The position numbers were made by a program, and so were the translations under genes. Under the pieces are notes generated by a model. That model was not told where the DNA came from. It ran no database searches and saw nothing but the letters and a program-made list of their open reading frames with translations. This document shows positions 1 to 64,000 of a DNA stretch of 64,000 nucleotides, one piece after another (the first letter of the stretch is position 1; the number at the start of each line of letters is the position of its first letter). Origin of the DNA: Eledone cirrhosa (Eukaryota); the NCBI GenBank assembly GCA_964016885.1, contig CAXHJY010000834.1, forward strand, positions 1 through 64,000. The letters are read 5' to 3'.

Positions 1-542
1 TATACATATATATATATACACATATATATCCATATATATATATATACATATATATACACATATATATCCATATATATATATACATATATACACATATATA
101 TACATATATATATATATACATATATATACACATATATATACATATATATATATATACATATATATACACATATATATACACATATATATATACATATATT
201 ACATATATATATATATACATATATATACATATATATATATATACACATATATAGATATATATATATATACACATATATACATATATATATATATACACAT
301 ATATACATATATATATATACATATATATACATATATATATATACATATATATATATATACACATATATATACATATATATATACATATATATACATATAT
401 ATATACATATATATATACATATATATATATACATATATATATACATATATACATATATATATATACATATATACATATATATATACATATATACATATAT
501 ATATACATATATATATACATATATATATACATATATATATAC

Positions 543-591
<49 letters not shown>

Positions 592-624
592 CATATATAT
601 ATACATATATACATATATATATAC

Positions 625-659
<35 letters not shown>

Positions 660-784
660 CATATATATATACATATATATACATATATATACATACATAT
701 ATATATATATACATATATATACATATATATATATACATATATATATACATATACATATATATATACATATACATATATATATAC

Positions 785-817
<33 letters not shown>

Positions 818-1122
818 CATATATATACATATATACACATATATACATATACATATATATATATACATATACATATATATACATATGTATATATACATAT
901 ATATATATACATATACATATATATATATACATATATATACATATACATATATACATATATATATATACATATATATATATACATATATATAAATATACAT
1001 ATATATATATACATATATACATATATATATATACATATATATATATACATATATATATATACATATATATATATACATATATATATATACATATATATAT
1101 ATATACATACATATACATATAT

Positions 1123-1302
1123 ATAATATAAGATCAAAAGATGGTTAAAGGAGTTCCATGTATTTTATTATGCGCATTGATGGAACTCCTTTAACCATCT
1201 TTTGATCTTATATTATGTATACTCCAGTCCTACAAACTGTAGAGTGCTTCTTATCCGATATCTGCATTGCTTTATTGTACTACAATAAAACTCACCTTCT
1301 AC
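1123..1302 (+). mobile_element. Fold-back cassette family A, copy 1 (Penelope-like terminal-repeat fragment)
   Basis: Arms 1123-1159 and 1180-1216 are reverse complements, and the right arm runs on to 1302. Same family as 38388-38780. The loop carries the 3' half of the family-A hammerhead on minus (aatgcgcataataaaata). Confidence 0.75.
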
Positions 1303-1372
1303 ATATACATATATACATATACATATATATATATACATATACATATATATACATATATATAAATATATATAC

Positions 1373-1453
<81 letters not shown>

Positions 1454-1472
1454 CATGTATATATATGTATAC

Positions 1473-1505
<33 letters not shown>

Positions 1506-1509
1506 CATG

Positions 1510-1545
<36 letters not shown>

Positions 1546-1586
1546 CATATATATATACATATATATATATACATATATATATATAC

Positions 1587-1755
<169 letters not shown>

Positions 1756-1820
1756 CATATATGTATATACATATATATATATATATACATACATATATAC
1801 ATACATATATATATATATAC

Positions 1821-1888
<68 letters not shown>

Positions 1889-2091
1889 ATACATACATAT
1901 ATATACATATATATATATATATACATATATACATATACATACATACATATATATATATACATACATATATATATATATATATATACATACCTATATATAT
2001 ACATATATATACATACATATATATATATATATATACATACCTATATATATACATATATATACATACATATATATATATATATATACATACA

Positions 2092-2129
<38 letters not shown>

Positions 2130-2144
2130 CATACATATATATAT

Positions 2145-2175
<31 letters not shown>

Positions 2176-2286
2176 CATACATATATATATATATATATAC
2201 ATACATATATATACATATATATACATATATACATACATATATATATATATATATACATATATATACATACATATATATATATATAC

Positions 2287-2319
<33 letters not shown>

Positions 2320-2342
2320 CATATATATATAATATATATACA

Positions 2343-2492
<150 letters not shown>

Positions 2493-2565
2493 CATATATA
2501 TATATACATATATATATACATATATACATATATACATATATATATATACATATATATATATATAC

Positions 2566-2612
<47 letters not shown>

Positions 2613-2631
2613 CATATATACATATATATAC

Positions 2632-2662
<31 letters not shown>

Positions 2663-2706
2663 CATATATATATATACATATATATATATATACATATATA
2701 TAATAC

Positions 2707-2895
<189 letters not shown>

Positions 2896-2896
2896 C

Positions 2897-3045
<149 letters not shown>

Positions 3046-3058
3046 CATATATATATAC

Positions 3059-3089
<31 letters not shown>

Positions 3090-3090
3090 C

Positions 3091-3139
<49 letters not shown>

Positions 3140-3154
3140 CATATATATATATAC

Positions 3155-3319
<165 letters not shown>

Positions 3320-3350
3320 CATATATATATATACATATATATATATATAC

Positions 3351-3381
<31 letters not shown>

Positions 3382-3435
3382 CATATATATATACATATAT
3401 ATATATATATACATATATACATAATATATATATAC

Positions 3436-3473
<38 letters not shown>

Positions 3474-3610
3474 ATACATACATATATATACATATATATA
3501 TATATATACATATATACATATACATACATACATATATATATATACATATATATACATACATATATATATATATATACATACCTATATATATACATATATA
3601 TACATACATA

Positions 3611-3692
<82 letters not shown>

Positions 3693-3729
3693 CATACATA
3701 TATATATATACATACATATATATATATAT

Positions 3730-3760
<31 letters not shown>

Positions 3761-3935
3761 CATACATATATATATATACATACATATATATATATATATA
3801 CATACATATATATATATATATATACATACATATATATACATATACATACATATATATATATATATATACATATATATACATACATATATATATATATACA
3901 TATGTATATATACATACATATATATATATATATAC

Positions 3936-3982
<47 letters not shown>

Positions 3983-4006
3983 CATATATATATTATATAT
4001 ATATAC

Positions 4007-4037
<31 letters not shown>

Positions 4038-4038
4038 C

Positions 4039-4093
<55 letters not shown>

Positions 4094-4094
4094 C

Positions 4095-4141
<47 letters not shown>

Positions 4142-4158
4142 CATATATATACATATAC

Positions 4159-4189
<31 letters not shown>

Positions 4190-4198
4190 CATATATAC

Positions 4199-4231
<33 letters not shown>

Positions 4232-4248
4232 CATATATATACATATAC

Positions 4249-4279
<31 letters not shown>

Positions 4280-4280
4280 C

Positions 4281-4311
<31 letters not shown>

Positions 4312-4599
4312 CATATATATACATACATATATATATACATATATATACATACATATATATATACATATATATACATACATATATATATATATATATATAC
4401 ATACCTATATATATACATACATATATATATATATATATACATACATATATATATACATATATATACATACATATATATATATATATATATACATACATAT
4501 ATATATATATATATACATACATATATATATATATATATATACATACATATATATATATATACATACTTATATATACATATATATACATATATACATACA

Positions 4600-4631
<32 letters not shown>

Positions 4632-4923
4632 CATATATATACATATATATATATATATACATATATACATATATATACTACATATATATATATATATATA
4701 TACATATATATACATACCTATATATATACATATATATACATACATATATATATATATATATACATACATATATATATATATATATACATACATATATATA
4801 TATATATATACATACATATATATACATATATACATACATATATATATATATATATACATATATATATACATACATATATATATATATATACATATGTATA
4901 TATATATATACATATATATATAC

Positions 4924-5102
<179 letters not shown>

Positions 5103-5183
5103 CATATATATATATATACATACATATATACATACATATATATATATACATATATATACATACATATATATACATATATATAC

Positions 5184-5214
<31 letters not shown>

Positions 5215-5233
5215 CATACATATATATATATAC

Positions 5234-5273
<40 letters not shown>

Positions 5274-5275
5274 AC

Positions 5276-5336
<61 letters not shown>

Positions 5337-5778
5337 CATACATATATATATATACATATATATACATATATATACATATATATATATATACATACATATA
5401 TACATACATATATATACATATATATACATATATATATATACATATATATACATACATATATATATATATATATACATACCTATATATAGTACATATATAT
5501 ACATATATATACATATATATATATACATATATATACATACATATATATATATATATATACATACCTATATATATACATATATATACATACATATATATAT
5601 ATACATACATATATATATATATATACATACATATATATATATATATACATACATATATATATATATATATATACATATATATACATACATATATATATAT
5701 ATATACATATGTATATATATATATACATATATATACATACATATATATATATATATACATATGTATATATATATATAC

Positions 5779-5847
<69 letters not shown>

Positions 5848-5874
5848 CATATATATATATACATATATATATAC

Positions 5875-5919
<45 letters not shown>

Positions 5920-5948
5920 CATATATATATATATACATATATATATAC

Positions 5949-5980
<32 letters not shown>

Positions 5981-6026
5981 GTATGTATATATATATATAT
6001 ATATGTATGTATATATATGTATATAC

Positions 6027-6069
<43 letters not shown>

Positions 6070-6126
6070 TACATATATATACATATATATACATATATAC
6101 ATACATATATATATATATATATATAT

Positions 6127-6163
6127 CGTTTCTTGGCAACATGACCCTCCCAAAGTATAACAA

Positions 6164-6166
<3 letters not shown>
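6127..6166 (+). mobile_element. 40-bp islet of the Penelope-like 3' terminal region inside the TA array
   Basis: gtttcttggcaacatgaccctcccaaagtataacaatat matches the reverse complement of ~51295-51335, apart from a 3-nt indel. Confidence 0.85.
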
Positions 6167-6197
<31 letters not shown>

Positions 6198-6224
6198 CAT
6201 ATATATATATACATATATATATAC

Positions 6225-6255
<31 letters not shown>

Positions 6256-6374
6256 CATATATATATATACATATATATATACATATATATATATACATAT
6301 ATATATACATATATATATATACATATATATACATATATATATATACATATATATATATACATATATATATATAC

Positions 6375-6491
<117 letters not shown>

Positions 6492-6528
6492 CATATATAT
6501 ATATACATATATATATATATACATATAC

Positions 6529-6725
<197 letters not shown>

Positions 6726-6726
6726 C

Positions 6727-6771
<45 letters not shown>

Positions 6772-6805
6772 CATATATATATATATATGTATGTATATAT
6801 GTATG

Positions 6806-6836
<31 letters not shown>

Positions 6837-6847
6837 GTATATATATG

Positions 6848-6882
<35 letters not shown>

Positions 6883-6925
6883 GTATGTATATATATATAT
6901 ATATGTATATATATATGTATATATG

Positions 6926-7042
<117 letters not shown>

Positions 7043-7055
7043 GTATATATATATG

Positions 7056-7190
<135 letters not shown>

Positions 7191-7203
7191 GTATATATAT
7201 ATG

Positions 7204-7270
<67 letters not shown>

Positions 7271-7405
7271 GTATATATATGTATGTATATATATGTATAT
7301 ATATATATGTATATGTATATATGTATGTATATATATATATATATGTATGTATATATATGTATATATATATGTATATATATGTATATATATGTATGTATAT
7401 ATATG

Positions 7406-7439
<34 letters not shown>

Positions 7440-7650
7440 TATACATACATATATATACATATATATATATACATACATATATATACATATATATATATAC
7501 ATACATATACATACATATATATACATACATATACATATATATACATACATATACATATACATACATATACATACATATACATATATCTATATATATACAT
7601 ACATATATATATATACATATATATACATACATATATATACATATATATAC

Positions 7651-7681
<31 letters not shown>

Positions 7682-7742
7682 CATATATATACATATATAT
7701 ATATACATATACATACATATATACATACATATATATATATAC

Positions 7743-7836
<94 letters not shown>

Positions 7837-7848
7837 ATACACATATAT

Positions 7849-7881
<33 letters not shown>

Positions 7882-8246
7882 CATACCTATATATATACAT
7901 ATATATATACATACATATATATATACATATATATACATACATATATATATACATATATATACATACATATATATATATATATATATACATACCTATATAT
8001 ATACATATATATACATACCTATATATATACATATATATACATACATATATATATATATATATATACATACATATATATATATATATATACATACATACAT
8101 ATATATATATACATACATATATATATATATACATATATATACATACATATATATATATATATATACATACATATATATATATATATATACATACATATAT
8201 ATATATACATACATATATATATATATATATACATACATATATATAT

Positions 8247-8279
<33 letters not shown>

Positions 8280-8416
8280 CATACATATATATACATATAT
8301 ATACATATATACATACATATATATATATATATATACATATATATACATACATATATATATATATATACATATGTATATATACATATATATACATATATAT
8401 ACATATATATATATAC

Positions 8417-8533
<117 letters not shown>

Positions 8534-8772
8534 CATACATATATATACATATATATATATACATATACATATATATATATACATATATATATATACATAT
8601 ATATATATACATATATATATATACATATATATACATACATATATATATATACATATATATATATACATATATATACATACATATATATATATACATATAT
8701 ATATATACATATACATACATATATACATACATATATATACATATATATATATATACATACATATATATATAC

Positions 8773-8805
<33 letters not shown>

Positions 8806-8850
8806 CATACAGATATATATATACATATATATATATACAGACATATATAC

Positions 8851-8881
<31 letters not shown>

Positions 8882-9246
8882 CATACATATATATATATAT
8901 ATACATACATATATATATATACATACATATATATATATATATATACATACATATATATATATACATACATATATATATATATACATACATATATATATAT
9001 ATATATACACATATATATATACATACATACATATATATATATATACATATATATATATACATACATATATATATATACATACATATATATATATACATAC
9101 ATATATATATACATATATATATATATACATATATATATATACACATATATATATATACACATATATATATATACATATACATATATATACATATATATAT
9201 ACACATATATATATATACATATACATATATATATATATACATATAC

Positions 9247-9277
<31 letters not shown>

Positions 9278-9278
9278 C

Positions 9279-9381
<103 letters not shown>

Positions 9382-9416
9382 CATATATATATACATATAT
9401 ATATATACATATATAC

Positions 9417-9467
<51 letters not shown>

Positions 9468-9482
9468 CATATATATATACAC

Positions 9483-9513
<31 letters not shown>

Positions 9514-9528
9514 CATATATATATACAC

Positions 9529-9559
<31 letters not shown>

Positions 9560-9588
9560 CATATATATATACACATATATATATACAC

Positions 9589-9762
<174 letters not shown>

Positions 9763-9764
9763 TA

Positions 9765-9925
9765 CGTTATTCCGGGTTGAATCGGAGGTAACCACAGTAA
9801 GTAAGGTACTCAATACATAGCAGAGTATAAAAGTTTTAATATAGATGAGATTCTACAGGACTAGAACTGTTTCATTCATTAGAAATCATCAGGATTCCTG
9901 ATGATTTCTAATGAATGAAACAGTT
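9765..9925 (-). mobile_element. Fold-back cassette B with split hammerhead-like core
   Basis: Perfect 30-bp arms 9865-9894/9896-9925 containing CTGATGA-tttctaatgaat-GAAA-cagtt. The long arm extends left to ~9765. TA runs on both sides. Confidence 0.65.
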
Positions 9926-9929
9926 ATAA

Positions 9930-10003
<74 letters not shown>

Positions 10004-10165
10004 CATATATATATACATATATATATACGGCCACTACTTTATATCCATGTAAGAGAACCCCTACCGATGCGCTCAACGAGTGTGACTTTTTAGTCCAGCC
10101 AGCGACTTGAAAACTCAGGTACAAACACTACATTTGTGACAATTATTGACATATACAGAAATACA

Positions 10166-10201
<36 letters not shown>

Positions 10202-10220
10202 CACATATATATATATATAT

Positions 10221-10677
10221 TCAGTAAGGTTAGAATTAACAATGAATATTGTCAAGAATTTAGTGTAAAAGTTAGTGCTCATCAAGGCTCTGTCCTTAGC
10301 ACCCTCCTATTTATTATTGCCCTTCAGGCTATAACAGAGGAGTTTAAGACTGGCTGCCCATGGGAACTCCTATACGCAGATGATCTAACTCTCATAGCTG
10401 AATCTATGGCTGAACTAGAGAAGAAATTCCAAACATGGAAGCATGGCCTAGAATCAAAAGGCCTTAAAGTTAACTTGTCTAAGACTAAAGTTCTAGTTTG
10501 TAGAAAGGAAAATAGGACACAGGTGCCCTCAGGGAAATGGATATGCTCAGTGTGTAGGAAAGGAGTGGACAGAAATTCCATTTTATGTCCCAAATGTAAA
10601 CTATGGGTACATAAAAGACGTAGTGGAATCACAGGTAAACTATCTAAGAACGTAGATTTTATATGTGGCCGATGCTG
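10221..10677 (+). mobile_element. RTE-clade LINE reverse transcriptase fragment
   Basis: HQGSVLS, ELLYADD motifs and a Cys-rich CSVC..CPKC..WVHKR..CGRC region. Same family as 45825-46958. Confidence 0.9.
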
Positions 10678-11000
10678 AGGTGAATAGTGAATTTGGCTTT
10701 TATGCCTACCTCCCTTCTTCTGATTACTGAATGCTGAAGTTGGCATATTACTACACCAATTCCTGCAATTCTTGCACTTAATTTAGCCTCCTGCTTTCCA
10801 TCACTCGTGAACACATCCTCGAGATACTTGAATTTCTCTATCTGCTTCAGTGGAACTCCATTTGCATGTAAAGTGCACTGCACAGGCTTCCTTGAGAGAA
10901 TGGGTGTCTCAGTTTCCACAGCACTGATTTTCATTCCAGCCATGCAGCACTCAGCATTAACCCTATCAAGTGCAAGTCAGAGATCACCTTCTGTCAGGTT
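10678..11000 (-). mobile_element. Second RTE-like LINE family, RT C-terminal fragment
   Basis: GMKIS..ET..LHANGVPLKQIEKFKYL. Homologous to 59480-60240 and 30400-31070. Confidence 0.8.
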
Positions 11001-11199
11001 AAATAACACCATGTTGAATGCAAATCTGAAGGAATACAGAATTAGATTTTGTAACATTTATATGACTTTCTCATTAATGAGATGTCATAAAAGCAACACT
11101 ACAAACTGTGGCACTGAGGTACTTGACTTCATTTTATGGTTGATTTGGTTAGTAATTTGTTGTTATCAATGGGCTGCAGAAAGAGACACCTTCTTGCAG

Positions 11200-12030
11200 T
11201 GCTGCATCTAATGGCACCACTGAAAGGCCGTACAAACCGTGAAATATGCGCTGAAGCATTTTGACCCTAAGATGGAGTTTTGTCAATTACTTGAACAAAA
11301 TTCTATTTAACCATCGAAGTGCCTCAGGTAGTTGTAAGTCATCGCCTGCTGCAAAGCTGATGAAAAGACAACTGGGGGTTGCTGTAAACCCATTCTTCAA
11401 AATAGGTGAGGATGTAATGTAGAAGACCACATTGGATAGGGTTGCATCCAAAGCAAAATACGTAGTAAATGCTGGAAAAAATACGGCATGGATTAAGAAG
11501 GAGTTAGTAGCAGTTGAGCAACTTGCACCGCTAAACATATGGGAACAAGAATTGAGTGATTTAATCATCACACCTAGCGCAGAGGTTCACAGTGACGGTG
11601 TGGGTTTTTTATCATATCAAGTCCACAAGTTAGATGCAACAACGGAGTTATAGAACCTATTGTCGACAATGTTAGACGTCAAAAATCAAATACAGTAATT
11701 TCATCAAGTCAACAAATGAGGCGAAGTGCAAGAATTGCGACAGGATGTAAAAAGCCAAAACGTTTCGAGGAGGAATAATGTGATAGTTGCTGATTGATAT
11801 CTTGGTGTCCTCATCTGCTAGTCGTAGCCGTTGTGCTTCGTATTAAGTGAACTCTCGGGTGGGTAGGTCTCACGCAGTCACAGGGGATCACGACATGAGC
11901 AATAGGAATGCGGCAGCCATCCATAAAAAGGGCATCATCAATCAGCAGAGCAAGTGAATACAAGGAACGATCTCTGTAATTTACCGTTAATAGCTTTTAT
12001 TAAAACCCTCTATTACGTGTCATACATAAC
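11200..12030 (+). mobile_element. Degenerate Ty3/Gypsy LTR retrotransposon 3' end (integrase remnant, PPT, candidate 3' LTR ~11779-12030)
   Basis: Frameshifted ASNG.ER.VQTVKYALK and SPAAKLMKRQL, then RRSARIATGCKKPKRF. This is followed by purine tract gaggaggaataa and a TGT...ACA segment. Confidence 0.6.
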
Positions 12031-12229
12031 AATCTTTTTTTTCTTTCTTGTAATCCTCATGGCATAAACAGATGAGGAAGGTCGGCAGTGAGGACCTTTG
12101 CAAGAACCTGTAGACTGAAACTACGTGGGATGCTACAAAAGGTATCCAATAGGTGGACCCTGCTAAAGAGTTATGCGGATTAGTTCCAGAAGCAGATTAA
12201 GATTGCGTAGGATCTCTGGCTGAAAATTT

Positions 12230-13772
12230 CATCAGCTTTCTTTCTTCTTTCAATACTGTCTCAACAATGGTGCTACTCCGGAGCAGTGGAAAACTGCCAG
12301 TGTCATTCCTCTGTTCAAAAAGGGTAACCACATGCCACCTGTCAATTATCATCCAGTCAGTCTTACTAGCTGCATTGCCAAACTGATGGAATCCTGTGTC
12401 AGAGAAACATTCAGGAACTTCTGGAATTCTCACAGCCTTATCCGGCCATTGCAATTTGGATTTATCCCTAACTCCAGCTGCTGTGATCAGCTTATCGAGT
12501 TCCTTGAAGACATCACCCGGATCACTGACAGTAGCTCATGGGTGGATGTTGTTTACCTTGACTTTGTTAAGGCTTTTAATTCTGTGCCACACAAAAGACT
12601 TATGGCAAAACTCTCTGCAATGGGTGCGAGGGATGATTTTTTAACTGGTTGAAATCCTTCATTCTCAGCCGAAAAGAGGTAGTCACGGTTCTAGAACAGC
12701 ATTCCTCACCATATGAGATGTCATCTGGTGTACCACAGGGGTCTGTTCTTGGTCTCCTTTTGTTTGTTGCATATATTAATGACATAGATGCCAACTTAAA
12801 GAATGCCATGGTACTGAAATATGCAGATGACATCAAGCTGTACCTTGAAATCAAATGGACTGATCCTGAAATCTACAACTCTTTCCTACAATCAGACCTG
12901 GACACAATGCAGCAATGGATCACAGACTGGCAACTGAAGCTGGTTGTGGACAAGTGTACCACCATGCATTTTGGTAGGAAAAATCCAGCGTCCACATACT
13001 CCCTCCACAACACTAATATCAAGAAGTCCTCTTGTGAACGTGACCTGGGCATTACTGTCAGCAGCGATTTGCGTTGGGCAAAGCATGTCTCTAAGATTGT
13101 CAAGAAGGCCGAGGGTGTCTTGGCATCACTCAACAAGACCGTTGTTAGCCGCTCTCCAGTCATCTATTTAAAGCTGTATACAGCTATGGTACAACCACAC
13201 TTGGAATTCGCATCATCAGTCTGGAACCCCTATCTTGCTCAGAACATTGACCTGGAAACTGTTCAGAGACGTGCAACCAAGCGCATACCCTCCATCAGAC
13301 ACCTACCATACTCCGAACGCCTTGATTCCTTGGGCATGGATTCATTGAAGCTCCGACATCTGGCAATGGACTTGGTAAATACCCACAAAGTTATTAACCA
13401 TCTCGCCAACAACAACCCTGAGCACCTTTTTGATCTCCATGTGTCTAACACACGTGGACATGCCTACAAAATCAGAAAACAGCACAGCTCCCATGACTTT
13501 CGGAAACATTTTTTCAAGCTCAGAGTTGCTGAAGCATGGAACAGTTGTTAGCTGCCGAGACACTGCATCCTTTAAGACACTCATGCTTCCTGAAATTCGC
13601 CAAAACTGCACCTGATGTACCCCTTCCATACACATGCACACATGTGTATATCATGACTCATGCACTGTTCATTTTCCTGACGTTTGTACATTACCCTATG
13701 TACTATACATACACTTTTTGATGAGTTGTAGTGCACCTGAGCACTGTACACAATATTTCATTATTATTATTA
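12230..13772 (+). mobile_element. 5'-truncated CR1/L2-group LINE (RT pseudogene + 3'UTR with (TTA)n tail)
   Basis: NYHPVSLTS, YLDFVKAF, SGVPQGSVLG, YADD, VQRRATK motifs, with frameshifts. Confidence 0.9.
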
Positions 13773-15198
13773 ACCCTTGCGTATTATTTATGGTAGCATA
13801 AAAAGAAATGTTGTGGAGACACCGGCTATAGTCTATTCAGTCCTCTTGATCCGCCACTGCTACCTCCTCAAAACAAGTACAGTCCATATGACGGGCTTCC
13901 ATCATGAGGCTGGGGGTCAACCCGAGATTCGAGCTTATGGTAGAAGACACTCAAGATGCAGTGCAATGGGACCCAAACCAGAATCACATGATGGTAAAAA
14001 AATAAATTAAATAAACTCTTAATCACAGTGATATAAGCTTTACATTAGAATTCGTTGACACCGGTTTCGATGTCAGAAAGCCACTTCATTTCACTTCCAT
14101 CACCAAAATACATGTAAGTGAAACAACTGTCGTCCTTTATAAAATATATAAGGACTTTTGCCCATTTTGTAATAATATATTTGCTGTCTATTACAGTGAG
14201 CATTCAATGGAAAGGCGAAAACGAGTAGCAACATAGGAACAATAAAGATTATTGTTTGTTAACAAAAAAAAAAAGTAAAATGGAAAGTAAATATTTTTAT
14301 TGATAATTATAGAAAGAATTACAGCTAATAATAATGATAGGAACTACTAAATCGGAAGAAAATAATAATTACGAAAATGTGTGCGTGTGTGTATATATAT
14401 AAACACACACAGATGCTTACATATTAGATGCATAATATATAAGTGTGCTTTTATGCACATACATATTAGACTATATTAAGACACAGAGAGGGATACATAT
14501 ATATATATATATATACACACGCATTAGATACTTAATACCAAATGCTAAAAAAGAAGTCAAAAGAAGGTAGCCAATGCTAATAAGTAAATCAAAAAGAACA
14601 AATAAATTTGTTTTTTTTTAATAATGATAATAATAATAATGAGGTGAATGTAGCACTTACCAGGGATGGAAACCAACAATCTTTCTTTCCATTAAAAATA
14701 AAGTAGGATAAAAAAAGAAAAGAAAAAAACTGCACCGCCAGTCTACATTTACAAAGCAAAAATGTTAGCTCAAAGACAATTCAAATGTCTACAATAAACA
14801 ACCAGCTTTATATATACACACCCTAATTACACTCGACAAATTCTACTTTTCTTACGGCTAGGTATCTATCTATTACTGCCTGCCCACTCTGCTTCTTTCT
14901 TTTACTCACACAGAAGCTTTTGTCGCAGTCATCGTCGTTGTTATCGTTCACCTCTATCTAATGCTGGTGGTGATGGTGGTAACTGGTTTTGTTAGAACTG
15001 ATAATTTCTTTTACCGTCCTCCCCTTTTGGGAAGTTGTCATCTTCGAGTATATTATATTCATCAGCTAAGGGAGATAACTGTACTGAAGAACTATTAATA
15101 TATATACACACACACATATATATCATATATATATTTATGTATATATATATATATATGATATAGTTGAAAATTGAAAACTTGACTGTCACCACAGATTA

Positions 15199-15237
15199 TG
15201 AACCTGAAGATGGGGAAAGCATGAAAGTACTTGTTCA
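15199..15237 (+). ncRNA. Minimal type-I hammerhead-like motif in a TA-flanked ~180-bp island (15158-15335)
   Basis: tgaac-CTGAAGA-tggggaaagcat-GAAA-gtac-tt-gttca: stem I tgaac/gttca, palindromic stem III gtac, weak stem II. Confidence 0.55.
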
Positions 15238-15367
15238 ATTAACACTTAACATTCTACCATACTATTTCATTCTAATACCATTATACATTTTAAAGGATTG
15301 TAAATAAAACGAGTAAATCAGACAAAGTTGGAATTACTTTTATTAATATATATATATATATATATAT

Positions 15368-18300
15368 CATCATCATCATCATCACCATCATTTTACGTCT
15401 GCTCTTCCCTGCTTGTAAGGGTGGGACGGGTCTTATTCAGCACAGCATCTCTCCACTTGTCACGGTCCTTCGTCATCTCCACCGTGAGCTTCAGCGATCT
15501 GAGGTCTGTTCTCACCACCTCCGCCCATGTTTTTCGTGGTCTACCTCTACCACGTTTTCCTTCAACTGGCATTTCCTGGCAATTCTTCACCCATCGGTCA
15601 TACTCTATGCGCATCACATGTCCATACCACCTCAGTCTCCTCTCTCGCACACTACATTCTATCCCTCTCACACAGTTTCTCTCTCAACACATTCATGCTG
15701 GGTCGTTCACACACATTGACACTGCACATCCAACGGAGCATGCTTGCCTCATTTCTCTCCAGCCGTCGCATATCCTCTGCAGTTGCTGCCCATGTCTCAC
15801 TAACATGCAACATCGCGCTCCTCACATAAGCATCATATAAGCGGCCTTTCATACGCAGGGAGAAACCCTTCTTCGTCAGCAGAGGAAGCAGCTCCCTAAA
15901 CTTCTTCCAACCCGTCCTTATTCTAGATACTATGGCCTTGGAACACCCACCTCTCATGCTAATCTGATCTCCTAGGTACCGGAAGCTATCCACCACTTCT
16001 TTAGCACCCACCTGCATTTGAAAAATGTGTCTATCAATGTGACTTCTACTGTCTAATTTCCCTGTACATCTACTCTACTGTAGACATATTTCTCCCTACC
16101 TGTTAGTTTGCCTGCTATCCCATTATATCTCTTGTGTACCCAGGATCTGCATTGTGTGCATTTTATAGAATTTATGCCAGTTCCTTTTCTGCATATCGAA
16201 CATGGCCATTTCCCTGATGGAATCAGAGTTTTGTCCTCTTTTCTACTCATCAACACTTTTGTCTTAGCTAGGTTCACTCTCAGTCCTCTTGATTGCAACT
16301 GCTGTTTCCATAGCCAGAATTTATTCTCTAGCTCCTCTACTGATTCTGCTATAAGAACCAGAGCGTCAGCATAGAGAAGTTCCCATGGACAGCCAGTCTT
16401 AAACTCCTCTGTTATGGCTTGGAGGACTATAACGAACAAGAGCGGGCTGAGGACCGAACCTTGATGTACTCCTACTTGTACCTGGAATTCCTCACTAAAC
16501 TCCATTCCTACCCTGACTTTACTGACAGTACCTCTGTACAAAGTTTGCACTGTCCTCACAAGCCATTCCTCAACACCTAGTTTCCTTAGGGACCACCAGA
16601 TGACAGATCGGGGTACCCTATCAAAGGCCTTCTCTAGGTCAACAAAGGCTAAGTATAGTGGCTTATTTTTCTCTAAGAACCTCTCTTGTAATTGTCTCAC
16701 CAAGAAGAGGGCATCTGTTGTATTCTTCCCAGGCACAAAACCAAACTGCATCTCATCTAGTTTGACCCTTTCTTTAATTAGTTGTGCTAATATCCTTTCT
16801 GCCACTTTCATAACCTGATCCATCGGTTTTATACCCCTATAATTGCTCCTCTCCAGAGCATGCCCTTTACCTTTGTAGCAATTTATGAGAATACTGCAGC
16901 ACCAGTCTTTGGGTATGACACCACCACATATAGCCTGATTGATGATGCATGCAACCAGTTTAGTGCCTACGTCCCCTGATGCCATCAGTATCTCAGCAAC
17001 TATACCCGATGGTCCAGCAGTCTTACCATTTTTCATTTCCTTAATCGCCTCTTGGACCCTATATTCGTCAATCTCAATAGCTGGTCCCTCTGTCGGATCT
17101 ACTGAGGGTAATTTCTCTCTCTCCCATTCGTTCTCCACATTCATCAGTCTCTCATAATGACATTTCCAGGCCTCCTTTTTCTGATCATTCGTGACACTAA
17201 GTACACCAGCATCATTCCGGACACATTTATCTCCAACAACATCCTGATATGCATTGACATACTGCCTTACAATGTGGAACACCGCATGCCTCTGATCTTC
17301 CTGTCACAGAACATTGGCAAACCTCCTACTCTCAGCCTCCCTGCGTGCTAAGTACACCTGACGTCTAGCTTCTCTCTTAGCGGCTGTATATCCTTCCCTA
17401 CTCCCACCCTTTTTCCAAGCCTTCCATGCTAGTCTTTTGTCTCTAATGGTCTTATCTACTGTGCTGTTCCACCACCAGGTCACTCTGTCTGGTTGGAGCT
17501 CCGCTCCAGCCACAAGTTTCATCAGTAGCCTGCAGTAAGTTGTCACGTAAGAAATTCCAGTTATTATCTATGTCATACGACTCTAAATCGTCTTCTTTTT
17601 CGTCATACACATCTTGAAGGGCTTTCCTAAATTTGTATTTTAGTGAAAGGTCTTTTAGCTTCCAGACCTTTCTTCTCCACACCTTCCTGTATGTCTCATT
17701 TCATCTCTTGCTTACTGAGATATCACTAACGACTAACCTATGCTGTGGGGTACTTTCTTCCCCAGGGTATGCCTTGGTATTAAACACTATCTGCTTGTCC
17801 CGCTGCCTAACTAGTAAGAAGTCAATCTGGCTTATGTGCTCGCCAGATTTGTAGGTTATAAGGTGGTTGGCAGGTATCTGGAAGTTAGTGTTGCAAATAG
17901 TCAGTGTACTTGCATCACAAAATTCAAGAAGTCTTACTCCTTCTTCATTTCTTGAGCCGTAACCGTGCCCACCATGTACCCCAGTGTAACAATCCTGGAG
18001 CTGTCCAACATGACCATTGAAGTCCTCTGCTAGCATAATGATGTCTCCGTCCTCTGTCATTGCGGTTGTTTGTAAAGGTTGCTCATAAAAGCAGTCTTTC
18101 TCTTCTTTGCCTAGGCCTGCTTGGGGAAGACAGGCAGAGATGATTGTCAGTAGTCTCCTGCCTACAACTAATCTAAGCTTAATTATTCGATTACTAACTC
18201 GAACTACCTGTATTGTCTTATTGATCCATCTCTCAGCCAGGAAAATGCCTACTCCCCCTAACCCATCATCCTTACCTACCCAGAAAAGCTTATAGCTAAG

Positions 18301-18369
18301 ATGGTTGCCTACGACTGGTCTCGCAGAGGCACCTCTCCATCTCACCTCTTGCACACAGCACATATCCAC
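15368..18369 (-). mobile_element. Near full-length, frameshifted RTE LINE (APE endonuclease + RT), (GAT)n tail
   Basis: APE ORF 17701-18369 (CVQEVRW, DFNGHVG, SQIDF, QHRLV). RT ORF 16053-17282 (QFGFVPG, DLEKAFD, HQGSVLSP). C-terminus RLRWYGHV..GRGRPRKTW. Confidence 0.93.
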
Positions 18370-18734
18370 TGGTTGGATGCCCTTCCTAACACCAGCACCA
18401 CTTTACAGCATGGACTGGGGGCTTTTATTTGTGCCACCAGCACTAGAGAGGATGTCTTACTAGACTCAAGGGCCCTCTCTACCCCTCCATTTTACAGCAT
18501 GGTCATAAAAAAAAAACATTTATTGACACGACACGCACACACACTCACACACCAACACTCATGCATACTAACTACAAACACACACGCCACTCACACACCA
18601 CTCGAACACACATACACATATATATATATTACCGTCAGTACTGATACAAAATCAAAATCATGTCAACTGTTGACTTTTCCAGTCCAGTTCAGTTTTTATA
18701 TAATAATAATAATAATAATTGTTTGCTTTACGCT

Positions 18735-19115
18735 GGTGATGGCGGTGGTGGTCGATGATGTCAGTGATGGTGATGGTGGTGGATGATGTCAGTGATGGTG
18801 ACAGTGGTGGTGGAGGATGGTGCCAGTGATGGTGGTGATGGTGGTGCTGGTGCCAGTGATGGTGGTGGTGGTGGATGGTGATGGTGGTGGATGGTGGTGG
18901 TGGTAGTGGTGGAGGTGAAGGTGGTGGATAGTATCAATAATGGTGATGGTGGTGGTGGTGGGTCGTGACAGTGATGGTGGCGATTGTGGTGGTGGTGAAT
19001 GGTGCCAGTGATGGTGGTGGTGGCAGTAGTGGTGGTGGGGAAGGTGGTGGATAGTGTCAGTGATGGCGGTGGTGGTGGTTGTGGTGGTGGATGGTGTCAG
19101 TGATGGTGGTGGCAG
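18735..19115. repeat. Degenerate (GGT)n-based repeat with recurring gtcagtgatgg units
   Basis: Direct reading. Confidence 0.85.
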
Positions 19116-19121
19116 TTGTTG

Positions 19122-19193
<72 letters not shown>

Positions 19194-19249
19194 TATATAT
19201 GTAGAGAGAGATAGAAAGAGAAAGAATATATATATATATATATATATAA

Positions 19250-20940
19250 TGATAATAATGAAATTATTGTGTACAGTGCTCAGGTGCACTATAACTCATC
19301 AAAGGTGCATGCATAGTACATAGAATAATTGTTTCTACTTTTGGCACAAGGTTAGCAATTACCCCAGTGCATTACTGGTACTTTATTTTATCGACCCCAT
19401 AAGGATGAAAGGCAAAGTTAACCTTGGCGGGATTTGAACTCAGAACGTAAAGAGCCATAACTATGCCACAAAGCATAGCGTACGATGCTCTGCCGATTCT
19501 GCCAGTACAAATGTCAGGAAAGTGAACAGTGTATGAGTTGTGATATACATGTGCGTGTTTGTATGGAGGGGGGGGGGGGTATCAAGTGTAGTGTTAGTGA
19601 ATTTCAGGAAGCATGGAGGTTTTAAAGGATGCAGTGTCTCGGCAGCTAACAACTGATGCAGGTAGTTTGTTCCATGCTTCAGCAACTCTGAGCGTGAAAA
19701 AATGTTTCCGAAAGTCATGGGAACTGTGCTGTTTTCTGACTTTGTAGGCATGCCAAATGTGTTAGACCCATTGAATTCAAAAGGTGCTCAGGGTTGGTGG
19801 CAAGATGGTTAATAATTTTGTGGATGTTTACCAAGTCAGTTGCCCGACGTTGGAGCTTCAATATATCCATGCCCAGGGAAGCAAGGCGTTTAGAGTATGG
19901 TATTTGTTTGGTTGCATGTCTCTGAACAGTTTCCAGGAGGTCAATGTTCTGAGCAAAATAGGGGTTCCAAACAGGTGATGCAAATACTAAGTGTGGTTGC
20001 ACCATAGCTATATACAGCTTTAAATAGATAGCTGGAGAGCGGCTGAGGAAGGTCTTACTGAGTGATGCCAAGACACCATCGGTCCTCTTGACAATTTTAG
20101 AGATGTGCTTTGTCCAATGCAAATTGCTGTTGACAGTAATGCCTAGGTCATGTTCACAAGAAGACTTCTTGATATTAGTGTTGTGGAGGGAGTATGTGGA
20201 TGCTGGATTTTTCCTCCCAAAATACATGGTGGTACACTTGTCCACAGCCAGCTTGAGTTGCCAGTCCGTGATCCATTGCTGCATTGTGTCCAGGTTTGAT
20301 TGCAGGAAAGGATCTGTCCTTTTTATCTCAAGGTACAGTTTGATGTCATCTGCATATTTCATCACTGTAGCATTCTTTAAGTTAACATCTATGTCATTAA
20401 TATATGCAACAAACAAAAGGGGACCAAGAACAGATCCCTGTGGTACAGCAGATGACATCTCATAGGGTGAAGAATGCTGTCCTAGAACCGTGACTACTTC
20501 TTTTCGACTGAGAATGAAAGACTTCAACCAGTTAAAAAGATCATCTTTCACACCCATTGCAGAGAGTTTTGCCATAAGTCTTTTGTGTGGCACAGAATCA
20601 AAAACTTTGGCAAAGTCAAGGTAAACAACATCCACCCATGAGCCACTGTCAGTGATCCGGTTGATGTCTTCAAGAAACTCGATAAGTTGATCACAGCAGC
20701 TGGAGTTAGGGATAAAGCCAAATTGCAATGGCCGGATAAGGCTCTGAGAATTCCAGATGTTTCTGAGTGTTTCTCTGACACAGGATTCCATCAGTTTGGC
20801 AATGCAGCTAGTAAGACTGACTGGATGATAATTGACAGGTGGCATGTGGTTACCCTTTTTGAACAGAGGAATGACACTGGCAGTTTTCCACTGCTCCGGA
20901 GTAGCACCATTGTTGAGACAGTATTGAAAGAAGAGTGAAA
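19250..20940 (-). mobile_element. CR1/L2-group LINE, same family as 12230-13772, with a SINE inserted in its 3'UTR
   Basis: ORF 19715-20845 (YLDFAKVFD, PQGSVLGP, YADD). High similarity to the + copy. Confidence 0.9.
19325..19505 (-). mobile_element. tRNA-derived SINE (Meta-domain-like core)
   Basis: B box gagttcaaatcc and core gcctttcatccttacggggtcgataaaataaagtaccagt. Further copies at ~26765-27225 (two), 32718-32887, 44395-44610, 45000-45430 (two), 49788-49966. Confidence 0.8.
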
Positions 20941-21540
20941 ACTAGTGCAGAAGAAAGTACCCACTACATTTGAGAAGCAGATACATAACACTATCAAGAC
21001 TAGGAGAGGCATAGTTGTGCTTATTCTTACGATGACGTTGTAGCATTGCAAGTGTACATTCCATATGAATATATATATATAAAATTATAGGCTGTCTTTC
21101 ATTTGAAATATGGTAGCTTTCCATCACAATTTTATGTAAAAACTTGTTTTGTTCCAAACACTTGCTTAATAATAAGAATGTTAGTTATATTACTTAATAC
21201 CTCAGAATTCTTGATTATTTTCAAAATTATTTGAAAATTATAGGCAATGTTTTTCGTTAGAAATATAGTAACAGATGGGTTAATGCTCAAGCTCTTCAAC
21301 TGTTAGCTCTCATCTCACTAGCTAGAAAAAGACACTGAGATCCATTTCTTACACCTCATACAAGCAAATATTAGATATTTGTTATGGCTTTCACACAGTT
21401 ATTTAACCCTTTTGTGACTGTATTCCAAATGAAATATACTCTATTTCAATTTGCTAATGAAGAATTTGTAGGGATTTACTTAAATTTTTAATTATTCCAT
21501 TACTAAGATAGTAACTTGATAAATGCTTCTTATATAAAAT

Positions 21541-22435
21541 TAGCTGAATTACCCGGCGTTGCCCAGGTTACTGCTGTTCTTATTCAAATTAGTAAACAAT
21601 AAATATGAAGATATATTATTTTTTTCTCATAATTATTTCAAAATATCTATATTTTATTTTTAAAATATCAAAATTGTAATAATAGTAAAATCTAGAAATG
21701 AAAATCTGTCAATCTTGAAGCACCTTAGGGTAAACAATATTCATTATGTAATTTTTTGTTGGTCTCCAAATGAATAAATTGTTGCTACACACTTACACAT
21801 ATACACTCTCATATACATATACTAAGACAGACACACATTCACGCAAACACATGCATAGCTTTTCACCTCATTTTTGGTCAGTTGCTACATATGTGTAGAT
21901 GTGTGTGTATTTAATCCCATACCTAATGAATGCGCACACGCACACACTCACAGACACATACATATTCATATACAAAATATGACAAAGGTGTATTGTTTTC
22001 TAGTGTTTTAATGCAAATGAAAATAAAAATTATCATACACACTCACTCACACAAACACTCACATACACTCTCACATACATATACTAAGACAGACGCACAC
22101 CAGTCTGTCATCACATATGTATCTGTATATGTAGATGTGTGTGTGTGTTTCATTGTCTGTGTGAAGATAATGTGCATATAACTTACATAGTAACAAACTC
22201 GCAAACACACTCATATACAAAATGTGACTCGTCGTCATCGTGATGGTAGTTTACTATAGTTCACTATATAAATGTTATTTTAGATAAAATATTATATTTT
22301 TTTAATCCAAATGAAAAAAAAATTACATGTTGACACTCCTGGGGTCTAATACCTTGTAAAATTTGATTTGATTTGGTCCAGCCGTTTGAGAATGCATAGG
22401 AACAGATGGACAGATAAAGAATTTTATATATATAT
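21541..22435 (-). mobile_element. Non-autonomous Helitron-like element inserted into a TTAA/CCC-terminated (piggyBac-like) MITE remnant
   Basis: Terminus tagctgaattacccggcgttgccc (hairpin + near-CTAG on minus). The other end is ggtccagccgttt..acagat..ttttatatatat. Flanks 21404-21540 and 22456-22690 are related ttaaccc-starting repeats. Confidence 0.55.
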
Positions 22436-23003
22436 TTTAATTTAAATCGGAACTCTTTAACCCATCCATAACCATATTTTCAATTAAATACACTCTATTT
22501 GAATCAATTAATAAAGAATTTTGAGGGATTTACTAAAGTTATTAATTATTTCATTACTAATACAGTAACTTAACATGGTTCTTATATAAAATTATGTTTA
22601 TTATGTTTTAATTTAAATAGGGTCCCTTTAAAGTGAAAGGTCTTATTTCATAAAACTAGAGGTGGCTATGACTGCACTGGTATCAAAATGGTTATTAAGT
22701 AGTACTAGCAGAAAAACCATCCTTCGAGTGGTTTTCTGCTAGCATCTATAGTGTGTATATTGATATTATACTCAAGTATATATGCATGTAGATATGATAC
22801 ATCAAATAAAATCGTAATTGACAATATAGACAGAAATTGAACGAAATCTGTGTTACACTCTCTTATGTAATCAGTAACGTAATCCATGATACATTAAAAA
22901 AAGACGATATTATATATCTGCTAGCATGTGTAGTGTGCATATTGATATTATATGCAAGTATATATGCATGTAGATATGATCAAATAAAATCGTAATTGAC
23001 AAT

Positions 23004-23345
23004 CATTTCATCATCATTTCATTTTACGTCCGCTTTTCCCTGCCTGCTTGCAAGGGTGGGACGGGAACTGATTCTGGCATGATTTCTACAGTTGGATGCC
23101 CTTCCTAACACCAACCTCATTTACAGTGAGTGCTGGGTGATTTTTTGCTGTGGCACCTCCACGACCACTTTGCAGTGGAATGATAGGAACCCCAGTCCCT
23201 ATCATCTCATTTCTACAGCTGAGTAAACTGGAGCAATGTGAAATAAAGTGTCTTGCTCAAGGAAACAACACATCACCTGGTCTGAGAATTGAACTCACAA
23301 CCTTTCGATTGCAAAGCCAATGCTCTAACCACTAAGCCATGTGCC
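23004..23345 (-). mobile_element. tRNA-headed SINE with RTE-derived 3' tail, TSD tgacaat
   Basis: Near-identical reverse copy at 32355-32686. The tail cccacccttgcaagcagggaaaagcggacgtaaaatga matches the RTE 3' end at ~15390-15430. Confidence 0.85.
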
Positions 23346-24329
23346 TGACAATATACACAGAAATTGAATGAAGACTGCTTTACACTGTCTTATGTAATCA
23401 CTAACGTAATCCATGATACATTAAAAAAAGACAATATTATATATAAACTGCATTAGGAGAAAATTAGTGACAGAAATATATGAATATTTATTTAAACGAT
23501 CACTAACCAGAAGTGTTGACATTTGAAAATTTTAAAGAAGTGAATCTTTAAATAAATAATAACATATATTTAATGAACAGCCACAAAATTTAGTGGATAA
23601 ATTATGTAATATTCATTCATTATTTATTCAAAGTAATCCAACTTATTTTACTAAGGGGTTAAAAAATTATAAACCTTTCATCCTTATGGGGTCGATAAAA
23701 TAAAGTACCAGTAATGTACTGGGATAATTGCTGGCCTTGTGCCAAAAGTAGAAACAATTATTTATTCAAAGTAATTCAACTTATTTTACTAAGGGGTTAA
23801 AAAATTATAAACCATACGCTGTCCCGCACTTCTTACTTTATTATAGTTTAGATTTCATCATTTTATATCCTTTTTCCCATGCGGATATGGGTTGAACAGA
23901 TCTCATTGTATGTCACCCCTTGTCATTTGGCATATGCAGCAACAGAAAACTTGTTGTATATGTAATATTTCTAAAGATGCCCTTCTTATCACCAATTAAT
24001 TTACAGTGTGGACTGGTTACATTTTATTGTGCTACTGATGCTAGAGATGTATGTGGTAGAAACAGTGTACCCTCTATAATGTAGCCATCTTTATTCAGAG
24101 TTAGTGCTCTTAGGTTACATATTGCAGAGTCCATATCTTCTTTGTTTCTTCCTAAATATATTTTATGTTTGGTTCCTATTTCACTAGCTTCACAATTGCA
24201 GATGCTGACACATTCACTTAATTAGTATAGTTTCAGAATTCAGCCACATTGTCAAATGGTGACCAACTATCCTCAGATGTTCTAATCATAAACCACAATA
24301 TTCTCCAGTGCAAATAACTCCAATTGTGT

Positions 24330-25800
24330 GCACAACACACAAAGAAGTATAACACACAAAGAAGTATAACATACAAAGTAGTATAACACAAAGTAATATA
24401 ACATACAAAGTAATACAACACAAAGTAGTATAACATACAAATTAGTATAACACAAAGAAGTACAACACACAAAGTAGTATAACACACAAAGTAGTATAAC
24501 ATACAAAGTAGTATAATACACAAAGTAGTATAACATACAAAGTAGTATAACACACAAAGAAGTACAACACACAAAGTAGTACAACACTCAAAGTAGTATA
24601 ACACACAACGTATAACACACAAAGTAATATAACATACAAAGTAGTATAACACACAAAGTAGTATAACACACAAAGTAGTATAACACACAAAGTAGCATAA
24701 TACACAAAGTAGCATAACACACAAAGTAATATAACACACAAAGTAATATAACACACAAAGTAGTATAATACACAAAGTAGTATAACACACAATGTAGTAT
24801 AACACACAAAGTAATATAACATACAAAGTAGTATAACACACAAAGTAGTATAACACAAAGAAGTATAACACACAAAGTAGTATAACACACAAAGAGTATA
24901 ACACACAAAGTAGTATAACACACAAAGTAGTATAACACACAACGTAGTATAACACACAAAGAAGTATAACACACAAATTAGTACAACACACAAAGTAGTA
25001 TAACACACAAAGTAGTATAACACACAAAGTAGTATAACACACAACGTAATATAACACACAAAGTAATATAACATACAAAGAAGTATAACACACAAAGTAG
25101 TATAACACAAAGAAGTATAACACACAAAGTAGTATAACACACAAAGAGTATAACATACAAAGTAGTACAACACACAGAGTAGTACAACACACAAAGTAGT
25201 ATAACATACAAAGTAGTATAATACACAAAGTAGTATAACATACAAAGTAGTATAACACACAACGTAGTACAATACACAACGTAGTATAACACACAAAGAA
25301 GTACAACACACTAAGTAATACAACACTCAAAGTAGTATAACACACAACATAGTATAACACACAAAGAAGTATAACATACAAAGTAGTATAACACAAAGTA
25401 ATATAACATACAAAGTAATACAACACACAAAGTAGTATAACACACAAAGTAGTATAACAGAAAGTAGTACAATACACAAAGTAGTATAACACAAAGTAGT
25501 ATAACACGCAAAGTAGTATAACATACAAAGTAGTACAATACACAAAGTAGTATAACATACAAAGTAGTACAATGCACAAAGTAGTATAACATACAAAGTA
25601 GTATAACACACAAAGTAGAATGACATACAAAGTAGTACAACACACAAAAAGGTACAATACACAAAGAAGTACAATACATAGAGAGGTACAACACATAAAA
25701 AGGTACATTACTCACAAAGTACAACGTAGAAAGAAGTACAGCACATAAAGTACAACTTACAAAGAAGTACAACACACAAAACAGTATAACAAAGTACAAC
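24330..25800. repeat. ~1.5 kb minisatellite, ~17-bp unit ACACACAAAGTAGTATA
   Basis: Tandem units with 15-17 bp variants, degenerating to the right. Confidence 0.95.
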
Positions 25801-26028
25801 ACAATATAAACAATATGCTGATTCATTTTTTTTATTCAAGAAAAAAATTAAAAAAGATGAAAATAATTCAACAGTTTCTGAGTTTATAGTTTATAACAAT
25901 GTCCAATATCAACTTCCATTTATCATATATTGTTGTGTTGTATTGTCATACATATGATAGTTAACATATATTGTTGTAGTGTCATTTATACACACACACA
26001 TATATGTGTATGTGCATGTATATATATT

Positions 26029-26067
<39 letters not shown>

Positions 26068-26228
26068 TTATGTATATATATATATATATATATATGTATA
26101 TAATTATTTTATATTATATCACACTCTGCTCTGTAAGAACATAGAGTGCTCAACTTGCATACCGCCTATGGAAGCATCATAGCTACCATCCGACACACAT
26201 ATTTATATGTATATATATATATATATAG

Positions 26229-26621
26229 AAATGTAAGCTATCGCCGTATTTTGACTAAAGAAATTAAAGAAATTATTTAGCCTGATAGTGGGGTTAAGAA
26301 CCCTCGGAGAAATGGAAAAAGATGAGTATTGACGTACATGGGAGTCGAACCCACATCTTTGGTTATCCAGACCACTAAGCTACCATTTACACCAACACAT
26401 GTGATGTGTTGGTGTAAATGGTAGCACAGTGGTCTGGATAACCAAAGATGTGGGTTCGACTCCCATGTACGTCAATACTCATCTTTTTCCATTTCTCCGA
26501 GGGTTCTTAACCCCACTATCAGGCTAAATAATTTCTTTAATTTCTTTAGTCAAAATACGGCGACAGCTTACATTTATAATAATTTCAAACCCGCTCGGTG
26601 TTTCGAAAAATATTCTTACTT
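26229..26621 (+). mobile_element. Fold-back cassette C with tRNA-like head
   Basis: ~172-bp arms 26229-26400/26404-26575 with about 3 mismatches and a 3-nt loop. The right arm extends to ~26621. TA on both sides. Confidence 0.85.
26403..26474 (+). tRNA. tRNA-like cloverleaf (probably not a translational tRNA; loop CU-GGA-UA), mirrored on minus at ~26330-26400
   Basis: Acceptor gatgtgt/gtacgtc (several G-U pairs), D arm gtgt..gcac, anticodon arm gtggt/accaa, T arm gtggg-ttcgact-cccat. A box tggtgtaaatgg and B box ggttcgactcc. Confidence 0.6.
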
Positions 26622-27633
26622 AATATATATATATATACATACATATGTATGTATTAATACCCACATGCGCACACACACATATTGCTTCTTTCTTTCTTTT
26701 TTTTTTATTTTGTACCAACTATGCTCTATAGTAAAGAAAAGTAATAACAATAATAATAATAATAATTGTTTCTACTTTTGGCACAAAGCCAGAAATTTGA
26801 AGGGAAAGGGACAGTCAATTAAATCGACCTCAGTGCATTACTGGTGAATTATTTTATTGACTCTATAAGGATGAAAAGCAAAGTTGATCTTTGCAGGATT
26901 TGAAGTCAGAACGTAAAGAACCAGAACAAACACCACAATGGCATTTTATCCAGCTTTCTACTAATTCTGCCGTAAGTAAATACGACAAAACATTTTGTCT
27001 GACGATCTTTGTCTGACGATTTAGGCACAATGCCAACAATTTTAGGGGAGGGGAAAGTTGATTAAAGCGATCCAGTGCCTTACTGGTACTATTTTATTGA
27101 CCCTGTAAGGATGAAAGGCAAAGCTAACCTCAGCAGGATTTGAACTCAGAATGTAAAGGGCCATAATTATTTGCCACAAAGCATGTTGTTCGACACTCTA
27201 CCAATACTGCCAATCCACCACTCTTGTGCCAATAATAATAATATTAATAACAACAATAATAATAATAGATGGAAGTAGGAGGCAAAAAACTTCTACAAGA
27301 ATATATATTCATAAATATTTTGATTGGTCTGTGCATATTTTTTTAAAAATTTGGTTAGAACCATATGAAGAAATAGTGTGGTGCCATTTCCATAGAGAAT
27401 GGCAGTAATACTAAATACAATAATGCTGGGTTATATAGATATATACAGATATTGTATCTTCCGGGAAACAGCAAAACCGTTCCAAAGATATGGCAGCAGA
27501 TAGGAAGGAATCTGGCTGACAACATTCCGGAAAAGGAATATTCCTCATAGAAATTCAATTTGAAATCATCTATGATACAGGTGACATAAATAACTATATT
27601 TGTAAATACATGTGAATGTGTGTGTATATATAT

Positions 27634-28188
27634 ATAAAATTTTTTTTTTGTCATTTTGGAAGCCTCAACAATGCAGATGGGTAAATCTCCGGGTAACTGG
27701 ATCCGGTGATGAAGAGAGAGATGTAAGGGAATGTAGAATAAGATGTATAGTATGTAGAGGAACATAGAAAAGAGCGTAAAAAATAAAAATAATAACACGA
27801 GATAGAGTTACCTTGGGAGAGATTTAATTGTCCCTATATTTCGGATTCGCATCCATCAACTGGGAGTTTTCCGGGGGGGGGGGGGGAGGGGGGAGTTATC
27901 TGTCAGAGAGGAACGGTACATGGCCTCTGTTGTCCGAAATATAGAGACAATTAAATCTCTCCCAAGGTAACTCTATCTCGTGTTATTATTTTTATTTTTT
28001 ACGCTCTTTCCTACGTTCCTCTACACACTATACATCTCACTCTACATTCCCTTACATCTCTCTCTTCACCACCGGATTCTGTTACCCGGAGATTTACCCA
28101 TTTGCATTGTTGAGGCTTCCAAATCTACCATAAAAAAAAAAAAATTTTATTAATCCACAATGCTTCAAGCAAACTTCAATACTCTCTT
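27634..28188 (+). mobile_element. Fold-back cassette D with degenerate hammerhead (27831-27865, minus)
   Basis: Arms ~27634-27845/27933-28150. Minus strand reads tccc-agttgat-ggat gcga atcc-GAAA-tata-ggga. Confidence 0.7.
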
Positions 28189-28275
28189 ATATATATATAT
28201 ACACACATATATATATACATGTGTGTATATAAATATATATATATATATATATGTATGTGTGTATATATATATGTA

Positions 28276-28307
<32 letters not shown>

Positions 28308-28432
28308 CATATATACACACACATACATATATATATACACACATACATATATACACACATACATATATATGTATATGTACATATATACACACACACATAT
28401 ATATATATATGTATAAATATATATATATATAT

Positions 28433-28623
28433 ATAGGAAAAGATATGACCCCGACAGCAGAGCTCAAGCCGTTTCGACGGCTATTTCTGGACTAGCCAGA
28501 AATAGCCATCGAAACGGCTTGAGCTCTGCCGTCAGGGTCATACATTTTCCTATTACCCATTCTACTACCCTAAGTACTCTGGTGTGTTATGGTCCATCTG
28601 ATTCCTTACCACAACTCCTTTGT
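28433..28623 (+). mobile_element. Fold-back cassette E
   Basis: Arms 28433-28490/28496-28553, extension to 28623, TA both sides. GAAA-cggc-tt-gagctc directly follows the central hairpin. Confidence 0.75.
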
Positions 28624-28879
28624 TATATATATATATATACAGGTACAAATATATATATGTGTATATAAATATTAATATATATATATAACTGTTTATATAT
28701 AGAATGCTCTTACTTTTTCTTGATATTTTCACTACACACACTTATGTACATATAGATATATATGTATACATGCATGTAAGATTAACAACATTGATTGATT
28801 TTGTAAATATTTGTATTATGTATATTATGGTTTCAACTTACCACCATTTATCCAAACACAAATACAACACATTCATATA

Positions 28880-31070
28880 GAGACATCAGGGCAACAAGAA
28901 GCTGTCCAGTGATACCATACTCTTGCAGAACCTTCCACATGTCCCATGGAATGCAGTAATATGCCTTTTCAAGGTTTACGAAACAAGAATACATCTCTTG
29001 GCAATACTCCCATGAATTCTTAAAGATCTGCTGCAGTAGGAATATTTGGTCAGCTGTGCTGTGTCCAAGATGAAAACCACAATGTTCGTCTGCTAGCTTG
29101 GACTCAACAATCTCACTGCATCTTTTTGCCAGATAATTAGACTTTACCAGGGGGGTTTAACAAGGAGATCTCTCTATAACTGAAGCAATCTCATCTCCTT
29201 GTTTGAAAATTGGGATTATCACACCTGATTACCATGCTCAAGTGCCTTTCCAGAAATCCAGGACACCCGGCACACAAGTCAGCTAGAGAATGCTCCCTCT
29301 ATTTAATGCTTTTAACAACTCGGCTGAACTTCATCCTCTCCAGCAGCCTTGCCACTTTATTTCCTCTGAGAACTTTAGCCTCTTGATGGTTAGCCATCAC
29401 TCTCAGATACATCTTGTGTACATCAGAAGATGGTTGTGAACGGAGATCAACAAAGAATACTCTCCATCTCACAAAGATGCACCTCACTTCTGAGCGAAGA
29501 ACCCCAGACACGTTCCTGATAGCAGGTATGGAAAAGGACTTCTTATTACGAAGTCGGTGGATGGTCTGCCAGAACACTTTATTTACTGATCTAAAGTCAG
29601 ATTCCAGCTTAACCACCAAATCCTCCCTTATTTTAACTTTAGATGCCTTTACTATCTCTGCTGCAAATGTTTACACTTGCTTGTACTGCAAGTGCAAGAA
29701 AGAGGACTTATTTTCAAGCCAAGCTTTGTAAGCCTTTTTCTTTAAGCCCCTGATTGAACCAATCCACTTTTGGCCACAGCATTTAACAATTAAAACAGAA
29801 GCTGCCAAGCTGAACAGTCTCCACTCTATTTCAATGTCCTCAGTTTGCCCAGGTCAAGCTGGACCTGCCAGTTTTGTGGGCTCTCTTGGCTTTAGGTAGT
29901 CTCAGGTTGTAGATAACTAGATGGTGATCGATTGACAACCTCAGCCCCACTCTTAACACAAACATCAAGCACAGAATCAAAGACAATAACAAAATCAATG
30001 ATTGATCTCTGTCGCTTATTCTCTTTATACTATGTGTATTTATGGATGTCTTTGTGCTGGAAGATGTTCATAATAGAGAGTCCATTGCTGTAACTAATAA
30101 GGCCTCCATTCGTATTTAGATCGGGATCACCATTCCTTCCAATCACTCCTTTCCATGTCAGGTAGTTAGTGTCAACATGAGCATTGAAGTTTCCTATTAT
30201 GATATATAGCTTTCTTAAATACATCTAATGCTGCATTGACTTTGGGCTCTGTTTGGCAGATAAACTTGAACCACTCACAGGATTGGCATGTGCAGTCAGG
30301 TTGGAAGTGGTATCAAAACTAGAAGGTGTAGGATCAGTCAGCTGTAATTTGCAGACAACATGGTACTACTTAACTCATCAGAAGGTGATCTTGACATGCA
30401 TTTAATAGGTGCAATGCAAATGAGTGCTGCAAAGAGACACTCATCCTCTCAAGGAAGCACTCAACATGTGAATGGAGTTACATTGAAGCAAGTGGAGAAG
30501 TTCCAGTATCTCGGGCTGTGTTTATGAGTGATGGAAGGTAGGAGGCTGAAAATAAGAGCAAGAATTGCAGTAATGCACCAGCTTCAGCCTTTAGAAGAAG
30601 GGAGACAGGTGTAAAAGCCAAACTCTATCTTAAATTTGATATTTGTGCCAACCATTACCTATAGTTGGGTAATAACCGAAAGAATACAATTGAGAATGCA
30701 AGCAGACAAAATGGAGTCCCTCTAAAGGGTCTTTGGAGTAATATTACCCAATAGAGTGCATAGCTCGGAAATCCAGTCACTCCAGGTAGAGCCTCTACTT
30801 CTCCAAATTGAGAGATAACAGCTCTGATATTATGGGCTTGTGGTTAGAAAGTCTTAGGAAAGAATCACTGAACAGATTTTGGGACAAAACCAACCAGCAG
30901 GGAACCCAAGTGTGGACCTCGAGCAGGATGGTTGGATAACATTCATGACCTCAGCAAGTTTCACTTGGAAATCCAGCTAGATCAGTTGGTTACTTCTGAC
31001 AGGACCGATGTAAAGAGTGTTTGAGGACTCTGCCCCCATGACTCTCCCAAGAATAAGTGGGCAAAGAAGA
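28880..31070. mobile_element. Old RTE-like LINE fragments (28880-30240 minus; 30400-31070 plus)
   Basis: GNFNAHVD..WKGVIGRNG (APE), VFWQTIHRLR, LKQVEKFQYLG. Heavily degraded. Confidence 0.7.
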
Positions 31071-31650
31071 AAATATGTACATACATATATGTTTGTATTT
31101 TCGTGCAAAGACCTTAACATGCTTAATATACACAAGTGTTATAATTGTGAAGTATCTGTTATAAATGTGTGTTGGTAAAATAGGTTATATCCTCATACCT
31201 AAATGTTTCATGTGGTTCCTATTAATCACTTACCCTCATTGCTTAGTTTGAAACTTATAAGTATGACTGATTAACATCACTTGCTTGAAACTTTGAGGCA
31301 TTATGAAATAATCCACTTTACATATATGTAAGTATGCATGTTTCGACTTTGGGTTCAAGGTGGATGGGTGATATCTTGCATTGTTAGTAAGACGTGACTA
31401 CCAAAGAGGCCTTTCATCTCAATTTTGGCATTTATTTATCTAAAAATGGTAATTAGTCCTGTTTCTCCCAGCTCAAAACATGTGTGCCTAGGTTCTAAGA
31501 ATTGTGATTTACAATTCTAATGTAAGTTAATTACATTTACTATCCCTTTTATATCTATGCAAGATATTAAATATATTGTCTCTATAATATTATCTTTTAT
31601 GAGTGTGCCCTAAATTAGTCTCTTCCGATTTTGGTTTTTGTATTCATTAT

Positions 31651-32354
<704 letters not shown>

Positions 32355-32357
<3 letters not shown>

Positions 32358-32686
32358 TGGTTAGAGCATTGGCCTTGCAATCGAAAGGTTGTGAGTTCAA
32401 TTCTCAGACCAGGTGATGTGTTGTTTTCTTGAGCAAGACACTTTATTTCACATTGCTCCAGTTTACTCAGCTGTAGAAATGAGATGATAGGGACTGGGAT
32501 CCCTATCATTCCACTGCAAAGTGGTCGTGGAGGTGCCACGGCAAAAAAGCACCCAGCACTCACTGTAAATGAGGTTGGTGTTAGGAAGGGCATCCAGCTG
32601 TAGAAATCAAGCCAGAATCAGTTCCTGTCCCACCCTTGCAAGCAGGGAAAAGTGGACGTAAAATGAAATGATGATGAATGATGATA
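32355..32686 (+). mobile_element. tRNA-headed SINE with RTE tail (copy of 23004-23345)
   Basis: ggttagagcatt..gagttcaattct head, ttgagcaagacacttt core, RTE tail. Confidence 0.85.
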
Positions 32687-32990
32687 TATATATATATATT
32701 ATTATATATAGAGATATAATTGTTTCTACTTTTGTCACAAGGCCAGTGTATTACTGGTACTTTATTTTATCGACCACGTAAGGATGAAAGGCAAAGTTAA
32801 CCTCGGCGGGATTTGAACTCAGACCATAAAGGGCCGTAACTCTTTGCTGCAAAGCATGGTGTCTGACGCTCTACTGATACTGCCAAATAAGTAATAATGA
32901 ATACAAAGACCAAAATCCAAAGAGGACTTGATAAGGGTTGTATATATATATATATATATAAGTATATATATAAACCCATATAGCAAATAT

Positions 32991-33687
32991 TTATTATTAG
33001 TACAGATTAAAAGTTTAAGCAATAAATTTCTTCTTTCACTCTAAGTGGGGTCATCTGAAACTGAGAAAAATCAATATGTAGACGCAGAAGTAAATATCTC
33101 CAAAACGTTATGACTTAATAGAGCCTTTAGAAAACAGAAAGACATAAGCAAAATACATGCAAGGAAAATTATGCCATTATGTGGAACAAGAACAAATTCT
33201 TGCTATGGAAAAAACATATTCTTGTTATGAAAAAAATCATATTCTTGGTATGAAAAAATCAGAAGAATATTCTTTTTAAATTAACCGAATAATTTCCAGC
33301 TACCATATATAGAAAATGATGTTAATAATAGCAAAATGATTAAACATAAAAATACTGAAGGTATTAATAATCGTAAAAGTAATAAAAATAATGAGAACAT
33401 TAATAGTAATGTTTTCGGATTTAGGCTCATATATAAGTATGTGCTGACCGGTGTGGATACATGCATAGACAAAGATATAGTGTATGAAAATTATACACTC
33501 ATCTCAAGAGAACGTCTTTATGCACTAAAGTTATGTCTTTCTGTTTTCTAAAGGCTCTATTAAGTTGTAACATTTTTGAAATATTTACTTCTACATCCAT
33601 GTATTGATTTTTCTCAGTTTCAGATGATCCCATTTAGGGGGAAAGCAGCAATTTATTTCTTAAACTTTTAATCTATACTAATAATAA
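32991..33687. mobile_element. Diverged inverted-repeat cassette F (~157-bp arms, ~380-bp spacer)
   Basis: 32991-33147 vs 33531-33687. Both arms contain cagatga-ccc..ggg-gaaa (hammerhead-like, core mutated). Confidence 0.65.
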
Positions 33688-33721
33688 TAATAACAATAAT
33701 AATTATATATATATATATATA

Positions 33722-34184
33722 TACGATATTAAACAAATGGAAACTATATTTATAAAACCATATTTATTTCGTTATATATATTTCTGGGATATCATATTAA
33801 AAATATGTTATGCCTTCCTCAGACAAAATACAATACATAAGCTGTTTTATAAATAATTAGTGACATACCTTGTAATAATGCAACTTCCTTTTAAAAAGTT
33901 GATTTGGTAGATACTACCAAATCAACTTTTTAAAAGGAAGTTGCATTATTACAAATGTCACTAATTATTTATAAAACAGCTTATGTATTGTATTTTGTCT
34001 GAGGAAGGCATAACATATTTTTAATATGATATCCCAGAAATATATATAACGAAATAAATATGGTTTTATAAATATAGTTTCCATTTGTTTAATATCGTAA
34101 ACCTACTCCAGAAACTGTCGAGTGCTTTTATATCAGTTATAAAATATTTACTCGTTGTAACCCAACAATCTTAAATAAAACTTT

Positions 34185-34187
<3 letters not shown>
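33722..34187 (+). mobile_element. Fold-back cassette G, near-perfect ~187-bp arms with a hammerhead in each arm
   Basis: 33722-33910/33914-34099, 3-nt loop, extension to 34187, TA flanks. Confidence 0.85.
33991..34056 (+). ncRNA. Type-I hammerhead ribozyme motif (mirror copy 33765-33830 minus)
   Basis: tattttgt-CTGAGGA-aggcataacatatt ttt aatatgatatccca-GAAA-tatata-TA-acgaaata. Stems I, II and palindromic III all present. Confidence 0.7.
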
Positions 34188-34215
<28 letters not shown>

Positions 34216-34220
<5 letters not shown>

Positions 34221-34540
34221 CCATACAAAATCACTGATGGGTAGATCTCCAAATCTAAAAATAACACTTCACCAGCATCTTTGCCTATGGATATAGTCTT
34301 AGTTAAGCGACCTCAAGCTAGAAGGCTTCACTTATTTTCCTAGCTTTAGGTTGCTTAACTAAAACTATATACCTAAGGAAAGATGCTTGTGAAATGTTCT
34401 TTTTAGATTACTTTATTGGGATCTACCCCTCAGTGATTTTGTATAAGATGTTCTATATGTATTTGCTTCTCTGAATGAGATTTTTTTAAAGATCTCTTTT
34501 CATTAAGATGTTATGTATATTGGTGACAAATTTACCTGTG
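34216..34540 (+). mobile_element. Older fold-back cassette H
   Basis: Diverged arms 34216-34321/34340-34451, extension to ~34540, TA flanks. Confidence 0.65.
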
Positions 34541-34584
34541 TATAATATATATATATATATACATACACACACACGCATATAAAT

Positions 34585-34632
<48 letters not shown>

Positions 34633-35776
34633 ATATATGCATATATGTTTATATATATGTATATATATTCTCACAACGGGAAAACCCATCTAACCCATGC
34701 TAGCGTGGAAAAACAGATGTTAAATGGCAATAATGATGATGATATAGTTTATATATATATATAAGCTCTAATTAATATATACATGTATGTATGTATTTAA
34801 TATCACTTGGGTGTTTATACATAATTAAGTATGTGTGCAACTTGGGTGTTTATACATGATTGAGTATGTGTGCAGATTCTGTACAAAAGTCTTTGACTGA
34901 ATATACTTCACCCTATATCAAAGGTCATCAGCCTGTGATTCTCATGGATTCTAGCACTTTGCAGCATCAATCTGGGGCTGCTTCAGCGTTTTTATAACAG
35001 TGTACATAAAACAGACTGTGGCATAAGGACAGATTAAAGAGGGAGAGCTGCTTGGGCTGTAGCCAAGGGCACCACAATATCTAAAGGATCCCAAAGTAAT
35101 TGCTTATTCAACTACAAATAATATACAAGCTTTTGCCCCACTGTGAGGTCGTTTGCAAGTTTCATCTGCCCCACTGGTGGTGCTACACCCAGGGTGGCTA
35201 GTTACAAAATTTAACTAACTGTATGTTAAAATATAAAATAAAATAAATGTTGTCTTTGGTCTCTGTTAGCTGTAACATCATACATCATGTTGCTAATTGG
35301 ATACAACTTTAATTAATAAATGTCTGTATAATGTAAAATTATAGGAGAGACAGAGTGAGTGGAGAAGAGATAGAAGAGAGAGAAGGAGGAGGAGAGAAAA
35401 GGTAACAGGTATATATATATGTTTGTGTACATTTGAAAAAAGGAAAAGAATAACTTCATTTTTAGTTGGTATTCTATAACAATTAAATTTTATAATTTAC
35501 AATTTCATAATTTTGCTATGTAGATCTAATAAGTCCTTTGTTAAGTTCAGTACAAATTTTTTTTTAAAACCCTGGTTAACTTTCTGGAGAACTTTCTCAC
35601 ATTCATTGGTGGCAATTGTCAAACTGATCTAAAGTTGCAATGTGTTGGTGTATATGTAAAGAATTTGGGTGTGTGTCTTGGGAAGTGCTAATGAGTTATA
35701 GAATACCAGCTAAAAAGGAACTCATTCTTTTTCCTTTTTTCAAATATATCTAACTGAATAAGGATCTCACACATTT

Positions 35777-38879
<3,103 letters not shown>

Positions 38880-39422
38880 GAGAGAGAGAAAGAGAGATAG
38901 AGAAAGAAAGAGTGAGGAGAATGAGACAGGTTTAGTAACTGAAAATATTGTGTTGCAAAAACTGGGAAAATGTTGAAATGAAATGAAAATGGAAGAGTGG
39001 AAGTGGTGGTGGGGAATGAGGTGATGAGAAAAAGAGGGACTTTGTATGTAAGTAAAAATAGCTAATAGATTGAAAGAAATATGGAAGATATGAGAGAAAG
39101 TACAAAAAGCTGAAAAGAAAAAGAGTGAAACACATAGATAGAGAGAGTGAGACAGTGTGCGTGTGGAAGAGTGAGAGATACGGAAGAGATATACATGGAA
39201 AATATGAAAAAGATAGAGAGAAAGTATGTAAAGAAAGCAAGGAAATGGAGGGAGAGGGAGAGAAGGGACAAAGAAGAGCAAGGATATATATATAGAGAGA
39301 AAAGATGAACAAATGCAACACACTTTAAACAATGGACGGCAAATAGTTTTTATAATATTACTCATTCATCTCTCTCTCTCTCTCTTTCTTTTTATTTTCT
39401 CTCTTCAATATCACACAGTAAG

Positions 39423-40816
39423 TCACTCACTGGGCTGACTGTGAGAAGAGGTTTGTACTTGGGAGCTGGAATTGGTAATCTTTGGGTTCATATTTGAATG
39501 GTTTGGCATACCTAGCCCTGTGGCAGGAAACATCTGCAGAGCATGGTAAATATGTGTGGTGTTACCTGGCACTTGAATTGAAGGGAAAATCTGAGCGATT
39601 GGGTACATTGGTGCAGCTGCATTCTGAAACATCTGGCCACTTCCAGATACTGGCGTTGAATTAAGGGGTTGAGATGTCCCAGCAATATTGAGTGCGTGAA
39701 GGACTTTCACCTGTTGCTCGTCATGCTGTTCATGATGATGATGATGATGATGATGTTGTTGATGATGTTGATGATGGTCATGTTGTTCCTTTTGAAATGC
39801 CTGGCTATCTTCGTTACTTTCACCATCTTTCTGAGGAACACAGCTCAGCTTTCGTTCACCTTTATTTGGCCTATTATGTCTGATCAGGTGGTCATTGCGA
39901 GCAAAAGCGTAGCCACAGATCTTACATTTGAATGGTCTCTCACCTGTGTGGATCCTTCTATGAATTTTTAGGTGGTCCTTTCTTGAAAGAGCTTTGCTAC
40001 AAATGTCGCAGCTGAACATCTTCTCCGGTTGGTGGCTGATCATGTGACGCATCAGGTGGTCATTACGAGCAAATGCATAGCCACAAGTTAGACATCGATA
40101 TGGCCTCTCCCCAGAGTGGATTCTCTGATGCACCTTAAGGTGATCTCTACGAGACAGTGCTTTATTGCAGATATCGCAGGTGAACAGTTTTTGGTTGCTG
40201 TGAATACGTATATGGCGTACAAGATGGTCATTTCTGGCAAATGCAAAACCACATGTGGGGCATTTGAAAGGCCGTTCTCCAGTGTGGATACGTTTGTGCA
40301 CTTTCAAGTGGTCACGTCGTGTCAGAGTCTTGTTGCATATGTCACAACTATAAAGTTTCTCTGGTGCAGCAGCTGCTACTGGTGATGGTGCTGTTGTTGT
40401 TGTTGTTGTTGTTGGGTTCGTGGTGGTGATGGTGTTTACGTGGGAATGATGATGGTGGTGATTATGGTTGTGCTGTTGTTGCTGGTGGTGGTGATGGTGG
40501 TGGTGGTGGTGGGGATGGGGATGGGAGTGAGGATGTACATGAGATTGGTGAGACTGATGAATGTGAAGGCCGGCATGGCTATTAGAAATGTTCGTCACAA
40601 CTTTTCCATCAACATTAGATAACATAGTAGATGAGGAAACATTAGTTGTTAGAGGGACAGGATTTGAGGGTGTGACAAAAGGACCACTGCCCCACACATC
40701 ATAAGGGGTGCTTTTCTCAACTGAAGAACCAGAAGATACAGGGAAGCTGGAGGTGGCCTTGTTCTCAACAGTTTTAGAAGAGGACTGCACATCAGCATTA
40801 GCCATTGAATTCATGT
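39423..40816 (-). CDS. C2H2 zinc-finger transcription factor, large exon (6 fingers as three repeated pairs, poly-His/Gln tracts)
   Basis: Intact ORF with CDIC..RRDHLKVH..H-TGERP-FKC..CG..FARNDHL.RH x3. Splice acceptor ttttaatccAG before 40816, and a donor-like GTGAGT at 39430 overlapping the ORF end. Confidence 0.93.
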
Positions 40817-40979
40817 CTGGATTAAAATAAAACAAAACTACTTTAAAATGACATTATCATATTGGTCAGTTACAATAAGATATCACTATATTACAATTGG
40901 ATACTATATACTACTATAGCACATAGTATACTACTATAGCACTGCACTAGATACTGGATACCAGATATCATATCACTGC

Positions 40980-41008
40980 GTGAGTGATTGTTACTGATGT
41001 TGTTACAG

Positions 41009-41079
<71 letters not shown>

Positions 41080-41193
41080 AAGAGAGAAAGAGAGATTGTT
41101 ATTGATGTTGTTACACTGTGAGAGAGAGAGAGATTGTTACTGATGTTACACTGTGAGAGAGAGAGTGAGAGATTGTTATTGATGTTGTTACAC

Positions 41194-41248
<55 letters not shown>

Positions 41249-41450
41249 TTGATGTTGTTACACTGTGAAAGAGAGAGAGATAGAAATTGTTACTGATGTT
41301 GTTACAGTGTATGTGTGTGAGAGAGAGAGAGATTGTTATTGATGTTGTTACACTGTCAGAGAGAGAGAGAGAGATTGTTATTGATGTTGTTACACTGTGA
41401 GAGAGAGAGATTGTTATTGATGTTGTTACAATGTGTGTGAGAGAGAGTTA
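40980..41450. repeat. Composite tandem repeat (GA)n-gattgttattgatgttgttacactgt
   Basis: About 10 units with variable (GA)/(GT) spacers. Confidence 0.9.
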
Positions 41451-41702
41451 GAAAGATAGTAACTAATGTTACAGTTGTGTTCTGTTGTCTGTTATAGAAA
41501 CAAGAGATAAATGAATGGCAATAGCATTAACAGTGTCTAGATTGGATTTTGAGAAGAAAACCCACCACCACAAAATAAATAAATCATTAAAAAGAAATAA
41601 GAATAATTACAAAATTCAGTTTATCACTTTAATTATTGCAATTTATAATTAAAATAAAAAAAAAAATTGATAAATCTGTTGTCCTTGTATATGCTATTAT
41701 TA

Positions 41703-44375
41703 AAATTATTATTATTATTATTATTATCATTTGTAACGATTTTGTTCTGGCAGATGTTATACCTAAAAGAGTGAGCCATAGCCAAATACCTAAAGGTCCT
41801 TTGGGTTATTTCTTCTTCACTTTCCAACACCATCCTTAGAATCCTTGCTGTTCCTAGCAAGGCTGTTTTCTGCAACAATCCCGTCCTGATGGTAATTCCT
41901 AGCTTCTCAAGCCATACATCCAACCTTTTACTAACTGCTCCCAGTACACCAACGACAATCAGTACCACTTCTACTGATTCTCCATAGTTTCCTGATTTCT
42001 CTCTACAGCTCCTGGTATTTCTCAACTTTCTCACTTTCCTTCTCATTCACCCTATGTCCCCATGGTGAAGCAATATCCACAGTACTTGCCTTGTTATTCT
42101 TTTTTTCTACGACGACAATGTCAGGCTCTCTAACCACAATAAAATAGTCACACAGGATAGTTATGTCCCACAAGATCTTCTACTGTTTGTTTTCAGCACC
42201 CTTTCCAGTTGGTGCTCATACCATTTCTCACTTCTGCTCATGTCATACTTATGACAGAACTTCCAATGAACCAATCTGGCAATGTTGTTGTGCCTTCTCT
42301 TCTACTCTTTCTGAGTAAGCATCTTACATTCACTAATAATGTGGTTTATTGTTTCACCTTTCTCACCACACAACCTACAAAGTGGGGCATTCCCTGACTT
42401 GTCAATATTGAACCTGATATAGTTTGTTCACAGTGCCTGTTCCTGGGCTGCAAATATAAGGGCTTCAGTTCCAACTTTTAAGTCACTTTTCCTAGTCCAT
42501 TCCCAGTTCCTATCTTTGTCAACTCTCTCAGGCATTTCATGCAAGAATTGAACATACATTTTTTTCCTTCCATCTGTTCAAGGTATCAGTCTGTCTGTCT
42601 TGTTTAAATCAGAACCTTGCACACTGTCTCTACCAGGAGCTTTCCAATTTAGCATCTTTCTACACTGAATAGTTACCATATCAGTTGTTATCTCCAATTC
42701 TCTTTGTTGATTATCCCCATTGTCATTTTTTATGTTAGTCAGCCACTCCCTACTTCTATTGTGCTCTTTTCCTACACTCCAGATATCATTCCAAAACTTA
42801 CTTTCATCTGCATCAAGGATTACATCATCATTCCTAACCATGTCATTTACCTCCTGATAGAATTTCTTCTGATTTTGATGGAAACAAACATTCTGTTTAT
42901 ACTGTGTGATTTGTTGTTCATAACTCTTAATCTTTGTAACTTGGGCAAGTACCTTTTGTTTCAGCTCCTCAATTACCATAGTAATCTTCTTTCTCCAGAT
43001 ATTGTACAATCTTTCCCCTTTTTCTTTATTCACCTAGTTTTTACCTTTCCAATTATTATTATTATTTCCTCAAATTCAGACAGATCTTATGCAGTTAAAA
43101 TTCACATACAAGAGTGAGTCATAAAAAATGACCAAGAGTCCTGCAGCCCAGCCTCCTTACTACATTCTGAGTACTCTTCCCAAAATTCTGGCTGTTCCCA
43201 AGTGCATGGTCTTTTGCAGCAACTCAGTTCGAATTTCCACACTAATCTTTGAAATCCAATTTTGAATCTTCTTCATTACCATACTAAGGTCCCCAACAAC
43301 TAGAATAACTTCCACTCTGTTCATTTCCCAAATCCACATTATTTTGAATTTAAATTGGCTATTATATATATATATTCCTTCTTAACAACCCTGTCATCTC
43401 TTGGCACTGCTATGTCAATCAAGAGGCAGTGTTTTCTTTCTTTATCTACCAGTATCAGATCTGATCCTCTTGCTATGATCTTTTCATAACATTGGAAACT
43501 GAAGTCTCAAAGAAGTTTCACTTTTGTGCACTACCTTAGGTTTATGTTCATACCATTTCTTAGACCTCTCCAGCCGAAACTTTCCACGCAATACCAGTAA
43601 CAATGTCCTGTCTCCTCTTGTATTCCTTCTGTCAGTCCCAGTTTCCCCTGTTACACCATACAATCTGCATGATGGAGACTCTCCTGTGTGATCAATATTC
43701 AATTTAACATAAATTAGTGAGCAATGTCTGTTCCTGGAATGCACAGATCAAAGCCTCTGTTTCAATTTTTAAATATGGTTTCTTCATCCATGCCCATGTA
43801 TCATCTTTGTCAATCCTATCTTTGTGCTACTCTTTTTCCATATCCCACACAAACTGGTCATGCATATTTTTCTCTCTCCATATTCTCATTTTGCCTTTTC
43901 TGTTTTTCAGTTTGAATTCTTCCTGACACTTGCATACTTTTGTGGCTATTATCCCAACTTGTCTAACTCCATTCAGAATTGTTCTCCACTGTTTTTTTTA
44001 AATACTACCCTAGTCTATTTTCCTCACTTCTAAAGCAATCCTCATATCCAATGAGCTCCTTCAAACATTATCATTTCCATCCTAGTTTTTCTATCCAATT
44101 CTTTGACCTCATCCTGTGTGCACTTCAGTATACCTGATCCATATCCCAAAACTGAAACAGCTCATGTGTTTATTGTAGTGATCTTGTTCCTGCCATTAAG
44201 TCCCAAACCAGCCCCAATTGCCTGTAGTATTCGGTTGTAAATCAGTCCTTCATTTTGTCTATCTCTAAAATCCCAAGGTACTTGTATCCATTCTTCTCAA
44301 TGTCCTTCAACACATGTCCATTAGCAAGCTCTATCCCATCAGTTGTAGTCGTCTTCCCTCTTCGCATCACCTATA
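41703..44375 (-). mobile_element. R4/Dong-like non-LTR retrotransposon remnants (CCHC + restriction-like endonuclease), at least two 3' ends, (TAA)n-associated
   Basis: CRL(Y/C)G..GET, KWYEH, Rx[33 protein letters not shown] motifs. (TAA)n at ~41705-41728 and ~44380. Confidence 0.75.
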
Positions 44376-45431
44376 CTGTTATTATTATTATTAAGGCGGT
44401 GGATTGGCAGTATCGGTAGAGCGTAGGACAATATGCTTTGCAGTATAGAGTTAAGGCCCTTTACATTCTGAGTTCAAATCCTGCCAAGGTTAGCTTTGCC
44501 TTTCATTCTTACAGGGTCGATAAAATAACGCACCAGTAATACACTGCGGTTGATTTAATGGACAGCCCCCTCCTTCAAATTGCTGACCTTGTGCCTATAG
44601 TAGAAATCATTATAATAACTGGATCTACTATTACCTGTAAGGTCTCAACAAGGATCTGAGACAGTAGTTTCCTGAGTGTATGTAAAGTGCCCAACAGGGC
44701 AGTTTTTTGTAAGCAAGTAATATGTGTTTTGAGGTCTGTTTGCTCAAGATGTCTTTTCAGTTTTCATCATATCAAGCCCACTACTATAATTATTTTTATT
44801 ATCATTATTGGTGGTTTGCACAGTAAATATGATGATTACTGGATTTTCTACTGTATGATGTGTCTCAACTAAGACCTTAGACAGCACTTTCCTTAGTATA
44901 GTGCCATGTTCAACAAGGCATTCTTTTGTAGGAGAACAATTTACCCTCTTAGTTTTAGTGATATCAGGCCCAAATCTTCTATGACAATTACTATTAAAGA
45001 TGATGGATTAACAATATTAGGAGAGCATCAGACTAAATACTTTGCAGCATATAGTTACAGCCCTTCATATTCTGAGTTCAAATCCTGCTGAGGTCAACTT
45101 TGCTTTTCATTCTTCCAAAGTTGATAAAATAATGTACCAGTCAATTACTGGGTTTGATTTAATTTGTTTTCCCTTCCCTACCAAAAAGTATTACTGGCTT
45201 TGTGCCTAAAATATAAATCAGGTGGATTGGCAGTATCGGCAGAGTGTCAGGCAACATGTTTTGTGGCATATAGTTACAGCTCTTTATATTCTGAGTTCAA
45301 ATCCTGCTGAGGTTAGCTTTGCCTTTCATCTTAACGGTGTTGATAAAATAAAGTACCAGTAACATACTAGGGACAATTTAATTAGTTTTCCCCTCCCCAC
45401 AAATTGTTGGTCTTGTGCCTAAATCAGAAAC

Positions 45432-46958
45432 ATCATCATCATCATCATCATCATCGTTTAACGTCCATATTCCACGCTTGCATGGGTTTGGACGGGAGTT
45501 TTCCCACTTGAGGCAAGAGTGGTTGTCTTGCTTGTATAGGACTGTCTGGCGGGTTTTCTACGGCTGGATGCCCTTCCTAACACCAACCACATTTACAGTG
45601 TGGAACTGGGAGGTTTTTACTGTGTTACCTACACGGCCACATTACAGCGTGGACTGTGTGTTTTTTTGTCGTGACACCCACACGACCTCATTTGTTTCGG
45701 GCTGGATGTTGTGGTACCAACATAACTTTACATCAAAAGGGGTGGTGTGGATGGGGTGGGGTAGTGGGACGGGGGTGTATTTTGTTAGAGGTGCCTACTG
45801 ACTGTAGTAGGTTTCACTTTGTACTTAGGTAAGGTGGCTCTTCTCTATTACTGTGTAGCGCCAAAGATCTCGGTCCAGTGACATTGTCTTGGAGAGGTGT
45901 AAGTGTGTGAGGTCGGAATTTATCAAGTCATCCCAGGTTTTTCTGGGTCTGCCTACTCCGTGGCTACCGTCTATTTTTATTGCCCTGCACTTTTTTATAC
46001 AGCTGTCGTCTTTCATGCGCATCCCGTGACCATACCAACGTAGTCTTCTCTCGAGTAAACAACATCTGATCCCTCTTATTTCTAATTTTTCCCTTACTTC
46101 GTTTATGCTTTGCTGTTCACATATATTACTATTACACATCCAGCGGAGCATGCAAGCTTCGTTCCTCTCCAGTCTGCGTATATCCTCTGCACACAATGCC
46201 CAGATCTCACTGCCATGTAACATTGCTGTTTGTATGCAGGCATCATACAGCTTGCCTTTCATTTTTAGGGAGAACTCTTTAGCGGCTAATAGTGGTATAA
46301 GCTCTCTGAACTTTTTCCATCCAGTTCTGACTCTAGCTACTGTACTTTCAGAGCACCCTCCCCCACTGCTGATTCTGTCACCCAGGTAACGGAAGTTGTC
46401 CACTATTTCTATAGAACCATCTGTGCAATGGAATGAGCTAGTATTCTGCGGGCACTTGCTGCTACTTGTACCAGAGCACCGGCCACATATAAAATCTATG
46501 TTCTTAGTTAGCTTACCTGTGATCCCACTACATCTTTTATGCACCCATACTTTGCATTTGGGACATAAAATGGAGTTTCTACCTACTCCTTTCCTACACA
46601 CTGAGCATGGCTATTTCCCGGATGGGACCGGTGCCCTATTTTCCTTCCTACAAACTAGAACTTTAGTCTTAGACAGGTCAATTTTAAGGCCTTTTGATTC
46701 TAGGCCATGCTTCCATGTTTGGAATTTCTTCTCTAGTTCGGCCATTGATTCAGCTATGAACATTAGATCATCTGCGTATAGGAGTCCCCATGGGCAGCCG
46801 GTCTTGAACTCCACTGTTATAGCCTGAAGGGCAATAATAAATAGTAGGGGGCTAAGAACGGAGCCCTGATGAACACCAACTTTTACACTAAACTCTTCAC
46901 TATATTCGTTGTTAATTCTAACCTTGCTGACTGTTTCTTTATACATGGCTTGTAACAA
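45432..46958 (-). mobile_element. 5'-truncated RTE LINE (RT C-terminal part, 3'UTR, (GAT)n tail)
   Basis: HQGSVLSP, YADD, RLRWYGH, GRPRKTW. One in-frame stop separates the two ORFs. Confidence 0.9.
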
Positions 46959-47493
46959 TAATAATTATTATTATTATCTAATGCTTTTGGATTGCTTTCA
47001 AAAACTAGACAATACTAATAGAATAAATTTTAAAATATTGAATTAAATAAGAATATCACTTCTCAGAGAATGTTAAATGACATTGTGATATTGCATGAGG
47101 TTAAACAATAGGGAGAATGAACTAAGACAACATGCCACTGAGAAGATGACATAACTAGCTATTGAAAATCCCACCTCACAGAATTCTTCTTTATAAACCC
47201 CCCCCCCCCCCACCCACCCCTGAAAATTCTTAGGTTTTAAATCTTAAGATCCCACACCACATGAAACTACATTTGTAAGACATTCTTGAAAAGTACAAAA
47301 CAACACGATGACTGAATCACATTAAAAATGAAAGTCATTACTTTAGCTTCACAACAATCTGTCAACTAGTTAAGATACAATAAACATTTTAATTAACAAA
47401 TATGTTTTTATATATTTTCTGCTAAATCATTACAGCATGTTAAGTATTAATTAACAACATTGCATATGCACCATTATTTTTAGAAAAATGACT

Positions 47494-48603
47494 CAGACTC
47501 AGAAGCTCCCGCGTCTTGTGACGCATGAGGCAATCATAGTGTTCCATCACATTCGGTCAGTAGCCAGTTGCACAGCGTCCCGCCATTGTCTGTTTGTCGC
47601 TCTCAACTGTCTGGCGCCAGTTCATTTTGGGTTGCCCTCTCCGTCTGCTTCCCTGCAGGCTCCATTTAAGTACTTGGTTCGCCAATCTCTCCGGGGGAAG
47701 TCTCAAAGCGTGTCCAAACCAGCCCAGGCGTCGCTTGCAGATGGTAGAAGAGACTAGCTGCTGGTTAGTGGGGTTCCTGACTTCCTGGTTTGTTACATGG
47801 TCATTCCATTTAATCCCCAGGATCTTTCGCAGACATCTGGAATCGAATGTGTCCAACTTCTTCTCTTGGCTGGTCTTAAGGTGCCATGTTTCACTTCCGT
47901 ACAAGAGTGTGAACAGCACGTTGCTGTTGTAGAATCTCATCTTTGTTTTGAGGGTGAACTTACTGCTCTCCCAGATCTTGTCAAGCTGGTTAAATGCTGC
48001 TGAAGCCTTTCCCATTCTACATTGCAGTTCACTGTCCATGGTGCCCCCATTGTTAATGGAGCTTCCTAGGTAGGTGAAGTTGTCCACTATCTCCACCCCC
48101 CCCTGTTCAATGAAGACACTGGTTGGTGGTGGGTGTGTCCCAGATAACATGCTTTTGGTCTTCTTGGCACTGATATTGAGACCTAAGCTTCCTGCTTCGA
48201 CATTGATATTGTTTACAATGATTTGCAGGTCAGCTCAGCTGTGCTCTCTGCAAGTGCAGCAATATCGTCCGCAAAGTCCAGGTCAGACAACTTTTGCTCT
48301 CCCACCCAAGATATACCCTGGTCTTTAGATGCTCTTCTTAGTACCCAGTCAATGGCTATGGCAAAGAGAATTGGAGAGAGCGAGCAACCTTGACACACGC
48401 CAGTAACCACCTCAAACCAGTCACTGTAACCATCCTCTGTCCATATGCAGCACTTGGAGTTTGCGTAAATCTGTTTGATTGCCGAAATGAATTTCTGGGG
48501 CAGACCATACTCATGCATGATGCTCCAGAGCGACGGTCGATGAATGCTATCGAATGCTTTGGAGAAATCGATGAAGCTGATGGCGAGGGGGCCTCTGGAA
48601 TTC
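47494..48603 (-). mobile_element. 5'-truncated RTE-group LINE with 12-bp TSD agaaaaatgact
   Basis: GVCQGCSLSP, DLDFADD, FTYLGS, LLYGSETW motifs. TSD at 47482-47493 and 48604-48615. Confidence 0.88.
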
Positions 48604-50551
48604 AGAAAAATGACTGCAATACATTAAAAACTTCAGTCTTTAGTTTAATGAAAATTTTCACAACAATCTGTCCACTAGTTAAGATACAATAAACATTTGA
48701 ATTAACAAACCTGTTTTTAGATATTTCCTGCTAAATCATTACAGGATGTTAAGAGTTAAGTTAACTTCAGTATGTTTCTGAAAACTGAAGTCATGGAAAT
48801 ACTCAGTTGATAATGACTGGTATCATAGTGACCAAATAGTAGCAGATATGGAGCCATTTAAAAATGTGGGACCTAAAAAGAAGAATAAAAAAGATTCAAT
48901 TAGAGATTTCACACAACAATAGCAAATTCAATATGAATAGAACCTCTTTCTTCCATCTCCAGAAAAATAGCTTTTGATTATTATATACAGTTTATCTGCA
49001 CTGTAGTGGATTTTCAAAAAGCAAACACATTTTCAAATTTCCTCAATGCTTCACAAATGAACCAATGTAAAAAAAAATGACACACAACGAAAAGCATGCA
49101 GTCCACACTGTAAATGTGGTTGGTATTAGGAACGGCATCCAGCTGTAGAAACCAAGCCAGAAACAGTTCTGTATGAGCAAGACACGGTCACTCACCTGAC
49201 CCGACTTGCCTCAAAAGGGACACCCCATCTAACCCATGCTAGTATGGAAAATGGACGTTAAACAATGATGATGATAATGATAACGATATATATATATATA
49301 TATGTGTGTGTGTGACAATATGATATGATATATATATATATATATATATAAATATATATATTAAATTCAAAGGGTATATATATATAAATTAGACAAAGTC
49401 ATAGATATATATGTGTTTGGCAACCATTCACGGTGTAGCTCAAATACTGTATATATTTTATCTAATGATTCTTTGGACTTACATTTTTATATATATATAT
49501 ATATAAATTGAAAGATGAACAAATAAAACACAGGAGACCATTTTTACAGTTATATTAGGTTCACACTTGCTGGAAGTGGAGGAATTAGGGAAGGAAATAA
49601 AAAAATAAAATAAAAGGGGGGTGGTATGGGTCCAGACTGGAGGGTGGGGTGGATGGTAGGGTGGCATGGGTGTGGTAGTGTATGTGGGGGTCGAAGGGGA
49701 GAAATGAATAGAATGCAGGGCTTCAAATTGTTCTGTGTTATATATAGAGGGTGAAAAAATATGTGCAAAATACTGTTTCTCAAACATGGATTGGCAGTAT
49801 CGGTAGAGGGTTGGACGCCATGCTTTCCAGCATAGTTACGTCCCTTTACGATCTGAGTTCAAATCCCGCCGAGGTTGACTTTGCCTTTCATCCTTACGGG
49901 GTCGATAAAATAAAGTACCAGTAATGAACTGGGTAATTGCTGGCCTTGTGCCTAAAGTAGAAACAAATATATGTCTCTTTCTTTCTCTCTACATATATCT
50001 TTTAATTTGAATTATATAAATATATATATACTTATATAGTAATAATAAATACAAAGACCAAAATCTAGATTATTTTTCCATACTAGTGTGGAAAAATGAA
50101 TATTAAATGGTGATGATGAAGATGATATATATATATATAATAATAATAAATAAAAAAACCCAAACCCGAAGAGGGCTTGATAAGGATTATTTATATATAA
50201 GTATATCTAAACCCATAGAGCAAATATTTATTATCGTCACAACAAAAAAAGCTCTCAGCCTACACTGTAATGTGGTTGTGTAGGTGTCACGGCAAAAGCA
50301 TCCAGCCTACACTGTAAAGTGGTCATGTAGGAGTCACGACAAAAAGCACCCAGCACACACTGTAAATGTGGTTGGCATTAGAAAGGGCATCCAGCTGTAG
50401 AAGCCAAGCCAGAAACAGTTCTGTATGAGCTTAATTTGCATATCAAGTGATTTTATTGCCAGTTTTATCGAAAATTACAAAATTTGTTTTCACACTAACT
50501 CAAGAATACATTTAGGTATTCACCATGCTAGAACGAAGAGAGAGAGAGAGT

Positions 50552-50604
<53 letters not shown>

Positions 50605-50610
<6 letters not shown>

Positions 50611-50724
50611 GGAGTTACCAGTTTAGACTAATAAGACCATGTTCAACTATGAACTCAATACTTGGGAAAGTAATAACCATTACAATACATGGTCTTCCTA
50701 GTCTAAACTGGTAACTCCCAATCT
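50605..50724. repeat. Short fold-back cassette I (~38-bp arms) between (GA)n and TA
   Basis: 50605-50642 vs 50687-50724. Confidence 0.7.
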
Positions 50725-50789
50725 ATAAATCTCTACATATATACTCTCACAGGCACTATCAGTTCTTTCCATATCCACCACTCATCCAC

Positions 50790-51215
50790 CCACGTAATCT
50801 ACACCATCCAGTGTTCCCTTTGCATGTCCATACACATGGGACAAACAGGAAGCTGCTCGGCGGACTGTTGTGCTGAACACTTGAGGCACATACAACTTGG
50901 CAAGGGTATCCTCGTTGCTCATCACTTCCGTTTCTCAGGCAACTCCTCTGTATATGTCTCAGTCCTGGGTATCCTTTTACATCAGGACTGAGCAGAACCT
51001 GATTTTCTGCCTTGGGTCTAGTTTCCCTTATGGACTCAACTCCCTTCCCCAATTTCTTTAATCTTTATTTACCTGTGCACACATACGCTTGCGTTTACTT
51101 TATATCCCAAGCCACTGTCACCCTACCTCGTCGTCCGCTGTCACACAAATGCGTTCATATTCACCCCAAGGTTCCTATGGCTCTGTTACAGTCAGAAACA
51201 CACGCTTACAGCTTT
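50790..51215 (+). mobile_element. Degenerate Penelope-like GIY-YIG 3' fragment
   Basis: VIYTIQCSLC..HMGQTG..AEHLRHI..VAHHF..EQNLIFCLG..PYGLN. Confidence 0.7.
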
Positions 51216-51451
51216 GTATATATGTATATATATATATTTCGTTTCTGAATTTGTTTAGCAAGATTCTTTATCTGAAATCGTGTGTTGAAACCGATATTGT
51301 TATACTTTGGGAGGGTCATGTTGCCAATAAGAAACACACGTACCAGTTGCTTTCACTTCAATTTATTATAATAAATTTATAAATTTAGGAATAAATCTAT
51401 AAATTTCTGGTTGGTTGGTTGGTTCCACAACCAGATAGTTGTTTATATATT

Positions 51452-51494
51452 GTCAAAGTTCTTTCGTCACACATTCTGTGACCTCTTCAGTGAC
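51452..51494 (-). ncRNA. Minimal hammerhead motif in the PLE 3' pseudo-LTR
   Basis: gtca-CTGAAGA-g-gtcaca gaatg tgtgac-GAAA-gaac-tt-tgac, ~200 nt downstream of the stop codon. Confidence 0.75.
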
Positions 51495-51540
51495 TGGGGA
51501 TTCTTTTCTTTGTTTTTGTGCCTCTCCTTTGTTCTGTCCT

Positions 51541-51590
51541 ACGCCATTTTGTTTCTGTGTGTGTGTTGTGTGCTTAGTCTGCGCATGCGC
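51541..51590 (-). promoter_or_regulatory. Candidate pLTR promoter motifs: YY1-type (aaaatggcg) and NRF1-type (gcgcatgcgc)
   Basis: Exact motif matches 50-100 nt upstream of the hammerhead, in otherwise CpG-poor sequence. Confidence 0.4.
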
Positions 51591-51694
51591 CACATCCAGG
51601 TGTCTGTGTGGTTTATGTTCATTTATTTATTTGTTTATTTACATGTTACTGGTTGGTTGTTTGTTCTATGTGTGTGTGTGTTTTCATTTTGTCC

Positions 51695-53776
51695 TTAATT
51701 GTAAGTTGTGATGTTGCTGTTCCACTCATATTTTCTATTTAATTTTGGTTGTAATTCTTTTATGCTTACTGCCTCTGTAATTTGCCTAAACATTGCATCT
51801 TTTCTGTGTGTGGATTCTATTTTTATTTCTATGTTCTCTAATTTACCCCTGTGTTCTATCTTAGCATGTTGGTAGAGCACAGATGATTCTTTATTATCTT
51901 GAAGGTCTCGCCAGTGTTCATTTATTCGTTCCCCTATACTACGAGCTGTCTCACCTATGTACACTATATTTTTGTTTCTACATTGTCCTTCAGTACATCT
52001 TATGCTATACACTACATTTCTAGTTTTACAGTTAATATGGGGGCTTATTTTACAGGTTATACATTTCTTATCTATACATGAGGGTCTTTGGAACGGGTAT
52101 GTCTTGCTAATAAGTGTTTTTACGGAGGTACCTGGTCTTTCTACTATCTTAATATTGAGTTTATGTTTATTTAGGGCCCTTCTAAATTTGTAGGCTAGTT
52201 CGCCTCTAGGGGTTGTATTGATGAACATTACACTCTGGTATTTATTGCTATCATACCATGAGTTTATTCTATTGGCCTTGTTCCTAGTTCTTTCTATTCT
52301 ATTCCAAAATTTGCTCCTATACAAGGGGCAGGTCCCATTTATGTCATTATTTACCATTTTTTCCCATTTGGTTCTGGCTCCTCTATACACTCTGATTCTA
52401 TCTCTCTGATTGTAGCCAGAGAACTGCATACGGTGGATGAAGTGTTGTATGTGTCTCTCTAGTTCTTCGGGGTTGCACATGCGGAACACATTTCTCATCA
52501 CCCGTACCAAATCCGCAATCAGTATGTTGATTTTGGTATGGTCCGAAATGGCCGAGTTTCGGTGGATCAGATGTTTGGAAGTCATGGGTTTGGCATAATG
52601 GGAATGGAGGATTTGTTTTTGGTTGTTAATGGTATCTAACCAGAGCTCTGTGTCTAGTACAGGTAATCGATGGTTGGGGTGTCTACTTGGGTAGTCTATA
52701 GTAACTCTAATGCTCTGGTGGATGGAGTTTGCTATTTGCTGGATGCTTTCCATTGTGTTTTTCTCTAGTTCCTGACTGTTCTTTAGTGGGGGTGTCTTAA
52801 CTACGATGTGTATATCATCTACGTAGCGGGAGTACATTATCAGGGTTAAGCTGTCTTCTAATTGTTCTTTAAGTTTTTGTTTAAGTCTACTGTCCCACCA
52901 TACCATGAATAAGTTAGCTATGTCGCCTGCAATACTAACACCAATGGCTGCTCCTTCCTCTTGGGCATATGTTTTACCATTAAATTTGAACATATGTTCC
53001 TTAAGGGTTAATTTTATGCTGGCCCCTACCGCATGTGCAATCATTTTCTTCAGTTCATCGTGGTTTTCGGGTGTCCGTATGGCTCTGGTCCACCCGTTCC
53101 ATCTATCTGTGTGGGTTTTCTTGGCCATTGAGGTAATGGTAGGTGGTCTGCCTCTTGCTGGTCTTGTAGGGCACAGGTTGCTAAGGTCATATGTGTCTAG
53201 GTAATTATTACTATAGGTAAGTTTAAGTAGGAGTCCCAGCTCACTGGTATCAATCCCACGGAACTCAACATTGCTCTCACTGATCATTTCTACGCATTTC
53301 TCCACAGCAAAATCCACGTCAATAGATGGATACAGGGACACAACATCCATACTACCTATTATGCAGTTTGTTAGGTCCCTAGATCGGTTACTCGCGCCGA
53401 TTCTGCTGAGAAGGTCCTCCGTGCTGTCACATACATCTGGGGACATTTCAATGATGGGGCGTATGATCAGGGAGAGGAAATAGGACAGTCTGTAGTTACT
53501 AGCAATGTTAGCTCCACAGACTGTCCGTGTTGGTGGTCCTGTGGCAGGGTCACTGCCCGTTTTATGGTCTTTTCGAAGCCCATACAACGCCGGCACGTCA
53601 TTGTTCCAGGCCTGGAAGTTGTTGGCAGTCCTTTTGTTGGGCTGCATTATATTCGTCCACATCACCATATGGGCATTGAGGACTTTTTCTCTACCCTCAT
53701 GCTCCTGTGGTGTTACCTCTCTTGTGTTAGTGATGTGGGGGTTGCATTGCCTGGATGTAGTTTGGCAGGCTGTCAA
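51695..53776 (-). CDS. PLE reverse transcriptase + GIY-YIG endonuclease (open for 693 codons; joined to upstream 53727-54203 by a frameshift near 53740)
   Basis: GSMDVVSLYPSI, GAAIG, YSRYVDD, LPVLD, YAKPM, C..C..C NVVYSIRC..YIGETARSIGERINEH, RQITEAV..PKLN. Confidence 0.9.
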   Translation of the reverse strand: MTACQTTSRQCNPHITNTREVTPQEHEGREKVLNAHMVMWTNIMQPNKRTANNFQAWNNDVPALYGLRKDHKTGSDPATGPPTRTVCGANIASNYRLSYFLSLIIRPIIEMSPDVCDSTEDLLSRIGASNRSRDLTNCIIGSMDVVSLYPSIDVDFAVEKCVEMISESNVEFRGIDTSELGLLLKLTYSNNYLDTYDLSNLCPTRPARGRPPTITSMAKKTHTDRWNGWTRAIRTPENHDELKKMIAHAVGASIKLTLKEHMFKFNGKTYAQEEGAAIGVSIAGDIANLFMVWWDSRLKQKLKEQLEDSLTLIMYSRYVDDIHIVVKTPPLKNSQELEKNTMESIQQIANSIHQSIRVTIDYPSRHPNHRLPVLDTELWLDTINNQKQILHSHYAKPMTSKHLIHRNSAISDHTKINILIADLVRVMRNVFRMCNPEELERHIQHFIHRMQFSGYNQRDRIRVYRGARTKWEKMVNNDINGTCPLYRSKFWNRIERTRNKANRINSWYDSNKYQSVMFINTTPRGELAYKFRRALNKHKLNIKIVERPGTSVKTLISKTYPFQRPSCIDKKCITCKISPHINCKTRNVVYSIRCTEGQCRNKNIVYIGETARSIGERINEHWRDLQDNKESSVLYQHAKIEHRGKLENIEIKIESTHRKDAMFRQITEAVSIKELQPKLNRKYEWNSNITTYN

Positions 53777-54968
53777 CCGACATTCTGCCAGACTTGTCTG
53801 TTGGAAAGCATGCTATCTCTCCATTACGCGAGCGCTGCACGAGCTTACGCAAGCCATTTGCAGATTTTTCTCCCAGTTGCTGGGCCTCCATTCTATTATG
53901 CTTCTTGCTATACTGTTCTATAATATTTCTAAGTTCGGATCTAGCTATACTAAATTGTGCTTCTGTTTGTTCATCGACCTGCGACGGCAATTGCGTGCGT
54001 TTGATAAATGGTAAAGTTGTGGCGTGGACTCGTCGCAGGCCGAACGACTTATCGGAGGGATTATAAAAAGTAGAGTTCCAGGCTGCTGCTTTATGTGTAC
54101 TAGTGCTATTGTTATTGTTAGTTGTGTTGTTTCTATTTCTATTTCCACCAACAGCTTCATGGTTGTTTCTATGTCTCTCATAATTACTCCTGTCTCTTTC
54201 CACTGGCTCATTGTTATTATCTACCCTATTTTGTGTGTCTGTGTGTTCGTCTTGGTTATTTTCTTTGTCCTTAGTCTCCCTTCTCCTTTTAATCCTATTA
54301 CTTTCCCTTATTTCTGTGATTTCTATGCTACTGTCATTACTTGTTTTCTGTGTCTGTGTGTTTGTTAAGATTGTGGTGGTGGTGAGAGGCGTTGAATGTG
54401 TGTTTGTTGTTGTTGTTGATGTGTGCTGTTGTTGTTGTTGATGTGTGCTGTTGTTGATGTGTGTTGTTGTTGTTGTCTCCGTGTGTGTTATTATTGTGTG
54501 TGTTGTTATTGTTGTTTGTGTCTGCGTGTCTGTTGTTGTTTCTGAGTATGTTATTATTGTTGGTGTGTGTGTTGTTGTTATTGTTGTTTGTGTCTGTGTG
54601 TCTGTTGTTGTTGGGATGTGTGTTGTATATGTGTGTGTGTATGTTGTTATTTTTGTTTTTGTTTTTGAGGCTCCAATGTAATTTTGTAAATGATTTTTCT
54701 ATTTCTGATAGACAACTAATCATATTTACCTTCTTGAATGTCGCAAATTTTGGTGGTAGAATTAATACAGATAATTCATCAGGGTCTATTACCGTGTTGC
54801 CGTATATATTTGTGTTGTTGTTGTTGTTGAACTCATCTGTTAATGAGGTGTCGGCCATGTTTATACCGTCAATTTTGTCGGGATATCTATTGGTATTCTC
54901 TACAGTATCCTGATTTAGTTTTATCTGCTTAAGCCACTTTAGTTTTTTGTTAAAGTGCTTATCACATT

Positions 54969-55027
<59 letters not shown>

Positions 55028-55085
55028 TAAAATAACAGATTTTAGTCTTCAAATTTATTATTATTACTATATATATATATATATA

Positions 55086-55915
55086 CTAGCTGATATACCC
55101 AGCTTCGCCTGGGTAAACAGACGATAAGAGAAGACAGGTAAAAGAGAAAATGACTGTATTGAATGTTTGTCTGGTTACAGTATGAGGCGAGTCCGTGGTG
55201 TCTGTGTGATACAAAAAAACAATAAAAAAAATCTTCCAGATTCTTTGTTGTACCGTTTGTTCATAGTATATGAACAATTCTAGGGTCTCCCACCTAGAAT
55301 AGTGACCTCTAGGAGATGGTTCATCTTCTGCCTGACTGTAAAACATGTATCATTGCATAGACGTGGTTGTTCCACGTTTCTCAAAAGGATGATGGAAGTT
55401 CCAATATTTTACATTATATGTAGATATAGATATAGATAATTAATATAAAAGGTGTCCGTCAATGTAAAAAAATGTCTATTTACTCCCTTCACAACTCTGT
55501 GTATGTTAGACTGACAGACAGGGACACAGACAGATAAACTGCATGGCGATTGTGGGATGCCGCATGTACACACACATACACGCATGGAAACGCGCACACG
55601 CACCCGTGCACTTACACACACATAAACATATGCACACGTACATACACACGCACACATGTTAATAGTTATTGCTTTCCTTCCCCTCTTCCTCACACATCAC
55701 ACACACACGTCTCTACACTGACACATATACATAGTGTATCCAAACACAGCGTTCACTTTGCCTCTCTCTTTCCCCTCTCACTCCCTCATTGGCATTATGC
55801 ATATTAATTTAAGTTTGGCGTCGTTGAGGTGGGCAGAATCGTTTGAAACCTATGAACCAATGATAATTGAGAATTATGACACACGGAATAATGACATTGT
55901 TGAAATTAATATATA
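55086..55915 (-). mobile_element. Helitron deletion derivative, copy 1
   Basis: 3' hairpin acccaggcgaagctgggt followed by CTAG|T. PIF1-helicase remnant IGTSIILLRNVEQPRLCND..LEVTILGG at ~55290-55405. Confidence 0.8.
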
Positions 55916-56745
55916 CTAGCTGACGTACCCAGCTTCGTCCGGGTAAACAGATGATAAGAGAAGACAGGTAAAAGAGAAAATGACTGTATTGAATGTTTGT
56001 CTGGTTACAGTATGAGGTGAGTCCGTGGTGTCTGTGTGATACAAAAAACAGTAAAAAAAAATCCAGATATACCAGATTCTTCGTTTGTGCATAGTATATG
56101 AACAATTCTAGGTACTCCCACCTAGAATAGTGACCTCTAGGAGATGGTTCATCTTCTGCCTGACTGTAAAACGTGTATCATTGCATAGACGTGGTTGTTC
56201 CACGTTTCTCAAAGGATGATGGAAGTTCCAATCTTTTATATTATATGTAGATATAGATATAGATAATTAATATAAAAGATGATGCTCAGCCAGTTCGTCT
56301 TCAACCATCGCAGCACGCCGTTGCTGCTTGGCTCCAGTGTTTCGTTGGCGTTGTTCAGCCAGCTCCTCTTCATTCATGGCGGCACGTCTTCGCCTCTGAA
56401 GTTCGGTGTTCCGATGGCGCTGTTCGGCCCGTTTTTCTTCATGCCTGGCTGCATGCCGTCACCGCTGTAGTTCACTGCTTGTTAAAGTCGAATTGCTTTT
56501 ACTTTCTGTGGAACGCTGCACGCACACACACATAAACATACATGCACGTACATACAAATGCACACATGGTAATAGTTACAGCGTTCACTTTGCCACTCTG
56601 TTTCTTACTCTCCCCTTTCACTCCCTCATTGGCATTATGCATATTAATTTAAGTTTGGCGTCGTTGAGGTGGGCAGAGTCGTTTGAAACCTATGAACCAA
56701 TGATAATCTAGAATTATGACACACGGAATAATGACATTGTTGAAA

Positions 56746-56755
<10 letters not shown>
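55916..56755 (-). mobile_element. Helitron deletion derivative, copy 2 (head-to-tail with copy 1)
   Basis: Same termini and helicase remnant. It has a different internal segment at 56280-56520. Confidence 0.8.
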
Positions 56756-56780
<25 letters not shown>

Positions 56781-57645
56781 CCTTGGATTATTATAAAAGA
56801 ACAGCCACCCCACTTCATTTCAGTGGGGAAAAAAAAAATTAATCGATTTTTTTCAGGACCTTTTAGATGCTCGTAATATACTTTATTTTCGCCGTCATAG
56901 GGTTAGGTTTAGGGTTTCCATTTTCCGGGGGAAAAGTTGATTGTGAGCATTTAAGAGGTCAGATTAGTTGATAGCACACGAACAGAAAAAAAAAGAAAAA
57001 AAAAAGGAGGGAAAAAAAGGTTTTTCCAGGGCAGTGTACTTTTATAAATTTATCATATCGTTTATAGTTTATATTGAAAAAATTAATAATTCATGAAACT
57101 CAAGTTTTAATCATTTCATTAAGATCGTTATTAAAACATGAATTACGAAATGTCATACATTGTCAATACGGAGCATGGTATTATAGCGCATAGGAGCATC
57201 CATAGATTATTCACGTTAAACTTTTTAAAATCTTAAAAGAGTGGATTATCAAATAAAATGCATTTTAAATGTAGTTAATTTAATGGAGAAGAAACTCTCT
57301 TGGTTAGTTCTACTTCAATGCTACGAGAATTGTTTCAAAAGAATATTTTTGGAATGTTTTTTTTTGTTTTGTAATGCAATCAAATAAATAAACATGTACA
57401 CGTTTGTTTATGTAAACATACATGAACGAGCAAAGGCTCTGTATTCCCCTCCTACTCTCTCTCTATATATATATATAATTTGTTTCTTTGTATAACAGGC
57501 TGCATAATATGGGGTAAACAACCCAACGAAACTTAAGTACCTGTACATGTCACAGTTGTAACTAATTACATATATATATATATATATATATACAATATTA
57601 TAAAAATATTTGCTTGTTGTATTCCAACAAATTAAATATAACTTC

Positions 57646-57765
<120 letters not shown>

Positions 57766-59479
57766 TCATCAGCATCACCATCATCATTATCACCATAATC
57801 AATATCAAAATCACCACTACCATCATAATCAACATCATATGCATGCATCATCAACGGTGGAAAAGATTGCAAGTTGTGCGCGGCGCAGTCTCTTCTTTAC
57901 GATATTAAATATTTAATAACTAACTACTTCAGAGTTCAAATTCCGCCAGGGTTTTAAACTTTACTCTCAGTTGTCGATAAAATAATCCCTAACAATATTA
58001 AAAAAACTGAGTTGATTTTATAAACATAAGCCCCCCCCCCCCCCTGTTCAAATTAAAATTGTCACAAAACAAAATCGTTATAATTATCATAAATATTGTT
58101 GTTGTGGCGAATAAAGGAGACTGGGTGGGTTGTAACCAGTGGACACAACAATATTTAAAAGAACTCAAATTATTATTATTATTTCTTTTTTTTTTCGCTA
58201 CCATAAATAATATGCAAGCGTTCCCGAGAGAGTTTTCGGTCAGGTGCCCCATGTAAGTTTCATCCGCGCTTGTGACGAATAAAGAAACCTCAATTATTAT
58301 GTGGTTGGGGGTGATACAAACGTGGCAACAGTCCGTCTATTATATCAATTACAGATGTCTAGCCTTGTGCCAAATGTCATATATATTTTAGCTCCCGCAT
58401 AACGGAATCTGCGTCCGGTTTCGATCCCAGGTAAATCTGTTCACTTCACTTAAGTTGCTAAGAAGTAAGCGATTAACACACAATTTCATTTCCTGATCCT
58501 ATTATTATATAAATATTTTTAAGCTACGAGCCTATCTAAGCAATTATAATTGCATTGTTATTGCTGTTATTTCCAAAATTCATTTGAAATTAGTGAAAGA
58601 TGACGAATGGCTATAGAGGGAGGGGAAGGGGTATGAGAGAGTGAGTGCGGGAGATTTAGTAAAGCGTTAGATACCACTTGACAACTAGCTGGCGGAAGAT
58701 CTTAGGGATTACGTGAATCAACGAAAGGATTTGGTGAATATGGAATAGGCGCGGGAAAATATTAAGATAAACTTTAAAAAATACAGCACCTTGAATTATA
58801 AAACGGCTCCATCAAAGACGTTCAAGTTACCAGACGGTGTATTCGTAGTGAAATCTCTTCTAAATAAAATGTCTACAAGCGTTATTTGCATTAAAATCTT
58901 TTCACATCCAGCATCTGCTGACTGTACCAATTGTGGCAAGAGCATCTCTCACGATCTCTGAAAATCAAAAGTGATGTTAGTCTTTTTTACAAAAAGGCTA
59001 ATATTTCTAAATTACCACATCTTTCTCTCAATCCACCTCCGCAAGAACAGAGACCATACACGATCTAGAATAGTAGCCAAATGCCAACCAATTAACACCC
59101 TACCTTCTTTAAAAAAAGTAAATAAATAAAGAGAGAGAGAGAGAGAGAGGAGGTATGGGGGGGGGGATAGACCCTGTTAATTGTCAATAACTTTAGATTT
59201 GGTTTCCCCCTAAAAAGATAGGACGTTTTAGGCTGAAATGTCATTGATCATAGACCTGCTTTAATTGATTTGATCTGGGGCTAAACAGCAACTTGTCCTC
59301 CTCCTCCTCATCATCATCATCATCATCATCACCATCATCATCATTATCACCACCATCTTCCCTTTTACATATAGAATGCACTATAAGGATATTAATATAA
59401 AATCGACCCTATAATCTTTTGAGTGTTCTTTACAATTTAGTTAGAGAGGGAAGGGCAGTGATTAGTTGACAGCTCAGCC

Positions 59480-60245
59480 CCTCTCTTAACACAAACATCC
59501 AGTCATCTGGAATTAACTCAATAGAACATGATCTGCAACTTGCACTCGATAGGTTTGATGCCGAGTGCTGCATGGCTAGAATGAAAATCAGTGCTGCAAA
59601 AACTGAGACACTCTTCCTCTCAAGGAAGCCTGCGCAGTGCACTCTACATGTAAATGGAGTTCCCCTGAAGCAGGTAGAGAAGTTCAAGTATCTTGGGGCC
59701 ATGTTCATGAGTGATAGAAGGTAGGAGGCTGAATTAAGTGCAAGAATTTCAGGAGCTAGTGCAGTAATGTGCCAGCATCAGCATTCAGTAATCAGAAGAA
59801 GAGCTGTAGGCGTAAAAGTCAAACTCGCTACCCTCTATTTGGTATTCATGCCAACCCTTACCTATGGACATGAATCTTGGGTAATGACTGAAAGAATGCA
59901 ATTGTGAGCACAAGCAGCCATAAGGGTCTTTGGAGTAAAGTTATTTGATAGACTGCATAGCTCGGAGATCAAAAAGTCACTCTTGGTAGATCCACTACTT
60001 CTCTGAAATGAGAGATCACAGCTCTGACACTATGGGCATGTGGTTAAAATGTCTCAGGAAATAATTGCTGGACAGATGTTATGGGCCAAACCAACTGACA
60101 GGAGACCCAGGGGTAGACTCAAAGCAAGATGGTTGGATAACATCCATGAGCTTGGCTGATCTCACTGGGGGGTACAGCTGGATTAGTTGGAAATGGTTGC
60201 TTTTTCCCCCACACCCCTCTCAGGAATAAGTGAGCAAAGAAAAAG
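59480..60245 (+). mobile_element. RTE-like LINE 3' fragment
   Basis: DLQLALDRF..LHVNGVPLKQVEKFKYLG..LTYGHESW..GRPRGR. Confidence 0.85.
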
Positions 60246-60429
60246 AAGAAGAAGGAGGAGGAGTAGGAGGAAGATTAAATTACATTAAATTTTTTAACTG
60301 ATTAACAACATAAATAACATAAATATTTACCAAACACATGTCCAAATATCTCAAGTCCAAAAATGTAAACAAATTTAAAATACAGTTGGGAAAAAAATAT
60401 ATATCCATCTATTATCAGTGGGTTTGATG

Positions 60430-61640
60430 ACAATGTCATTGTGGTTCCGTAGGTTGTGCAGAGTGGAAAGTTCAGCCTGAGTAAGGTTGGTGCTTCTGGA
60501 AGTTCAAGAGGTTGAAAGTATGTCAACAAGTTTCCACAAATGTATCAAGGGTGCCAAGAGCTTGGTGCCCACTGTGATTTTCAGCAACTGAGGCTTGTGA
60601 AGCTGTCTGTTTGGACCGATGATGGTGTATTATAGAAAATTGCCTGAAGCTTAAAGCGATGTAAGATCCGTTCAACCTCAGCACGTGTTTGAAACTCATC
60701 GCATGTGGACGTGGTGGGTATGAAGCAAAGGGGCTATGGTGGTTAGGTGTGGCATGTACAGAGTTAGTGGTTAGGGAGAGAAGTGGAGCTGGGGGTGATG
60801 AAAGAGTGAGTTGAAGGCAATGAGATAGAGGAGTTAGGGCTGAAAGTGAGGTGGGCATGTGTTGACGGGAGACAAGGAGCAGAGAGTGTCAAGTTTTAGT
60901 TACTTGACAGGAGTGAGAAAATTGAAGAGGAGACGATTGAGGTAGAGGATGAATTGTACGATGGATTGGGTGAGGAGATGGTAGCAAGTTGATGACAGAA
61001 TAAGGTAGGCCTTGGGGAGATCTTGGTTGAGAGAACAGATTTGAGAGAGGGTGCATGGAGGTTCGCCTGCATGAAATGGTGGGAGAAGCTGAGTAGGAAG
61101 TGGGGTGGAAGCAGCTGAGTAGGAAGTGGGGTGGAAACTTTGGGGAATGAGGTGGTGGTGAAGACATCTACTGAGGAATGTGACGTAGAGTTCGTTCTCA
61201 CTCTTAATGGTTTTTCCTTTACCGGAGAGTTTTACCAACAGGTCTCTGGGGTAGCCATGGTTACAAGAATGGGCCCTAACTATGCCGAATGGTTCATTGG
61301 CTACGTTGAGGCTATAATCTTCACCCAGTACACTGATCCAACCCCTGAGCTATATGGTTATTACATCGACGATTGTATAGGTGTCACCTCTCTCTCCTGT
61401 GAACAGCTCAACTCCTTTCTTTCTTTTGTCCAATCTTTTCATCCTGCCTCACCTTCACCACCTCTGTATCCAACTCTTCAGTCCATTTTCTTGATATCTC
61501 TCTGTCTTTTGATCACACTCACCCACACACTCTACCTCCATCTTCCATAAGCCCACTGATTCATACTCCTACCTCAACTTCACCTCTTCCCTCCCACCCA
61601 CACCAAACTCCTCATACCCTACTCCCAATTCCTCCATCTT
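60430..61640. mobile_element. Rearranged Neptune-like PLE relic: N-terminal part on minus (60430-61165), RT part on plus (61165-61640)
   Basis: FLSRCLHHHLIPQSF on minus. On plus, FYQQVSGVAMVTRMGPNYA..YIDD and KPTDSYSYL..IPYSQFL. Confidence 0.7.
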
Positions 61641-62149
61641 CACACACACACATCCTTATATACACAGACATATCCTCTTAGCTTTGTATGGATGTATACA
61701 AACACACGCACACATACAGCTCTATATATGAAACATTTTTTCCCCTTTCAGATAGACGTGCTTGATCACCACCTTTTAAAACAAGATTATCATACACAAA
61801 ACGCCAGGATCAACAGTTTTCCTAGACATGGTGATATGAATGGACCTGTTCTTTTTCTCTAAAAAAATGTTTTCTATTTCCACCAGTGTCCATCTCCTTA
61901 ATCTCTCTATTTCTTTTTTAATTTCTCATTCTATTTTCTGATCCGAAACGTTAAGATTCTTTCCCTACTATATCAAGAATATAACTAATAATATATTTCT
62001 TCATTGTACTGTGTTGTTTGCTTTGTTATTTCTGTTTGCCTTTTGCATATATATACATACACACATACATATATATATATTTATTATATTTTTTTTATTA
62101 CTTTACTTGGTAATTTTTTATTTTATATAAGATATTCTGTATGCATTAT

Positions 62150-64000
62150 CATTGTCATCAAAATCATTTTTATGTTTGCTTTTCCATGCTTGCATGGGTA
62201 TGACAAGTCCTTCTCAGCACAGCATCTCTCCACACATCACAATATTTTCTCATCGACTCTGTGAGTCTCAGTAATTTGAGGTCAGCTCTCACAACCTCTA
62301 CCCAGGTCTTTATTGGTATACCTCTACTGTGGCTTCCTTCCAATGTCCTTTCCTGGCACTTCTTCACCCAACAATCATTGTCCATGTGCATCACATGTCC
62401 AAACCAACTTCTCTCCTGCTCACAACCTCAGGTTCCTCTTAAACCCCTCAACTCAGCCAAGCTCTGCTTTTCTCTCATACTGACATTGCACATCCAACGG
62501 AATATGGTTACTTCATTTATCTCCAGTTTATGCATGTCCTCTGCAGTCACAACACGTATTTTACTACCATACAGTCATCCTTTTGTATATAAGGAGAAAC
62601 CTTTTGTGGTCAACAATGGGAATAGTTCTCTGAACTTTTTCCATCCTATTCTTATTCTAGCTATTATGCTCTCAGAGCACCCTCCTCCACTACTAATTAA
62701 CTCACTTAGATAGCAGAAGCTATCTAGGTACTCTGTTAAACACTTTTTCTAGGTCAACAAAAGCTAGGTATTGTGGCTATTTTTTTTACTAAGAACTTCT
62801 TTTGTAGTTGCTTCACTAAAAGGAGGGCATCTTTAGTACTTTTCCAAAGCATGAAAACTAACTGCATCTTGTCTAATTTGACCCTTTCTCTAATTAGTTG
62901 TGCTATAACTCTTTCCATCACTTTCATAACTTGGTCCATTAGTTTTATTCCACTATAGTTGCTCCCTTCTAGGGAGCAATTTACAATTGTATTGCTTTGC
63001 CAGTCATTGTGTAGTTTGACTCCTACTTCTCCTGATGTTTTTAGCAGCTCAGCAGCTATCTTGGATGGTCCTGCAGCTTTATCATTTTTCATCTCTTTGA
63101 TTTCTTCTTTGACCCTATTACTGTCAACATCAATAGAGATGGCGTTATGAATGGACATGTTATTTTTCTCTAAAAATGATGAATGACTAGTGTCCGAAAT
63201 GTTAAGACTCTTTTCTGACTATATCAAGCATAAAACTAATAATATATTTCTTCATTGTACTGTGTTGTTTATTTTGTTATTTCTATTTGCCTTTTGCATA
63301 TAGTAGGAAAAGAGTCTTAATGTTTCGGAATATGGTTACTTCATTTATCTCAAGTCTACACATGTCTTCTGCAGTCACTGCCCGTTTTACTACCCTGCAG
63401 CATCACACTTCACACACAGGTGTCATAATGTCATCCTTTTGTATGGGAGTAGCTCTCTAAACTTGTTCCATCCTATCCTTATTCTAGCTATTATGCTCTC
63501 AGAGCATCTTCCTCCACTTCTAATTAAGTCACCTAGATAGCAGAAGCTATAAACCACTTCTATGGACACATACTGTGACTTGAAAAGGTTTAGATCAAGG
63601 ACACTCTTCCCTTGATTACTCATGTGCATCTTGTATATACTAAGTCTTCCTTTCCTGTTAATTTACCCATTATGCCACTACATTTCTTGTGTAACCAAGA
63701 TTTATATTGTGTAAATCGTTTTGATTCCAAATTCCATTTCCATAGTTGGAACTTATTTGCTAGTTCTTATATTGATTCAGTTATAAGGACCAAATCATCT
63801 GTATAGAGAAGTTCCCATGGACAGCCAGTTTTAAACTCCTCTGTTATGGCCTTAAGGACTATGATGAACAGCAGGGGCTAAGAACCGAACCTTGATGAAC
63901 TCTTACCTGTACCTTAAATTCCACACTAAACTCACTTCCTACTTTTACTTTACTGACAGCTCCTCTGTACATGGCTTGCATTGCTCTCACAAACCATTCT
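62150..64000 (-). mobile_element. Scrambled RTE LINE fragments interleaved with a PLE-like terminal fragment (63150-63329)
   Basis: VHQGSVLSP/ELLYTDD at the right edge, RIGWKKFRELL repeated twice, EMKNDKAAGPS. Confidence 0.8.

Follow-up and report, generated by a model that had tools for sequence, protein, structure and literature searches.

Non-LTR retrozymes are non-coding repeats with a unit of 150-450 bp, a low GC content, forms that run from monomers to multimers and a link to PLEs, and each of their units carries a type I hammerhead (PMC7229834); the animal retrozymes have been proposed to be non-autonomous derivatives of PLEs (bioRxiv 10.64898/2026.07.22.740005), in a preprint whose text does not contain the term 'tRNA'. 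PLE insertions have a published signature made up of partial tandems, an adjacent inverted and 5'-truncated copy, a tail of 30-40 bp and a bias towards TA, the origin of the inverted arms and tails being named there as unresolved, and these traits are found in EN-positive PLEs (Neptune, Naiad) and in non-autonomous Chlamys such as MRC1, with the Naiads also being without canonical hammerheads (PMC8557442). The tRNA-derived SINEs are shorter than 700 bp, have a tRNA head with A and B boxes and, a few bases before it, a probable Pol III start, and include dependence on a LINE in their definition (PMC3531059). Helenus/TRIMp3 is non-autonomous and of a non-LINE class, and combines a tRNA-like Pol III promoter, in which anticodon and isotype disagree, with LTRs, a PBS, a PPT and TSDs of 4-5 bp (PMC10886601).

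The element with a 272-nt unit that I will discuss here, one copy of which lies in the window (the whole stretch of 64,000 nucleotides that was analysed), shares with the retrozymes the size, low GC and multimers of its non-coding unit and the PLE link, with the PLEs and Chlamys the tandems, inverted copy, tail and TA bias, with the SINEs the length, head and probable start, and with Helenus/TRIMp3 the promoter, the discordant anticodon and the non-autonomous, non-LINE way of life. However, where the retrozymes have a hammerhead it has a tRNA-derived module, strong self-pairing is lacking and its 5' ends suggest a Pol III start; unlike Neptune, Naiad and Chlamys it has no ORF and possesses that internal module; unlike the SINEs it has PLE-type ends and no LINE tail, a tandem unit with a leader and an internal T5; and with PLE-type ends in place of LTRs it would be the PLE counterpart of Helenus. 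No tRNA-bearing element mobilised by PLEs is described in the literature that was searched, Repbase and the subscription papers lying outside that search. Ohshima and Okada reportedly described three octopus tRNA retroposons in 1994, and these stand outside the SINE comparison made here.

The insertion consists of two inverted arms, 26226-26400 and 26404-26578, which are 175 nt long, 98% complementary and different from one another at four element positions (q24, q25, q162 and q174, with q1 = 26403); the right arm is 38-43 nt longer and ends at 26621, and TA repeats adjoin both ends (Table 1). An earlier note on this DNA had described such an asymmetric, TA-flanked fold-back, free of a hammerhead and containing a 72-nt cloverleaf with A and B boxes, a D arm like that of tRNA-Gln, features no normal tRNA would have and a T5 run 9 nt further on, and this description is borne out. 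Hammerheads are absent from both strands in a core-motif scan of the locus and in an Rfam search at E<=10 of 2.8 tandem units, the latter finding no ribozyme. The Rfam tRNA model matches 26403-26474 (+) with 47.1 bits and 26330-26401 (-) with 30.7 bits against a cut-off of 29, and ARAGORN calls Ser(GGA) for both arms, so that annotation can easily mistake copies of this kind for tRNA genes. The module is not a functional tRNA, because GGA occurs without a long arm (the variable loop has 4 nt), position 37 is T where a functional tRNA has a purine, q33, which should be U, is polymorphic (C in 57/98 arms, another base in 41/98) and the older subfamily B has another loop. The 17-mer from the D arm of the host tRNA-Gln is present exactly in subfamily B; a count of host tRNA-Gln gave 18 matches. 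The element is short and non-autonomous and its small-RNA head has internal promoter sequences, as in a SINE, but its own ends, being of PLE type and without a tail repeat, do not indicate dependence on a LINE RT. Identity with mascRNA/menRNA was considered and rejected (15.1 bits versus a cut-off of 42.5). Where the earlier note put the junction exactly at the 5' end of the tRNA, the vicinity is right and the exact base is not: the left arm begins at +2, and the right arm begins at -2, since the leader of the family ends with the two bases 26401-26402.

Table 1. The fold-back insertion and its flanks, in window positions.
Feature	Position	Strand	Basis
Left (TA)n target flank	26204..26228	.	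Sequence
Inverted arm, +2 to about q173-176, tail absent	26229..26400	-	Inverted arms of other copies mostly end at q165-183
tRNA-like copy of the inverted arm; +1 absent, D stem broken at q24-25	26330..26400	-	Rfam 30.7 bits
Leader bases -2 and -1 (of 53 nt); 5' end of the main arm	26401..26402	+	Identical to the leader of tandem copies
72-nt tRNA-like module, Gln-type D arm, non-functional anticodon loop	26403..26474	+	Rfam 47.1 bits; comparison with host tRNA-Gln
Pol III A box; T8, A14, G18 and G19 present	26410..26421	+	Sequence; established consensus
Pol III B box / T loop, GGTTCGACTCC; standard A58 = 26459	26453..26463	+	Sequence; Rfam alignment
q61-69, where family copies are mainly truncated or folded; includes the palindrome CATG (26464-26467)	26463..26471	+	28/61 main arms at risk; contig joints 26336-26464
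T5 run, potential Pol III terminator, in the trailer, which can pair with the leader	26484..26488	+	Sequence; fold
Body to inner 3' end (q181)	26475..26583	+	Tandem copies and end map
38-nt PLE-type 3' extension (tail), one arm only	26584..26621	+	80/91 main arms finish there
Right (TA)n target flank	26622..26644	.	Sequence

A search of the genome (G000, 3.0 Gb of DNA) gave 1402 candidates, 40 of which were scored, and a 30-nt tail motif has 773 exact matches in the genome, compared with none for its reversed control; because pairwise divergence is about 5%, the true copy number of the family is probably about twice the 773. Each unit is composed of the tRNA module (q1-72), a body to q181, a tail (q182-219) and then a 53-nt leader, and tandem copies repeat with a period of 272 nt, the longest array having 10 full units. 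Both folding and inspection by hand indicate that the leader (-17..-1) is able to pair with the trailer (q75-91), T5 included, and a self-paired rod was not found in either linear or circular form (z -0.8 to +0.3 versus shuffles). The B box is near-invariant among dispersed copies of family A and T5 is intact in 41 of the 48 main arms measured, the first T run of the host tRNA-Gln genes often being T4-T6 as well. Subfamily B, with 39 matches to its tail pattern of which 30 were examined, has the same unit layout and keeps the T stem and CATG; T is found at standard position 58 and the B box is degenerate, the T loops having been read by eye and the end calls being rougher in this older group. 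A relative (X4) is present in contigs of a second organism. In the longest array (L014, G000:C4:61009627-61012411), T-arm or B-box changes occur in 9 of the 10 full units, the 5'-most unit alone being intact, and two variants occur in mosaic order; the units are not independent of one another. In a large tRNA-Gln cluster at G000:C1 ~168.217 Mb there is also a tRNA-Gln-derived copy (L184/L185) with a CTA (amber) anticodon, which ARAGORN reports as Pyl and which the changes in its acceptor stem suggest is a pseudogene.

For the end map, the first 100 tail matches listed on contig C1 were taken and, after 7 pairs, each of them part of a single insertion, were merged and 2 matches omitted, 91 insertions were available. 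Two fixed 3' ends lie 38 nt apart (q216-221 and q176-183), with 80 main arms finishing at the tail end, 7 at q173-185 and 4 elsewhere; apparent ends at '207' are an artefact of a length variant in an A run. TA repeats lie within 6 nt of the 3' end in 77 of the 91 insertions and a tail-less inverted arm is adjacent in 60, mostly ending at q165-183 and adjoining TA or AAT repeats in 50 of these 60. The element itself ends in neither poly(A) nor a simple repeat, and it shows the tandems, inverted 5'-truncated neighbour, one-sided tail and (TA)n targeting of a PLE derivative; an RT/GIY-YIG element of this genome (L224, with a similar ORF, L214, having Pfam support) has the matching layout of a 3266-bp inverted pair with a ~44-nt tail on one arm. 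Given the PLE-type ends and the lack of a LINE tail, mobilisation by PLE machinery and not by a LINE, as had been suggested, is very probable. The further suggestion of a terminus belonging to a longer PLE finds no support, since the 14/91 main arms that exceed one unit are extended by more 272-nt units and 0/91 reach an RT/GIY-YIG ORF.

PLEs are abundant in this genome (10,596 GIY-YIG candidates, 150 being scored). Among the PLE ends of 50 loci out of these 150, no Naiad included, no significant 3' similarity to the element was found (best z 1.3-1.8), BLAST against 30 + 20 GIY-YIG loci returned short chance words alone, and the 31 copies without an adjacent inversion contained no arm that was chimeric with a PLE end compared; non-autonomous Chlamys, in contrast, generally resemble their autonomous family at the 3' end (PMC8557442). 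An apparent resemblance to the tail of the PLE in the window (51235-51330) failed to reach significance, with z of 1.3 and 0.6, and the two leading matches of a partner search turned out to be the element itself next to ORF motifs that were spurious. The PLE of the window, at 51235-53812 (-), has a 705-aa open frame with a weak RVT_1 match and, as judged by eye, a GIY-YIG-like motif at the C terminus; it also has a hammerhead-like core at 51490 and, with TA at its end, a ~54-nt tail.

The two arms of an insertion provide information about how many cDNAs were made. Of 60 inverted arms, 26 extend beyond the 5' end of the main arm by more than 10 nt, 24 end within 10 nt of it and 10 are shorter; a single self-primed hairpin could not produce the 26 longer ones. 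At diagnostic columns the arms are discordant in 5/29 cases at q174 (14.4 expected), three of which might derive from the TA flank, and in 2/14 at q33 (6.4 expected); arms of one insertion differ by 3.5% and random pairs by 5.0%, in a comparison with no usable polymorphic column. Both arms of an insertion thus tend to carry the same subfamily alleles, so that events with two unrelated RNAs are the exception, and I read each insertion as two cDNAs, usually made from one multimeric RNA or one source subfamily, with asymmetric deletion of the palindrome centre being a live alternative for the longer inverted arms.

Against a background of 0.005 stops per nt, main-arm 5' ends pile up at -4..+5 (12 of 23 at risk versus 1.0 expected) and at q61-69 (28 of 61 versus 2.7 expected), and inverted arms do so in 5/14 and 24/50 cases; these zones were not chosen on the end-map data alone, because they had been seen first in a smaller, mostly different sample. 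The pile-up of fold points at tRNA +1 for which the earlier note proposed a test is found around the start, but 0 of 16 ends fall exactly on +1. Nor is there support for a junction at the tRNA start as the defining feature: the commonest fold point is q62-66, the best-supported joint in independent contigs is q66/q62, and only about 3 of the 60 inverted copies (L146, L149, L173) have both arms ending at the tRNA start. Both arms of the window copy extend past the q61-69 zone. Pooling of tRNA starts gave 52 ends, not an unbiased sample, of which 33 remain when 15 long leaders and 4 whole leaders with substitutions, judged by eye, are set aside: 14 lie at -5..-2 (7 of them at -4, the mode), 5 at -1 (ambiguous with +1), 11 at +2..+5 and 3 at -9 or -13. 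The 14 retain 2-5 templated leader bases, which RNase P cannot leave; together with the empty +1 position this speaks against the earlier idea that the 5' end is made mainly by RNase P, although this enzyme could contribute to the -1..+5 class.

Host genes offer a comparison. Retrocopies of the host tRNA-Gln that follow TA arrays begin with leaders of 4 nt (L210, against its gene L194) and 3 nt (L201, against its gene L207), and L201 extends beyond the tRNA by ~85 nt, passing two T4 runs and stopping just short of a T11 run, and is joined head-to-head to an arm of another fold-back family (that of the 28433 cassette in the window). It follows that pre-tRNAs have been retroposed with the same geometry, with starts matching the -4 wall of the element, and that two different RNAs can supply the two arms. 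The 2-5 nt leaders common to element ends and host retrocopies point to a Pol III start rather than to RNase P, and judging from these sequence ends Pol III initiation is quite likely the source of the 5' end. Since T5 is intact in most arms, the majority of transcripts would stop at ~86 nt, and read-through or Pol II input would be required; the objection that T5 speaks against simple Pol III read-through stands in so far as passage through T5 itself is something I can only infer, and is weakened by the host retrocopy that passes T4 runs. The spread of subfamily B with a degenerate B box means that Pol III is not required for mobility. L201, L206 and L210 are all retrocopies of host pre-tRNA-Gln that lie in TA arrays and retain both leader and trailer. 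A minor cluster of eight 5' ends at q87-92, at the base of the leader-trailer helix and just after T5, is a weak and post hoc observation.

The stop at q61-69 is a property of family A, with only 1/17 main arms of subfamily B ending there (Fisher P=0.002) and, for both arms together, 52/111 in A versus 2/25 in B. Subfamily B keeps CATG yet is without the stop, so microhomology alone is insufficient and the intact T loop makes the stop. The modified base m1A58 is a known RT stop (PMC8599865) and possibly sets the one seen here; a footprint of m1A misincorporation was not found in arms that read through (A58 substitutions 3/98 versus 24/2022, P=0.13), and since the fold too is weakened when A58 is lost, the contrast between A and B does not tell modification from structure. 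That contrast further suggests a trade-off in which an intact T loop both promotes transcription and blocks RT. At the RNase Z site (q72-74) there is no enrichment of ends (1/62 versus 0.9 expected).

How else might these ends be explained? The tRNA module may be a passenger of a repeat that is mobilised by PLEs, with long RNAs supplied by Pol II read-through from the host or a neighbouring PLE and with 5' clusters reflecting RT stalls or processing, and the retained T5 terminator, the success of subfamily B with a broken B box and often with the leader included, the altered T arms or B boxes in nine of ten units of the longest array and the 14/91 main arms that exceed a single unit would all agree with that. 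However, the wall of ends at -4/-5 equals the leaders of host pre-tRNAs, the B box hardly varies in dispersed family A, and a structural stall seems improbable because the 3' pairing partners would already have been copied when RT nears +1, which makes the passenger explanation unlikely, though one to be kept in mind. I am more doubtful still that the tRNA mimic replaces the hammerhead, with RNase P cutting at +1, RNase Z cutting after 72, or both, to turn multimers into monomers or circles in the manner of retrozymes. The Rfam-grade cloverleaf with its intact T loop, the retrozyme-like size and tandems and the 16 of 33 pooled ends at -1..+5 favour such processing, but neither of the two cleavage sites collects ends (0/16 and 1/62), 14 of the 33 ends have templated leader, the z values give no self-paired rod and the array units are mosaics rather than identical rolling-circle copies.

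An ordinary LINE-dependent tRNA SINE with a 5' inversion by twin priming would account for a tRNA head with A and B boxes in an element that is below 700 bp, dispersed and abundant. Twin priming of L1 yields non-overlapping pieces, whereas the arms considered here overlap in sequence, and the two fixed 3' ends without a poly(A) or simple-repeat tail, the 53-nt leader in tandem units and the inverted arms in 60 of 91 copies render this origin very improbable. The window makes up an entire unplaced contig (G000:C861:1-64000), none of the Logan contigs listed bridges the junction of its copy, and one might suspect a sequencing or assembly fold-back; yet the arms differ at four positions, the flanks are not duplicated, the layout is common to 60 other insertions and independent Logan contigs carry fold-back joints of the 272-nt family, such that an artefact is scarcely credible. 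As a class the palindrome is no assembly artefact, and the one in the window is a young, real copy of a tRNA-headed, ribozyme-free, non-autonomous element of PLE type.

The reading that I consider probable is that of a two-armed insertion of a ribozyme-free, tandem-forming, non-coding 272-nt element, likely mobilised by a PLE RT/GIY-YIG protein and likely transcribed by Pol III from its tRNA-derived module. Pol III would start at about -4 (a G after C) and sometimes read through T5, with the RNAs of tandem copies carrying the leader along; PLE endonuclease would nick both strands of a TA array, and RT would prime a first cDNA at the tail end and a second ~38 nt further in. Each cDNA would halt at an intact T arm, due to either an m1A58 block or the folded elbow, or at the 5' end of the RNA, and the ends of the two cDNAs, or a single such end and the TA flank, would be joined via microhomology of 2-4 nt; at a stop set by m1A58, use of the nearest CATG or AT would shift the ends by 4-8 nt. 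In the window copy both cDNAs would have reached the RNA 5' end, hence the fold at the tRNA start. I lean, with some reserve, towards a distinct class of retroposons that have a tRNA head, are driven by Pol III and live as parasites of PLEs, as the PLE counterpart of SINEs and TRIMp3, and whose copies form a fossil primer-extension map with stops at the Pol III start and the T arm, possibly at m1A58. If this is true, a Pol III element riding on PLE enzymes would add a third host class to LINEs and LTR elements, and the many short insertions with two fixed priming sites would provide a minimal substrate for the question of the inverted arms and tails of PLEs.

The window contains six other fold-back cassettes at microsatellites (9862-9928, 28433-28553, 33722-34099, 34204-34462, 38469-38781 and 50605-50724), three of them with CTGAnGA cores and several with one-sided tails exceeding that of the 272-nt element. 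Very long TA-type arrays of 9.8 kb and 2.6 kb occupy 1-9764 and 35781-38387, and a 17-bp minisatellite of ~80 copies lies at 24334-25671. At 39426-40853 (-), a 476-aa open frame that includes C2H2 zinc-finger motifs and a poly-His tract is probably a host exon.
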